From positions 1 to 58,882 of IMG/VR virus record IMGVR_UViG_3300020463_001991: a stretch of 58,882 bases of DNA; one strand, given 5' to 3'. This document shows positions 1 through 58,882 of the stretch, piece by piece (positions within the stretch are counted from its first letter, which is position 1; each line of letters starts with the position of its first letter). The DNA is from a virus. Lineage: Duplodnaviria > Caudoviricetes. Position numbers and translations under genes: made by a program. Below the pieces are notes generated by a model. That model had not been told where the DNA came from and did not search any database. It saw only the letters and a program-made list of their open reading frames with translations.

Positions 1-2
1 TA

Positions 3-2594
3 CTTGGTAATATAGAAACTGCACAAGCACTAAACGCCGATGGAACAGTTGCATACGAAGTAGTATATTCTAATGTCGTAGACACAGGTGTTAACAGTGC
101 AGGTCAATCACCACCACAAACTATCACACTACCATATCCTGTAACAATTGAAGGTGCAACTTTTAATCAAGTTGAAGTTGAATTTCAAGAACCACAAGAT
201 TTCGAAAACAAGTTTAGAAAACTTGAACATGGTGAACTGCATACGCTCGCTGATAGAACCTACTTGTTTCCTTATCCTCGATGGAGGACACCTCACTTTC
301 CATTGGCAACATATGCCGCTGATAATCCAAATTGGCACCAACAAGCAAAAGATCTAAGTTTGCTAACCACAGTGGCAGCGCAGATGGCTGCACGTTGGGA
401 TCAAGCCGATATGCCAAGTAATCCGGCAGGCAACGATGTGAACGGAACTTTTACGTTTGTCCCTCAAAACTTATGTACATGGACAAAGAATGAACATGCA
501 GTGTTTGAAAAGTTTTTTCCAGGTGGAGAATACGACAACGATAAAGTTATATATTCAGAGTATCTTTTTGGAAAATACATGGGTCCATACACAGACAAAA
601 AAGGTGTATTCCATCCTGACGACATACCAAATCCTAATCCAAATGGAATAAAAATTGGAGATCCAAAATATCATGTTGCTCCTTATGCACTTTTTTGTGA
701 GCCCGACGGCGAAGACTATTGTTACATTACAATAAGAGGCACCCTAAATGGCCCAGACGCAGGATTAGACGTACAAGCAAATCTTGTTGAATCACCTTTT
801 GGTTCCAATAAGGAAATATATGGCAGAGTTGCACAAGGCTTTAACAAGGCATTTATTGGACTAGGCACAGGACTTGTGGACCGACCAAACACAGCAAGAG
901 CTTATACAATACCAGGACAAACACTTATTCATGCACTAAACAATACCACACGTACAAAAATACGAATTGGTGGACACAGTTTAGGCGGCGCAGTTGCAAC
1001 ATCAGTAACTGCATTGGCAGCAACCCTGGATAAGTTTACACACATAGAATCATACCCAACTGCCGGACCGCAGATGGGTAACGACGATTATTACAAATGG
1101 TTTCAAACTCTTAAAGAAAAAAACGGTGTAGTAGGAAGTGTTAATGCAAAGTTTACACGTATTATCAACAGAAGAGACAGCGGTCAATGGAATGACAATA
1201 TTCCAAGATTACCAGGCTATCAACCTGTTGGCATTGCTATTAATTTTGATGCAAGATACACCAAGCCAAATGACAATGGCAAGATCAATGTAGATGCAGG
1301 AGCCAATCATCAAATTTGTGGTGCATATGCGTTTGCGATTAGACATCCAAGTCCGACTACTGAATACCCAGATGCACCATTTAACAATCTCAATCAGTGG
1401 CCAGAGGTTACAGACTTTCCAAAGAAAGGACAATACAACCCAGGTTTCAATCTAAGCGAACATTTAATGCGAATGAATGCAAAATTTTACGCAGGCACCG
1501 GAGGTACAGAAGTTGTGGTCACTGGAACACAAACTGCGACAACAGTGTATCCAAACAGTCTTATCAACATGCGAGATCGAGTTGTAGATACTGTAGGGCA
1601 ACAAAATACAATATTGCCATTGTGGATGACATCAAAACAAACTGATGGCCGGGTACTAGGGTTTACCAAAGCATGGGTAATTGCATATGTTAAACCAGGT
1701 GAATCTGATAGAATAAGTTACAACATACGCACTAAATTTGGAGAAATACTTAATAGGGTAGACTTCATAAGTGATAGATATATACTTGACAATCAACTTA
1801 CAAACAACTGGGTAGTAAACGAAGATTCAGTTGATGGCGGTAGTTTTGCACCATCGCCACCTTTAACTACTACCTTCAATGCTAATCAAACCACCAATCC
1901 AACTACCAGTGGAAAGGAAACAACATTCGACGGCAATAGTTTAAGATTTGCAAGGCCAGTCGATGTGTATGGTAAAACAGACAAATATGACAAATATCTT
2001 GTGTTTCCTACAAACAATATTTTAGGTTCAGCAGATAGTACAACTACCATCACGCATGTAAGTAGTGGCAACGTTACTATTGATCAAAGTCTTACAGATT
2101 ATACAGGACCATATTTTGTGTTTGGAACAAGTGATAGTGGATTTACCGATGGTAAAAAAGGCTACTACTACCCACTATACCTTGTAAGAACAGATGCCGA
2201 TGCAGCCGATGCCGGAACAGGTAGCACGACATTAGGTAATGGAACTAGTCATATTCATACATTTGAAGGCTTTGGTGGTATAAAATTTTACATGCCTAAC
2301 AGTGATAAAACACACGGAGTTGCAATTAAACCTGATTTGCCAGAATATACCTACTCAGGAGACTTAGGACCAATGGCAACAGTTGGCGAAGATACTACAC
2401 CTAGTACGCCTAGTTTACCTACACCTAGTGTGCCAACAAGTCCAGGCTACGGTGGTGGTGGATCATCAGGTGGAGGTGGATCATCAGGTGGTGGCGGATC
2501 CTCAGGTGGAGGTGGCGGAGGATATGGAAGTTCAAGCAGTAGCTCTAGTAGTTCAAGCAGTAGTTCTGGAAGTTACAGTTATTCCGGCTACTAG
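3..2594 (+). CDS. Large virion structural protein (baseplate-associated type, 5'-partial) with an internal class-3 lipase domain and a Gly/Ser C-terminal tail
   Basis: The frame of ORF 264..2594 is open back to the window start (LGNIETAQALNADGTVAYEVVYSNVVD...). The segments YEVVY, VYPNSLINMR, LPLWMTSKQ..G.VLGF and DFISDRY recall large T4-like phage structural proteins (from memory). The middle has the lipase_3 motifs IRGT, GHSLGG, DNIPRLP and a distal His. Confidence 0.65.
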   Translation, partial: LGNIETAQALNADGTVAYEVVYSNVVDTGVNSAGQSPPQTITLPYPVTIEGATFNQVEVEFQEPQDFENKFRKLEHGELHTLADRTYLFPYPRWRTPHFPLATYAADNPNWHQQAKDLSLLTTVAAQMAARWDQADMPSNPAGNDVNGTFTFVPQNLCTWTKNEHAVFEKFFPGGEYDNDKVIYSEYLFGKYMGPYTDKKGVFHPDDIPNPNPNGIKIGDPKYHVAPYALFCEPDGEDYCYITIRGTLNGPDAGLDVQANLVESPFGSNKEIYGRVAQGFNKAFIGLGTGLVDRPNTARAYTIPGQTLIHALNNTTRTKIRIGGHSLGGAVATSVTALAATLDKFTHIESYPTAGPQMGNDDYYKWFQTLKEKNGVVGSVNAKFTRIINRRDSGQWNDNIPRLPGYQPVGIAINFDARYTKPNDNGKINVDAGANHQICGAYAFAIRHPSPTTEYPDAPFNNLNQWPEVTDFPKKGQYNPGFNLSEHLMRMNAKFYAGTGGTEVVVTGTQTATTVYPNSLINMRDRVVDTVGQQNTILPLWMTSKQTDGRVLGFTKAWVIAYVKPGESDRISYNIRTKFGEILNRVDFISDRYILDNQLTNNWVVNEDSVDGGSFAPSPPLTTTFNANQTTNPTTSGKETTFDGNSLRFARPVDVYGKTDKYDKYLVFPTNNILGSADSTTTITHVSSGNVTIDQSLTDYTGPYFVFGTSDSGFTDGKKGYYYPLYLVRTDADAADAGTGSTTLGNGTSHIHTFEGFGGIKFYMPNSDKTHGVAIKPDLPEYTYSGDLGPMATVGEDTTPSTPSLPTPSVPTSPGYGGGGSSGGGGSSGGGGSSGGGGGGYGSSSSSSSSSSSSSGSYSYSGY
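2451..2504 (+). repeat. 18-nt tandem repeat x3 encoding GGGGSS
   Basis: GGTGGTGGTGGATCATCA / GGTGGAGGTGGATCATCA / GGTGGTGGCGGATCCTCA, followed by poly-Gly and poly-Ser codons. Confidence 0.9.
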
Positions 2595-2605
2595 ACGTAA
2601 TATGA

Positions 2606-2611
2606 TAAATA
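2606..2611 (+). promoter_or_regulatory. Putative T4-like late promoter core (TAAATA)
   Basis: GATAAATA lies about 30 nt upstream of the 2639 start. The same TAAATA core recurs before many other starts and resembles the T4 late consensus TATAAATA. Confidence 0.5.
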
Positions 2612-2638
2612 TATTGACATTAAGAGAGAGATTATAAT

Positions 2639-3547
2639 ATGGCAAGCAGTATTAATCCAAACAATATAGACACAACCTATCCAGTTGCTGGACAGGATAA
2701 TGACAGTCAAGGATTTCGTGATAACTTCACAAACATAAAAAGCAACTTTGAATTTGCAGAGACTGAGATTGATGACTTGCAGGCAAAAGGTATCTTTAAA
2801 AGTGCATTAACTGGTACTACACTGGACAACGATATGGCTGGTGCAGTTATTAAGAATACTAAAACACAAGCATATAGGGCAACACGGGTAGCCTTAGGAG
2901 CAGTCACCGGTTCAACTGCAATTGATTATAGTGCAGGAAACTTTTACAGTGTGACAACTAGCGGATCAATCACCCTAGCGTTTTCAAATATTCCAAGTGC
3001 AGGTAATCAAGCATTTATTACAGTAACAGTTACAGTAGCAAACATTGCACATACAATGACATTGCCAAGTGCAGTAGGAAACGGCGCAAGTGCAAAATCA
3101 GTTGTGGGAATACAAGGTATTGCATCAAACGTAATTACATTTGCAGAAACAGGCACATACGAATTTCAATTTGCTACAGACGATGGCGGAACAAGTATAT
3201 TCCTCACAGAGCTAACACGCCCAAGAGATACATTAACAAATCCAATTAAACTAAAAGGCTCAGAAGACTTAGCAAACGCAGGGGCAGCCAGTCTTACAAA
3301 AACTACAAGTTTTTTTACAACTGGTGGAGCAGAAACTGCGACTTTAGCCGCTGGTGTAGAAGGACAAGTAAAAGTTTTTGCAATGGTAGGTGATGGTGGA
3401 GACATGGTAATCACTGTAACCAACGCAGGTTGGAAAGCATCAGGTACAGGAACCATTACATTTAACAATATTGGTGAAGCATGTACTTGTATGTACATCA
3501 ATAGCAAATGGTTTGTTATTGGTAACAACGGCGCCGCATTCGGATAA
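2639..3547 (+). CDS. Virion structural protein (tail/baseplate fibre-like)
   Basis: N-terminus YPVAGQDNDSQGFRDNF followed by a short coiled coil and a Thr/Gly/Ala-rich beta-rich body; follows a structural gene and a late-type promoter. Confidence 0.6.
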   Translation: MASSINPNNIDTTYPVAGQDNDSQGFRDNFTNIKSNFEFAETEIDDLQAKGIFKSALTGTTLDNDMAGAVIKNTKTQAYRATRVALGAVTGSTAIDYSAGNFYSVTTSGSITLAFSNIPSAGNQAFITVTVTVANIAHTMTLPSAVGNGASAKSVVGIQGIASNVITFAETGTYEFQFATDDGGTSIFLTELTRPRDTLTNPIKLKGSEDLANAGAASLTKTTSFFTTGGAETATLAAGVEGQVKVFAMVGDGGDMVITVTNAGWKASGTGTITFNNIGEACTCMYINSKWFVIGNNGAAFG

Positions 3548-3562
3548 AGAGCAAAATAATAA

Positions 3563-3591
3563 TTGACATACCAACTCCTTTGCTGTATAAT
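3563..3591 (+). promoter_or_regulatory. sigma70-type promoter
   Basis: TTGACA-N17-TATAAT perfect consensus; AAGGAG RBS downstream. Confidence 0.85.
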
Positions 3592-3613
3592 TACTGAGTA
3601 AAGGAGTTTTTTT

Positions 3614-4015
3614 ATGAAGATAGATCTAAACAAGTATAAAGAATTTGTAGACGCAGTTACCAGCGAACAAAGCAAAGACAATGATGTCTTTGTAGAAAAC
3701 TGGAACGAACTAAACAAAGATGTTGACATGCCACGTTTGCTTACTGCAAGTTGCGGACTTGGTGCTGAAGCAGGCGAGTTTACTGAGATAGTGAAGAAGT
3801 GTATATTTCAAGGCAAGCCAATGAATGAGGACAACATTTATCACATGAAACGCGAACTTGGCGATGTCATGTGGTATTGGATGCAAGGTTGCATGGCACT
3901 AGATGTAGATCCAAACATCATAATACAAATGAACATTGACAAACTTAAGGCTCGTTATCCAGGTGGCGACTTTGATGCACACTATAGCGAAAACAGAGTA
4001 GACGGCGACATCTAA
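3614..4015 (+). CDS. mazG: MazG-like nucleotide pyrophosphohydrolase
   Basis: GLGAEAGEFTEIVKK...ELGDVMWY...NIDKLKARYP: MazG ExxE/ExxD motifs. Confidence 0.9.
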   Translation: MKIDLNKYKEFVDAVTSEQSKDNDVFVENWNELNKDVDMPRLLTASCGLGAEAGEFTEIVKKCIFQGKPMNEDNIYHMKRELGDVMWYWMQGCMALDVDPNIIIQMNIDKLKARYPGGDFDAHYSENRVDGDI

Positions 4016-4242
4016 TGGAACACCCATTAATCAATGATATAGGCGAACTTGACGAACAACAGTTAATGGATAAGATTACAGAGTTAAACGGCAAGTTGAC
4101 TATTGCAATGAGGATGGGTAACCATAGTTTAATCAACCAAGTGAGGATGGCATTGGAATCCTATCAAAGGAAACTAAGAGAAAAGCATGCCGCTGAACGT
4201 AACAAAGACGACAAGTTTGAGGATAAAATAGACATATCATGA
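4015..4242 (+). CDS. Hypothetical protein
   Basis: 75-aa ORF translationally coupled to both neighbours. Confidence 0.7.
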   Translation: MEHPLINDIGELDEQQLMDKITELNGKLTIAMRMGNHSLINQVRMALESYQRKLREKHAAERNKDDKFEDKIDIS

Positions 4243-4880
4243 GTAATGTAAGAATAGGTTTTAGTCCAACATTTACTGCTGGCATATATTTTGATACTGG
4301 CGTTATTATGAACACTTACAGTGTTGATTTGCAGATGATTACAAAGTCAATGAATACTATGGATCATAATATAGCACTAGAAAGATGCAAGTATATTATC
4401 TATGAACAATTTTGTGATTCTATCATCATCGGAGATGACGACAAAAAAATTGCTAAAAGATATCAAGACGTTGGTTTTCGCACAATAATTTTGCCAAATG
4501 AAGTGGCTGATCAATTGACAGGTTTAGCCTTATATAGTAAACTACAAGCAGTTACTGAAGATGTAATAGATATATTAGATATAAGTCTTAGAAGCACAAT
4601 GGGCGGCGGAATAAGTTATTTGCATCACGATGAGGAAACTGCTGGTCCATATGAAAAATCAGGATGGTGGAGTGATACTGGTCCAAATTGTAGCACACTG
4701 CCAAGTACAGGTAAGAAAATTGTCACACTTAATAATCCGACTTGGAAAAGTCTAGAGTTAGATTGGGACGATGGTGAAGAACCAGAAACAGTTATTGAAA
4801 TAAAACTTGAGAAGAAACAAGAAAAAATTGAGAATGCAGGCGAAAACGTAGTAGAATTTAAACCCAATGATAAAAAATAA
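4239..4880 (+). CDS. Hypothetical protein
   Basis: 213-aa ORF with ATGA overlap on the upstream gene. Confidence 0.7.
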   Translation: MSNVRIGFSPTFTAGIYFDTGVIMNTYSVDLQMITKSMNTMDHNIALERCKYIIYEQFCDSIIIGDDDKKIAKRYQDVGFRTIILPNEVADQLTGLALYSKLQAVTEDVIDILDISLRSTMGGGISYLHHDEETAGPYEKSGWWSDTGPNCSTLPSTGKKIVTLNNPTWKSLELDWDDGEEPETVIEIKLEKKQEKIENAGENVVEFKPNDKK

Positions 4881-5340
4881 GTTTGGTGAAATAGTATACA
4901 ACATTGAAGACGTAGTTGATTTGATTATGAAACAACAAACAACTGCTGGTATCACTGTGGATGGCACTGTGCAACTTGAAGACACTTCTCCCGAAACGGA
5001 CATATCATTGAGTGTTGATGAGTATGATATGATGAATCAACGCAACTGGCTAATGCCTGAAGAATATAAACGTATGGATATTGCACAGCACGTGATTGAT
5101 CTTTGTAAAACAACATCAGAGATACAACGTGCTGGCGAAGAACTGTTGATGTTTCAAGAACGCAACTTGTTTAACTTGCTAAAGTATTTAAAATATCTAG
5201 TAGATACCATGCGAGATAATAAGATAATATGGGGTGTAGGCAGAGGATCTAGTGTTGCAAGTTATGTATTATACTTGCTTGGCGTACACAGAATTGATAG
5301 TATGTACTATGATTTAGACCCCGGTGAATTTCTCAGATAA
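4867..5340 (+). CDS. Stand-alone fragment resembling the DNA polymerase III alpha (DnaE) NTPase region
   Basis: YLKYLVDTMRDNKIIWGVGRGSSVASYVLYLLGVHRID matches the DnaE GxGRGS motif; only 157 aa. Confidence 0.75.
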   Translation: MIKNKFGEIVYNIEDVVDLIMKQQTTAGITVDGTVQLEDTSPETDISLSVDEYDMMNQRNWLMPEEYKRMDIAQHVIDLCKTTSEIQRAGEELLMFQERNLFNLLKYLKYLVDTMRDNKIIWGVGRGSSVASYVLYLLGVHRIDSMYYDLDPGEFLR

Positions 5341-5371
5341 ATATTAACTACGCAGTTAATAGGAGTACCAA

Positions 5372-6016
5372 ATGGTAGGCAAAAAAGTTTACAGAAGCTC
5401 GCAAGGAAAATCAATTGACCTTGGAGCATTATTATTGCAAAATGAAACAGTTCGTGCTGTCGGTAACATGGGTGTAAATGCACGTGGTGACAGAATTGAT
5501 ATAAAAAATAAAGTAATAGACACCAAAGCCAGAATATCGCAACGTGCTTATAACAAGCAGATTGGACCTCAAGATGATATCCCGCAGAGTTTTGCCCCAC
5601 CAGTTACAAATGTTGTTCCAACTCAACCTGTTGCGCCTGATCCGTATGAGTTGCAAGAACGAAACAACAAAGAGCACAATGCATTCAAAGCACAACGCAA
5701 AGCCGAAAAAGAAGTCGCTAAGGCAAACAAGACTCGGAAAACAGACTCAAAGAAAACTCCAGTAATAACTGAAAAGATTTTAAATGCAGAGGCAACTATA
5801 CCAGTACAACCAGTTATACCGCCTCCTCCACCTCCACCTCCACCTGCTCCAGTTGTGGAACCGACACCAGAACCAGTAAAAGAGCCAGAGCCCACTGTGC
5901 AAAAGAAAACTGGAGGACTTGCTGACGCAATAGCAAAAGCAAAAAGTATTAAACAAGAAGTATTAAAAACACCAAGACAACAAGCACAAGAAAAATCAGG
6001 AGTAAGAAGAATATAA
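5372..6016 (+). CDS. Hypothetical protein with poly-Pro linker
   Basis: 214 aa with AVGNMGVNARGD and a PPPPPPPPP tract; preceded by TAAATA (5338) and AGGAG. Confidence 0.7.
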   Translation: MVGKKVYRSSQGKSIDLGALLLQNETVRAVGNMGVNARGDRIDIKNKVIDTKARISQRAYNKQIGPQDDIPQSFAPPVTNVVPTQPVAPDPYELQERNNKEHNAFKAQRKAEKEVAKANKTRKTDSKKTPVITEKILNAEATIPVQPVIPPPPPPPPPAPVVEPTPEPVKEPEPTVQKKTGGLADAIAKAKSIKQEVLKTPRQQAQEKSGVRRI

Positions 6017-6399
6017 TGGCTACAGTAAATTATGATGCATATAAAGTAACTAGAGAAACATTTAGAGCACTACGTGATGATGTGATTGTTGAAGAAATGG
6101 CTTTCAAAGAAAGAAAATTACAAAGCGGAATTATTTTATTAGATGATGACGGCAAAGGACATGGCATACGCCCACGTTGGGGCAAAGTGTATGCAATTGG
6201 TCCAGAGCAAACAGAAGTTAGTACAGGGCAATGGATCATGGTGGCACATGGACGTTGGACAAGAGGTGTAAAAATTGCAGACGGCAACGGAGAAACTATA
6301 ATTCGTAAAGTTGATAATGCAGACATTTTACTTGTAAGCGATGACGATCCAGGTGCAGATGATACCCTAGCAGATGCTATCGACATTTACCAAAGATAG
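6016..6399 (+). CDS. GroES-like co-chaperonin (gp31-like)
   Basis: RALRDDVIV...ERKLQSGIIL...WGKVYAIGP pattern of Cpn10. Confidence 0.8.
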   Translation: MATVNYDAYKVTRETFRALRDDVIVEEMAFKERKLQSGIILLDDDGKGHGIRPRWGKVYAIGPEQTEVSTGQWIMVAHGRWTRGVKIADGNGETIIRKVDNADILLVSDDDPGADDTLADAIDIYQR

Positions 6400-6428
6400 T
6401 TGACTTTCCTAAAATACTGTTGTATAAT
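6400..6428 (+). promoter_or_regulatory. sigma70-type promoter
   Basis: TTGACT-N17-TATAAT followed by AGGAG. Confidence 0.8.
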
Positions 6429-6450
6429 ACTTGTAACTTAGGAGTATTAG

Positions 6451-7374
6451 ATGAAGCAACTTTGGACTGAAAAGTATAGGCCGAACGACATTGACGGATA
6501 TGTGTTCCGTGATGATGAACAAAAAGCACAAGTAAAAACTTGGATAGATGAAGGTGCTATTCCGCATTTGTTGTTCAGTGGTGCGCCTGGTGTAGGTAAA
6601 ACTACACTTGCAAAAATACTAATCAAACAACTTCAAATAGATGACTTTGATGTGCTAGAAATAAATGCATCAAGAGAGAATTCAATTGACACGATACGTG
6701 ATAAGATCACAGGCTTTGTGCAAACAATGCCATTTGGCGAATTTAAGGTTGTACTGTTAGATGAGGCTGACTATATATCGCCAAACGGACAAGCGGCACT
6801 GCGTGGTGTAATGGAAACATATCATGCAAGTGCAAGATTCATACTAACTTGCAACTATCCAAACAGAGTTATTCCAGCATTGCATTCAAGATGTCAAGGC
6901 TTTCATATTGAGAAAGTGGATAAAACAGAGTTTACTGCAAGAATTGCCACTGTGCTGGTTGCAGAGAATGTTGAACTTGATATTGAAACATTGGACACAT
7001 ATGTACGTAGCACCTATCCAGATCTACGTAAGTGTTTGAACTTATGCCAAATGAATAGCACAGATGGCAAACTTACAAACGTTAAAGGTGATGAAGGAAA
7101 CGCCAGCGACTGGCGTGTAGATGCAGTAAACTTGTTTAAAGCAGGCAAGATAGTAGATGCACGTAAACTTATGTGTGCAACTGTGCGTCCTGAAGAGATG
7201 GAAGATGTGTTTCGTTGGATGTATGATAACTTGGAATTGTTCAGTACAACTCCTGAAGGACAAGACAGTGCCATAATGGCAATACGTACAGGACTTGTTA
7301 ATCATAGTTTTGTAGCAGATCCTGAAATTAATCTAAGTGCAACAATGGTGGAGCTAAGTCAGATCAATGGGTGA
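6451..7374 (+). CDS. Clamp loader AAA+ subunit (T4 gp44 / RFC small subunit-like)
   Basis: LWTEKYRP, Walker A GAPGVGKTT, LEINAS, Walker B LLDEAD, SRC motif. Confidence 0.95.
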   Translation: MKQLWTEKYRPNDIDGYVFRDDEQKAQVKTWIDEGAIPHLLFSGAPGVGKTTLAKILIKQLQIDDFDVLEINASRENSIDTIRDKITGFVQTMPFGEFKVVLLDEADYISPNGQAALRGVMETYHASARFILTCNYPNRVIPALHSRCQGFHIEKVDKTEFTARIATVLVAENVELDIETLDTYVRSTYPDLRKCLNLCQMNSTDGKLTNVKGDEGNASDWRVDAVNLFKAGKIVDARKLMCATVRPEEMEDVFRWMYDNLELFSTTPEGQDSAIMAIRTGLVNHSFVADPEINLSATMVELSQING

Positions 7375-7594
7375 AGTATTAGAATTTAAACCAAAAGAAA
7401 CAGTGCATGTACTAAAGTTTACTGCACCAAGACCTTTAAAAATGAGAAAGACTGGCAAGGAACGTATCAGTGTTGAGCTACACAAAGTAGACGAATCGCA
7501 CGGGTTAGGACAAGCATGGGTACCTGCTACAAATAAAAGACTTGCACAAGAAAAACTTAGTAAAATGATAGAAGTAATTGAGTTTTTAGATTAA
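7367..7594 (+). CDS. Hypothetical protein
   Basis: 75-aa ORF overlapping the clamp-loader stop; GGAG RBS. Confidence 0.6.
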   Translation: MGEVLEFKPKETVHVLKFTAPRPLKMRKTGKERISVELHKVDESHGLGQAWVPATNKRLAQEKLSKMIEVIEFLD

Positions 7595-7640
7595 CCTTTT
7601 TGCAGAAAAAGGTTGACTTATTCTATAACTGTGCTATTAT
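7591..7640 (+). promoter_or_regulatory. 11-bp inverted repeat overlapping a sigma70-type early promoter
   Basis: TTAACCTTTTT-GCAG-AAAAAGGTTGA hairpin; TTGACT (7613) and an extended -10 TGCTATTAT. Confidence 0.6.
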
Positions 7641-7670
7641 ATATGTATAGTTAGAAAATAGGAGAACTAA

Positions 7671-7940
7671 ATGGCTAAAATAGATTTTATAAGTGCAGAC
7701 AACGGTGGTATTAAGTTTTATGGTGGTAGAGATGATGTTGCGATGGAACTTAATTGTGTTGGTTTTGCAAAGACTCCTGAAATGGTAAATTATATAATCA
7801 AAACTAGAGGTTTAGCACATCAAGTTATGCACAGTAGTTCAATGGACTTTGCAGATGAATATGGTTTTGACAACCATGATGATGCATGGATACTATGGCA
7901 GGATGGCGTAGAGCTAGATGATAAATTAGCATCAGCATAA
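7671..7940 (+). CDS. Hypothetical (early) protein
   Basis: 89 aa with AGGAG RBS and its own promoter. Confidence 0.7.
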   Translation: MAKIDFISADNGGIKFYGGRDDVAMELNCVGFAKTPEMVNYIIKTRGLAHQVMHSSSMDFADEYGFDNHDDAWILWQDGVELDDKLASA

Positions 7941-9062
7941 ATGATTAACACACTTTACAAAATTTGGAACATTAAACACGCAGAGGGTGATGAATTCACC
8001 GGCTATGAAAGTGTGTACGACCAGCTGGATAGTTTTGATAAAGCACAATACGATGCTGATCCGCAAGGCACTATTGAAAAGGTATATGACATATATCGCA
8101 GTATTAATCTTGTTCCCATTGTTTACTTTACACATAAAGGCTTAGTTGAAGCAGTTAGTAAATTCAGCAAACTTAACTATAACAATGTTGACAATAGCAA
8201 AATTGGATTGGGCAACAACAGAGGACAAACCATTAACAGATTTTTGTTTCCAAACATGATGACTGCTGAACCAAAAGGCAGAGGATCAAACAGTTTGCAA
8301 GACAGATTTTTGGATGAACGTAAATTAAAACGTGCAATACGTATCTGTTTTGAATTTAGAACTGGTGAAAGATTGTTACGTCCAACACAATTGAGAACTG
8401 CATTAGAACTGGTTACAGGCGAAAACGTTACAAACTTCAAGGCACAAAATGCCAAAGCAATAGCAGAACATCTATGCCCTGTGTTATGGGGCAATGTATA
8501 CGATTACAGTTGCGGATACGGCGGAAGATTATTGGGTATAGGTTCAAGCAACTTCAAATACAATTATATAGGAGTTGAACCCAACACAGAAACAGTGCAA
8601 TACCTAAACTATCTCAACGATATTATAGATGAAGCAACAGGTGTTAGAGGATCTATTGTACAGAGTGTCAGTGAAGAATATCAACCAGAGGATATTGATT
8701 TAGCATTTTCAAGTCCTCCGTATTTTAATTTGGAGAAATATAGCAATGAAAACACACAATGCATGGTCCGTTACAAAACAGAGGACGAGTGGTTTGAAGG
8801 GTATGTTATACCGACTATGGAAAATATTTACAGAGGGCTCAATAGAGAAGGAATCTTCGCCACGAATATCGCCGACTATAAGTCTTACGACCGTAAAGAA
8901 CCCTACGAAGTCACAGAAAGATGGAAAGATGTCGCTAATGGAGTAGGCTTCAAACATGTTGAAACTATTAAAATGATGTTGAATACACGTCCAGGCGTGG
9001 GCAATGATCGTAAACAAGGAAGAGAAAAATGGGAGGGAGTCTATGTCTTCAGAAAAAACTAA
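7941..9062 (+). CDS. Amino-DNA methyltransferase (N4-C/N6-A type)
   Basis: SAM-binding YDYSCGYGGRLLG followed by catalytic motif IV FSSPPYF. Confidence 0.8.
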   Translation: MINTLYKIWNIKHAEGDEFTGYESVYDQLDSFDKAQYDADPQGTIEKVYDIYRSINLVPIVYFTHKGLVEAVSKFSKLNYNNVDNSKIGLGNNRGQTINRFLFPNMMTAEPKGRGSNSLQDRFLDERKLKRAIRICFEFRTGERLLRPTQLRTALELVTGENVTNFKAQNAKAIAEHLCPVLWGNVYDYSCGYGGRLLGIGSSNFKYNYIGVEPNTETVQYLNYLNDIIDEATGVRGSIVQSVSEEYQPEDIDLAFSSPPYFNLEKYSNENTQCMVRYKTEDEWFEGYVIPTMENIYRGLNREGIFATNIADYKSYDRKEPYEVTERWKDVANGVGFKHVETIKMMLNTRPGVGNDRKQGREKWEGVYVFRKN

Positions 9063-9588
9063 ACCAACAGATTACATGCGAACGGTAATGGATTATCCTG
9101 AACCCGGTGTAAACTTCTATGACATTAATAGTTTGTTTGCACAACCTGCATGGAACCAAGTTGCCGCTGAATTATCAGTTGCGGTACAAACAGAATACAA
9201 TCGCACAGGTGATCTCAGTCACGTAGTTGGTATCGAAAGCAGAGGATTTGTTGTTGGTGCGGTACTGGCCAGTGTTATAGGTGTTCCTTTTATAATGGTA
9301 CGTAAAAAAGGTTCTAAGTATCCTGGTAGTCTATTAGAAGAAACTTATTCACTTGAATATGGTGAAGATACACTGGTAATACAAGAAGGTATACTTGGAT
9401 ACACAAACCGTGTATTAATTGCAGATGATCTGGTTGCCACTGGCGGAAGTGCATTAGCAACCAAAAGGCTTGTTGAACAAACAGGAGCAACAGTAGTTGG
9501 CTTTGCGAGTGTGTTGAACTTAGCATATCTAAACACTGATGACATGAAATCACAATCGTTGATAACTTCTGAGGAGATAACAAAATGA
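9043..9588 (+). CDS. apt: Adenine phosphoribosyltransferase
   Basis: DYPEPGVNFYDI, GIESRGF, RKKGS, YSLEYG and PRPP loop IADDLVATGGS. Start placed at ATG 9043 after GGAGGGAG. Confidence 0.9.
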   Translation: MSSEKTKPTDYMRTVMDYPEPGVNFYDINSLFAQPAWNQVAAELSVAVQTEYNRTGDLSHVVGIESRGFVVGAVLASVIGVPFIMVRKKGSKYPGSLLEETYSLEYGEDTLVIQEGILGYTNRVLIADDLVATGGSALATKRLVEQTGATVVGFASVLNLAYLNTDDMKSQSLITSEEITK

Positions 9589-9773
9589 CTGATGTAAAAG
9601 CTCGCATGCGAGAACTGTGTCAGCCTATAGAGCAACAAATACTGATGTGTGATAACAAAGAAGATATCCTAATGATGGCATGTGCTATGTTACAACATGT
9701 GAAAACAATGATGGATTCGCAAATTGGTGTACAAGGAAGAAAACAAATATTGGAGGAAGCTAACAATGACTAA
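9585..9773 (+). CDS. Hypothetical protein
   Basis: 62-aa coupled ORF with GAGGAG RBS. Confidence 0.6.
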   Translation: MTDVKARMRELCQPIEQQILMCDNKEDILMMACAMLQHVKTMMDSQIGVQGRKQILEEANND

Positions 9774-10005
9774 CTTTTTTGATTGGCCGAGAATGTACAA
9801 AGACGAAGAGTATATTGAAAGGGAGGCATACAGTTGTGTTGAAAGTGCAATTTGTAAACACTATGATATTGAAGATATCACAAAACTTACTGAAGCACAA
9901 TGGGTTGAAATACATGCTTGGCAAGAAGAAAACGTAAGTGAATATTCACCAATGAACATGGGTTTTTCAGATGTGTACAATGTTTGGGAAATGGAAAATG
10001 AATAA
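9766..10005 (+). CDS. Hypothetical protein
   Basis: Acidic ORF; ATG 9766 preceded by GGAGG. Confidence 0.6.
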   Translation: MTNFFDWPRMYKDEEYIEREAYSCVESAICKHYDIEDITKLTEAQWVEIHAWQEENVSEYSPMNMGFSDVYNVWEMENE

Positions 10006-10192
10006 GTATCAAATTTGGTATGAACCAAGAATGGATGATCCAATACCCATGTGGGATTTCCAAACGTTAGAACAGGCTAAAGAACAGATGGATCATGTAA
10101 TGCAGGAAAATCCACTAGCATACCCATATCACTATATTTGGGATATTGAAAATAAGGTTAAAGTTGAATATAATTCTAACCAAAATGCATAA
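9998..10192 (+). CDS. Hypothetical protein
   Basis: Short coupled ORF (MNKYQIWYEP...). Confidence 0.55.
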   Translation: MNKYQIWYEPRMDDPIPMWDFQTLEQAKEQMDHVMQENPLAYPYHYIWDIENKVKVEYNSNQNA

Positions 10193-10226
10193 AAAGGTTG
10201 ACATAACACTATTCCTATGTTATATT
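10191..10226 (+). promoter_or_regulatory. sigma70-type early promoter with A-tract
   Basis: AAAAAGG-TTGACA-N17-TATATT; shares AAAAAGGTTGAC with the promoter at 7606. Confidence 0.7.
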
Positions 10227-10253
10227 AAAGTATAATAAAAATAAAGGAAATAC

Positions 10254-10466
10254 ATGTTTAATATAGCAACTGAAAGATTAGCAATTGAAGATTACGTAAG
10301 CAAAAACAACATACATGATTTTGTTTATCAAGATACAATTGGCTTTGAAGCATTAGATTACTATTTGACAATGAATGAATCAGTAATGCTTGAATTTGTA
10401 TGTACGTACTTAGATAACCAAAATGGTATAGCAACACCATATCCAAAGTTGCCGATGACAATATAG
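10254..10466 (+). CDS. Hypothetical (early) protein
   Basis: 70 aa with AAGGA RBS and its own promoter. Confidence 0.6.
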   Translation: MFNIATERLAIEDYVSKNNIHDFVYQDTIGFEALDYYLTMNESVMLEFVCTYLDNQNGIATPYPKLPMTI

Positions 10467-10474
10467 ATAGAAAG

Positions 10475-11077
10475 ATGAAAATGAGATATAAAAAATACGA
10501 AAAGACAATACTTACAGATTGCGATGGAGTCCTGCTAGATTGGGAGTGGGCATTTAATTGTTGGATGATACAACATGGATTTGAGACCACAGAAGGATAC
10601 CAGTTCAAATATGATATGGCTGAACGTTATGGTATAAGCATACCACAAGTGAAAAAACTTGTAAAACAGTTTAATGAAAGTGCCGCAATAGGCTTTCTTC
10701 CTGTACTGAGAGATGCTATGTACTGGGTCAAAAGGCTACATGAACAACATGGTTACACATTTATTTGTATAACAAGTCTAAGTCTAGATGAAAATGCATA
10801 CAAACTAAGAGAAATGAACTTACAAAAAATGTTTGGTAAAACTGCATTTAGCAAATTGATATGTTTGGACACAGGTGCAGACAAAGACGAAGCACTGAGC
10901 AAGTATGCAGGTTCAAACTGTTACTGGTTAGAGGACAAAGTTGAAAATGCAACTGCTGGTTTGAGATTTGGACTTAGACCGATACTGATGGAACATGGAC
11001 ACAACATGAACGCAGATGTTGAATATCCAATAGTAAAAAATTGGTTGGAAGTTTATAAGCAAATTACCCAAATGTAA
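10475..11077 (+). CDS. HAD-superfamily phosphatase / 5'(3')-nucleotidase-like (T4 gp30.2-like)
   Basis: Motif I ILTDCDGVLLDW; motif IV WLEDK. Confidence 0.8.
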   Translation: MKMRYKKYEKTILTDCDGVLLDWEWAFNCWMIQHGFETTEGYQFKYDMAERYGISIPQVKKLVKQFNESAAIGFLPVLRDAMYWVKRLHEQHGYTFICITSLSLDENAYKLREMNLQKMFGKTAFSKLICLDTGADKDEALSKYAGSNCYWLEDKVENATAGLRFGLRPILMEHGHNMNADVEYPIVKNWLEVYKQITQM

Positions 11078-11128
11078 TAAAACTGTAACATCTATAGGCT
11101 TAAATAAAGTTTGTAAAAAGGACTTTCA

Positions 11129-11596
11129 ATGAACAAATTAATTAAAAAGGTGTGTAGGATGGACTTAGGCAATCCCATAATGACAGCTCTTGTTGGACTG
11201 GTAGTATTTTATATAGGACTTAAAATGTTCTCAGGTGGTATGAAGTCAATGGGTAACTTGGAACATTTGAACTTCTTTTTAGGTAATCCAATTTATATGT
11301 TTATAGGCGGTATTTTAATGACACTGCTTTGGCAAAGTTCAAGTTTAAGTACAACGGCAATAATTGCACTGGTAGCCTCAGGGGCATTGCCTCTGCCCGC
11401 AGCCATAGCGGCAGTGTTAGGCGCAAACATCGGAACCACCGGCACCATTTGGTTAGCCGGTTTTTTTGTGAGCGATGGTATGCCCAAAGGCGATACACTT
11501 AGGATAGCAATAGCACACACAGGTGCTAACATGTTTATGGCTATAATGTTGTTGCCATGGGTGCACCACATAGCAAGATTTTTGAATAAGTTTTAG
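11129..11596 (+). CDS. Half-size Na+/phosphate cotransporter family membrane protein
   Basis: TLLWQSSSLST and LGANIGTT signatures occur once; hydrophobic helices. Start may be 11159. Confidence 0.85.
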   Translation: MNKLIKKVCRMDLGNPIMTALVGLVVFYIGLKMFSGGMKSMGNLEHLNFFLGNPIYMFIGGILMTLLWQSSSLSTTAIIALVASGALPLPAAIAAVLGANIGTTGTIWLAGFFVSDGMPKGDTLRIAIAHTGANMFMAIMLLPWVHHIARFLNKF

Positions 11597-11606
11597 GAGT
11601 TAAGAT

Positions 11607-11690
11607 ATGCATTGGTTAGAGAAACTATTACAAAGATGGTTCAAGTCACAGCCAACTGTACAATATTTGTCAGGAAAAGGCAAACTATAA
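11607..11690 (+). CDS. Small ORF (27 aa, MHWLEKLLQRWFKSQPTVQYLSGKGKL)
   Basis: AGGAG RBS 7 nt upstream; fills the intergenic gap; below the ORF-track size cutoff. Confidence 0.5.
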   Translation: MHWLEKLLQRWFKSQPTVQYLSGKGKL

Positions 11691-11763
11691 TAAATAACTC
11701 GATAAACAAGTAACGTCCAATTTTTTTTGGGCAAATTTTTTTTAGGCAAAAAAAGGAAAGCAA

Positions 11764-12573
11764 ATGACGCAACTAATAGACCCAAGCAAATTCACAGAGA
11801 CAGTTGGCCTTTTAAGGTCATTTTTTTTGGAAAAAGGATTTCTTGAAGTACACACACAAAACAGATTAAGCATACTAGCCGCATGCGAAGACCCGTTCAA
11901 TGTAGCAACATACAATTATGCAGGCCAAGTATGGCCACTACCGCAAACCGGCCAGATGTGGTTGGAACATGAATTACTAAGTCAGCCCTCAGCAAAGGGC
12001 TTTTTTTGTGTCTCCACATCCTACAGACAAGAGCCAAATGCAATACCAGGCAGACATGATATAATATTTCCAATGTTTGAATTTGAAATGCCAGGCAACA
12101 TAGATGATCTCAAAGCAATGGAACTTGAACTGGTAGACTACTTAGGCTTTGAAAAGCCACTTGAAAAAACTTATGCAGATTGGCAACACTGGTACGGAGT
12201 AGAAGGCGAACTAGAAGCAGAGCATGAAACACAAATGTTCAAAGACTTTGAAACCACAATGATAACAGACTTTCCAGAGTTCACATCACCTTTTTGGAAC
12301 ATGTCACGTAACACAGATGGTACTAGTAAAAAGATAGATGTAATACTAGGTGGTATGGAAACAATAGGTTCAGCAGAACGTAGTACAGACATTATCCAAA
12401 TGAGAGATACCTTTCACACTATCACAGATGGTGCATATAGTAACCTACTGTATGAATTGTTCAGTAAGGATCGTGTTGAAGCAGAACTAGAAGAATTTTT
12501 AAAGTTTGATTTCTTTCCAAGAGTAGGCGGCGGCATAGGTATGACACGTATGATTGCCGCACTAGACAAGTAG
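11764..12573 (+). CDS. Class IIb aminoacyl-tRNA synthetase catalytic core (AsnRS-like) lacking the anticodon-binding domain
   Basis: Motif 1 LRSFFLEKGFLEVHT starts at about residue 17. Also TGQMWLE, motif 2 SYRQEP..GRH..FPMFEFE, ETIGSAER and motif 3 GGGIGMTR. Only 269 aa, with no room for an N-terminal OB-fold. Confidence 0.85.
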   Translation: MTQLIDPSKFTETVGLLRSFFLEKGFLEVHTQNRLSILAACEDPFNVATYNYAGQVWPLPQTGQMWLEHELLSQPSAKGFFCVSTSYRQEPNAIPGRHDIIFPMFEFEMPGNIDDLKAMELELVDYLGFEKPLEKTYADWQHWYGVEGELEAEHETQMFKDFETTMITDFPEFTSPFWNMSRNTDGTSKKIDVILGGMETIGSAERSTDIIQMRDTFHTITDGAYSNLLYELFSKDRVEAELEEFLKFDFFPRVGGGIGMTRMIAALDK

Positions 12574-12579
12574 GATTAT

Positions 12580-12682
12580 TCTGGGGTGGTGAAATTGGTA
12601 GACACGTACGGCTGTTAACCGTATGGTTGAGTGTACTGCAATATATTTAACCGTGTAGGTTCGACTCCTACCCCCAGAGCCA
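12580..12682 (+). tRNA. tRNA-Asn(GTT) with an unusually long variable arm and encoded CCA
   Basis: Acceptor TCTGGGG/CCCCAGA, G73, CCA. D stem GTG/CAC. Anticodon stem TACGG/CCGTA with loop CT-GTT-AA. Variable region 31 nt. T arm GTAGG-TTCGACT-CCTAC. Confidence 0.93.
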
Positions 12683-12697
12683 ACATATAAGTACTTC

Positions 12698-13561
12698 ATG
12701 CGTCCTATACTTCCATTTGTTGAAACCATGATAACCTATGCTTGTAATCTTAGTTGTACAGGTTGTACAAACTATAGTGATTACAATATGAAAGGCAGTG
12801 TACGTTGGGCACAAGGCAAGGAATGGCTTCAAGCATGGATAGAACGTATTAACATTTCAGACTTTGGAATAATGGGCGGTGAACCAACACTAAATCCAGA
12901 ATGCGAACAGTGGATCTATGGAGTACGTTCTCTATTGCCCAACAGTCAAATACGATTTACAACCAATGGTGTAAACTTTCATAAACGGCCAGAAGTATTT
13001 GACTGGTGTGTTGACGTTGGAAATACAGTTTTTAAATTTACACTACACGAAGACAAAACTTACGGCATGGATGCTATAAATTATGTTTTTAAAAAATTTA
13101 AGTGGTCACCAATAACCGAGTATGGTATTAATCGTTGGCTAGGTCCTAACAATACACGTTTTCAAATTAATTCTCCTTTACAATTTTTTAAAACTTATAC
13201 CGGAACGTTCGGCAATATAAAACCACACAATAATAAGGCAAAAGACGCATTTGACATGTGTATACAACAAACCTGTCCGTTGCTCTATGAAGGTAAAATT
13301 TATAAATGCAGTAGCATTGCACTGTTAAATAAAGTATTATCAGATTGGAGACAACCAGTTACTGATGATTGGAAGCCATACACTGACTATGAAGGAATAT
13401 CCGTAAACAGTTCAGACAAAACTATAAAACAGTTCATACAAAACTTTGGAAAAGCACATAAAATTTGTACAATGTGTCCAACAAAACAGGACACTGACAG
13501 TATTATCAATCATCGATCAAATGTGATATCCAAGAAGCAATGGATTAAACTTAATGCTTAA
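12698..13561 (+). CDS. Radical SAM protein
   Basis: CNLSCTGC, GGEP, TTNG, plus C-terminal Cys cluster. Confidence 0.9.
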   Translation: MRPILPFVETMITYACNLSCTGCTNYSDYNMKGSVRWAQGKEWLQAWIERINISDFGIMGGEPTLNPECEQWIYGVRSLLPNSQIRFTTNGVNFHKRPEVFDWCVDVGNTVFKFTLHEDKTYGMDAINYVFKKFKWSPITEYGINRWLGPNNTRFQINSPLQFFKTYTGTFGNIKPHNNKAKDAFDMCIQQTCPLLYEGKIYKCSSIALLNKVLSDWRQPVTDDWKPYTDYEGISVNSSDKTIKQFIQNFGKAHKICTMCPTKQDTDSIINHRSNVISKKQWIKLNA

Positions 13562-15452
13562 CTTATACCTAGTGCAAACTGTTGACAAGTATGGCCCTAA
13601 TAGTTTTTTGCCATTGGCAATAAGTTATCAATGGATGTATGCACAGGATGATGAACAGGTAAAACACAATTACAATGTTGCCGATGTACTAATTGAGAAA
13701 ACAAATCCAAAAGAATATGTAGACGCAATGCATGTTGAACCACACATAGTTGCCATGAGTAACTATGTGTGGAATTGGGAATATAATAAGGAACTGGCCA
13801 AAGAAATAAAAAAAGTATATCCAAACTGTGATATCGTTGTAGGCGGGCCTAATGTCGATAAACGCAATCCCAATTTCTTTGTAGACTTTCCTATGTTTGA
13901 TATAGCAGTGTTAGGCGAAGGTGAACCAGCTTTTAGACAAATCCTGAAACAAAGGCTAATGAATAGAAATTACAACGGTATACCAAGTGTGTTTCCAAAA
14001 GGCGGAGATATATGCAATTTACCAACACGTTTCCGAGAGCTTGAAACCATACCATCACCGATACTGAATGGATTTTATGATATGATAATCGATAAGGTCG
14101 AATCTAAACACGGTAAACAGATGTGGCAAGTAACCTACGAAACACTACGAGGGTGTCCGTATCAATGTGCATTCTGCGACATAGGTGATTTGTATTGGAA
14201 TAAAATTGCTAAATTTGACATGCCACGCATTGAAGCAGAAATAGATTGGATGGCACGTAGAGAAATTGAATATGTTGGTGTATGCGATAGCAATTGGGGA
14301 ATGTTACAACGCGATTTAGATATCACTGCGTATGTAATTAAAAAGAAGCAACAAACTGGCTATCCAAAGTTTTGGGACGTCACCTGGGCCAAAACAAACA
14401 GCGAAAACATTTATCAAATTGCAAAGATGGATAAAGACGCAGACACCAGACTGTTTAAAGGCGTGACTTTTGCTATGCAAAGTCTAAATCCAGCAACACA
14501 GAAAGCAAGTAAACGTGTAAATTTAAAAAGTAATGAAGCACTTACGTACATGAACAAGTACCAAGAAGAGAACATACCTACATACAGTGAACTAATATGG
14601 CCTATGCCAGATGAAACCTATGACACTTTAAAGGATGGTATTCAACAACTTGTTGACCTTGGACAAAAAAGTTTTTTAATGGTGCATCCATTGGTTCTTA
14701 CATTCAACGCAACAATGGGTCAAAAACATTACATAGAAGAATACGGTTTAAAATGGAAAGAAGTGCCACTGGACACATACTACTTGAGTGTTGATGATTT
14801 AGAAAACTATATTGTAGAAAAAACAATGGGTGTTTATGCTACCAATACTGCTGATGAAGTGCTAACCATGCGTGGTAATTTGTTCTCATACTTGTTTATA
14901 ACCATGTACTATTATGGATGGGCACACTATCTTATGGAATACATGCAAAACAAACACGATATAAAACATGTAGACTTTATCGAAAGTATGCTTAATTATT
15001 TCTATACTAAAAACTGTCTAATAGGAAGAGAAATACGTGCCACTGAAAAACACATGCACGATGTGTTTTACGGAGATAGTTTCTGGGGCAGACAAGTTTT
15101 AGAAAACGATATCTATTGGGAATACAAAGGTGCCACTAGTGTAGTCTTTCATCAAAACAGACAGAAGCTAAAGTATGAGCTTATAGATTTTGTATATGAA
15201 AAATACGAGATTGATGTATCAGATGTTGTTGAATTTAATATACACATGTGTAAAGATCCAAATATAAAATATCCTTATAATATAAAAGTTACAAAAGATA
15301 CAAGCACGCATTGCCTTAATACTGATAGCACACACTTACAAATTGATCATTGGGATAAGGAAGCACTTGATGAACGCAAGTTTTATCATGTTGGCTACCA
15401 CTGGCAAAGAAAAAATCACTACTGGAAATGCACTCCAACTACAGTAGATTAG
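13554..15452 (+). CDS. B12-binding-domain radical SAM protein
   Basis: N-terminal SNYVWN...IVVGGP...GEGE cobalamin-binding-like domain; RGCPYQCAFC. Confidence 0.85.
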   Translation: MLNLYLVQTVDKYGPNSFLPLAISYQWMYAQDDEQVKHNYNVADVLIEKTNPKEYVDAMHVEPHIVAMSNYVWNWEYNKELAKEIKKVYPNCDIVVGGPNVDKRNPNFFVDFPMFDIAVLGEGEPAFRQILKQRLMNRNYNGIPSVFPKGGDICNLPTRFRELETIPSPILNGFYDMIIDKVESKHGKQMWQVTYETLRGCPYQCAFCDIGDLYWNKIAKFDMPRIEAEIDWMARREIEYVGVCDSNWGMLQRDLDITAYVIKKKQQTGYPKFWDVTWAKTNSENIYQIAKMDKDADTRLFKGVTFAMQSLNPATQKASKRVNLKSNEALTYMNKYQEENIPTYSELIWPMPDETYDTLKDGIQQLVDLGQKSFLMVHPLVLTFNATMGQKHYIEEYGLKWKEVPLDTYYLSVDDLENYIVEKTMGVYATNTADEVLTMRGNLFSYLFITMYYYGWAHYLMEYMQNKHDIKHVDFIESMLNYFYTKNCLIGREIRATEKHMHDVFYGDSFWGRQVLENDIYWEYKGATSVVFHQNRQKLKYELIDFVYEKYEIDVSDVVEFNIHMCKDPNIKYPYNIKVTKDTSTHCLNTDSTHLQIDHWDKEALDERKFYHVGYHWQRKNHYWKCTPTTVD

Positions 15453-16083
15453 TAAACACTGTCATTCCTATTTTGTGATCATGCTCATTGCTGGCACAAT
15501 GCAATTGATTACGATCAAACACAATAATATCACCAGGTGACCACGATACAATAGTGTCAACAGTTAGACCGTGTAGATTTTCGTAAGGTATATGTGTAAG
15601 ATATTGATTGTATATTTCTTTATCAAACGGTTGATCTGTGTAATTTATAATATTAGTATAGTTTGTTATACGTTGATCTTTAGTTGTAATTTGTTTGTGT
15701 GAATCTTTTACATGTTGATATGGGTCTTCACTGCGTACAAACTTTGCGGCATCTCCTTTCCAATAGTTGTTGAAAAATACTGTGCTACCTGCTTCACATA
15801 CTAACGGAATAATAATACCTCTACACACACTCGGATTGTTATAACCACTATCAACGTGTATCTGAAAACTAATTGTGCTTTCATTATAAATAACTTCTTC
15901 TACATATTCATTATGGTTGATCAGTGGTTCTATAACATGTTGTGGCCATTTGTCAACACTCCATCTTGGATGTTTACTACGCACAGTATCTCGAATATCA
16001 GTGCGGTCATCATCTTTAAAATGGTATGCTAATAATTCTGCAACCTGTATCTTGTTAAAAGTTTGTTCTTTGACTGTGACCAT
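15439..16083 (-). CDS. Putative 2OG-Fe(II) oxygenase-like protein
   Basis: HVD motif and distal WSPGDIIVFDRNQLHCA (HxD...H facial triad). Confidence 0.6.
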   Translation of the reverse strand: MVTVKEQTFNKIQVAELLAYHFKDDDRTDIRDTVRSKHPRWSVDKWPQHVIEPLINHNEYVEEVIYNESTISFQIHVDSGYNNPSVCRGIIIPLVCEAGSTVFFNNYWKGDAAKFVRSEDPYQHVKDSHKQITTKDQRITNYTNIINYTDQPFDKEIYNQYLTHIPYENLHGLTVDTIVSWSPGDIIVFDRNQLHCASNEHDHKIGMTVFTNLL

Positions 16084-16106
16084 AAAATTACTTATATGGT
16101 GTTACA

Positions 16107-16829
16107 TCATGTAGCATAAATCTCCAATACCGTATCTATGATCGGATGTCTTTGTATGTCTCGATTGTTCATATAACAAACACTTAATCCATCACGATGT
16201 GTTTCTAGTCTTTTACATAAGTCAATTAAGCCGTTGTTGTGTACGGTTCTATCTGTTTGTTCCACATCTCCTGTGATTACTATTTTGCTATTCTCACCTA
16301 TGCGTGTCATTAGCATTTTCATCTGACTTGGCGTTGCGTTTTGCATTTCATCTGCTATAATCCAGGCATCCTTGAATGTTCTTCCTCTCATAAAAGCCAA
16401 TGGCGATATTTCAATCACTTGTTCTTGTATCATACGTGCTACTTCCTTTGCACTATAAAATTCACGTAGTACATCAAATAATGGTCGTGTCCATGGCTCC
16501 ATTTTACTATTTAAATCACCAGGTAGAAAGCCATGCTTTTCATCATCCACACCCACTGCCGGACGAGTAAGTACAAGACGTTCACATTCACCATTTCTAA
16601 ATGCTTTTATAGCCGCTAACATTGCAAGATATGTTTTACCCGTGCCCGCAGGACCAGTTGCCACAGTGATACTCGTGTGTGGGTCTAGTAGGCTTAGTAT
16701 TAGTTTTTCTTGATTGCGTGACTTCGGATGAAGTTCAATGTGTTTGCGTTTTAATGCTTGGTTAAAATTTATTGTGTTGTCTTGTTGTAGTTGTCTTTGA
16801 TATTTTGCTTTACGTTTAGCTCGAGACAT
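16107..16829 (-). CDS. phoH: PhoH-like ATPase
   Basis: GPAGTGKT, LTRPAV, GFLPG, PLAFMRGRTF, DEMQN, TGDVEQTD, RHP. Confidence 0.95.
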   Translation of the reverse strand: MSRAKRKAKYQRQLQQDNTINFNQALKRKHIELHPKSRNQEKLILSLLDPHTSITVATGPAGTGKTYLAMLAAIKAFRNGECERLVLTRPAVGVDDEKHGFLPGDLNSKMEPWTRPLFDVLREFYSAKEVARMIQEQVIEISPLAFMRGRTFKDAWIIADEMQNATPSQMKMLMTRIGENSKIVITGDVEQTDRTVHNNGLIDLCKRLETHRDGLSVCYMNNRDIQRHPIIDTVLEIYAT

Positions 16830-16992
16830 TGTATCTCCTAGGTTAAAGGTTATTCGCTACCCACAATAATATTTAAAACAAAAACAAATAAGTTATACGG
16901 TGTGTAAAGTTTTATATTTGCAGACTAAATAGATTAGTGGCCACAATGACAAATTGGGCTAAATACTGTTAACGTAAAACAAAAGGCCACAG

Positions 16993-17568
16993 ATGTCACT
17001 AGACGATTCAGAATTTTTTAAAGACGGCTCCGACTATTGGATGGTTGCAGATAATATTAAGGGCATCTACATGAGTGATGGTAGTATGAGGGTATTATTA
17101 GACTTTGAACGTGTGATGAACGAACTAGATATATTTGCTTTCCGCAATTGGGAACTAGGCGAGCTAGTGGCAGGTCCAGAACAAGGACCATACAAAACTT
17201 CATGTACATTTTTATGGCCTGCAAAGCTAATGCCAGACCCAAGAGGAGCAATGCGGTTACTGCCTTTTGACTGTGAAGTCAAATGGAAAAAGACACAGAT
17301 GAAAGTTCCAATTAAGATCAAATCACCAAGCGATTTCAAAGCAGGTACTAAGGTTGCACGACTAATTGAAAAACCAATTTGGTTGGTTGAAATTATTATG
17401 CCAAAGAGTCTTATGCAAGACATAAGAACTGGTGCAATAGAACTAGAAGATGAAACAGTTGATCTGCAGGATCTCGACGATGCTTATAACGCTGACTTGG
17501 ATCAACAACAGGTTATGGATGTAGACGCACAAGCAGAAATGGATACTAATATCGATGTCCAAGTTTAA
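16993..17568 (+). CDS. Hypothetical phage protein
   Basis: 191 aa (LLDFERV..ELD.FAF.NW..GELV.GP, MPDPRG); TAAATA at 16960. Confidence 0.7.
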   Translation: MSLDDSEFFKDGSDYWMVADNIKGIYMSDGSMRVLLDFERVMNELDIFAFRNWELGELVAGPEQGPYKTSCTFLWPAKLMPDPRGAMRLLPFDCEVKWKKTQMKVPIKIKSPSDFKAGTKVARLIEKPIWLVEIIMPKSLMQDIRTGAIELEDETVDLQDLDDAYNADLDQQQVMDVDAQAEMDTNIDVQV

Positions 17569-18103
17569 TTTAACAGAAGGTCTTGGTTACAAAGACCTAG
17601 CAGGTATGATGAAAAGTACAATGTATATTGATGACTTTTCAAGTAAAATGGGCGATGACGATGAGATAGTTGTTGCAAGTTTTTATGTGCGTGACAGACA
17701 AGCGGCCGTGGACTTGATTAACTGGTTTGAAAAAGGCTACGATTTTGTATTAGATGCTGATATGAGCCCAGGTGAAGTAAAGCCAAACAGATACCTAGTA
17801 TACATTGAACTAAAACGCAGAAACTACACTGCAGATAATCTTGCAAATCTGTTAGATGATTTTAACACACTTACAGAGTATGAAGGTGATGGATGGACCA
17901 TGGGCTATAGAGGTAAAGAAATGCCTTTCACTGTTGAACAGTTTAATATGGTTGTACCAACCTCTCCTAAGACCTATAGAGAACGTGAGCAGTTTGAACT
18001 TAACGAAGCGAGAACTCTTGCTGGTATACCTCCTAAGGCTATATATAACAAAGGCAAAAAAGCCAAAGATATACAGAACTTACTAGCAAACGCAGGACGT
18101 TAA
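17555..18103 (+). CDS. Hypothetical phage protein
   Basis: 182-aa coupled ORF (SKMGDDDEIVV, FEKGYDFVLDAD). Confidence 0.7.
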   Translation: MSKFNLTEGLGYKDLAGMMKSTMYIDDFSSKMGDDDEIVVASFYVRDRQAAVDLINWFEKGYDFVLDADMSPGEVKPNRYLVYIELKRRNYTADNLANLLDDFNTLTEYEGDGWTMGYRGKEMPFTVEQFNMVVPTSPKTYREREQFELNEARTLAGIPPKAIYNKGKKAKDIQNLLANAGR

Positions 18104-18816
18104 TGCCCTACAAAAAAGTTATTGCAGTTGGTGACAGCTTCACTCGCGGTGATGAGCTGGCCAGTTGTCCAAAGCAATTACACGAATATTTGTTTCCGTT
18201 TCAATACAGCAACTCCACATGGTCTGCATTAATTGCAAAATTACGAGACTATGACTATGAGTGTTATGCACTGGGAGGTATAGGTAATCAATGGATAAGT
18301 TGGAAAATTGCAGATAAACTTGAACAAGATACGTTAGTCATAGTAAATTGGACATGGTTTGAAAGATTTGATTATATCGACACTGTCATTGATGTTTGGA
18401 AAACAACACATTCACGGCACGAGGACAAGTTAAATCATTATTTTTATCGTAATCTAGATAGTGATATTTGGAACTTGCATAGAAACTTGCAACAAATGCA
18501 CAGTGCTATTTCTTTACTTAAACAACATAATATAGATTTCATTATGACTTGTTTAGATAATAACTACTGTGCTGATTTTAGCACTATTAGACCACCAGGC
18601 TCTGAAGTATCCGCACATTGGAACAATTGTATAACAAATTTACAAGCACAAGTCGTACCTCACATTGTTGATTTTGAAGGTATAAGTTTTTTAGAATGGA
18701 GCAGGCATAATAATTTTGAATTTGGACCTAACGGACATCCACTGGAAAAAGCACATATAGAGGCCGCAAACTATATAAATATGGCTATAACAGAAGGAAA
18801 GATAAATGGACATTGA
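18103..18816 (+). CDS. SGNH/GDSL hydrolase-like protein
   Basis: N-terminal VGDSFTRG, then GIGN, and C-terminal GHP. Confidence 0.6.
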   Translation: MPYKKVIAVGDSFTRGDELASCPKQLHEYLFPFQYSNSTWSALIAKLRDYDYECYALGGIGNQWISWKIADKLEQDTLVIVNWTWFERFDYIDTVIDVWKTTHSRHEDKLNHYFYRNLDSDIWNLHRNLQQMHSAISLLKQHNIDFIMTCLDNNYCADFSTIRPPGSEVSAHWNNCITNLQAQVVPHIVDFEGISFLEWSRHNNFEFGPNGHPLEKAHIEAANYINMAITEGKINGH

Positions 18817-19258
18817 CAAACTTAGAGAAGAGATTGCATATGACGAAGGCTCAGTTAATAAAATATACCTCGACCATCTCGGGTTGCCTACTTTTGGCAT
18901 TGGTCATCTGGTTATTGATACTGATCCAGAATATGGACAACCGGTTGGAACACCTGTCTCAGAAGATCGATGCAATTCCGCATTCGACGAAGACGTTAAA
19001 ACAGTGCTTAACGACTGCACAATACTATATGACAACTTCGATGATTTGCCAGAAGAAGCTCAAAGAATAATTGCAAACATGATGTTCAACATGGGACGTC
19101 CAAGACTAAGCAAGTTTAAGGGAATGAAACGTGGTGTAGATGCACGTGATTGGAATGCAGCCGCAGATGAAATGGTTGATTCAAATTGGTATAGACAAGT
19201 AACAAAACGTGCAGATAGATTGGTTGCACGTATGAGAGCAATTGAAATAGACGACTAA
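18806..19258 (+). CDS. Endolysin, T4-lysozyme family (GH24)
   Basis: DEG...YLDHLGLPTFGIGHL, NMMFNMG, AADEMVDSNWYRQV...RA. Confidence 0.92.
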   Translation: MDIDKLREEIAYDEGSVNKIYLDHLGLPTFGIGHLVIDTDPEYGQPVGTPVSEDRCNSAFDEDVKTVLNDCTILYDNFDDLPEEAQRIIANMMFNMGRPRLSKFKGMKRGVDARDWNAAADEMVDSNWYRQVTKRADRLVARMRAIEIDD

Positions 19259-19629
19259 TGAGATTTTATGCAGTACTGATAATACTAGCAGTCATTGGCG
19301 GCTGCGGATATGGAGTGTATCTCTATTACAAAGATACACAACAACGTATTGCGACACTTAGAGAAAATGCAGTTAAACTAGAAACCAGTAACAAAAGCCT
19401 TACTGCTCAAATAGAGGCTATGAAACAAAATGCAGAAAAACAAGCAAAGTTATCAAAAGAACTAAAGTACAACTTGGAAAAAGCACGTGAAGCAAACACA
19501 GTGATCAAAGATTTATTAGCCAAAACGGACTTAGTAAAAAATAGTTTAGCAGATCCACTGGCATCAGAGAAACGAATAAATGAAAAAATTGATACCTTTT
19601 TTGGTTCTATTGAGTCTGCTACTAAGTAG
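19258..19629 (+). CDS. Putative i-spanin (Rz-like)
   Basis: N-terminal transmembrane helix plus long coiled coil, directly after the endolysin. Confidence 0.7.
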   Translation: MRFYAVLIILAVIGGCGYGVYLYYKDTQQRIATLRENAVKLETSNKSLTAQIEAMKQNAEKQAKLSKELKYNLEKAREANTVIKDLLAKTDLVKNSLADPLASEKRINEKIDTFFGSIESATK

Positions 19630-19951
19630 TTGCTCGTTAATACCAGAAAAAGAAATTATAACAAAAGTTGAAATATACAAGCCCACAATTGACATTGTAG
19701 AAAGGCCTGCACAACTTACTTTGAAAGACGCAAACATTGTTGTAATAACAGAGAAGAATCTCAAAGAAGTAATTACACGTGTTAAAGCCGCCCAAGGTAC
19801 ATTTGTGGTGTATGCTCTTGACCCAAAGAGTTTTGAAGCACTTGCAATCAATATGGAAGAAATCAAGTTGTATATTGAATCCCAAAATAAAATTATTCTG
19901 TACTATGAAAAATCTGTTGCAGAAGAACTTGACAAAAACACAAAAAAATAG
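19580..19951 (+). CDS. Putative o-spanin lipoprotein (Rz1-like)
   Basis: Signal peptide with lipobox LLSSC; overlaps the i-spanin 3' end by 50 nt. Confidence 0.7.
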   Translation: MKKLIPFLVLLSLLLSSCSLIPEKEIITKVEIYKPTIDIVERPAQLTLKDANIVVITEKNLKEVITRVKAAQGTFVVYALDPKSFEALAINMEEIKLYIESQNKIILYYEKSVAEELDKNTKK

Positions 19952-19957
19952 TATACT
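19929..19957 (+). promoter_or_regulatory. sigma70-type promoter
   Basis: TTGACA-N17-TATACT only 5 nt before the dnaJ-like ATG (near-leaderless). Confidence 0.65.
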
Positions 19958-19962
19958 AAAGT

Positions 19963-20733
19963 ATGAATCCTTACTCTACATTAGGTGTTGCAAAGAATGC
20001 AACCGCTGATACTATTAAACGAGCTTATAAAGAAAAAGCCAAAGAGCATCATCCTGACCGTGGTGGTGATACTAACAAGTTTGCAGAGATTAGCAATGCA
20101 TATGATATACTAAAAGATCCCGATAAACGTGCTTACTTTGATCATACCGGAAGTACACAACCACAAAATCATGGCTTCAGTCAACAACAAGGTTTTAATT
20201 TTAACGATATCTTTTCGCAAATGTTTAGGCAACAGCAACAACGTCAAGCAGAAGCACGTATTAATATGAGCATAAGTCTACGAGACAGTCTAGCAGGTGG
20301 CAAACGTATAATTGGTGTTAACACCCCACAAGGAACTAGTAGTGTAGAAATAGACATTCCACGTGGTATTGTGCATGGAGAAAGTATACGATATGCAAAA
20401 GCAGCTCCTGGCGGTATAGACTTAATTGTAAATTTTAGAATAAAGGGCGATACAAAATGGCAACGTAATGGCCTAGATATGCATACTGAGGAATCAGTTG
20501 ATTTTTGGACACTGATACTAGGAGGAGATATAAAAGTCACAGATGTACTGGGCAAAAGATATGATGTGCGTATACCACCACGTACTGCTCCAGGCATTAC
20601 TATACGTCTGGGTAGTGCGGGTGTTTTTAGAGATAGGCACAATCCAGGAGATATTTTTGTTAAAATTAATGCAAAAATGCCACACGATATACCTGAGGAA
20701 GTAATTGCCACCATCAAGAAATACCAGCAATAA
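19963..20733 (+). CDS. DnaJ/CbpA-like co-chaperone (J-domain plus C-terminal domain, no Zn finger)
   Basis: NPYSTLGV...HHPDRGG J-domain, G/F-Q linker, DnaJ_C-like region. Confidence 0.9.
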   Translation: MNPYSTLGVAKNATADTIKRAYKEKAKEHHPDRGGDTNKFAEISNAYDILKDPDKRAYFDHTGSTQPQNHGFSQQQGFNFNDIFSQMFRQQQQRQAEARINMSISLRDSLAGGKRIIGVNTPQGTSSVEIDIPRGIVHGESIRYAKAAPGGIDLIVNFRIKGDTKWQRNGLDMHTEESVDFWTLILGGDIKVTDVLGKRYDVRIPPRTAPGITIRLGSAGVFRDRHNPGDIFVKINAKMPHDIPEEVIATIKKYQQ

Positions 20734-20753
20734 ATAAATGTATAAGGAGACAC

Positions 20754-23063
20754 ATGCCAAATAATCCTGAAATCGAAAGCATATTAGAACAAGCATCAAA
20801 GTTAGCAGTGAGTAAAAACCACGAATACATTACACTTGAACATGTGATGTTAGCACTTGTTAAGCATAAACGTTTTTGGCGTTGTTTAGAGCAATTTGGC
20901 ACTTCGCCAGAAGCAATACAACAAGACCTTACACTGTATCTCGATAGCCAGGCAGTGCTTGTTTCTGCAAAAGGAAAAGTTAGAGATCCACGTAAAACAA
21001 ATGCACTAGAAAGAGTTTTTAATAGAGCTTTAACGCAGGTTATGTTTGGCGGAAGAAGATCAATGAGTACCATTGACATATGGCTTGCAATAATGGCCGA
21101 AACAAATAGTTATGCAAGTTATTTTATGTTAAAGCATGGCGTAACCAAACAAGAATTTGTTACACATTGGCAACAAACTTATGAAATAAAAAGTACACAA
21201 GGCATGCCAATTGAACATGCAAATGAAATCCTAGACGAACATTGTATTAACATAAGCCAACTAGCAAAAGATGACCAACTGGAGCCTGTAATAGGCAGAG
21301 AGACTGAACTTGAAGAAATTGTGACTGTATTAGCAAAACGTTTTAAAAGCAATGTACTGATGGTTGGCGATCCAGGTGTAGGTAAAACTGCTATTGCAGA
21401 AGGACTGGCCACACGTATCAAAGAAAATACTGTACCAAAATTTATAAAAAACTTTGAAGTATGGGGACTAGAAATAGGCAGTTTACTTGCAGGTTCAAAG
21501 TATAGAGGAGAGTTTGAAGAGAAACTCAAAGATGTAATTACTGCGTTAGAATCAAAAAAGAATTGTATTCTGTTTATTGATGAAGCACATACCATGAAGG
21601 GTGCAGGTGCAACTGGCGGAAGCAGTTTAGACTTTGCTAACATGATAAAACCAGCAATTACAAAAGGACACTTGAAAGTAATAGCCAGCACAACATGGGA
21701 GGAGTTCTACGAGAGCTTTGAAAAAGACCGTGCATTAATGCGTAGATTTTACAGAGTCAGTATTGATGAACCCAACAAAAGTACAACAATAAAAATATTA
21801 CACGGACTTAAGCCGCGTTTGGAGAAGTTTCATGGTGTTCAAATTGCAGAAAATGCTATTGTAAAAGCAGTTGATATGGCTACTCGATATATGAGTGATA
21901 AGAAAAATCCAGATAAAAGCATTGATCTAATTGATGCGGCATGTGCAGTAGAACGTATCAAAGATAAAGCAGGATTGGTTGTTGACGCAGAACTTGTAGA
22001 TATCCAAGTGGCCCGTATTGCTAACATACCTGAAACAAAAGTAACTAGCGATGTTAGCGAAAAAGTTAAAGAACTTGATAGCAACATTAAACAAAAATTA
22101 TTTGGACAAGATGCAGTAGTTGATCAAGTACTAGAAAGACTTTATGTAAACTACGCAGGAATAAGCACACCAAATCGTCCAATGGGTGCATTTTTGTTTT
22201 TAGGACCTACTGGAACAGGAAAAACTGAGTTTGCAAAATTGTTAGGAGCAAATCTTGATATGCATCTATTAAGATACGACATGAGCGAATACCAAGACAA
22301 GCATACTGTCAGTAGCCTACTTGGAGCTCCTCCTGGATTTGTTGGCTATGATGATAGTAATCTCGGCGGTGGTAAACTTATATCAGATTTATCAAAAAAT
22401 CCATATAGTGTATTGTTGTTTGACGAAGTAGAAAAAGCACACCCTGATCTAAGCAACATATTTTTACAAATGATGGATGAAGGCACTGTCACAGGTTCAA
22501 ATGGTAAAACTGTTGATGTAAAAAATTGCGTAATTATTTTAACATCAAATCTTGGAGCCAGAGACAACGAAAACAATAGCATAGGTTTTGGACAAGAACT
22601 TACAAAAACTGGATCTGAAGACAAAGCAGTAAAAGACTTCTTCAAACCAGAACTACGTAACAGGCTTGATCTAACTGTAAAATTTAAAACACTTGAGCCA
22701 ATAGCAATCAAAAAAATTGTTGCTAAATTTATAAATGAATTACGTATAAGTTTACAAAATAAGAATATAAACATTATTATTACTGAACCATTGGTTGATC
22801 ATTTAGTCGAAGTAGGATATGATCCAAAGATGGGAGCAAGGCCATTGGGACGTAAGATTGATGAACTTATTAAAGTGCCATTGAGTAAGAAGATACTGTT
22901 TGAAAAATTAGAGAACTGTCATTTAACATGTGACTTGTTTATCAAAGGTAAGAAACGTAGAGTAAGTTTTAAGTCGCAACCAAAAACCACAGTAAGTGGT
23001 GGTGAAGTTGATGCAAATGGTATTGTTATAGTAAACGAGACAACACTAGAAAGCGATAAATAA
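20754..23063 (+). CDS. clpA: ATP-dependent Clp protease ATP-binding subunit ClpA
   Basis: Clp_N domain; two AAA modules (GDPGVGKT/FIDEAH and GPTGTGKT/FDEVEKAH); IGF loop; GARPL; no ClpB middle domain. Confidence 0.93.
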   Translation: MPNNPEIESILEQASKLAVSKNHEYITLEHVMLALVKHKRFWRCLEQFGTSPEAIQQDLTLYLDSQAVLVSAKGKVRDPRKTNALERVFNRALTQVMFGGRRSMSTIDIWLAIMAETNSYASYFMLKHGVTKQEFVTHWQQTYEIKSTQGMPIEHANEILDEHCINISQLAKDDQLEPVIGRETELEEIVTVLAKRFKSNVLMVGDPGVGKTAIAEGLATRIKENTVPKFIKNFEVWGLEIGSLLAGSKYRGEFEEKLKDVITALESKKNCILFIDEAHTMKGAGATGGSSLDFANMIKPAITKGHLKVIASTTWEEFYESFEKDRALMRRFYRVSIDEPNKSTTIKILHGLKPRLEKFHGVQIAENAIVKAVDMATRYMSDKKNPDKSIDLIDAACAVERIKDKAGLVVDAELVDIQVARIANIPETKVTSDVSEKVKELDSNIKQKLFGQDAVVDQVLERLYVNYAGISTPNRPMGAFLFLGPTGTGKTEFAKLLGANLDMHLLRYDMSEYQDKHTVSSLLGAPPGFVGYDDSNLGGGKLISDLSKNPYSVLLFDEVEKAHPDLSNIFLQMMDEGTVTGSNGKTVDVKNCVIILTSNLGARDNENNSIGFGQELTKTGSEDKAVKDFFKPELRNRLDLTVKFKTLEPIAIKKIVAKFINELRISLQNKNINIIITEPLVDHLVEVGYDPKMGARPLGRKIDELIKVPLSKKILFEKLENCHLTCDLFIKGKKRRVSFKSQPKTTVSGGEVDANGIVIVNETTLESDK

Positions 23064-23067
23064 CAGC

Positions 23068-23247
23068 ATGGCAAAGATAAACACAACATCAATTACAATA
23101 ACACTTAGCGAACTGGTACGTGACGATGCTCCTGCGAGAGAGATACTTAGTGCTGATACAATTTCACAGTTAGAAGCAGTAATTACGCAACTAGCAACTG
23201 AAGGCGGAAGTGCAAACGTTCTTGTTGAATTAACAAAAGCAGAGTAA
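23068..23247 (+). CDS. Small hypothetical protein (59 aa, MAKINTTSITITLSELVRDD...)
   Basis: Open frame filling the gap exactly, after TAAATA at 23057; just below the ORF-track cutoff. Confidence 0.7.
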   Translation: MAKINTTSITITLSELVRDDAPAREILSADTISQLEAVITQLATEGGSANVLVELTKAE

Positions 23248-23248
23248 C

Positions 23249-23650
23249 ATGAAGTCAAGCAGTCTTGTACTAATAGCGGAAACCGCATTTGCGGCTGGTA
23301 CTACAACTGTTACTGGCACCAGACAAAAAGGTGTGGGCTATTACAACGGCCAAGGCAACGGACAAAACATCAGATTTATTGCAGACGACTTTCCTGGAAT
23401 AGTAACTGTACAAGCAAGTTTAGATACAGATCCAAAAACAGCTAATAGTTATCCAGAAGAATATCCTACTGGACTTATTGAAGCTGACTGGTTTGATGTT
23501 TATACATTTCCTGGAGACAGTGCAGTAGACGGATCAACTGCTATTACAACAGACTATAGTATATACTTGCCTGGTAAGTACACATGGGTAAGAGCTATTG
23601 TATCACAGTTTACAAGTGGCAAAATTGGCCCGATAACAATGAGCTACTAG
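23249..23650 (+). CDS. Hypothetical (possibly virion) protein
   Basis: 133 aa, beta-rich (GIVTVQASL..DP, GKYTWVRA). Confidence 0.6.
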   Translation: MKSSSLVLIAETAFAAGTTTVTGTRQKGVGYYNGQGNGQNIRFIADDFPGIVTVQASLDTDPKTANSYPEEYPTGLIEADWFDVYTFPGDSAVDGSTAITTDYSIYLPGKYTWVRAIVSQFTSGKIGPITMSY

Positions 23651-23659
23651 GAAAGACAA

Positions 23660-25006
23660 ATGGCACTAAAAAAGTTAGTAATTATACCCGGAGGCTTTCA
23701 TCCGTTTCATGCAGGACACAAAGCATTGTATGATGCAGCCGTTGCACAGTTTCCTAAGGCAGATGTATTCATTGCCGCAACAGATGACAAAAGCAATAGA
23801 CCATTTCCTTTCAAATTAAAGAAAACACTTGCAGGCATAGCAGGCATACCAGCACACAGATTTGTACAAGTAAAATCACCGTTTCAACCAAAAGAAATAA
23901 CTGGTTTATACAATCCAGATGAAACACAACTGATTTTTGTACGTTCAGATAAAGACTCTGGTGTAACTCCGTTACCGGGTGGCTTTAAAAAAGATGGAAG
24001 TGCTAGTTACTTGCAACCATTGAAAAGACAAAAGCCAGAGCCAATGACACAACATGGCTTTATGACTTATCTACCAACTGTACAGTTTGGTCCGGGAATG
24101 ACCAGTGCTACAGAGATACGTGGCAAGTGGCCTGGAATGTCACCAGAAGAAAAAGAAGATCTTATTGTTAATCTATATCCAATGAATTCAAAGCCAATGA
24201 TAAGCAAGGCTGTTGAAATATTTAACAATGTACTGGCAGAAGAAAAACACACTATATCAATGCCAATGGGGTCAATTAAAAAAGCAATAGAAGAAGCAGA
24301 TAAAAAGTGCGGTCCAGGAGAATACTATTGCAGAATGAGTAAAAAATGTAAGCCGATTCCGAAAGGTTACCATGTAATGCCAGATGGCGAACTAATGAAA
24401 GATGCAGAGCACAAAGTTAAAGAAACACGTATTATTAACAAAGGCGACGAAGTTTCAATCTTACCAGCAGGCGGCATGGGTTCACACAGCGAAGCAAGTT
24501 TAAAAAGTAACCTTGGAGACAAACTGCGTACACTTGCTGATATGCTTGAAGACGAGAACTATGACAATCTCGAGTATGTGATTTACAAATCAGGTGCAAT
24601 GGAGTCACTGGTTGGTGCACTTAGACAGTATCAAAGTTTTAAAAACAAACGTGGTAAACGTCCAATTAAAAAAGATGTTGAGATCGATATATCCAACGAA
24701 GACTACTTGCCAGAAGATGAAACACTACAAGAGTACGTATATCAATCACGTCCATTGAGAGTACTTGACAATATTGCCAGTCGTAATGATGTGCAAAAAT
24801 TTCCTATCAAGTTTGATGATGGCACTGAAGTAGAAGTTACTCCAAAAATGGCAAAAAAGTTTATGAACATATATTTGCGTAAAGATATTGATACACAAAA
24901 ACTAATTGATAAGAAAATTAGCCGCAAAGAAGTATTTGTAAAAACATTCAATGCCTTAATAAAAGGTATTCCTACTACCGGTTTAACTACCGGCGACATA
25001 CGATAA
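23660..25006 (+). CDS. Cytidyltransferase-like (HxGH) nucleotidyltransferase fused to additional small modules
   Basis: IPGGFHPFHAGH and SATEIR; C-terminal 250 aa of unrelated short modules. Confidence 0.75.
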   Translation: MALKKLVIIPGGFHPFHAGHKALYDAAVAQFPKADVFIAATDDKSNRPFPFKLKKTLAGIAGIPAHRFVQVKSPFQPKEITGLYNPDETQLIFVRSDKDSGVTPLPGGFKKDGSASYLQPLKRQKPEPMTQHGFMTYLPTVQFGPGMTSATEIRGKWPGMSPEEKEDLIVNLYPMNSKPMISKAVEIFNNVLAEEKHTISMPMGSIKKAIEEADKKCGPGEYYCRMSKKCKPIPKGYHVMPDGELMKDAEHKVKETRIINKGDEVSILPAGGMGSHSEASLKSNLGDKLRTLADMLEDENYDNLEYVIYKSGAMESLVGALRQYQSFKNKRGKRPIKKDVEIDISNEDYLPEDETLQEYVYQSRPLRVLDNIASRNDVQKFPIKFDDGTEVEVTPKMAKKFMNIYLRKDIDTQKLIDKKISRKEVFVKTFNALIKGIPTTGLTTGDIR

Positions 25007-25064
25007 ATTCACACCACTACAGATTAATCATTAAATACGTATATAATTGACACGTGAGGAACCT

Positions 25065-26009
25065 ATGGTTGATCCAATAAAAACTACTGGCGAAATAGTC
25101 AACAAAAATGATGTGCAAGACGACCCAGCAGAAGATCCAAACAAGATTCAAGTAAACATTGATGAACTGAAAAAAACCAAAGTGCATATTTGTATGCCTT
25201 GTTACGGTGGTATGTTACATGAATCTACCTTTATGAGTTATATACGATGGTCAAACACTGCACGACAACTTGGCATTGACTACACAGTAGAAACACTCAC
25301 AAATGAAAGTTTAATATCACGTGCAAGAAATACAATGGTTGCTAAGTTTTTAAACAACAAAGAGTCCACACACCTTATGTTTATAGATAGTGATATAGGT
25401 TGGGAGCCGTGGCACTTATTGTTATTGTTGCACCACGACAAAGATGTAATTGGCGGTATGTACCCCCTTAAGGGCTTGCCAGTAAAATGGTGCATAAATG
25501 CAGTAGAAAATGGCGAAGAAGAAGACGCAGGTAGACTAATCGAAGTTTCAAAAACCGGCACAGGTTTCATGCTGATCAAACGTGATGTGTTTGCTAAACT
25601 AGTTGATCATCCAGCCACTGTGCCATTTACAAATGACATTGGGTTACCCGAAGAACTAAACAAAGACATGCGTACATTCTTTGACACAGATGTCCGCGAA
25701 GGCCGTTACTATTCAGAAGACTGGACATTTTGTGAAAACTGGAGAGACCTAGGTGGTAAAGTATGGGTTGACAAACGTATATTATTAAAGCACACAGGAA
25801 CATACACATATGATGCGGTCGGTCAAGATGCAACCTATAGAGCACTACATGAAGAATTAAAAGATACTGCACCTGTACAAGTTGATCCAGAACAAGGCAA
25901 AATAGAACAAGGCACTATTCCACAACAACAAGCAGATCTTCCACCAGAACGCAGAAGTGCAAAGGTACTTGCTAAGACGGCAGGCAAACGCAAGAAGAAA
26001 GCAAGTTAG
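25065..26009 (+). CDS. GT-A fold glycosyltransferase-like protein
   Basis: CMPCYGG, ESLISRARN, THLMFIDSDIGW (DxD), GTGFMLIKR, SEDWTFC. Confidence 0.75.
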   Translation: MVDPIKTTGEIVNKNDVQDDPAEDPNKIQVNIDELKKTKVHICMPCYGGMLHESTFMSYIRWSNTARQLGIDYTVETLTNESLISRARNTMVAKFLNNKESTHLMFIDSDIGWEPWHLLLLLHHDKDVIGGMYPLKGLPVKWCINAVENGEEEDAGRLIEVSKTGTGFMLIKRDVFAKLVDHPATVPFTNDIGLPEELNKDMRTFFDTDVREGRYYSEDWTFCENWRDLGGKVWVDKRILLKHTGTYTYDAVGQDATYRALHEELKDTAPVQVDPEQGKIEQGTIPQQQADLPPERRSAKVLAKTAGKRKKKAS

Positions 26010-26029
26010 CATCTGATAAATACGATGTT

Positions 26030-29000
26030 ATGAAAGCAACCTGGTTTGAAAATAAAGAATTAATAACACTATACACTGACGATAGATACTTTGGTGCAGA
26101 TGTACCTGACAGTTATCAAAAACGTCCTAGCAAACCTGTGCCTGTTGACAGTCTGTTTGGCTATGAGCCTGCAAGTAAGATGGACGACATACATCACAAA
26201 GATAGTATGCTGAAAATTGCACTGCAAATGAAAGCAGGCACTTGGGATGGCCCACCTATTGTTGTACGCAAAGATCCTAAAGGGTATCAAGTATTAGATG
26301 GACATCACAGAATGCATGCGGCTCGTAAAGCAGGCATAGACACACTTGATGCAGTGATAGTAGATAGAGAAGACATCGAATACTCAGATGAAGTCAAAGA
26401 ACAACAAGCAAACGAAAGTTATAGTGCCAACGAGGTTGATGCCCTTTATGCAGAATGGGATCATGAATACCCTGTAGAATATGCAGAATTTTTAGGTAAA
26501 ACATTTGGTTCGCCAGACGAACTAACTAAAGAACAAGCAGTTTGGCATAACAAAGACGGATTCAAAAGAATTGTTGTAAGAGATGAATACATATTGCATG
26601 GCTCACCAGCACCACACTATGACTTTGTGTACTGTTACATTGACTTAGAAGTGCCAGAAGAACTTAGTGATGAACTTGCAGAATGTTCGGGTAGTATATT
26701 AATCGACCATCTAAAAAATACAGTTGGTGCTAGATGCGGAAGTTTAACTGCAAACGCAACAACATTAAATTTTGTTTTAGATGTCGTCGCAGGCAGAGTA
26801 GAGCCAACAAAAGAAGAATATGAAAAACGTATTTTAGACATGAAAGATATGTTTGCCCAAGATGAAATGTACGAATTGGATTGGTGGGAAGATAATGCCG
26901 GAGATGCAGATCCAGATAATCCTTTTTATGCTGAAGATTTAAAGGAAGCCTCAGGTTACATACCAACTGCCGCACAAGCAAACGATCCAAGATTTAAAAC
27001 TGCACTCACTGTTGATGTACGTCCAGGTGAAGACCAACGCAACATAGAAAAACTTGGTTTGAATCTTAACATGGATCTAGTAAACAAAACCAAGCCAGGC
27101 AAAAAACGTAAGAAAAAAACATTAGCCGAAAGCCTGATGGAAAAGTATCAAGTTTTCAAGGAAGAAGACCTAGTTGAAGTTGATATGTCAAGCAGTGCTT
27201 TACGCAGTTGGGCAAAAAGTGAAATGGCACAAGGCGTAAATGCTGGCTTTGAATTAGAACTTATATTTGCAAATACCGAACGTGACGAAGACGAATACTC
27301 TGACGAAGCAAACATGGACTATGACGAACCAATTGGCAACCTAGATGACATTATCACATTCTACGATGGTGATAATTATGCTTGGGAAAGTATGCAACCA
27401 GTAGACGACGATCGATTTCGGGAAGTAGTGCTTGATGACCTTATGGAATATCAAAGCGAACAATTTTTTGATTGGTGGAACGACAATGGTGAGGAAATGG
27501 TCCGCGATGAGATGGAAAGAGAATTTGATAGAAAACCAACCGACGAAGAGTTTGAAGAAGAGTTTGAAAACGAAGGAGAGCTATTTACACGTGTACGTGA
27601 GGACGAAGAAGACAAGCACCGAGACGATATAACTTGGGCTCAATTTTGGGAAGCACACCAGGTAGAAGCAATGAGCGATCTCCTACTTAAATACGATCTA
27701 GTTTGGCCTTATCAAACGGGTAGCATGGGCGGTAGTCTACCTGTTGACAGTTGGGCAGAACAAATTGCAGAAATAACTGGCAAGGGTGTAAATGTAAGTG
27801 CTACATATCACGGCAGTGATAAAGTAGCGGGCAAGTATACTATTGAACCAGACAGTAGTTTAACTGCCGACGAAGGGCCAGACAGTGGTTACGAATTGGT
27901 ATCACCAGTAATGCCTCTTGATGAAGCACTGGATCAACTAGGAAAACTATTTGATTACATCGAAGAACAAGATGGAGATATCTACACAAACGATAGCACC
28001 GGACTACACATGAACATAAGTGTACCGCAAGGCAACGACATAGACTATACAAAACTTGTGCTATTCTCAGGTGACAAGTACATACTTGACAAATACAACA
28101 GGCTCAGCAACAACTATGCAGACAGTGCATTAGGACAGTTGGAAGCTCGTGCTGGTCAGATGGATGCTAATCGTGCGGCCGAAGCTATGCAAAAAATGAA
28201 AGACAACTTAGAAGACACCGCTGAAGAATATGTACGTGCTGGTACTGGACAAGCAAAGTACACAAGCATACACATCAAAGATGGATATATTGAATTCCGT
28301 GGTCCAGGTGGTAGATATACTGATAAAAGTTTTGGCGAAACTATGAATACAATGTTGAGGTTTGCACGAGCAATGACCATAGCAGCCGATCCACAAGCGT
28401 ACAGGCAAGAGTACCAAAAGAAATTGTATAAGACTCTGAGTAAAGGCGGACAACAAGAACGTACTATAGATACCCTGTTTGCTGACTTTCAATCAGGTGA
28501 CATCAACAAAGAAGTATTTAAAAAACGTTGGGCCAATCTTGTTGTCAAACAGCAACAGGATCAAGCAATACTAAACAAACTTGATGACCGTCCAGACGAT
28601 AAACGTTTGGCAAAAGCAAAACAGTTACAGAAGGATCTTGGTGGGCCACAGAAGCCATGGAAGTACTCTATACAGTACAAAAGAGAAAATGGCACGGTGG
28701 ACACAACGTACGGTAAAGTAAAAGCATCCACTGCTCAACTAGCAACACAGGCTGCAGTGCAAAATGCACTTGACAGGTTTGATAATCCACAGTTTAAAAC
28801 TTCTACACCAGATTTCAACACATTAAAAGTAGAGATTGATCTTCCTGATGCACAAAACTTTAGATACAGAGTGCCTTATACAAAAGGAGATGGTGGCATA
28901 TACCACTATGAGGGCGACATTAGAGCAGAGGATGCTGATAAGGCAAGAGACCAAGTGATTAACGCCGCAAAAGGATATTTTGTAATGAATCCGCAATTTA

Positions 29001-29056
29001 CACCTAATTATATTGATACAGACATTTTTAGTTTGGATGCCGCATGGATGAGATAA
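26030..29056 (+). CDS. Multidomain protein: ParB/Srx-like N-domain, unknown domain, putative amidoligase (COOH-NH2 ligase-like) domain
   Basis: PPIVV...VLDGHHRMHAA; GFELE...IEPDSSL...ELVSP...STGLHMNIS...KYTSI...IEFRGPGG. Confidence 0.7.
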   Translation: MKATWFENKELITLYTDDRYFGADVPDSYQKRPSKPVPVDSLFGYEPASKMDDIHHKDSMLKIALQMKAGTWDGPPIVVRKDPKGYQVLDGHHRMHAARKAGIDTLDAVIVDREDIEYSDEVKEQQANESYSANEVDALYAEWDHEYPVEYAEFLGKTFGSPDELTKEQAVWHNKDGFKRIVVRDEYILHGSPAPHYDFVYCYIDLEVPEELSDELAECSGSILIDHLKNTVGARCGSLTANATTLNFVLDVVAGRVEPTKEEYEKRILDMKDMFAQDEMYELDWWEDNAGDADPDNPFYAEDLKEASGYIPTAAQANDPRFKTALTVDVRPGEDQRNIEKLGLNLNMDLVNKTKPGKKRKKKTLAESLMEKYQVFKEEDLVEVDMSSSALRSWAKSEMAQGVNAGFELELIFANTERDEDEYSDEANMDYDEPIGNLDDIITFYDGDNYAWESMQPVDDDRFREVVLDDLMEYQSEQFFDWWNDNGEEMVRDEMEREFDRKPTDEEFEEEFENEGELFTRVREDEEDKHRDDITWAQFWEAHQVEAMSDLLLKYDLVWPYQTGSMGGSLPVDSWAEQIAEITGKGVNVSATYHGSDKVAGKYTIEPDSSLTADEGPDSGYELVSPVMPLDEALDQLGKLFDYIEEQDGDIYTNDSTGLHMNISVPQGNDIDYTKLVLFSGDKYILDKYNRLSNNYADSALGQLEARAGQMDANRAAEAMQKMKDNLEDTAEEYVRAGTGQAKYTSIHIKDGYIEFRGPGGRYTDKSFGETMNTMLRFARAMTIAADPQAYRQEYQKKLYKTLSKGGQQERTIDTLFADFQSGDINKEVFKKRWANLVVKQQQDQAILNKLDDRPDDKRLAKAKQLQKDLGGPQKPWKYSIQYKRENGTVDTTYGKVKASTAQLATQAAVQNALDRFDNPQFKTSTPDFNTLKVEIDLPDAQNFRYRVPYTKGDGGIYHYEGDIRAEDADKARDQVINAAKGYFVMNPQFTPNYIDTDIFSLDAAWMR

Positions 29057-29352
29057 TGAAAAAAGAAGTCTTAGATAACGCCGTACAAATGCGTATTGAT
29101 GTACATCATAAACATATTGGACGCAATGGAGAACCAAGGTATCGTTTGTATATAAACGACGAACTGTTCAGCGAACGTTGTTATCGATTTGAATCTGATA
29201 TGTATCTAACTGAACAATTGTTTGTGACCAAAAAAGAAGGAACTTATAGAATAAGGATCGAAAGCATAAGTGATTTTACTTACAAATTAAGAAATTTAAG
29301 ATGTAAATATGGTACAGCACAAATAATCAACGATGAAGTATTTAAACTATGA
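29056..29352 (+). CDS. Hypothetical protein
   Basis: Coupled ORF (PRYRLYINDELFSER). Confidence 0.65.
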   Translation: MKKEVLDNAVQMRIDVHHKHIGRNGEPRYRLYINDELFSERCYRFESDMYLTEQLFVTKKEGTYRIRIESISDFTYKLRNLRCKYGTAQIINDEVFKL

Positions 29353-30011
29353 GAGCTAGTGAATTTATAATCGAAGGCAAACGCATTCCGCGTAAGAAAG
29401 GCCAACCAGCTGGTAGCAAAAAACACAGTGATTTGTATACTGATGAAAATCCTAAAGGTACAATACATGGACTTAAATTTGCCACAGTAGCAGATGCGAA
29501 GGCTAGTGTCAGCAAGATACGCAACTCTGGTAAGAAACACGCACATAAAATACAAGCCGCAGTTGCTATGGAACAAAGAGCAAAAGCCGCAGGTAAAGCA
29601 TCAGCGGCCGCAGTGTATAGAACTTTTATAAATGCTATGAAAAAGAAGACCAAAGAAAAAAATGAATCTGTAGAAGAAACCAAGGAAGCACCAAGCGGAC
29701 ATTATTTCACAAAAAGTGGTAACTTAGTAAAAGGCAAACTTACAAAAGACGCAAAAGAACGTGGGGCAAGAGAAACAGATCCTAAAGACAAATCACGAAG
29801 TAAAGTACCAAAAGTATCGCAATACAATGAAAACTTTGCAGACGGCAAGAAAAAAGGCAAAAGCAGACCAGGACGTGTGAAACGTTCAGGTGCAAGTTGT
29901 AACGGATCAGTTACTGATCTACGTGCCCGTGCCAAAAAAGCATCAGGTGAAAAAGCAAAAATGTACCATTGGTGTGCTAACATGAAGTCAGGTAAGAAGA
30001 AGAAAAAATGA
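29349..30011 (+). CDS. Basic modular protein, putative head-internal protein
   Basis: Starts MRASEFIIE; Lys-rich modules separated by Glu-containing linkers (KNESVEE, YNENF). Confidence 0.55.
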   Translation: MRASEFIIEGKRIPRKKGQPAGSKKHSDLYTDENPKGTIHGLKFATVADAKASVSKIRNSGKKHAHKIQAAVAMEQRAKAAGKASAAAVYRTFINAMKKKTKEKNESVEETKEAPSGHYFTKSGNLVKGKLTKDAKERGARETDPKDKSRSKVPKVSQYNENFADGKKKGKSRPGRVKRSGASCNGSVTDLRARAKKASGEKAKMYHWCANMKSGKKKKK

Positions 30012-30196
30012 AAGCAGAAGAGATACTCAAAGAAGGATTGATGTACAAAGGTTATCCTTGTACCAAAGACTGCTCAGGACACATGGCCGGTTATGCTTGG
30101 GCACAACAACGCAATATAGTTAATCCACAAGAACTTCCTACAGATACAAACAACAGTTTCTATGAAGGCATGTTAAGTTTCACAGAAGGCAAGTAG
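30008..30196 (+). CDS. Small hypothetical protein
   Basis: MKAEEILKEG...CTKDCSGH.AGY.WA. Confidence 0.65.
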   Translation: MKAEEILKEGLMYKGYPCTKDCSGHMAGYAWAQQRNIVNPQELPTDTNNSFYEGMLSFTEGK

Positions 30197-30403
30197 ATGA
30201 AAATTAGAGATATAGTTCAAGAAGATGCAGATGCAACAACATCTAGCTCTGGTGACATAGCAACTGTTAATGCTCCTTTATTTAGAAAACCTATCAAAAG
30301 AAATCAAAAAAATAAGAAATATGCTAATAGCCCTAGTTATGATAAATATAACATAACAGGGGAACAAAATGTTAGCAGACGATCTAAAAACATTATTGGC
30401 TAG
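30197..30403 (+). CDS. Small hypothetical protein
   Basis: MKIRDIVQED...TSSSGDIATV. Confidence 0.6.
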   Translation: MKIRDIVQEDADATTSSSGDIATVNAPLFRKPIKRNQKNKKYANSPSYDKYNITGEQNVSRRSKNIIG

Positions 30404-30812
30404 TGAATATGCTTTTGCAATCAAAGCACAGTATTTTCATTGGAACGTGGAGGGAAGTCACTTTAGATCGTATCATAAGTTTTTTGAAGAATTATACTTA
30501 GAAATCAGCGAAAATGCAATCGACCAAATTGCAGAATATATTAGAACACTAGACACTTACACACCAGGATCATTCGAGAGATTTGCAGAGCTAAGTGTTA
30601 TTCAAGGCCAACTTAAAGTACCAAGAGCAATGATAATGATGCAGGAATTGCTTGAAGATAATTTTAAGCTAGAAGCCATACTGAAACAATCATTTGAATC
30701 TGCACAAGCAGAGAATAACAGAGGAATAGAAAATTTTATTGCTGAGCGACTGGATGCTCATGCTAAACACAGATGGATGCTGAAAAGTTTTTTAAAAGAG
30801 AGTAGAGAGTAA
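30369..30812 (+). CDS. dps: Dps / ferritin-like DNA-protecting protein
   Basis: HWNVEG..F...H.FFEELY...DQIAEYIR ferroxidase signature; C-terminal KHRWML. Confidence 0.92.
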   Translation: MLADDLKTLLASEYAFAIKAQYFHWNVEGSHFRSYHKFFEELYLEISENAIDQIAEYIRTLDTYTPGSFERFAELSVIQGQLKVPRAMIMMQELLEDNFKLEAILKQSFESAQAENNRGIENFIAERLDAHAKHRWMLKSFLKESRE

Positions 30813-30814
30813 AG

Positions 30815-31837
30815 ATGGATAACAGTTTTGCGGCATTAGTAGGCAAGTTAAATGAGATAGATAACGGTCGTCCAATACAGGATAAGCAATTCAAGCCAAA
30901 CACCAATGTTTCAGAAGGCTTGAAACAAAATGACATGACCAGCATATTAGAAAATATGTATAGGGATCAACCATTTGAAAGTGCAAAATCTTTAGACAGT
31001 GGCACTACTAAACAGTTTCAAAAAGACTATAAGCCAAAGCAACTACCAGCTGACTATAAGATGCCTAGTGTTGGCCCTGTGCTCGGCAGTACAAAACAGT
31101 TAAAAAATCCAACAAAAGGCTACATGGTAGGTGATAGTATTGACCCAGATATGTTGGCAAAAATAGCTGATGACGCAGAAGAAATTGAAATGGATTCAGA
31201 TGGTGTTGACATTGATATCAAAGACTATGATAAAAATGAGTACGACCAAGAAGGTGCAAATGCAAAAGATCATTTAGCTCGTGCCGCCGATGCCGCCCTT
31301 GAATTACAAGGTATCTTAGATGATGATGAGAACTTACCAGAATGGGTACAAGGAAAAATTATAAAAGCATTAGATTATCTGGATATCTCAAGAGATTACA
31401 TGAAGCAGGAACTAGGTGAAGTGTACAAGCCACATAAGGGTAGTGAAGAATCATGGGACGGCGTAAATCCAAGCACTGCACAAACACTTGCAACAAACAA
31501 ACAAGGATATGAAGGCCCAGTTGCTCCAGAAGGAGAGAAAGATCCTACACAGTTAACTAAGATTACTAAAGAAGATAGTATTGGCAAGAAAAAATCTATT
31601 ATGGATTATCTTGCTGACGTAGAACACCAACGTAACGAAGAGATGTTAGCAGAGCCAATCAAAACGTTTAAGACTGGCGACGGTAAAGAAATGAAAATAT
31701 ATGGCACAGAAGATGATGGTTATAGAGTAAAAGTTAACGGCAAAGAATCAAAAAAATCTTTTGGTAAACTATCAGATGCAGTTCTTGCATGTGAAACATT
31801 TATACAAAGATCAAACGACTATGTGAGTGAGAGCTGA
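30815..31837 (+). CDS. Acidic modular hypothetical protein (putative head-internal)
   Basis: 340 aa with DDENLPEWVQGKI module and repeated (L/V)xE linkers. Confidence 0.55.
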   Translation: MDNSFAALVGKLNEIDNGRPIQDKQFKPNTNVSEGLKQNDMTSILENMYRDQPFESAKSLDSGTTKQFQKDYKPKQLPADYKMPSVGPVLGSTKQLKNPTKGYMVGDSIDPDMLAKIADDAEEIEMDSDGVDIDIKDYDKNEYDQEGANAKDHLARAADAALELQGILDDDENLPEWVQGKIIKALDYLDISRDYMKQELGEVYKPHKGSEESWDGVNPSTAQTLATNKQGYEGPVAPEGEKDPTQLTKITKEDSIGKKKSIMDYLADVEHQRNEEMLAEPIKTFKTGDGKEMKIYGTEDDGYRVKVNGKESKKSFGKLSDAVLACETFIQRSNDYVSES

Positions 31838-33219
31838 TGCGATTACTACATCTACTAGAGGACGACACAATGAAAATCAAAGAAGTGCAAATGCAAGAAG
31901 CTACTCCAAACTATGAGGTTAATCCTGCACAGGCAAGGCTTAGTGCCATTGCAGTGAAACTTATGGACAAAGCCGACACTGTTACAGATACAAATTTGCA
32001 AATAGCCTTGACAAGAGTAGCACAACACTTACCAGAGTATGGAATAGAGTTTGGTCCTAAGAGTATTCAGGACTTGTTAGATATTGTAAACTCAGAAGGC
32101 AAACATGCAGAACCTGATATGCCAATGGATAATAAAAACCCAATCAAAGTTACCAAAGAAACCCTTATGAAGATGATGGCTTACGGCCAGAAGATGGTTG
32201 ATAAAGAAGGCACAGTGAAGCCAGACCTAGAAGAAAACGGTTTACAACGCTACACTGGTATTGAAAAATATGGTAAAGAAGGTTTTGAAGCACTACAACA
32301 AGCAGGTAGAGATGGTGCAAACGAAAAAGAAAAAGGTGCTATCAAAGACAAGTATTTAAAAAATGATATTCATGAAGACGTTGAAGATTATGAAAAAGTT
32401 ACTGCAAGGCAGATGCATAAGCGGTTACGCACATTGATAAAAGATATTGCTATATTAAACGCAAAAATTAACGAACTAAGCGATATGGACAATGGTGATT
32501 TAACCGATCAAATATCAACAATGTTCAAACATGTGCAAGGCTTATACGGAGTCGTAGGAAGAGCACAGAAAATTGTTCCTGTGTATGAAGGCTATGGTAG
32601 TATGGTATCCCCAGAAACCAAAGCTAGAATAGATGCAAAAGTGCCTGCTCCTAAACAAGATCCAAAAACTGCAAAATTGCAAAAAAAGATTGATGGCATA
32701 AAAAAAATGAAAAAAGGATCTGTAGGCAAAACTGCAGGTGAAATGAACGAAGCTATTCCAACCAGTGAATTTGATTATGACTTAATGAAATTCTACAAAA
32801 AAGTTATGAAACTTGAAGACGAAAACCAACACGGTAAAGTTGCAGAAATGCTTGTGCAATTATACGGAACTGGTCCAGAATCAATGGTTATACGTGGCAT
32901 CAATGGCATGCACAGTAATCAAGGCAGTATTATGCCTGAGCAACAGAGACTCCGTGATATGATTTCAAACAAGTACTACAAAAAACTCGAACAAGAAGTT
33001 GAGGAGTTGAAAAAAACCTCACCAGCATACACTATGAGAAATGAAGGTGCAATATCTGACTTGTTTAAAACTACCACTGCTGAAAAGCGGGCAAAAGAGC
33101 AAACTGGCAGTGCCTACGATGCCGCAATGGTTGACAAGCATACTAAAAAGTATGAAAAGCAAGGACTTGAACCAGAAGATGCACGTAAGTATGCATATCG
33201 TAAAGTATTTGGGAAATAA
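31837..33219 (+). CDS. Modular hypothetical protein (putative head-internal)
   Basis: Starts MRLLHLLED; modules separated by LEE, IHED, VYEG, MNEA, RNEG. Confidence 0.55.
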   Translation: MRLLHLLEDDTMKIKEVQMQEATPNYEVNPAQARLSAIAVKLMDKADTVTDTNLQIALTRVAQHLPEYGIEFGPKSIQDLLDIVNSEGKHAEPDMPMDNKNPIKVTKETLMKMMAYGQKMVDKEGTVKPDLEENGLQRYTGIEKYGKEGFEALQQAGRDGANEKEKGAIKDKYLKNDIHEDVEDYEKVTARQMHKRLRTLIKDIAILNAKINELSDMDNGDLTDQISTMFKHVQGLYGVVGRAQKIVPVYEGYGSMVSPETKARIDAKVPAPKQDPKTAKLQKKIDGIKKMKKGSVGKTAGEMNEAIPTSEFDYDLMKFYKKVMKLEDENQHGKVAEMLVQLYGTGPESMVIRGINGMHSNQGSIMPEQQRLRDMISNKYYKKLEQEVEELKKTSPAYTMRNEGAISDLFKTTTAEKRAKEQTGSAYDAAMVDKHTKKYEKQGLEPEDARKYAYRKVFGK

Positions 33220-33220
33220 C

Positions 33221-34057
33221 ATGTCTATAGAAGAACGCAAACTAACAGGCGGCGAAAAGCGTAGCAAAGAAGCCAACTTTAAAAAACTTAAAAAGAACAA
33301 GAAAGACTTTATTGATCGTTACGGCAAAGAAGAAGGCGAAGGTGTAATGCATGCCATAGCCACCAACCGTGCCAAAAATGAAGATGCTGAGTACAAGCCA
33401 CACATGATGTACAAAGGCACAGAAAAAGAATACAGAGCTTTTAAGCCCTCTAAAAAAGATCATCACGATAGATTAATGGGTACTGGTTACGATCATGATG
33501 ATCCAGAAACAAATAAGATTGAAGAGAAGGCAAAGTATAAAAGCGATCCTAAACTAAAAAATTTACGCATAAGCGATATTCCAAGCGAGTATGAAAAACG
33601 CAAGTTTGCGGCACAAACTTCTAAGAAACATGAAAAGAATGAAGATGTAGGAACTGACCTACCAACAACCAATCAACGCACACAACGTATGCTTAATTTG
33701 ATACGTGCAAACAATCCAACTGCAAAAAATGACTTTGAAGCAATACTGCTATCACTGGCAAAGGCAAAGAAAAATTTAAGCAATGAGGAAGATCAAGCAG
33801 ATATAAATGCACTCCGACAAGATGTAGATGGCTTAAAGTTACTTGTGAATCAAATGAAAGGCAAGGTAGACGGCCTAAACGAAAGTGCAACACTGATCAC
33901 TGAAGATGAATTTGACATGCTCGCAGAGAAAAAAGATGCTTGTTATCACAAAGTCAAGTCAAGATACAAAGTATGGCCAAGTGCATATGCATCAGGTGCG
34001 TTAGTACAGTGTCGTAAAAAAGGTGCAAAGAACTGGGGCAATAGCAAAAAAAAGTAA
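33221..34057 (+). CDS. Modular hypothetical protein (putative head-internal)
   Basis: Start at ATG 33221 (MSIEERKL); C-terminal DACYHKVKSRYKVWPSAYASGALVQCRK module. Confidence 0.6.
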   Translation: MSIEERKLTGGEKRSKEANFKKLKKNKKDFIDRYGKEEGEGVMHAIATNRAKNEDAEYKPHMMYKGTEKEYRAFKPSKKDHHDRLMGTGYDHDDPETNKIEEKAKYKSDPKLKNLRISDIPSEYEKRKFAAQTSKKHEKNEDVGTDLPTTNQRTQRMLNLIRANNPTAKNDFEAILLSLAKAKKNLSNEEDQADINALRQDVDGLKLLVNQMKGKVDGLNESATLITEDEFDMLAEKKDACYHKVKSRYKVWPSAYASGALVQCRKKGAKNWGNSKKK

Positions 34058-34058
34058 C

Positions 34059-34796
34059 ATGATTATAGAAGATATTATACAAAACGAAGATGAAGACTCA
34101 GTTGAAGTTACAGTCGGAGATTACACAACTAAACATTTTTACATGTGTGGCAGCGCCATTGAGACTGCGGAAAAGTATGGCGACATGCCTGGCATGGAAG
34201 ATCTAGTACGGTTACAAGATATGTTTTACAAACTAGAAGCGTTTGTGATGGAAATAGGCGAACCAACTGATGAAATACAAGACTTTGCACTTAAATTACA
34301 TGATGAAATAATTGACCAAGCTGAAAAGGTTGGTATTGAAAACGAAATATACGATTATCAAACAATGCATCTTAATAGCATTATGAAGGGCGATCCTGAA
34401 CCGGGTTTTGGACAGGTTGAGATAGTAGAAGGACAACGTTGTTGGAAAGGTTACGAGAAAAAAGGAACAAAAATTCTTTTTGGCAAACGTGTTAACAACT
34501 GCGTTAAAAAAGAAGATGTACAACTTGGTGCAGATGGCCAACTTATATTTGCAGAAAACTTAGATGAAAATCTAAAAAAATGGTTCAAAGATAAATGGGT
34601 CCGATTTGGCCCTGATGGTAAAATACGTGGCGACTGTGCTAGGGGCAGTAAGTCAGAAGGCAAGCCAAAGTGTTTACCAAAATCAAAAGCACAATCTCTC
34701 GGCAAGAAAGGTCGCAAGACTGCTGCCAATCGCAAACGCAAACAAGACCCAGACAAAAATAGACGTGGCAAGGCTAAAAACGTCAAAACAAAATGA
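34059..34796 (+). CDS. Modular hypothetical protein (putative head-internal)
   Basis: Start at ATG 34059; CWKGY...VNNCVK and LDENLKKWFKDKWV...KPKCLP modules. Confidence 0.6.
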   Translation: MIIEDIIQNEDEDSVEVTVGDYTTKHFYMCGSAIETAEKYGDMPGMEDLVRLQDMFYKLEAFVMEIGEPTDEIQDFALKLHDEIIDQAEKVGIENEIYDYQTMHLNSIMKGDPEPGFGQVEIVEGQRCWKGYEKKGTKILFGKRVNNCVKKEDVQLGADGQLIFAENLDENLKKWFKDKWVRFGPDGKIRGDCARGSKSEGKPKCLPKSKAQSLGKKGRKTAANRKRKQDPDKNRRGKAKNVKTK

Positions 34797-35032
34797 CTTG
34801 GTTCCTAGTTGCACTGGTTACCTATGCAGGTGCTCCAACTCCAGATTTAAAGATACATGGCGGATTACAATTTCAAAGTTTTCAAGAATGCAATCGACAT
34901 CGTTCTGCATATGAAGAAGCACTGACTACGGAATTAAAACGTGTTTTTCCTAAAGTTGACACAAGCACCATCAGATGCTTTGATAATATGAGCATTAAAA
35001 CAATGCGTGAACAGTTGTACGGCGTTAAATAA
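34793..35032 (+). CDS. Small hypothetical protein with hydrophobic N-terminus
   Basis: MTWFLVALV...F.SFQEC...C pattern. Confidence 0.6.
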   Translation: MTWFLVALVTYAGAPTPDLKIHGGLQFQSFQECNRHRSAYEEALTTELKRVFPKVDTSTIRCFDNMSIKTMREQLYGVK

Positions 35033-35036
35033 GCGT

Positions 35037-35204
35037 ATGACAAACTATGATTCTCAAGATGCTACCCGTTATACAAATGAATACTTGGCTCAAGAATATC
35101 GCAATCAAGCGGACAATGCAAAATACAAGTTAGAAAAACTTCAGAAAGAAAATGAAGCACTAAAACTTAAAATTGCAGAACTTGAACAACGTTCTACAGA
35201 TTAA
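35037..35204 (+). CDS. Small coiled-coil hypothetical protein
   Basis: ATG 35037 after TAAATA (35026). Confidence 0.55.
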   Translation: MTNYDSQDATRYTNEYLAQEYRNQADNAKYKLEKLQKENEALKLKIAELEQRSTD

Positions 35205-35901
35205 CTTGCATCCTTATATAACAATACTACTGCCTACACGGAAACGTACTGCAATGGTAAAGAAAAGTGTGACCACAGTACTCGAAATGGCCACAGATCC
35301 TTCTCTAATTAATATAGCAGTTGCATACGACGATGACGATAACGAAAGCAAACAATATTTTTCTAGTAACGCTTGGAAACTGCTTGTTGAAAACACAGGG
35401 GCAACACAGGAAGCACATAGTATTGAACGCATAGGCTGGCAAGGCTTGCACGAATACTACAATTATCTTGCACAAAATATTATTAGCGATTGGTACTTCA
35501 TCTGGAACGATGATGCATTTATGCGTACACAAGGGTGGGATCAAGAAATTCTTGCACACAAAGACTATAAAGGTTTACTCAGTATGGAATCAAATGGCAA
35601 GCGTCCTGATAGCACACTATTTCCTTGTGTAAATCGATTATGGGTTGAAACATTTGATATGATTGGCATTAATCCAGTTGACCAATGGATACAAGATATT
35701 ACATATCCAATGGGTGCATACAAAAGATTACAGAGTACAATTTTTCACGATCATTTTAAAACCACTGGTAACAACAACGACGAAGTATATCAAGAAACTA
35801 GTAAAACAAAAAAGTTTACCAAACGTGCATACAAAACTCCTGAAGTATCAGCAATGAAAGAGGAATGGGTGGCACGTTGGAAGGCACTTTATGATAACTA
35901 A
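35173..35901 (+). CDS. GT2-like glycosyltransferase
   Basis: ITILLPTRKR, AYDDDD, IWNDDA; paralogue of 57229..58083. Start uncertain (possibly TTG 35206). Confidence 0.7.
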   Translation: MQNLNNVLQINLHPYITILLPTRKRTAMVKKSVTTVLEMATDPSLINIAVAYDDDDNESKQYFSSNAWKLLVENTGATQEAHSIERIGWQGLHEYYNYLAQNIISDWYFIWNDDAFMRTQGWDQEILAHKDYKGLLSMESNGKRPDSTLFPCVNRLWVETFDMIGINPVDQWIQDITYPMGAYKRLQSTIFHDHFKTTGNNNDEVYQETSKTKKFTKRAYKTPEVSAMKEEWVARWKALYDN

Positions 35902-36589
35902 AATAATTGTACTGCAAAGTAGTAAGATATCAAAGTCAATGGGTGCATTGTGTATTGCACGTGCAAAAGAGTTTGGGCTTGATGCCCAGGTTAGCAACGG
36001 TGTACATGGTGAAGATGCACATAAGATACTTGCAGACTTAAAATTACGTCAATACAAAGCAAAAATGAAAGGTGGTAGACTAGGAGTACTAGGTTGTTTT
36101 CTAAGCCATTACTTTCTGTGGAATGAGTGTGTTAAATCAAATGAGCCTTATATGATACTAGAACATGATGCATATATGCTACGTCCTTTGCCAAATAAAG
36201 TTCTTAAACTTTTTCCAGATATCTTAAAGCTAGACAGTTTAGATCCTTACTTAAAAACATACAATGAAGACCTAGAACGTCAGCCAAAACTAGATACCAT
36301 ATGGAGTTTGCATGACAGGAAAGAACATGGCAAACACATACACGAAAGAGGATTATATTCAATTGGCGGTTACGGATACATAATCAAACCACATGCAGCC
36401 GAAGAACTTATTTCAGAGTGTAAGACTAATGGCTTCCGACCTGCAGACCATCAGATACACACAACAGTAAATATAGATATACATCATATTGCACCAAGTG
36501 TTGTAAGGATACACAAAGATTACCACACACATGATGCAATGAAAACACTGTCTCTTACACGCAATTTAGAAAAGAACAGCCGAAGATGA
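35891..36589 (+). CDS. GT25-family glycosyltransferase
   Basis: GCFLSHYFLW...ILEHDA...GYIIKP.AA..L...PAD. Confidence 0.85.
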   Translation: MITKIIVLQSSKISKSMGALCIARAKEFGLDAQVSNGVHGEDAHKILADLKLRQYKAKMKGGRLGVLGCFLSHYFLWNECVKSNEPYMILEHDAYMLRPLPNKVLKLFPDILKLDSLDPYLKTYNEDLERQPKLDTIWSLHDRKEHGKHIHERGLYSIGGYGYIIKPHAAEELISECKTNGFRPADHQIHTTVNIDIHHIAPSVVRIHKDYHTHDAMKTLSLTRNLEKNSRR

Positions 36590-37554
36590 GATATCCTGCA
36601 CACTTTCCAGATGATCACCCCAATGATCCTCGCACATATATACCCAACATAGAATTTTATATTACAAATGTATGTAACATTTCATGTCCGCAGTGTAATA
36701 GATTCAACAACTTTAACTTCAAAGGTCACCAAATATGGAAAGACTTTGAAGCAACATACGAAGCATGGGCAACAAAAATACGCCTCCAAAAAATTTGTAT
36801 ACTTGGTGGTGAGCCGTTGATGAATCCAAGTATTGTTGGTTGGATATATGGAATAAATCGACTATGGAACAAAAAAGTGCAGATACTAACAAACGGTACA
36901 AGATTAAATCATGTGCCTGGACTTTATAAAGCATTACAAAATTTTAGAAATGAAAACGGGAATTGGATTGGTGTAAGTGTACACAATGCCAATGACATGG
37001 ATAGACACTTTGAAGAGGGTTACAAGTTCTTACAAGGAAATATAACAAAGTTAAACGGCAAACGCAACACTGATACGCACGGGACTTGGGGTGCAGATTA
37101 TGCCCTTGTTGACCAAAACAACGTAAGAGTGCATTATTGGATTGAAAATCAGTTTACAAAGGCCGCAGTGCAACGTAATCCACTTACTGAAAGATTTGAA
37201 TTACAAAACAGTGACCCACAAGAAGCACATGATCAATGCTCTTTTGTACATCACATGTGCCATCATTTTATTAGAGGCAAACTTTACAAGTGTGGTCCAG
37301 TGGGAATAATGCCTGAGTTTGATAATCAGCAAAAATTTGACATCACTGATGAAGATAGAAAACTACTACACAGTTATGAACCTTTAGCCGTTGAAGAATT
37401 TACACAGAGAGGCAAACAGTTCATAGATAACATAGACGAAGTGATTGATCAGTGTAAATTTTGTCCAAGCCACCGCAAACCATTAGAGACTATAGAAAGT
37501 TTAAACAAAAAAAGATTCAGTACAAGCAGTTTCAAAGATGTACAAAAAGCATAG
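36586..37554 (+). CDS. Radical SAM protein (paralogue of 12698)
   Basis: CNISCPQC, LGGEP, LTNGT, GKLYKC, C-terminal QCKFCP. Confidence 0.9.
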   Translation: MRYPAHFPDDHPNDPRTYIPNIEFYITNVCNISCPQCNRFNNFNFKGHQIWKDFEATYEAWATKIRLQKICILGGEPLMNPSIVGWIYGINRLWNKKVQILTNGTRLNHVPGLYKALQNFRNENGNWIGVSVHNANDMDRHFEEGYKFLQGNITKLNGKRNTDTHGTWGADYALVDQNNVRVHYWIENQFTKAAVQRNPLTERFELQNSDPQEAHDQCSFVHHMCHHFIRGKLYKCGPVGIMPEFDNQQKFDITDEDRKLLHSYEPLAVEEFTQRGKQFIDNIDEVIDQCKFCPSHRKPLETIESLNKKRFSTSSFKDVQKA

Positions 37555-37628
37555 CCTTAGGACCGATCCAAAGGCTAGGGAGGGTACTGCCCTAGAACCG
37601 AGTTCGCTACCCTGGTTTTAAAAGTGCC
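37552..37628 (+). ncRNA. Candidate structured intergenic RNA (three hairpins, possible pseudoknot)
   Basis: GC-enriched island: TAGCCTT/AAGGCTA, AGGG/CCCT, AGAACC/GGTTTT stems; AGGGTA can also pair with TACCCT. Confidence 0.45.
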
Positions 37629-37647
37629 ATAATTACCAAAATAGGTG

Positions 37648-37676
37648 TTGACATCAGTTAACAGTTAGTATATAAT
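37648..37676 (+). promoter_or_regulatory. sigma70-type promoter for the replication operon
   Basis: TTGACA-N17-TATAAT perfect consensus; AAGGAG RBS. Confidence 0.85.
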
Positions 37677-37700
37677 GTAAACATTATAAGGAGTATTTAC

Positions 37701-37958
37701 ATGACAACCCAATTCGACTCAGAACAAAAAGCAAAACTTACACAAATTATCAACGAAGGTATGGGTGTGATGAGCGAAGTAGAAGCACTTAACGAAGGCC
37801 TAAGCGATACTGTTAAAGCAATCGCCGAAGAACTACAAATCAAACCATCAGTGCTTAAGAAAGCAATACGTATTGCACACAAAGCAAGTTACACTGCTGA
37901 AAAAGAAGATCAAGAACTACTTGAAGAAATATTAACAACTGCTGGACGGACTCTTTAA
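37701..37958 (+). CDS. Small dsDNA-binding protein (T4 DsbA-like)
   Basis: 85 aa, helical; DTVKAIAEELQIKPSVLKKAIRIAHK pattern. Confidence 0.55.
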   Translation: MTTQFDSEQKAKLTQIINEGMGVMSEVEALNEGLSDTVKAIAEELQIKPSVLKKAIRIAHKASYTAEKEDQELLEEILTTAGRTL

Positions 37959-37963
37959 GCTAT

Positions 37964-38887
37964 ATGGATAAAGTATACGATGACGATATTTGGACAAAAA
38001 GCAGTGCAGGAAAGGAAGAGACAAAAACATATAAAATTTTAGAAAGTTATTGTAATAAGCACGACCAATTTGTTTTTTCATTAGTAGATTTACTTCCAGA
38101 TAACAAATTAAAAAACAATATTATTGTAACTGATAACTTTATCAAAAAGAAACATATTGCTTTATACCCTGAGTTTTACGGCAACTACTTTTATAAACCA
38201 AAGTACACTGAGAGATTACCTACTAAGTTATTTTGTTGCTTTATTAACCGGGCAGATAGTTTTAGGCAAAGCTGGTTGTACCAGTTTGAACGTTGTAAAA
38301 TCCTAGATAAAGGTGCCGTAAGTTATCGTTTAGAATACAGGAAAGATGATATCGCAAAAGAAATATCAACTACGCCTTCTCTGTTATTTGAACACTTATA
38401 TCAAGGCAATGAAATATTTGCTAAAGAGCATAACATTTTAAAATATCGAGTTCCATTTACAACATTTGAAACTACACTAGAACAGGCTATAATTGACAGC
38501 AAAATAAGTTTAGTTTTAGAAACCTATTTTGATAAAACACACGGTGTTGCATTCAGCGAAAAAATATTTAGAAATTTACTGTTGCCAAGACCATTTTTGC
38601 TGTTTAACAACCCTGGAGCAATACAACATCTAAGAAGTTGCGGGTTTGATGTTTTTGACGATATTGTCGATCACTCTTACGACAATATCATAGAAGGTGT
38701 TCCTAAACAAATACATATATTAGAACAAACTAAAAAATTTGCATTAATAGAATATTCTACCAAATTGGTTGATAGATTACAAGAAGGATGCAATAATAAC
38801 ATAAACAAACTGTTAGAACTTAAAAACTTGTGGCCAACAAAATTACAGTCTGTTGTTGAAAAATTGGAAAACAATGAGTTACGTTGA
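37964..38887 (+). CDS. Hypothetical protein, possibly a glycosyltransferase-like glycan enzyme
   Basis: SLVLET...FSEKIFR..PF...LRSCGFDVFDDIVDHSYD; the SEK motif recalls GT10-like proteins. Confidence 0.45.
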   Translation: MDKVYDDDIWTKSSAGKEETKTYKILESYCNKHDQFVFSLVDLLPDNKLKNNIIVTDNFIKKKHIALYPEFYGNYFYKPKYTERLPTKLFCCFINRADSFRQSWLYQFERCKILDKGAVSYRLEYRKDDIAKEISTTPSLLFEHLYQGNEIFAKEHNILKYRVPFTTFETTLEQAIIDSKISLVLETYFDKTHGVAFSEKIFRNLLLPRPFLLFNNPGAIQHLRSCGFDVFDDIVDHSYDNIIEGVPKQIHILEQTKKFALIEYSTKLVDRLQEGCNNNINKLLELKNLWPTKLQSVVEKLENNELR

Positions 38888-41534
38888 CGCACTATTTGAC
38901 AGAGAAAAAGATAGAATACACGTTGTAGAACGTGTAGATGGCAGGAGAGAATATAGAGAGTTTCCTGCCAGTTACTGTTTCTATTATGCTGACCCAAGAG
39001 GCAAATATAAAAGTATCTATGGCCGTCCTGTTAGTAGGTTTGCAACACGTAACAACAAAGAGTTCCGTAAAGAATTGCGTATTCAAAACGGAAAGGAACT
39101 GTTTGAATCAGATGTTAATCCTGTGTTTAGATGCTTTGAAGAAAACTACAAAGGCATAGATGCACCTAAGTTACAAACTGCATTTTTTGATATTGAGGTT
39201 GACTTTGATCCTGTAAAGGGCTATAGTTCACCAGCAGATCCTTTTAATCCTGTGACTGCTATCAGTATATATCTACAGTGGATGGAGCAGTTGGTAACAT
39301 TAGTGATAGCTCCTAAAGCAATGAGCTGGGAAACTGCACAAGAAATATGCAACGAGTTTCCTAACACCATGCTATTTGAACGTGAAGAAGAGCTATTAGG
39401 AACGTTCTTGGACTTGATTGAAGATGCAGATATTATCAGTGGTTGGAACAGTGAAGGTTATGATATACCTTATCTTGTAAACAGAACTGCAAGAATACTG
39501 AGCAAGGATGACACTAGACGTTTTTGTTTATGGAGTCAACTGCCTAAGAAACGTACATTTGAACGTTTTGGATCAGAGAATGTGACATTTGATACTATAG
39601 GTAGAGTGCATATGGACTATATGCAACTGTATAGAAAGTACACATATGAAGAGAGACACAGTTACAGTTTAGATGCTATTGGTGAATATGAACTTGATGA
39701 GAAGAAAACTGCATATGAAGGTACACTAGATCAACTGTACAATCAAAACTTCAAAACATTTATTGAGTATTCGCGACAGGATACTGCACTGCTTGACAAG
39801 ATGGATAAGAAACTGCGTTTTATTGCATTGGCAAGTGAACTAGCACATGCAAATACTGTGTTGCTACAAACAACAATGGGTGCGGTTGCAGTTATAGAAC
39901 AAGCAATTATAAATGAAGCACATGAACAAGGCATGGTTGTGCCTAATAGAGCACAACGTCTTACAGATGATGATACTGCGGCGGCAGGTGCTTATGTTGC
40001 ATATCCAAAAAAAGGTATACACGAGTATGTTGGTGCTATTGACATCAACAGTTTGTATCCATCAGCCATTAGAGCATTGAATATGGCACAGGAAACCATT
40101 GTTGGACAACTGCGTCCTATAATGACAGAAAACTATATCAAAAACAAAATAAACAACAAAGCAAGTTTTGCAATGGCTTGGGAGGGCTTGTTTGGTTCAC
40201 TAGAATACACTGCGGTTATGAAACAAGAACGTGGCACAGAGATTACAGTGGACTGGGAGAATGGCGAAGAAAGTGTACACAGTGCCGCAGAGCTATGGAA
40301 ACTGATATTTGATAGCAACCAGCCGTGGATACTAAGTGCCAATGGTACTATATTCACTTATGAAAAAGAAGGCGTTGTACCTGGCTTACTTGCACGTTGG
40401 TATAGAGAACGTCAAGAGATACAGAAAAAACTGAGAGCCGCAACTGATCCCGACGAACGAGAGTTTTTGGACAAGCGACAACTTGTTAAGAAGATTAACT
40501 TAAACAGTTTGTATGGTGCTATTCTCAATCCAGGTTGTAGATTCTTTGATAAACGTATTGGACAGAGCACGACACTTACAGGTAGAGCAGTAGCACATCA
40601 TATGGATGCTTTTGTAAATGAAACCATAACTGGCAAGTATGATCATGTTGGTGATGCAGTAATTTATGGCGACACAGATAGTGTATACTTTAGTGCATAT
40701 CCGATACTGAAGAAAGATATAGATGCTGGTACTATGGAATGGAACAAAGAAATTTGTATACAACTTTATGATGCTATCAGTGACCAACTAAACGACAGTT
40801 GGCCAAGATTTATGGAACAAGCATTCCATGTGCCAAGAGACAACGGACTCATTATTAAAGGCGGTAGAGAACTTATTGCTGATAGAGGATTGTTTATTAC
40901 AAAGAAACGTTATGCAGTAAACATATTTGACTTGGAAGGCAAGCGACTAGACATAGAAGGCAAGCAAGGCAAAATCAAAGCAATGGGCTTGGACTTGAAA
41001 CGTAGTGATACGCCAAAGGTTATACAAGACTTTTTGATGACCTTACTAGTAGAAGTGCTTGCTGGTGCTGGCAGAGAAAAAATTATAGAGATGATTAAAG
41101 CATTCAAGTTTGATTTCAAAGAACGTCCTGCTTGGGAAAAAGGTTCACCTAAACGTGTTAACAACCTAACTATGTATAGCAAGAAGGAAGAACGTGAAGG
41201 CCGTGCAAACATGCCTGGACATGTACGTGCCGGTATGAATTGGAATACTATGAAGAAGATGAATTCAGACAACTACAGTCAGCAGATTATTGATGGTATG
41301 AAAACTATTGTGTGTAAACTAAAGCCAAATCCACTGAACTGGACCTCAATTGGTTATCCGACAGATGAGATGCACTTGCCACAATGGTTTAAAGAACTGC
41401 CGTTTGATGATGCACTTATGGAAGCCACTGTTGTTGATCAAAAGATTGACAACCTGTTACATGTACTTGAGTGGGATTTGGCAAGCGAAACAAATACTGC
41501 AAACACTTTTAATTCCTTATTTGAGTTTGAATAA
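38874..41534 (+). CDS. Family B DNA polymerase (gp43-like)
   Basis: Exonuclease FFDIEVD, GWNSEGYD, YSLD; polymerase DINSLYPS, KKINLNSLYG, YGDTDS, KKRY; no intein. Confidence 0.97.
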   Translation: MSYVDALFDREKDRIHVVERVDGRREYREFPASYCFYYADPRGKYKSIYGRPVSRFATRNNKEFRKELRIQNGKELFESDVNPVFRCFEENYKGIDAPKLQTAFFDIEVDFDPVKGYSSPADPFNPVTAISIYLQWMEQLVTLVIAPKAMSWETAQEICNEFPNTMLFEREEELLGTFLDLIEDADIISGWNSEGYDIPYLVNRTARILSKDDTRRFCLWSQLPKKRTFERFGSENVTFDTIGRVHMDYMQLYRKYTYEERHSYSLDAIGEYELDEKKTAYEGTLDQLYNQNFKTFIEYSRQDTALLDKMDKKLRFIALASELAHANTVLLQTTMGAVAVIEQAIINEAHEQGMVVPNRAQRLTDDDTAAAGAYVAYPKKGIHEYVGAIDINSLYPSAIRALNMAQETIVGQLRPIMTENYIKNKINNKASFAMAWEGLFGSLEYTAVMKQERGTEITVDWENGEESVHSAAELWKLIFDSNQPWILSANGTIFTYEKEGVVPGLLARWYRERQEIQKKLRAATDPDEREFLDKRQLVKKINLNSLYGAILNPGCRFFDKRIGQSTTLTGRAVAHHMDAFVNETITGKYDHVGDAVIYGDTDSVYFSAYPILKKDIDAGTMEWNKEICIQLYDAISDQLNDSWPRFMEQAFHVPRDNGLIIKGGRELIADRGLFITKKRYAVNIFDLEGKRLDIEGKQGKIKAMGLDLKRSDTPKVIQDFLMTLLVEVLAGAGREKIIEMIKAFKFDFKERPAWEKGSPKRVNNLTMYSKKEEREGRANMPGHVRAGMNWNTMKKMNSDNYSQQIIDGMKTIVCKLKPNPLNWTSIGYPTDEMHLPQWFKELPFDDALMEATVVDQKIDNLLHVLEWDLASETNTANTFNSLFEFE

Positions 41535-42499
41535 TGACTGAAAAATTAAGAGATATAGTTAGATACAGAGCTATGGTTGATAGTATAGATATGGATACCA
41601 TTCGCAAAGATATCAATGAAACACTAAGCAAGGTTTGTAACGATCTTGCAATAAACAACTTTGATGCTGAAAATTTAAAAGATCGCATGCTTAATAGTCA
41701 TTTATCAGTGTTGAATAATTTAGAGGACATGTCACTTGATCTAAATACATTTAAGGAAGAGATCAACAAACAGGTGAAAAAGATCGAAGAACCATACTAT
41801 GAAAAAAGCAAAGAAATTTATAAAAATCATGAACTGTTGTCGCCAATGGATAAACTTAGCCGACTTAAAAACAAAGATTTGTTATTCCATGAAGATACAA
41901 CTAAGGAATTGATAAATGCAATAACTATCAAGATAAGCAATCAATATGCTTGTTGTCAACTTGCACCTGGTTATGGCGATATTACAAAACATTTAGTACA
42001 TGGGACACCTTTGTACATTGTAGAGCAAGACAGAGAAGGATCAGCGGTTAATACAGATTTTTTCAATCAGATAATGACAAATCGTATTGCTTGGTATACA
42101 ATGAACGATAATGACAAAGAGATATTATCGGCACTTCCGCAAAGTCAGATTGGATGCTTTGTTGTAATTGATTATTTTAATTTTAAGTCTGAGGATATTA
42201 TTGAAAAATACTTAAAGTCAATTTACAAATGTTTACGTCCGGGAGGTGCAGTAATTTTTACCTTTAATAACTGCGATTATCCAAATGCTATTGACAAAGT
42301 TGATGAAATGTACTATTGTTATACAACAGGCACACAAATGAAAAAAATATGTTCTTCTATAGGGTTTGAGATACTGAGACTTACTGCAATGGGTTATGAT
42401 GAGCTAGAAAACGGTATAAGTTGGTTAGAAATAAAAAAACCAGGAGAGCTCAATACAATACGATCGGCACAAGGACTTGCCAGCATAGAAAAATTATAA
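41534..42499 (+). CDS. Coiled-coil plus class I SAM-methyltransferase-like protein
   Basis: Degenerate motif I (QLAPGYG) and YLKSIYKCLRPGGAVIFTF. Confidence 0.55.
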   Translation: MTEKLRDIVRYRAMVDSIDMDTIRKDINETLSKVCNDLAINNFDAENLKDRMLNSHLSVLNNLEDMSLDLNTFKEEINKQVKKIEEPYYEKSKEIYKNHELLSPMDKLSRLKNKDLLFHEDTTKELINAITIKISNQYACCQLAPGYGDITKHLVHGTPLYIVEQDREGSAVNTDFFNQIMTNRIAWYTMNDNDKEILSALPQSQIGCFVVIDYFNFKSEDIIEKYLKSIYKCLRPGGAVIFTFNNCDYPNAIDKVDEMYYCYTTGTQMKKICSSIGFEILRLTAMGYDELENGISWLEIKKPGELNTIRSAQGLASIEKL

Positions 42500-42514
42500 A
42501 CTGGAGAAGAAAAC

Positions 42515-43246
42515 ATGAGAGACTATCTACTAGACTTAGTTGAACACAGCTATGACTTAGGTTGCATTGACCTAATTAAAATTACAGGCACAGACACTGC
42601 TACATCAGTTGATGGTCTTGCAGAGGACAAGAGTGTTGTGTTACAGGCAAAGTTTGGAACGCCTGTTGCAGACTACATTGGCACATTTGGTATGCCTAAC
42701 TTAGCAAAACTAAAAATTCTGCTTAACATTGGTGAGTACAAAGAAAACGCAGACATTAGTGTGAAAAGGCAAGAACGCAATGGCGAGAATGCTCCTGTTG
42801 GACTACACTTTAAAAACGCCGCTGGTGACTTTAAGAACGACTATAGGTTTATGGTAAGTGAAATTGTAAATGAAAAGCTCAAAGGTGTTAAGATGAAAGA
42901 TGTGCCTTGGGACATTGAATTTGAGCCAACAACTGCAAGTATCATGCGATTGAAAATGCAGGCACAGGCAAATGCAGAAGAGACAACATTTCAAACTAAA
43001 ACTGAAGATGGACATTTAAAGTTTTTGTTTGGTGATCATAGCACACATGCAGGAGACTTTGTATTCCAACATGACGTTGGTGGTAAGTTAACTAAAGCAT
43101 GGAGTTGGCCAGTGCAACAGTTCATAGCAATTATGAATTTAACTGGCGATAAAACTGTGAGAATAAGCGATAGTGGTGCAACTAAGATAACTGTTGATTC
43201 AGGTATTGCAGTGTATGACTATATCCTTCCAGCACAAAGTAAGTAA
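42515..43246 (+). CDS. Putative sliding clamp (gp45-like)
   Basis: 243 aa with two-domain beta/alpha pattern and C-terminal YDYILPA; in the polymerase operon; clamp loader present in the window. Confidence 0.55.
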   Translation: MRDYLLDLVEHSYDLGCIDLIKITGTDTATSVDGLAEDKSVVLQAKFGTPVADYIGTFGMPNLAKLKILLNIGEYKENADISVKRQERNGENAPVGLHFKNAAGDFKNDYRFMVSEIVNEKLKGVKMKDVPWDIEFEPTTASIMRLKMQAQANAEETTFQTKTEDGHLKFLFGDHSTHAGDFVFQHDVGGKLTKAWSWPVQQFIAIMNLTGDKTVRISDSGATKITVDSGIAVYDYILPAQSK

Positions 43247-44704
43247 ATGCAACAAGACAACCTAACTGATAAACAAAGCGACTATGCAATATTTTTGCCT
43301 GCAATAAGCAGTTTCTATGCTACCTATATTGGTGCAGAACGTTATCCAGATAAAGTAAAAAGCATTATTGGTGATAGGTTGCCTAAGGGTATTCCAAACA
43401 TGGAAGCAATGAATTGGCTTAATGCACAACAAGCATTGTTTCCGTATAAATGGAGTTTATACAGTGCTGGCCATGCCAACATGGACCTAAGTGTACATGT
43501 ACCCAAAGAAGATATGATACGTAACAGATCAGAAGATACTATTATGGTTGCTGACTCTGGTGGATTCCAGATTGCAAAAGGTGTATGGCCAGGAGCATGG
43601 GCAGACACTACAGATAAAGCGGCACAGAAAAAACGTGAAGCAGTTATTAAATGGCAAAGTGGCATAGCAAACTATGGTATGACACTTGATATTCCAACAT
43701 GGACTTACTTAGATCCAAAGGCTAGTGAAGCATGTGGAATAAAAAGTTACAAAGACGCAGTTGATGCAACATTATTCAACAATGAATTTTTTATGGAAGC
43801 CAGAGATAAAGATCTAAAGATACTAAATGTGCTACAAGGAAGTAATCATACTGAAGCTGATCAATGGTACGATACTATGAAAAAGTTTTGTTCAGACAAG
43901 TATGAACGCCCATTTGATGGATGGGGTATGGGTGGACAAAACATGTGTGACCTACATCTAATACTACGTCGTTTGGTAACACTTATACATGAAGGTTTAT
44001 TAGAAAAAGGTCAACATGATTGGATGCACTTTTTAGGCACTAGCAAACTAGAATGGGCATTACTGCTTACAGATATACAACGTAGTGTTAGGCGCCATGC
44101 AAATTCAAACTTTACAGTTAGTTTTGACTGTGCTTCGCCGTTCTTAGCAACTGCAAACGGACAAGTTTATACAAGACTACGTTCTGATGATAGAGGCAAG
44201 TGGAGTTACTTGATGGAAGCCACTGCTGACAATAAAAAGTATGCATACAATACAGACCGGTTTAGTGATGTAGTTGTACGTGATGGCATACACAAACAGT
44301 TTGATGATTCACCTATAAGTGCAGGTTGTACTATTGGAGATATTTGCAAGTATGGTCCAGGTGACCTAAATAAGATTGGCAAAGAAGGCAAAACCAGTTG
44401 GGATAGTTTCAGTTATGCATTGCTTATGGGTCACAATGTTTGGCAACACATATACGCAGTACAAGAATCAAACAGACTGTATGATCAAGGAACAATGCCT
44501 GACATGCTTGTAAATGATACATTTACAAAAATTACTATTCGAGATGTTATTGACGAGGTATTTGCACAAAAGGATTTAACAAAAAGCATGAACTTACTTG
44601 ACAAGCACAGCAAGTTATTAGACAGTGTAATTGGTGGATCAAGAGGTACAACTGGTAAAAAAATTGTCAACAGTAAAACACAATTTAATGCATTATTTGA
44701 TTGA
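43247..44704 (+). CDS. tRNA-guanine transglycosylase-like protein, probable DNA 7-deazaguanine insertase (DpdA-like)
   Basis: ADSGGFQ, MTLDIP, LNVLQG, GWGMGG, HFLGT, SFDCASP and HN are TGT-fold motifs; folE and queD lie nearby. Confidence 0.75.
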   Translation: MQQDNLTDKQSDYAIFLPAISSFYATYIGAERYPDKVKSIIGDRLPKGIPNMEAMNWLNAQQALFPYKWSLYSAGHANMDLSVHVPKEDMIRNRSEDTIMVADSGGFQIAKGVWPGAWADTTDKAAQKKREAVIKWQSGIANYGMTLDIPTWTYLDPKASEACGIKSYKDAVDATLFNNEFFMEARDKDLKILNVLQGSNHTEADQWYDTMKKFCSDKYERPFDGWGMGGQNMCDLHLILRRLVTLIHEGLLEKGQHDWMHFLGTSKLEWALLLTDIQRSVRRHANSNFTVSFDCASPFLATANGQVYTRLRSDDRGKWSYLMEATADNKKYAYNTDRFSDVVVRDGIHKQFDDSPISAGCTIGDICKYGPGDLNKIGKEGKTSWDSFSYALLMGHNVWQHIYAVQESNRLYDQGTMPDMLVNDTFTKITIRDVIDEVFAQKDLTKSMNLLDKHSKLLDSVIGGSRGTTGKKIVNSKTQFNALFD

Positions 44705-44729
44705 CATTAGAACAATACTATTGTATAAT
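44701..44729 (+). promoter_or_regulatory. sigma70-type promoter
   Basis: TTGACA-N17-TATAAT. Confidence 0.8.
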
Positions 44730-44754
44730 ACTAACTTAACAATGAGGAACTATT

Positions 44755-45489
44755 ATGAACGTGAAGATTGACGAAACACAACAGGCTGGTAAGGACATGG
44801 TACAAGCACAAGTACACGCAGAAATACAAGAACGTTTATTACCAGGCATGCAATATGGAGCATGGTTACAATGGTTCCATCGTAATTGTAACCCACGTAA
44901 CTATTTGGAGATCGGTGTAAACACAGGTAGAAGTTTGCAGTATGTAATGTCAAAAGTACCATGTGTTGGTATTGATCCGAATCCTCTAATTGAATATGAA
45001 CTGTCTGACGAGACAAAAGTTTTTAAGATGGACAGTGATAGCTTTTTTGCAAATGAAAATGTTGAACAACTGCTTGGAGATAAAATTGAACTAGCATTTA
45101 TCGATGGCTTACATCATTATGATCAAGTGCTAAAAGACTTTATCAATATTGAAAAACATTCAGATAAAGACACAATAGTATTGTTACATGATATCTATCC
45201 AGTTGTTCCAGAAACTGCCACACGTGAATGGAATACATTTTACTGGGCAGGTGATACGTGGAAATTTATGCACGTGCTAAAAACATATCGTCCAGATTTA
45301 TGTACAAGAACTATTCCAACATTTCCAACAGGATTAGGCTTTGTAAACAATTTGGATGCAAATAACACTGTGCTTGAAGATCAATTTGATACTATACTAG
45401 CAGAATTTGATAACAAAATATATGATTTAAATAATCCAGTTAACCTAGTCAAAAATAATGTAGAGGACATTATCAAATGCCTCACCTAG
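44755..45489 (+). CDS. Class I SAM-dependent methyltransferase (Methyltransf_24-like)
   Basis: YLEIGVNTGRS, GIDP, AFIDGLH, LLHD, W.GDTWK. Confidence 0.85.
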   Translation: MNVKIDETQQAGKDMVQAQVHAEIQERLLPGMQYGAWLQWFHRNCNPRNYLEIGVNTGRSLQYVMSKVPCVGIDPNPLIEYELSDETKVFKMDSDSFFANENVEQLLGDKIELAFIDGLHHYDQVLKDFINIEKHSDKDTIVLLHDIYPVVPETATREWNTFYWAGDTWKFMHVLKTYRPDLCTRTIPTFPTGLGFVNNLDANNTVLEDQFDTILAEFDNKIYDLNNPVNLVKNNVEDIIKCLT

Positions 45490-45992
45490 ATTATAACAAC
45501 ATTGAATTGTTTACTGGTAAAGAAGTAGAGCATACTCCAGCATACGGTATGCAGACACTGTTTGTAAATGGCAAACCTAGTGTTGATAAAATACTAGAAA
45601 ATGCCGTTGAACATGTGTATATGGGTGCAAATCATCTTGAGATCGATTATGATGACAAAGACGAACTAGAATACTTTAACAGTACAATTAGTAGTTTGTT
45701 GGCTAAAGGCTTTTATGTTACACTTGATTATGATGCACATCAGCATCGTAAAATGCTTACTGCATTAGATAATATTATTTGGCGTAGTAGTACGTTTATA
45801 CCAATGCTAAGTGTACATATTCCGCAGGTCCAAGATCATAGCAATCTTACAATTAAAATTGCAGATTCAAACTTCAAAGGGAGCAATGGCGGTGTATGGT
45901 GTATGAACATGAACGATGTTCCGCCGATGAAGTTTACGGATTGGAACAAGTACACAGACGATGAAGCAATTGAATACAAGGAGCCATTCTAA
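45477..45992 (+). CDS. Hypothetical protein in the deazaguanine cluster
   Basis: 171 aa (FTGKEVEHTPAYGMQTLFV, HVYMGANH, SNGGVWC), coupled to the QueD paralogue. Confidence 0.65.
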   Translation: MPHLDYNNIELFTGKEVEHTPAYGMQTLFVNGKPSVDKILENAVEHVYMGANHLEIDYDDKDELEYFNSTISSLLAKGFYVTLDYDAHQHRKMLTALDNIIWRSSTFIPMLSVHIPQVQDHSNLTIKIADSNFKGSNGGVWCMNMNDVPPMKFTDWNKYTDDEAIEYKEPF

Positions 45993-46408
45993 TGATACAA
46001 GCAGAACGTGAAGCAATTGAAACAAACAAGTCAAATGCAAGTAGAAAGATATGGGTAACATTTCAAAAAGAAGGCTTACATAAGTATCCAGCCGCACTTG
46101 ATGATCCAATGTTAGCCACTGGTGATGAATTTGATGTAAGTTTTTTAGGTTATATTCATAGGCACATATTTAAATTTAGAGTAGCAATTGAAGTGTTTCA
46201 CGATGATAGAGACATAGAGTTTATACAATTTAAACGTTGGTTGGAAAAACTATATACAGAAAAAACACTAGCATTAGATTTTAAAAGTTGTGAAATGATC
46301 AGTGATGATTTGTACACACATATAGCCGCTAAATATCCAGGTAGAACTGTTACCATTGAAGTAAGTGAAGATGGTGAAAATGGTTGTGAGGTTAACTACA
46401 ACAGGTAA
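45992..46408 (+). CDS. QueD-like T-fold protein, DpdL-like (putative CDG decarboxylase)
   Basis: EGLH...FLGYIHRHIF (LxxxHRHxF)...DRDIEFI...SCEM...VSEDGENG. Confidence 0.65.
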   Translation: MIQAEREAIETNKSNASRKIWVTFQKEGLHKYPAALDDPMLATGDEFDVSFLGYIHRHIFKFRVAIEVFHDDRDIEFIQFKRWLEKLYTEKTLALDFKSCEMISDDLYTHIAAKYPGRTVTIEVSEDGENGCEVNYNR

Positions 46409-46413
46409 CAATA

Positions 46414-46701
46414 ATGGTTTGGGAGACATTTGTATTATGCTTGGTAATCTTATTATGTATAGTGGCGGCAATGAGTATAGGCCTCCTGAGAGGCCTACGT
46501 GTAAAAGGCAGTTGCGGTGGTGCTACAGGCGTTTGCTCTGTATGTGGTAAAGACAATGCAAAAAAGCCAAGTAGGCTAGAACAAATGAAGAAAGATCCTA
46601 ACAGAAGGATCGACAGTGACGACATGACTGAAGTTGAGAAAATGGATGCAGGTTTCACACATGGAACTTATAATATTAACGGAAGAGATGTGGACTTCTA
46701 A
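46414..46701 (+). CDS. NqrM/DUF539-like small membrane protein
   Basis: Single TM helix ending MSIG, then VKGSCGG..GVCSVC. Confidence 0.65.
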   Translation: MVWETFVLCLVILLCIVAAMSIGLLRGLRVKGSCGGATGVCSVCGKDNAKKPSRLEQMKKDPNRRIDSDDMTEVEKMDAGFTHGTYNINGRDVDF

Positions 46702-47739
46702 ATGAGAATTGAACAAGATATAAAATTAGATTACAAAGACGTACTATTTAAACCAAAACGAAGTACACTCGAAAGTCGACGTGAAGTACGTTTAGAAAGA
46801 ACTTTTAACTTTCACAACAGTGGACAACAGTGGGTTGGTGTGCCTATTATGGCTAGTAATATGGATGGCGTTGGTACGTTCTCTATGGCTAAAGTTTTAC
46901 AAGAACACAAAATGTTAACAGTTATCCGTAAACACTACAGTTTAGAACAGTGGCAAAAGGCCAAAGGCGTAAAGATGCAATACGTAAGTGTTTGCACAGG
47001 TACTGCGGCCATATGGAACGATGATGCAGTTGATTATCAAACAATGCGAGCCGTACTTGCAATGTATCCAGACATTCCGTTTATCACTGTTGATGTTGCA
47101 AATGCATACCATGAAAACTTTGGACACTTTATTGCAAGACTAAGAGATGAATATCCTGATAAAACAATTATCGCAGGCAATGTTATAACTGGTGAGATGA
47201 CTGAAGAACTAATCATACGTGGAGCTGACATTGTCAAATGTGGTATAGGTCCTGGGTCAGTATGTACTACAAGATTAATGACTGGTGTAGGTGTTCCGCA
47301 ACTTAGTGGTATAATTGAATGTGCTGATGCCGCCAATGGTATTGGTGGACATATTGTTGCTGATGGTGGTTGTGTGTACCCAGGTGATGTTGCAAAAGCA
47401 TTCGGTGCAGGAGCACACATGGTAATGCTAGGCGGAATGTTAGCAGGCTCAGATGAATCAGAAGGCAAAGTAGTAGATGGCAAAGTACAATTTTATGGTA
47501 TGAGTTCGGATACTGCAATGGAAAAACACGGCAATAGAAAAGACGGCTATAGAGGTGCAGAAGGCAAAGTAGTAGAATTGCCATACAAAGGTGCAATTGA
47601 AAAAACTGTTACTGAAATCTTAGGCGGTGTAAGAAGTGCATGTACATATATTGGTGCTAAACGCATCAAAGACATGCCAAAGTGTACAACATTTGTACGT
47701 TGTTTACAAAATGTAAATGACGTGTTTGGCAGACAATAA
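46702..47739 (+). CDS. guaC: GMP reductase
   Basis: KLDYKDVLFKPKRSTLESR, ASNMDGVG, GIGPGSVCTTR, DGGC, FYGMSS, YRGAEGK, LGGVRSACTYIGA. Confidence 0.95.
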   Translation: MRIEQDIKLDYKDVLFKPKRSTLESRREVRLERTFNFHNSGQQWVGVPIMASNMDGVGTFSMAKVLQEHKMLTVIRKHYSLEQWQKAKGVKMQYVSVCTGTAAIWNDDAVDYQTMRAVLAMYPDIPFITVDVANAYHENFGHFIARLRDEYPDKTIIAGNVITGEMTEELIIRGADIVKCGIGPGSVCTTRLMTGVGVPQLSGIIECADAANGIGGHIVADGGCVYPGDVAKAFGAGAHMVMLGGMLAGSDESEGKVVDGKVQFYGMSSDTAMEKHGNRKDGYRGAEGKVVELPYKGAIEKTVTEILGGVRSACTYIGAKRIKDMPKCTTFVRCLQNVNDVFGRQ

Positions 47740-47960
47740 TGGCAGAAGAAAAATTTACACATAAAGTTGACCCAAGAATAATTCATGCAGATCAACGTAA
47801 ACAAGATACAAGAAGAGATGCTTGGGATAGAGATTATATGGGTGCCCATTATGTAAAACCAGAGCCAGAAACTACAAAGAAGATTTCGAATGCGGCGCCT
47901 GTTTTTGTTTTTGCATTTTTTTATATTTGTATATTAGTAATGATTAGTAGTACAAAATAG
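47739..47960 (+). CDS. Small membrane protein
   Basis: 73 aa with C-terminal hydrophobic helix. Confidence 0.6.
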   Translation: MAEEKFTHKVDPRIIHADQRKQDTRRDAWDRDYMGAHYVKPEPETTKKISNAAPVFVFAFFYICILVMISSTK

Positions 47961-47961
47961 G

Positions 47962-47990
47962 TTGACAAATTCAAATTATTATACTACAAT
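47962..47990 (+). promoter_or_regulatory. sigma70-type promoter
   Basis: TTGACA-N17-TACAAT; AGGAG RBS. Confidence 0.7.
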
Positions 47991-48013
47991 AAAGCATATT
48001 ATAGGAGTAATAC

Positions 48014-49234
48014 ATGCGTAAACTTTTCTACATGGGTCTTGAATCTTATGAAGCCCGATATACATTACAACTTACTGAATGGAACCGTCGAGTATTTGAT
48101 CGTAGAGGACTTGATGTTGTATATGTTCCAGGAACAACAATAGATGATACTAAAAGTATTAGTGTAGGACAGGTGCTTGATGCACATGGACGAAGTTACT
48201 TTGGTATGAGCCAGATTATGAATCTAGTACAGATGATGCGTAATGGTGAGTGTACTGGAGAAGATGTTATTTACTTTGAAGATATGTTTCAACCTGGTAT
48301 TGAGAGTCTGCCATACATTATGGATCAGATTACAACAGACCAAAGACCCCAAGTGTATGTACGCTGTCTTGCCCAAGCAATTGATCCAGATGATTTTGTA
48401 CATGTATGGGGCATGTCAAAGTGGATGGGCCTATATGAGAAGATGGTATGTGAGTTTGCCACAGTTTTGGCTACCAATGAAGAGATGGTAGCACACATGA
48501 AAATTGCTGGTTGGGAGTCACCTATATACAATATCTCAGGCTTAGCCTTTGGCAAGCAGGAAGTTCAGGAAAGGTTGGGCGAACGGATAAAGCCTTTCCA
48601 TGAACGTGCAAACAGAGTTGTGTTCAGTGCAAGATTTGATCAAGAGAAGCAACCAGACTTCTTTATGGATCTAGTTGAACGATACAGTAACCATTTTCCA
48701 AAACAACAAACATTTGCCATACTACAAGGCGGACCGCTACGTAGTAACAATGAAAAGTATATCACACGTGCAAGAGAACTTGAAGCACGTGGCATACTAG
48801 AAATACATGAAAACTTGCAAAAGCATGAATACTATAAGATACTAAATGATAGTAGAGTATTGTTTAACTGTGCATTACAAGATTGGGTAAGCAATACTGT
48901 AAGCGAAGCAGATGCACTTGGTTGTAATGTGCTATATCCAGCATACAGAAGTTTTCCAGAAACATTTGCAAACGATTCTAATAGATTGTATATTCCGTGG
49001 AGCATTGATGATGTTGAAATAAAACTAGGCAACTTGTTAAAAGAAGCACATCACAACATGGGTTTGATTAGTGATTGGACCGATGGTACAATTGACAGAG
49101 TAATTGATATCATGCAAGGCAACGGTGAACAGTGGTTACGTACAGGTAACAGATATAGAGATCATGTTGCTGGCGCAAAATATCAAGTGAAAAAAATTGA
49201 AGAAGATGATACACAACAGGATATGTTTGCTTAA
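48014..49234 (+). CDS. GT-B fold glycosyltransferase
   Basis: VVFSARFDQEKQP and QDWVSNTVSEADALGC..LYP..RSFPE (GT4-like donor-binding region). Confidence 0.75.
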   Translation: MRKLFYMGLESYEARYTLQLTEWNRRVFDRRGLDVVYVPGTTIDDTKSISVGQVLDAHGRSYFGMSQIMNLVQMMRNGECTGEDVIYFEDMFQPGIESLPYIMDQITTDQRPQVYVRCLAQAIDPDDFVHVWGMSKWMGLYEKMVCEFATVLATNEEMVAHMKIAGWESPIYNISGLAFGKQEVQERLGERIKPFHERANRVVFSARFDQEKQPDFFMDLVERYSNHFPKQQTFAILQGGPLRSNNEKYITRARELEARGILEIHENLQKHEYYKILNDSRVLFNCALQDWVSNTVSEADALGCNVLYPAYRSFPETFANDSNRLYIPWSIDDVEIKLGNLLKEAHHNMGLISDWTDGTIDRVIDIMQGNGEQWLRTGNRYRDHVAGAKYQVKKIEEDDTQQDMFA

Positions 49235-49236
49235 CA

Positions 49237-49947
49237 ATGTTTACCTACACAGGACCAAGTTGGGCGGCTAGTAGTTATCCAGTAGACGATGAGGATGCAA
49301 CCAACCTAGCAAAGTTATGGAATATGCCTCATGTTGATCAAAGTGTTCCTGGTGTACATGCAATATACAACTTAAATAGGCTTTATGAACAAAAGGTTCC
49401 AAAAGGTCCTGTTGTATGGATTTATAATGAACCACTTAATGTGTTAAAACGTGCCACTAAAATGGAAGATAAGGAATTTCTTATTAGGAACGATTGGAAA
49501 GAAATATGGCAAGAGTGCAACCAATTTTGTCTAAATAGTATTGCACGCCTAGGCAGACCAGTGTTGTTGTTTGGTGCACATAGTGATATTGTAGACTGTG
49601 ATCATGCAAATATTGTAGTAGGGCATAAAAGTTGGCAACGTTTTCTTGCTGAAAAGGCAGGAATGATTACACGTAAAGGAAAAATCAACGTAACAATGGA
49701 TGATGGAGGTAGTTATAGTTTTAGACAATGTTGGGGAGCAGAAGTCATACACAGAACTATGCACGAAAATCCAGATATTGAACCTAATAAAAGTTTGACC
49801 GATTCTATATGGAATATGTTTTTCTTTTGGAAACAGTTAGAAAAACAAGATTTGTTTAGTGACGTACATCCTAACTTGCGTGGAAATAAATTATTTGCTG
49901 AATACACTAAACCAATAGTGCTAAAATTTTTAGAGGATATAAAATGA
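49237..49947 (+). CDS. Hypothetical protein, weak SGNH-like pattern
   Basis: GPSWA near the N-terminus and DVHPN.RGN near the C-terminus. Confidence 0.45.
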   Translation: MFTYTGPSWAASSYPVDDEDATNLAKLWNMPHVDQSVPGVHAIYNLNRLYEQKVPKGPVVWIYNEPLNVLKRATKMEDKEFLIRNDWKEIWQECNQFCLNSIARLGRPVLLFGAHSDIVDCDHANIVVGHKSWQRFLAEKAGMITRKGKINVTMDDGGSYSFRQCWGAEVIHRTMHENPDIEPNKSLTDSIWNMFFFWKQLEKQDLFSDVHPNLRGNKLFAEYTKPIVLKFLEDIK

Positions 49948-50897
49948 AACACGTTGCAATCACAGGTGGTGGCGGCTATATAGGTGGACAGACTGCTATA
50001 TATTTTAAGGAACAAGGTTGGAAAGTTACAGTTGTAGATAGAAATAATCTGCCCGAAAGACTTGAATCATTTGTTGATACACACTTACACGATAATTTTG
50101 ATGATGTAGAAGCATTAAAACAATATGCTACTGCTGATGCAATTATACACTGTGCCGGCTCAAGTTTAGTTGGTCCAAGCATAAAAAATCCTAGTGATTA
50201 TTACGAAAATAATTTTATTGCTACAAAACGCATGCTTGACTATTTGTGTCAATTTGGTTATCATCCAAAATTTGTATTCAGTAGCAGTGCCGCAGTATAT
50301 GGTAATCCTATTGCAATACCAATAGCAGAAGAAGATCCTAAGTTGCCAATATCACCATATGGAATAAGCAAACACATGGTTGAACAGTTGTTGTCAACAT
50401 ACAGTGAAGCATATGGACTTAACTATGTTGGTTTACGTTATTTCAATGCAGCCGGTGCTGATCCTCAAGGTAGGCATGGACAGGAAAAAGCCGCTACACA
50501 TATTATTGCCCGTGTAATGGAAGCAATTAAAGAACAAAAGCAGTTTACACTAAATGGCACTGACTTGGCAACTGAAGATGGTACCTGTATACGAGACTAT
50601 ATACACGTTGCAGATATTGCCAAAGCACATTTTTATGCACAACAGGATCATGTAGTTCCCGACTTTTATAATCTAAGTACAGGAATGGGTGCAAGTAATT
50701 TAGAAATACTGCGTAAGTGTTGCACAGTTAGCAACAGTAAACCTAGTGTAGTTGTAGAAGGTCCAGGCAGAGCAGGCGATCCGGATACACTGGTTGCTAA
50801 CAATGAAAAATTTTACAAAGCATGTCAATGGAAAAATGAATATCATATAGATGATATAATCGAACATGCATGGAAATGGTACAACCGTGGGGTTTGA
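49944..50897 (+). CDS. galE: UDP-glucose 4-epimerase
   Basis: TGGGGYIG, FSSSAAVYG, PYGISK, LRYFNAAGA, DGTCIRDYIHV. Confidence 0.92.
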   Translation: MKHVAITGGGGYIGGQTAIYFKEQGWKVTVVDRNNLPERLESFVDTHLHDNFDDVEALKQYATADAIIHCAGSSLVGPSIKNPSDYYENNFIATKRMLDYLCQFGYHPKFVFSSSAAVYGNPIAIPIAEEDPKLPISPYGISKHMVEQLLSTYSEAYGLNYVGLRYFNAAGADPQGRHGQEKAATHIIARVMEAIKEQKQFTLNGTDLATEDGTCIRDYIHVADIAKAHFYAQQDHVVPDFYNLSTGMGASNLEILRKCCTVSNSKPSVVVEGPGRAGDPDTLVANNEKFYKACQWKNEYHIDDIIEHAWKWYNRGV

Positions 50898-51480
50898 AAA
50901 GTTCACTGAGTTTGAAACTGCACTTGCACAGTACACTGGTGCTCCGCATGTAGTACTTACGGATTGTTGTACACACGCAGTTGAACTTTGTTTGCGACTT
51001 AAAGGCACTGGAATAGTAACACTACCATATCGAAGCTATATTAGCATTCCAATGACCATGCATAAACTTAATATACAATACCAATATGATATTGAAGTTG
51101 AATGGGAATACGAATATAGAATTGGACTTACTAATATTTGGGATAGTGCCAGAGGTTTAGGCAAAGATATGTTTAGAGCAAGCCAAATTCAATGTTTAAG
51201 TTTTGGACATTCAAAACGTTTAGAAATCGGACATGGTGGTGCCATTCTAACAAGCAACAAAGATGATGCAGAAAAATTACGCCATATGGCCTATGATGGT
51301 AGAGATTTAAGTATTACACCATGGCAAGAACAAAAGGTATTTAATGTTGGTTACCATTACAAACCCAGCATTGAAGATTGCGAGAAGGGACTATATATGC
51401 TCGCTAATAATAAACTTAAAACCAGAGAGTCTCAACAGGTAAAGTATCCTGACTTAACGGAGATACAAATAGTCAAATAA
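50887..51480 (+). CDS. Short DegT/DnrJ/EryC1-family PLP-dependent sugar aminotransferase-like protein
   Basis: FE..LA.YTG, DCCTHA, WDSA, SFGHSKRL..G.GGAI, GYHY; lacks the C-terminal domain; start (GTG 50887) uncertain. Confidence 0.75.
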   Translation: MGFEKFTEFETALAQYTGAPHVVLTDCCTHAVELCLRLKGTGIVTLPYRSYISIPMTMHKLNIQYQYDIEVEWEYEYRIGLTNIWDSARGLGKDMFRASQIQCLSFGHSKRLEIGHGGAILTSNKDDAEKLRHMAYDGRDLSITPWQEQKVFNVGYHYKPSIEDCEKGLYMLANNKLKTRESQQVKYPDLTEIQIVK

Positions 51481-51481
51481 C

Positions 51482-51510
51482 TTGACAACGACCTAAATAA
51501 CCCATATAAT
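51482..51510 (+). promoter_or_regulatory. sigma70-type promoter with an internal TAAATA
   Basis: TTGACA-N17-TATAAT; the spacer contains CTAAATA. Confidence 0.8.
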
Positions 51511-51537
51511 ATATATTGTCTAACTGGGAGAACATAC

Positions 51538-52227
51538 ATGACAACTTCAGAAATAATAGCAAACAGACTAAAAAAAGCAAACAAACGATACTGGGCTGGA
51601 GATAATATCAGCGGCTATCTGCATGATGGTGAGAAAGAAGCATTGATAGAAGAACTTACACCAAAGTTTGAAGCAGTGCTTGACGGCTTGGTTATTGATA
51701 GACATAACGATCCTAACAGTATGGATACTGGGAGACGTTTGGCAAAGATGTATATCAACGAACTAATGAGTGGTAGATATAATCCTATGCCAAACGCAAC
51801 TGCATTTCCTAACACAGATGACGATGCATACAAAGGTTTACTGGTAGTGCGTAGTGAGATAAAAAGCATGTGTTCACATCACCATCAGCCAGTAAGTGGC
51901 GTTGCATATATTGGCATACTTGCCGCTGAACAACTGATTGGACTGAGCAAGTACACAAGAATTGCACAGTGGTGTGCAAGAAGAGGCACACTACAAGAAG
52001 AACTAAACAACGATATTGCTAAAGAGATTATGAAAGCAACTGGCAGTGCTGATGTAGGTGTATACATTCAAGCAACACATGGTTGTTGTGAAAACAGAGG
52101 TATTGGAGCTCATAGCAGTTTAACACAAACCACTGTGCTTAAAGGTGCATTCTATAATGAGATAATAACCAAGACAGAATTTATGGATAATATTAAAATG
52201 CAACAACAATTTGCATGCGGAAATTAG
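51538..52227 (+). CDS. folE: GTP cyclohydrolase I
   Basis: T.RRLAKMY, SMCSHHHQP, IGLSKYTR, LQEEL, HGCCENRG. Confidence 0.95.
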   Translation: MTTSEIIANRLKKANKRYWAGDNISGYLHDGEKEALIEELTPKFEAVLDGLVIDRHNDPNSMDTGRRLAKMYINELMSGRYNPMPNATAFPNTDDDAYKGLLVVRSEIKSMCSHHHQPVSGVAYIGILAAEQLIGLSKYTRIAQWCARRGTLQEELNNDIAKEIMKATGSADVGVYIQATHGCCENRGIGAHSSLTQTTVLKGAFYNEIITKTEFMDNIKMQQQFACGN

Positions 52228-52325
52228 GTCTGTACTAAATACCGTTCTAGAGCTGAACCTGCTCTTTAACCCCCGGGTGAAGCATTTTAGTTAAAGAACA
52301 CCCATCAATTAGAAAGATAAAATTA

Positions 52326-53393
52326 ATGAAACTACTTAAATTATTGATAGTTGCACTATCAGTTATGTTTTTTAGTGTTGCACATGCTGGAGACAAAATT
52401 AAAGTAGGTTTTATCTATGTTGGCCCTACAGGCGATCATGGATGGACCTACAGACATGACATTGGACGTCAAGATGTTGAAAAGCATTTTGGTGACAAGG
52501 TAGAAACTAAATTTATAGAAAGTGTAAAGTATGGTCCTGATGCTGAAAGAGCAATCAGAGCTATGGCAAAAGACGGAGCAGATATAATATTTGCTACAAG
52601 TTTTGGTTACATGGAGCCTATGCTTAAAGTTGCAAAAGAATTTCCAAACGTAAAGTTTGAACATGCAACTGGATACAAGCAAAGTAAAAACATGTCAAGT
52701 TACGGTTTACGTTTATATCAAGCAAGACACGTACAAGGTGTTATTGCAGGTATGATGACTAAGACTAACAAAATTTGCTATGTTGGTGCATTTCCAATTC
52801 CTGAAGTTATTCGTGAAATTAACACATACTATCTAGGTGCCAAATCAGTTAATCCTGATGTTGACATTGATATTGTATGGGTAAACACATGGTATGATCC
52901 AGGTAAAGAAGCAGAAGCGGCTAAGGTTATGATTGCAGAAGGTTGTGACATGGTTGCACAGCATACTGATTCACCAGCACCACTGCAAACTGCAGAAAAA
53001 GCAGGTGTACTTGGTTTTGGACAAGCAAGTGATCAATATAGATTTGCTCCTAAAGCTCAGTTAACTGCGACTATTGACAACTGGTCACCATATTATATTG
53101 CTAAAGTACAAGCAGTAATTGATGGTACATGGCAAAGTGGAGATTATTTTGGACACATGAAAGATGATGTTGTGCAAATGGCACCATTTACTAACATGCC
53201 AGCAGACGTAGCGGCATTTGCTGGTAAGATCAAAGATGGTATTACCAATGGCAAGTACTTTGCTTTTACTGGTCCTATAAAAGACAACACAGGCAAACTA
53301 CAACTGAAAGATGGTGAGATTGCTGACGATGGACACCTAAATAGCATGATGTACTATGTCGAAGGCATTGATGCAAAAGTACCAGGAAACTAA
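52326..53393 (+). CDS. BMP-family ABC transporter substrate-binding protein (purine/nucleoside-binding type)
   Basis: Signal peptide; KVGFIYVGPTGDHGWTYRHD, IFATSFGYM, FEHATGYK, PIPEVIR.IN, WYDPGKE, QHTDS. Confidence 0.92.
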   Translation: MKLLKLLIVALSVMFFSVAHAGDKIKVGFIYVGPTGDHGWTYRHDIGRQDVEKHFGDKVETKFIESVKYGPDAERAIRAMAKDGADIIFATSFGYMEPMLKVAKEFPNVKFEHATGYKQSKNMSSYGLRLYQARHVQGVIAGMMTKTNKICYVGAFPIPEVIREINTYYLGAKSVNPDVDIDIVWVNTWYDPGKEAEAAKVMIAEGCDMVAQHTDSPAPLQTAEKAGVLGFGQASDQYRFAPKAQLTATIDNWSPYYIAKVQAVIDGTWQSGDYFGHMKDDVVQMAPFTNMPADVAAFAGKIKDGITNGKYFAFTGPIKDNTGKLQLKDGEIADDGHLNSMMYYVEGIDAKVPGN

Positions 53394-53396
53394 AAT

Positions 53397-54254
53397 ATGA
53401 TTCCAGTAATTGATTATAATAGTAAAAACGTACTGGAAGAAATACGCGAAGCCTACACAACAGTGGGCTTTGCAGTGTTTCAGCATGCACTAGCTGATCC
53501 AGATCAAGACACCATGAAACAATGGTGGGATCTCATGCGTGGTTTCTTTGACAAAGATCAAGAAACAAAGAACAAATACAAATATCAAGCAGAAAACAAT
53601 TTGGGTTACAGTATTGTAGGCGCAGAAAATGTAGATCCAACTGCTCCTAAAGATATGAAAGAAAGTTTCAATTACAACAATACAAGAATGCCTGATGATC
53701 TATGGCCAACAGATATTGAAAATTTTAAAGAACTTGCACTACAATCAATCGATATTGCTGACAAACTAACACTTGATATACTTGGTAAATTTGATTTGAT
53801 ATTAGACAGCGATAATACACTTGTAGACGCACACAGGCGCCCTTATAATACAACACGTGTTATTCATTATCCAGCAATGAAACCAACCCAAGATAGAATG
53901 CTACGTATTGGGGAACATTCAGACTACGGCACAATCACACTCTTATGGCAACTGGATAGTGTGCCAGGTTTAGAAGTTGAAGATCTCGAAGGCAACTGGC
54001 ATCCTGTACCTTATGTATGGAACGGCGTAGTTGTAAATATCGGAGATCTTTTACAACGTTGGACAAACGATTATTTTAAAAGTACACGACACAGAGTAGA
54101 GAACAGTTATTGTCACGTACCAAGATACAGTATGCCGCACTTTGTAGATCCTGAACCCGGCACTATTGTAGAAAATTTACTTAAAGAGCCCAATCACTAT
54201 GATCCAATCGAATCAAAAGAATACTTGATGTGGCGATTAGCACAGAGTTATTAA
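53397..54254 (+). CDS. Isopenicillin-N-synthase-family 2OG-Fe(II) oxygenase
   Basis: MIPVID, VGF, RVIHYP, HSDYGTITLL, VNIGDLLQRWTND.FKST.HRV, RYS. Confidence 0.9.
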   Translation: MIPVIDYNSKNVLEEIREAYTTVGFAVFQHALADPDQDTMKQWWDLMRGFFDKDQETKNKYKYQAENNLGYSIVGAENVDPTAPKDMKESFNYNNTRMPDDLWPTDIENFKELALQSIDIADKLTLDILGKFDLILDSDNTLVDAHRRPYNTTRVIHYPAMKPTQDRMLRIGEHSDYGTITLLWQLDSVPGLEVEDLEGNWHPVPYVWNGVVVNIGDLLQRWTNDYFKSTRHRVENSYCHVPRYSMPHFVDPEPGTIVENLLKEPNHYDPIESKEYLMWRLAQSY

Positions 54255-54958
54255 TGAATCTTAAAATTACACAAGTTGAACACTATACTGATAGTTTGTT
54301 TCGTATACGTACAGAACGTCCGCAGTCATTTAGATTCACTGCTGGTGAGTTTGTAATGATAAGTTTACCCGATACTCCTAAAAGAGCATACAGTATGACC
54401 AGTGGTCCTTATGATGATTATATAGAATTTTATTCAATCAAAGTGCCAAATGGGCCACTTACCAGTAAACTACAACATGTAAAAGTCGGCGATCTACTGG
54501 ATGTTGGAACTAAACCGACTGGTACTCTGACACTGGCTAATCTCGAACTTGGTAACAACTTATGGTTATTGGCAACAGGAACAGGTATAGCACCGTTTAT
54601 AAGTTTGTTAAGAGATCCAGAAACATTTGAAAGTTTTAGCCAGATCTCTGTGTATTGGAGTGTGCGAACTGCACAAGAACTTCTTGCATATGATAACTTT
54701 TTAAAAGAATTGGACATAAAATATGTGCCAACAGTTACACAAGATCCTACATGGACTGGAAGAAAAACACGTATTACACATACTATCCGGCATGGTGAAA
54801 TTGCAAGTAATTTAGAACCTAGTGAACACAAAATAATGATTTGTGGAAATCTCGAGTTTAATCAGGAAGTTGCAAGTATGTTTGATGGTTGGGGATTTAA
54901 CGAAGGCAATAGCAAATTAGCAGGTACTTTCGTACAAGAAAGAGCATTTGTTGGTTGA
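54254..54958 (+). CDS. fpr: Ferredoxin/flavodoxin-NADP+ reductase
   Basis: HYTDSLF, RFTAGEFVM, RAYS, YSIKVPNGPLTSKLQH, ATGTGIAPF, MICG, ERAFVG. Confidence 0.92.
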   Translation: MNLKITQVEHYTDSLFRIRTERPQSFRFTAGEFVMISLPDTPKRAYSMTSGPYDDYIEFYSIKVPNGPLTSKLQHVKVGDLLDVGTKPTGTLTLANLELGNNLWLLATGTGIAPFISLLRDPETFESFSQISVYWSVRTAQELLAYDNFLKELDIKYVPTVTQDPTWTGRKTRITHTIRHGEIASNLEPSEHKIMICGNLEFNQEVASMFDGWGFNEGNSKLAGTFVQERAFVG

Positions 54959-54982
54959 CATTTGTACATAAAATGCTATAAT
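54955..54982 (+). promoter_or_regulatory. sigma70-type promoter
   Basis: TTGACA-N16 with extended -10 TGCTATAAT. Confidence 0.7.
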
Positions 54983-55007
54983 AATAGTATTAACAACGAG
55001 GCAAGCG

Positions 55008-55391
55008 ATGCATAGTTTAGATACGTTAGAAGTGGCAAAGCAAGAGGGCAGAGCTCCTTGGACCGATGTGCAGTTAGAAACAAAAGATTTTGTTGTATAC
55101 AACGATGGCTTTCCGGTTACGCCAGGGCACACATTAGTTGTACCTCGTGAATCACACATGCAGAACTTGCTTCGTTGTTTCAATTACGCAATGCAGATGG
55201 GCAATGCAAACGTTGAAGGTGAAGGCAATGAGATAACTGGATTCAATGTTGGCATTAATGTAGGTACCAGTGCAGGTCAAACTGTGATGTATCCTCATGT
55301 GCATTTAATTTTTAGACGCAATGGCGATACAGAAGACCCCACAGGTGGAGTTCGCAACGTTATACCAGGGAGTGGAAACTATGGCAACTGA
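55008..55391 (+). CDS. HIT-family hydrolase
   Basis: DGFPVTPGHTLVVP, GFNVGIN.G.SAGQTV.YPHVHLI. Confidence 0.9.
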   Translation: MHSLDTLEVAKQEGRAPWTDVQLETKDFVVYNDGFPVTPGHTLVVPRESHMQNLLRCFNYAMQMGNANVEGEGNEITGFNVGINVGTSAGQTVMYPHVHLIFRRNGDTEDPTGGVRNVIPGSGNYGN

Positions 55392-56148
55392 TGAAGAATT
55401 AATTGAAGCAATAAAACGTCCAGATAGATACTATCATATAACCATTGGCGGATATGGTGGCGAAACAACATATGCACGTATATCTCAAGCGGCATATATG
55501 TACTGGGCTGATAAAGATGAAAGTGAATTAGAAAGTTACATGGGTAGTCCAGAAGGTTATGTTGAAGACGACGATCCAGATTTACCCGACGAAGCAAACT
55601 TTTTATACAATGCCGAAGAAGAATACTATCATGATTGGTACGAAGCTCCAGACGAACTAGAACATGGCTGGGGTGTAGACATTGACAACAGTTGGATCTC
55701 AATCGAAGAACGTGACAGTGAAGAATATCAAAGCAAACACATTGCCGATATAGTTGACACAGTTGATACTCCAGTGTATATTAAAGACAACAATATAGAA
55801 AAAGACGAAGGTGAACTTGATCTTGATGCACTATTATATCCAAATGGACACTATGAAGAAGATGATGAAGATGGTGAAGAGGGCGAACCAAAGCCACTAG
55901 AAGATGGTACTGTTCCTGAGCCATATGTGTTTTATGGATGTAGTGCAGAGAAAGGCACATTCTTTGATGGCGTTGTACATATAGATGACGGAAGTAAGTT
56001 TGATGCAACAAAACTAAAATTTTTTGTTGAAGCACAACCAAATGGTGATACTATTATTTCAGAAGTTACATATAATGGTGAAGCTATTGATAACAACGGT
56101 GGAGACACCACAGGCAAAGGCTATTATGCAAGTGTCTGGGACTGGTAG
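55381..56148 (+). CDS. Highly acidic hypothetical protein
   Basis: Start at ATG 55381; very D/E-rich; GYGGE, EKGTFF, GDTTGKG. Confidence 0.65.
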   Translation: MATDEELIEAIKRPDRYYHITIGGYGGETTYARISQAAYMYWADKDESELESYMGSPEGYVEDDDPDLPDEANFLYNAEEEYYHDWYEAPDELEHGWGVDIDNSWISIEERDSEEYQSKHIADIVDTVDTPVYIKDNNIEKDEGELDLDALLYPNGHYEEDDEDGEEGEPKPLEDGTVPEPYVFYGCSAEKGTFFDGVVHIDDGSKFDATKLKFFVEAQPNGDTIISEVTYNGEAIDNNGGDTTGKGYYASVWDW

Positions 56149-56156
56149 GAGAAAGT

Positions 56157-56612
56157 ATGGCGTTCTTTAGTACAAAGACATATGGACATAACATTGGACT
56201 TAGTGCAGTGTTTAGACAACCTCATGCGGATCATTCGCATTGCAAATATCTACATGGTTACAGTTTAGGATTTAAATTTGTATTTGCAGCAAGTGAACTA
56301 GATAACAAAAACTGGGCAGTAGACTTTGGTGGACTAAAGCCACTAAAGAAATGGTTAGAAGATACATTTGATCATAAACTTGTGCTTGATGAGAATGATG
56401 ATAAACTCCATCACTTTCATGTATTAGAAGATGCAGGGCTATGCCAAATAACAATACTAGATGGTGTTGGTGCAGAAATGTTTGCCAAACATGCATATGA
56501 TTTTGCAGACAAATTAATTAGAGAACAAACAGATAATAGATGTTGGGTGCATTCAGTTGAGTGTATGGAACATGGTGCAAACAGTGCAATTTACAAAAGG
56601 ATTACAACTTAA
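56157..56612 (+). CDS. queD: 6-carboxytetrahydropterin synthase
   Basis: [27 protein letters not shown]. Confidence 0.88.
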
Positions 56613-57232
56613 TGGCTTTAATACCAATGGTGGTGGAAACCACTAGCAAAGGTGAACGTGCATACGATATCTATAGTAGACTACTTAAAGATAGAATAGT
56701 AATGCTTAATGGCGTAGTAGAAGATCAAATGGCTAACAGTGTAATTGCACAACTATTGTTTTTAGAGTCGGAAGAACCTGACAAAGATATATTACTTTAT
56801 ATCAATTCGCCAGGTGGTCAAGTAAGTGCTGGCTTAGGTATCTACGATACGATGCAATTTATCAAGTGTGATGTCAGCACAGTCGTAATTGGACAAGCAT
56901 GTTCAATGGGTAGTTTCTTAGCACAGGCGGGTGCTAAAGGCAAACGTATAGTACTTCCAGAATCACGTACAATGATACACAGAGTAAGTTCAGGCACGAG
57001 AGGCACATCAGGTACAGTACATGTACAAGAGCTACAATTTGAAGATGCACTACGTAGCATGGAAGAGTCAAAAAAGGTTAATCGCAGGCTCACAGAACTT
57101 TATGTTCGTCATAACACTGCCGGCAAGACATACGAACAAATGGCAGAGACTATGAAGTTTGATACGTTCTTAACTGCACAAGAAGCAGTTGAATGGGGTT
57201 TAGCCGATAAAGTTGTAGAGAATAGAGAATGA
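56612..57232 (+). CDS. clpP: ATP-dependent Clp protease proteolytic subunit
   Basis: LIPMVVE...[28 protein letters not shown] (catalytic Ser), MIH. Confidence 0.95.
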
Positions 57233-58083
57233 CATTCCAACTAGAAGCCACTAAAAATATATCTGTTTGTATGGCCACAAGAGGTAGACCAGAGCTTGCC
57301 TTTGACAGTATTAAAAGCATGATAGATCTAGCACATGACGTTGATGAAATTGAATTTTGTGTTGCAATTGACAATGACGATACTGCAAGTCATGAATATT
57401 TTACTAAAACTGTTACTCCCTGGTTTGAAAAAGAAGAACTTGATTTGTTAGTAATGAGCTTTGATAGATTAGGCTATGCAAAACTAAACGAGTACATCAG
57501 TCATCTTGCCTCAAATTGTAGCGGTGCATGGATTATTACATGGAACGATGATGCACGTATGGAAAGTCAAGATTGGGATAAAGAAATTGCAAGTTATACA
57601 GGGCAGTTTAAACTACTAGCATTCAAAGACAATCATAACAAACATCCATACAGTATTTTTCCTATATTGCCAAGAGAATGGATGGTTCTCTTTGGTATTA
57701 TTAGTCCTCAACAGGCAATAGATGCATGGGTATCGCAAGTTTGCTATTTAACTGATTGTTTTCAACGTCTGGAATCTACTGTTTTGCATGATAGACATGA
57801 CTTAACTGGAAATAACAACGATACTACATACCAAGAACGTGAGTTTTTAGAAGGGGATCCTAACAGAGCAGGAGATGCCTTTCATCCTGAGATGCAGAAA
57901 CTGAAAGAACAATTTGCGGCCAAAGTTGGTTGGTATTTAAAACGTATAGGACAGGATACAGGTTATTGGGACAAAGTGTTACGTAAAGAAGTTGAACCAT
58001 ATTCTTTAATGTATGCCAATGATCCAAATAAAAATCTAAGTACATATACATGGGTTAAAACAGCAGAAGGTTATAAGCAATGA
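57229..58083 (+). CDS. GT2-like glycosyltransferase
   Basis: [26 protein letters not shown]; paralogue of 35173. Confidence 0.7.
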
Positions 58084-58676
58084 AGAAAATATTTGTTACA
58101 TGGCACGACGTTCAAAGGCAAACACAAGAAATACTACGCCAGATGCAAAAGGAATCGTGGAAGCCAGACTACATTGTTGGCATTACACGTGGCGGCTTAA
58201 ATCCAAGTAACTTGTTAAGTCAATATTTAGATATTACAATGTACACACTTGATGTAAGATTACGTGATGGCAAGCATGTGCCTTGCGAAAGTAACAAAAA
58301 ACTTGCAGAGATTGCATTTGGAATGAACGATGGTAAATCAACTGGTGCACGTTGGGACGTTGGACAACGTAAGAAAATATTAATTGTAGATGATATTAAC
58401 GATTCGGGTGCAACGATAAATTGGATCAAGCAAGATTGGGAACGTACCATTAAAAAAGCAGTTGGAGACACAACTGATATTGGTTATGTATGGGAAACTA
58501 TTTGGAACAAAACTACGAAGTTTGCAGTTTTATTTGATAACACTGCAAGTGAAGCAGAGATTGGTGTTGACTATAGTGCAGAAGAAATTAACAAAGTAGA
58601 CGACCCAAGTTGGATTGTTTTTCCGTGGGAAGAATGGTGGAGCAGATGGGATCCTAACATAGAAATAATGAGGTAG
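58080..58676 (+). CDS. Type I phosphoribosyltransferase (xanthine-guanine PRT-like)
   Basis: IVGITRGGL, ILIVDDINDSGAT, WIVFPWE. Confidence 0.88.
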   Translation: MKKIFVTWHDVQRQTQEILRQMQKESWKPDYIVGITRGGLNPSNLLSQYLDITMYTLDVRLRDGKHVPCESNKKLAEIAFGMNDGKSTGARWDVGQRKKILIVDDINDSGATINWIKQDWERTIKKAVGDTTDIGYVWETIWNKTTKFAVLFDNTASEAEIGVDYSAEEINKVDDPSWIVFPWEEWWSRWDPNIEIMR

Positions 58677-58791
58677 ACTTGTTGCTGATTTGTGCTATAA
58701 TAAAAATAAAGATTAAACTATGATAGAAGAACAATTACCCTTTAAGTTCAAGTTTGCTGAAGCTGGTATAGTTTCTCCAGTAAATACTAGT

Positions 58792-58882
58792 ATGAAAAAA
58801 CAAGGCAAAAAGATGAGAATAGGTCTTATGTTTGGATCAACAACTTCAAATAGTGAACGTACTGCGGAAACTATTTGGAATA
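58792..58882 (+). CDS. Flavodoxin (3'-truncated by window end)
   Basis: Frame reads MKKQGKKMRIGLMFGSTTSNSERTAETIWN, matching the flavodoxin FMN phosphate-binding loop (IG.F.GS.TGNT..A..I). Alternative starts are 58720 and 58813. Confidence 0.65.
   Translation, partial: MKKQGKKMRIGLMFGSTTSNSERTAETIWN

Follow-up and report, generated by a model that had tools for sequence, protein, structure and literature searches.

Marine T4-like cyanophages carry a fixed cassette of a compact asparaginyl-tRNA synthetase-like enzyme and a long-arm tRNA(GUU)

In marine T4-like cyanophages, a gene for a compact class IIb synthetase-like core and a tRNA gene with a GUU anticodon and a long variable arm form a fixed cassette. 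The enzyme belongs to a family (called 'family X', or X, and represented here by the open reading frame at 11764..12573) which, judged from its tree and distribution, is older than the tRNA link and mostly lacks such a tRNA. Anatomy, linkage, covariation and distribution were demonstrated for the two genes; for their activity, we favour the tentative prediction that X is ancestrally a stand-alone asparagine-activating enzyme and that in the phages it has a captive tRNA to serve as well, a reading that we regard as plausible, if somewhat short of probable. The pair was analysed in a marine cyanophage record of 58.9 kb (IMGVR_UViG_3300020463_001991), the whole of which (58,882 nucleotides) is referred to as the window, and in which the cassette consists of the ORF followed by the tRNA:

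11764..12573, + strand: family X ORF, an AsnRS-like class IIb core without an anticodon-binding domain (ATG start, TAG stop, 269 aa)
12574..12579, + strand: spacer between stop codon and tRNA (6 nt)
12580..12682, + strand: tRNA(GUU), type II, long-arm, with a tRNA-Leu-like body; 100 nt (12580..12679) plus an encoded CCA (12680-12682)
12580..12586, + strand: 5' strand of the acceptor stem, pairing with 12672-12678; pairs 2-7 covary
12612..12618, + strand: anticodon loop CTGTTAA, with GTT at 12614-12616; position 37 is A here
12624..12654, + strand: variable region of 31 nt, with an 11-bp stem (12625-12635 with 12642-12652) and a 6-nt loop (CTGCAA); base pairs covary
12679..12682, + strand: discriminator G73 and genomic CCA; G73 in 59/59 distinct homologues

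This anatomy confirmed the initial annotation in full: a 269-aa core without an OB-fold and, 6 nt on, a GTT tRNA with U1-A72, G73 and an 11-bp arm. A promoter and terminator scan revealed no terminator-like site between the ORF and the tRNA, and no promoter exceeding shuffled expectation. Assembled RNA-library contigs contained relatives of both the ORF and the tRNA, one of them crossing the junction; DNA carry-over is possible, and the contigs are weak evidence of expression. Also in the window is a nearby nucleotide gene, apt (9004-9588); pyrE was considered as the identity of this PRTase and rejected.

Family X seems, on the basis of profile and structural comparisons, to consist of old, compact, AsnRS-derived catalytic cores that keep the ATP site and an AsnRS-type pocket. 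The ORF matched PF00152 (class II D/K/N synthetase core) with an E value of 1.2e-15, residues 13-267 corresponding to positions 28-292 of the 308-position profile, and class II motifs 1, 2 and 3 were all located in the 269-aa ORF by Pfam and alignments. The AlphaFold model (pLDDT 96.5) superposed in its entirety on the C-terminal catalytic part of AsnRS (residues 230-529 in the human enzyme, 119-415 in that of P. horikoshii), and in structural alignments of the model the N-terminal OB anticodon-binding domain was absent. Two genomes, G001 and G002, hold a canonical AsnRS as well as a family X member, and alignment to these AsnRS sequences likewise showed the OB domain and hinge to be missing; in X, moreover, the insertion that separates motifs 2 and 3 is much shorter than in AsnRS, and the C-terminal tail past motif 3 is lacking. 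The AsnRS catalytic domain was the best match in both profile (E values: AsnRS 3.5e-15, archaeal AspRS 7e-13, AS-AR 7e-7, EpmA 1e-4) and fold (structural Z: AsnRS 27.8-26.8, AspRS 26.6-25, AS-AR 24.4-23.7, EpmA 24.1), and has motifs 1-3, the pocket motif and the length of the motif 2 loop in common with X. The pocket motif (QTGQMWLE) is like that of AsnRS (QSSQLYLE) and unlike that of AspRS (QSPQLYKQ, with K-Q at the first site), and the Arg of GSAER lines up with that of AsnRS GGSQRE, which bears out the earlier suggestion of an AsnRS-like rather than Asp-specific pocket. The Glu of GQxxLE and the Arg of GSxER, both present in X and aligned with AsnRS, are what we take to be Asn-pocket residues. 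Since the ATP site and the AsnRS-type pocket are kept, X has most likely retained the ability to activate asparagine to the adenylate. Scores fell below the cut-offs of the asnS model (TIGR00457, 26.9 bits versus 342.6) and of both EpmA models (TIGR00462, 14.8 versus 286.9; NF006828, 15.7 versus 264), and the AsnA family PF03590 was not among the Pfam hits of X. EpmA/GenX (PoxA), the LysRS-like EF-P ligase, resembles X as a truncated class IIb core with a non-canonical acceptor; its pocket, however, is LysRS-like and that of X is not, and a link of X to EF-P was not seen.

The tRNA at 12580 was the only one in the 58.9-kb record, and scored 53.7 bits (E 1e-10) with the Rfam tRNA model (RF00005; gathering score 29); relative to the model, 28 nt are inserted in its variable region. 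ARAGORN reported no tRNA in the window and called one homologous tRNA tRNA-Asp(atc); these results were set aside, the tool being limited where variable arms are long, since Rfam and a custom tRNA model both found the tRNAs. Across 59 distinct homologous tRNAs, 97.6% of cells paired and 22 of 31 pairs changed on both sides, values that none of 500 shuffles matched, so that the cloverleaf is beyond chance. The long variable arm is a trait of type II tRNAs (Leu, Ser and bacterial Tyr), and the phage tRNA has a D stem of 3 bp and a Leu-like D arm; the best 10 loci retrieved from five cellular genomes with the phage-tRNA model were all tRNA-Leu. Type II bodies with mismatched anticodons are also found in nematode V-arm tRNAs and allo-tRNAs. 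Compared with tRNA-Leu, the phage tRNA has G73 instead of A73, a GUU anticodon and U1-A72, which is Asn identity, on a body whose variable region ranges from 12 to 37 nt among homologues; with canonical bacterial tRNA-Asn it has GUU, G73 and U1-A72 in common, and differs in having this long region rather than a short loop, in its D arm, and in a pyrimidine at position 37 in 46 of 59 cases (U 40, C 6, A 13) where the canonical tRNA has a purine (t6A). GUU (which the tRNA parser demanded), U1-A72 and G73 were each invariant (59/59), while positions 32, 33, 37 and 38 of the anticodon loop varied, position 33 not being U in 3/59. The pyrimidine 37 and the occasional non-U33 make the tRNA unlike an ordinary decoding tRNA-Asn.

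In the accessible parts of the sources, GUU, G73 and U1-A72 are assigned roles in tRNA-Asn identity (PMC9976931, PMC1635274), GUU with G73 being sufficient for bacterial AsnRS and G73 being an antideterminant against LeuRS (PMC9976931). The phage tRNA has, by its sequence, kept the full bacterial Asn identity set, and as GUU and G73 are enough for bacterial AsnRS, the host enzyme could charge it without X. The orthogonality and anticodon-blindness proposed in the initial annotation are not indicated by a set of invariant elements that is also the full set of the host.

The tRNA and the enzyme were tightly linked. With the parser demanding GTT, a tRNA with this anticodon was found downstream of X in 79 of 86 sources (with an encoded CCA in 76 of the 79, the exceptions being P-SSM2, P-SSM5 and P-SSM7), and re-searching the six whole non-hit loci with the tRNA model gave no tRNA beside the ORF. 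Conversely, X lay directly upstream in 116 of the 117 assessable loci with the tRNA pattern. The spacing was 4-10 nt in most loci, and the ORFs flanking the cassette belonged to 41 families upstream and 36 downstream. X was retained, intact, without the tRNA in three phage lineages, and a tRNA apart from X was not found among the 117 loci. This asymmetry, X occurring alone and the tRNA not, is consistent with dependence of the tRNA on X. P-SSM2 and P-SSM5 have, in their complete genomes, no tRNA besides the X-linked one, and for this reason, together with its not being found without X, a tRNA that ordinarily supplements translation was rejected as an explanation.

At 90% identity, relatives of X fell into more than 8000 protein clusters (a lower bound), and 598 IMG/VR stretches encoded one. 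Phage records annotate X as 'tRNA ligase', elsewhere it is an 'amino acid--tRNA ligase-related protein' or an 'aspartyl/asparaginyl-tRNA synthetase', and its ESM Atlas matches were only 'tRNA ligase family' clusters. In the accessible text of Sullivan et al. 2010, 'tRNA ligase' is listed merely as a sporadic gene (PMC3037559). The literature searched, which left supplements and subscription journals outside its scope, yielded no description of the enzyme-tRNA pair or of a pyrimidine role of X, and the pair, real and widespread as it is, is apparently unstudied.

Outside these cyanophages, X was found in giant viruses, in huge phages and on contigs of Bacteroidota, Chlamydiota, CPR and DPANN, where the gene context is in some cases chromosomal. 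An adjacent long-arm tRNA was not found in 72 MAG loci (excluding six marine phage-like ones), 14 distant viral loci or two huge-phage loci, and five cellular carrier genomes searched whole contained ordinary tRNA-Asn only. One carrier, G004, was without asnS and without an intact gatB. IMG/VR scans with the distant members P0234 and P0163 gave no relatives. In the tree, a long stem branch separated family X from the AsnRS cores, and the tRNA joined once, inside a derived clade whose stem branches (0.14 and 0.16 changes per column) were within the range of other internal branches. The expectation that a long-arm tRNA would be syntenic with the enzyme held in the cyanophages (79/86 and 116/117) and failed for the family as a whole, in which homologues are not tied to such a tRNA in the non-phage-like MAG, distant viral or huge-phage loci. 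Of the co-evolved pair that had been suggested, the tight two-way linkage in cyanophages stood; because the tRNA was acquired a single time, within a derived clade, enzyme and tRNA did not deviate together from the start. The reading of a co-evolved, anticodon-blind orthogonal pair was, as a whole, partly supported.

The cellular members of the family point to a link with pyrimidine synthesis rather than with translation, going by gene neighbourhoods and gene content, and do not bear out the decoding role first proposed for X. Among the 120 ORFs flanking X in 69 loci (MAG assemblies assigned to cellular taxa; L094-L163 without L123), eight were DHO_dh and three OMPdecase (pyrE-pyrF fusion), in at least five lineages, so that X adjoins pyrD or pyrE-pyrF. 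In a gene profile based on 11 carriers and two samples of relatives, pyrB was above cut-off in 0/11 X-carrier genomes, compared with 14/14 controls, 72/79 non-carriers from one order and 48/59 non-carriers from one family. Both types of pyrC were likewise over cut-off in 0/11 carriers, compared with a pyrC hit in 51/59 non-carriers, while pyrD and pyrF were each present in 10/11 carriers and carB in 4/11. Canonical AsnRS (asnS) was found in 3/5 cellular carriers, and X as the sole AsnRS of the cell was rejected on this ground.

According to the explanation that we favour, X would act alone in cells, giant viruses and huge phages, and the cellular enzyme would, as gene neighbourhoods and pathway gaps suggest, feed the late pyrimidine pathway where pyrB and pyrC are missing. 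At the root of a single clade of marine T4-like cyanophages, X would have gained a downstream, Leu-bodied long-arm tRNA bearing the Asn marks GUU, G73 and U1-A72 and mostly an encoded CCA, and the cassette would have travelled as one since. The phage enzyme would pass activated asparagine to the acceptor end of the captive tRNA, G73 and the 1-72 pair being within what a bare catalytic core could read. The extra arm of a tRNA faces the side of class II enzyme approach. The predicted outcome is a private supply of Asn-tRNA, with the tRNA-independent activity of X kept.

A captive tRNA is supported by enzyme and tRNA both pointing to asparagine, and by the invariance of U1-A72 and G73 (59/59) next to neighbouring pairs that covary. 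It is weakened by several observations: the family is mostly without the tRNA, and the link arose late and only once; the tRNA-linked clade has stem branches of unremarkable length and no basic surface was gained, phage X proteins being very acidic (net charge on average -19, n=82, versus -11.7 for cellular members, n=58); canonical AsnRS is present in three of the five cellular carriers, and a host AsnRS could charge the tRNA; and what is seen in cells speaks for metabolism rather than translation.

Several of these observations would also be expected if X were purely metabolic, an ATP-dependent ligase acting on Asn or an aspartate-derived substrate and supplying dihydroorotate or another pyrimidine precursor, with the tRNA charged by the host and linked to X through asparagine economy (extra tRNA-Asn protecting translation during Asn drain) or through a shared shuffling cassette. 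We consider this rather unlikely. The DHO_dh and OMPdecase neighbours of cellular X, the gap at pyrB and pyrC with pyrD and pyrF kept, the intact X without tRNA in three phage lineages, the retention of every host identity element by the tRNA and the presence of other nucleotide genes nearby in the window (for example, apt) argue for it; it leaves unexplained, however, the long arm, the Leu-like body and the pyrimidine 37, as well as a tRNA that was never found apart from X and is the sole tRNA of P-SSM2 and P-SSM5. Moreover, the 44 ORFs flanking distant viral copies of X included no pyrimidine gene, and the chemistry is only proposed. A more specific combination, which we hold to be improbable, is that X is a one-enzyme pyrimidine shortcut from Asn and CO2/bicarbonate to dihydroorotate (for example, via Asn-AMP and an N-carboxyanhydride), which would replace carbamoyl-phosphate synthetase, pyrB and pyrC, and which in marine cyanophages would be joined by a bespoke X-dependent Leu-bodied tRNA(GUU).

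The variation of loop positions 32, 33, 37 and 38 around a fixed GUU, and the tight linkage of X and tRNA, could instead reflect an orthogonal, anticodon-independent decoding pair through which Asn codons stay readable under an attack, such as that of anticodon nucleases, on host tRNA-Asn or on its charging. This is very unlikely: a tRNA with the full host identity set is not designed to be orthogonal, the decoding of A-starting codons should be weakened by a pyrimidine at position 37, a defence or nuclease context was not found, and most of the family has no tRNA link. A precedent does exist, the accessible part of one study describing phage tRNAs with altered anticodon loops that evade host tRNA nucleases (PMC10264068). 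It is similarly doubtful in the extreme that X is an asparagine synthetase (Asp + NH3 + ATP -> Asn) of the AS-AR/AsnA type, placed beside a tRNA-Asn to raise Asn supply. AS-AR (PDB 3P8T/3REU) has the same architecture, an AsnRS/AspRS core of ~290 aa without an anticodon domain (Z 24.4), E. coli-type AsnA is likewise a stand-alone core of similar size, and the first five carrier genomes contained asnB in only two cases and AsnA in none. X is nevertheless nearer to AsnRS than to AS-AR in sequence (E 3.5e-15 versus 7e-7) and structure, its score with the AS-A model NF005055 was 20.5 bits against a cut-off of 389, and an asparagine synthetase would leave the pyrD/pyrEF neighbours, the pyrB/pyrC gap and the odd tRNA unexplained; we know of no tRNA pairing for AS-AR or AsnA. 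Finally, it is hardly to be expected that the tRNA is not charged by X and is a regulator, a decoy, a modification substrate or a processing or stability element of the X transcript, to which the pyrimidine 37 (46/59), the occasional non-U33, the single transcript implied by a 4-10 nt spacing without a terminator, and the precedent of truncated synthetase paralogues that modify a tRNA or tRNA mimic (GluQRS, EpmA) could point, given that the conservation of cloverleaf, acceptor end, encoded CCA and GUU is that of a tRNA which can be charged and decode.

If a captive tRNA is indeed charged by X, tRNA recognition would have a new solution in a naturally minimal class II core that charges a tRNA without reading its anticodon, and the pair would be a compact module for code engineering. 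The cassette is present in the cultured phages P-SSM2, P-SSM5 and P-SSM7, which makes these predictions directly testable, and in the ocean, where its annotations are only generic, the gene is very common. Were the dihydroorotate shortcut true as well, a small cassette would give the phage a feedback-free pyrimidine supply along with private Asn-tRNA. The carriers that have pyrD, pyrE and pyrF without pyrB or pyrC point to an undescribed entry into pyrimidine synthesis, which would concern Bacteroidota, Chlamydiota, CPR and DPANN and which, through X, may be a viral way round host feedback control.

The 58.9-kb viral contig that makes up the window carries a gene of family X (AsnRS-like class IIb catalytic cores without an anticodon-binding domain) and an adjoining tRNA, together termed the cassette, in the following surroundings:

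9004-9588, apt, upstream of X
11129-11596, Na/Pi-cotransporter fragment of 155 aa, upstream of X
11764-12573, X ORF, 269 aa, class II D/K/N synthetase core (PF00152, E 1.2e-15)
12580-12682, tRNA(GUU), starting 6 nt past the X stop (Rfam, 53.7 bits)

Two radical SAM genes lie directly downstream of the cassette (12698-15452), one of them resembling a B12-binding KedN5-family C-methyltransferase (221 bits, under the cut-off). PF00152 was the sole Pfam match of the 269-aa protein, and the NCBIfam models for asnS, aspS, lysS, AS-A and EpmA all scored it far under their cut-offs. An AlphaFold model, computed from an alignment of 53 diverse relatives, was confident (pLDDT 96.5), and the fold so predicted ranked closest to AsnRS catalytic domains (Z 27.8-26.8, approximately 246 residues aligned, rmsd 2.1-2.2), followed by archaeal and eukaryotic AspRS (Z 26.6-25), with archaeal asparagine synthetase A (AS-AR) and GenX at Z 24.4-23.7 and 24.1, respectively. 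Ranking of PDB sequences by a family-X profile gave the same order. In alignment with canonical AsnRS from two genomes that also hold an X member, X lacked the OB domain, the hinge and the C-terminal tail and had a short insertion between motifs 2 and 3, whereas it retained the motifs for ATP and a pocket of the AsnRS type (QTGQMWLE and GSAER in X). The initial annotation was thus right in describing a catalytic core without an OB domain, with an AsnRS-like pocket, followed by a GUU tRNA with U1-A72, G73 and an 11-bp arm. Phage X proteins were more acidic than cellular ones.

The window tRNA, with CCA encoded in the DNA, has a variable region of 31 nt that folds into the arm; it was not detected by ARAGORN. 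Among 59 distinct tRNA sequences, covariation gave strong support to the cloverleaf and to the basal part of the extra arm, U1-A72, G73 and GUU were invariant (59/59) while acceptor pairs 2-7 varied, and the variable region was either 12-17 nt or 28-37 nt long. Position 37 was U or C in 46 of these sequences, and position 33 was other than U in three. The 10 best-scoring matches retrieved from five cellular genomes with a covariance model of the phage tRNA were all tRNA-Leu, so the tRNA body is Leu-like. Giegé and Eriani (2023, PMC9976931) state that bacterial asparagine identity is conferred by the anticodon together with G73, the latter also being an antideterminant against LeuRS, and Bailly et al. 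(2006, PMC1635274) that U1-A72 favours GatCAB amidation. The tRNA thus combines all of the host's asparagine identity elements with a body of foreign type, which leaves the anticodon-blind, orthogonal pair initially proposed without support. Separately, tRNA-Leu genes of only 73-75 nt (ARAGORN; anticodons taa and tag) were called in phage P-SSM7 (L001, 3871-3943) and in the huge phage LR756501 (L207, 1338-1490); these would be Leu tRNAs lacking the usual long arm, the converse of a tRNA-Asn that has one.

In the Prochlorococcus phages P-SSM7, P-SSM2 and P-SSM5, X homologues of 65-68% identity, annotated 'tRNA ligase', are each followed by an 85-88-nt tRNA-Asn, which in P-SSM2 and P-SSM5 is the only tRNA in the whole genome (Rfam). 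The P-SSM2 record (L002, AY939844.2) places tRNA-Asn PSSM2_199 at 164094-164179, within CDS PSSM2_205; its real position is 162083-162168, directly 3' of the 'tRNA ligase' gene, and the coordinates given in the record seem to be shifted. An X relative was encoded by 598 of 599 candidate IMG/VR stretches, and the best 80 of the 598 were taken for close study. Across 86 sources (the window and loci L001-L085), a GUU tRNA was found no more than 450 nt downstream of X in 79, most with a stop-to-tRNA gap of 4-10 nt. The seven sources without one comprised two huge phages, four close relatives and one contig that stops partway through the tRNA; six whole non-hit loci, re-searched with the tRNA model, had no tRNA adjoining the X ORF. 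At seven loci (L009-L011, L041, L044, L048 and L076) the tRNA starts 64-172 nt past the stop of the extended tblastn frame, which ends later than elsewhere and may reflect a C-terminal extension of X or a small extra ORF. In the reverse search of IMG/VR with the tRNA pattern, X was directly upstream in 116 of the at least 120 loci listed, the other four being three with too little sequence and one (L327) unlike the X-linked tRNA. Since the ORFs around the cassette span 41 upstream and 36 downstream families, X and the tRNA move together. A literature search found no description of the pair.

An exhaustive HMMER search yielded only 689 clusters at E <= 1e-3, making family X compact. Members occur on MAG contigs assigned to Bacteroidota, Chlamydiota, Dependentiae, CPR, DPANN, Alphaproteobacteria and Myxococcota, in ordinary chromosomal gene contexts at the loci whose neighbours were scanned, and also in giant-virus bins, other viral contigs and huge phages. 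Synteny with a long-arm tRNA, which the initial annotation had proposed as a test among homologues, was seen in the 79 sources and on MAG contigs only in six marine phage-like ones (at least 63% identity), and was absent from all 14 distant viral and both huge-phage loci; one of these huge phages encodes three tRNA-Asn of ordinary type at other positions. The rows linked to the tRNA fell into a single derived clade of a FastTree phylogeny (support 94); of its 37 rows, 33 have the tRNA and four lack it, so that three losses are implied. Family X predates the tRNA link and is mostly stand-alone, and the suggested co-evolution is not supported for the family as a whole. In an unclassified bacterial MAG (L161, X at 45% identity), a tRNA-Asn of ordinary type (72 nt, 4021-4092) lies approximately 200 nt downstream of the X ORF end (3816), a second, independent tRNA-Asn adjacency. 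Marine MAG contigs L087-L093 and L123, labelled Legionellales, Flavobacteriaceae, Poseidoniia and others, are identical or nearly so to cassette-bearing IMG/VR phage contigs and probably represent phage DNA that was assigned to cellular bins.

Among 120 ORFs flanking X at 69 loci of cellular-taxon MAG assemblies, eight encoded dihydroorotate dehydrogenase and three were OMP decarboxylase fusions (pyrE-pyrF), these neighbours being spread across at least five lineages; PEPCK accounted for 14, all from related Bacteroidota genomes. Four more were LigT-like 2H phosphoesterases or 2'-5' RNA ligases, members of a family that processes RNA ends. Pyrimidine genes were counted in 11 carriers of X (G001-G005, G032, G086-G089 and G098), several of which are incomplete MAGs and whose lineages are not fully independent:

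Pyrimidine genes in carriers and comparison genomes
pyrB (TIGR00670), over cut-off: 0/11 carriers; 14/14 controls; 72/79 (one order) and 48/59 (one family) non-carrier relatives
pyrC, both types, over cut-off: 0/11 carriers; match in 51/59 non-carriers
pyrD (PF01180): 10/11 carriers
pyrF (PF00215): 10/11 carriers
carB (TIGR01369): 4/11 carriers

Some sub-threshold pyrC-like matches adjoin second PF01180 genes and may be dihydropyrimidinases. The position of X beside pyrD and pyrE-pyrF, together with the absence of pyrB and pyrC and the retention of pyrD and pyrF, points to a route into pyrimidine synthesis that has not been described before in X-carrying genomes. No consistent pattern of asnS, asnB and gatB was seen in the carriers; G004 (1.4 Mb) lacks canonical asnS, and its gatB is broken by many stop codons.

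Two strong signals thus pull different ways: the phage clade indicates that X and the tRNA belong together, both pointing to asparagine, and the cellular members indicate a role of X that is tRNA-independent and linked to pyrimidine synthesis. The main rival explanation, in which X is purely metabolic and the tRNA is charged by the host, is considered less likely than the reading that fits both signals. On that tentatively preferred reading, X would be an Asn-activating core whose original use was metabolic and which only later, in cyanophages, acquired a tRNA that depends on it.
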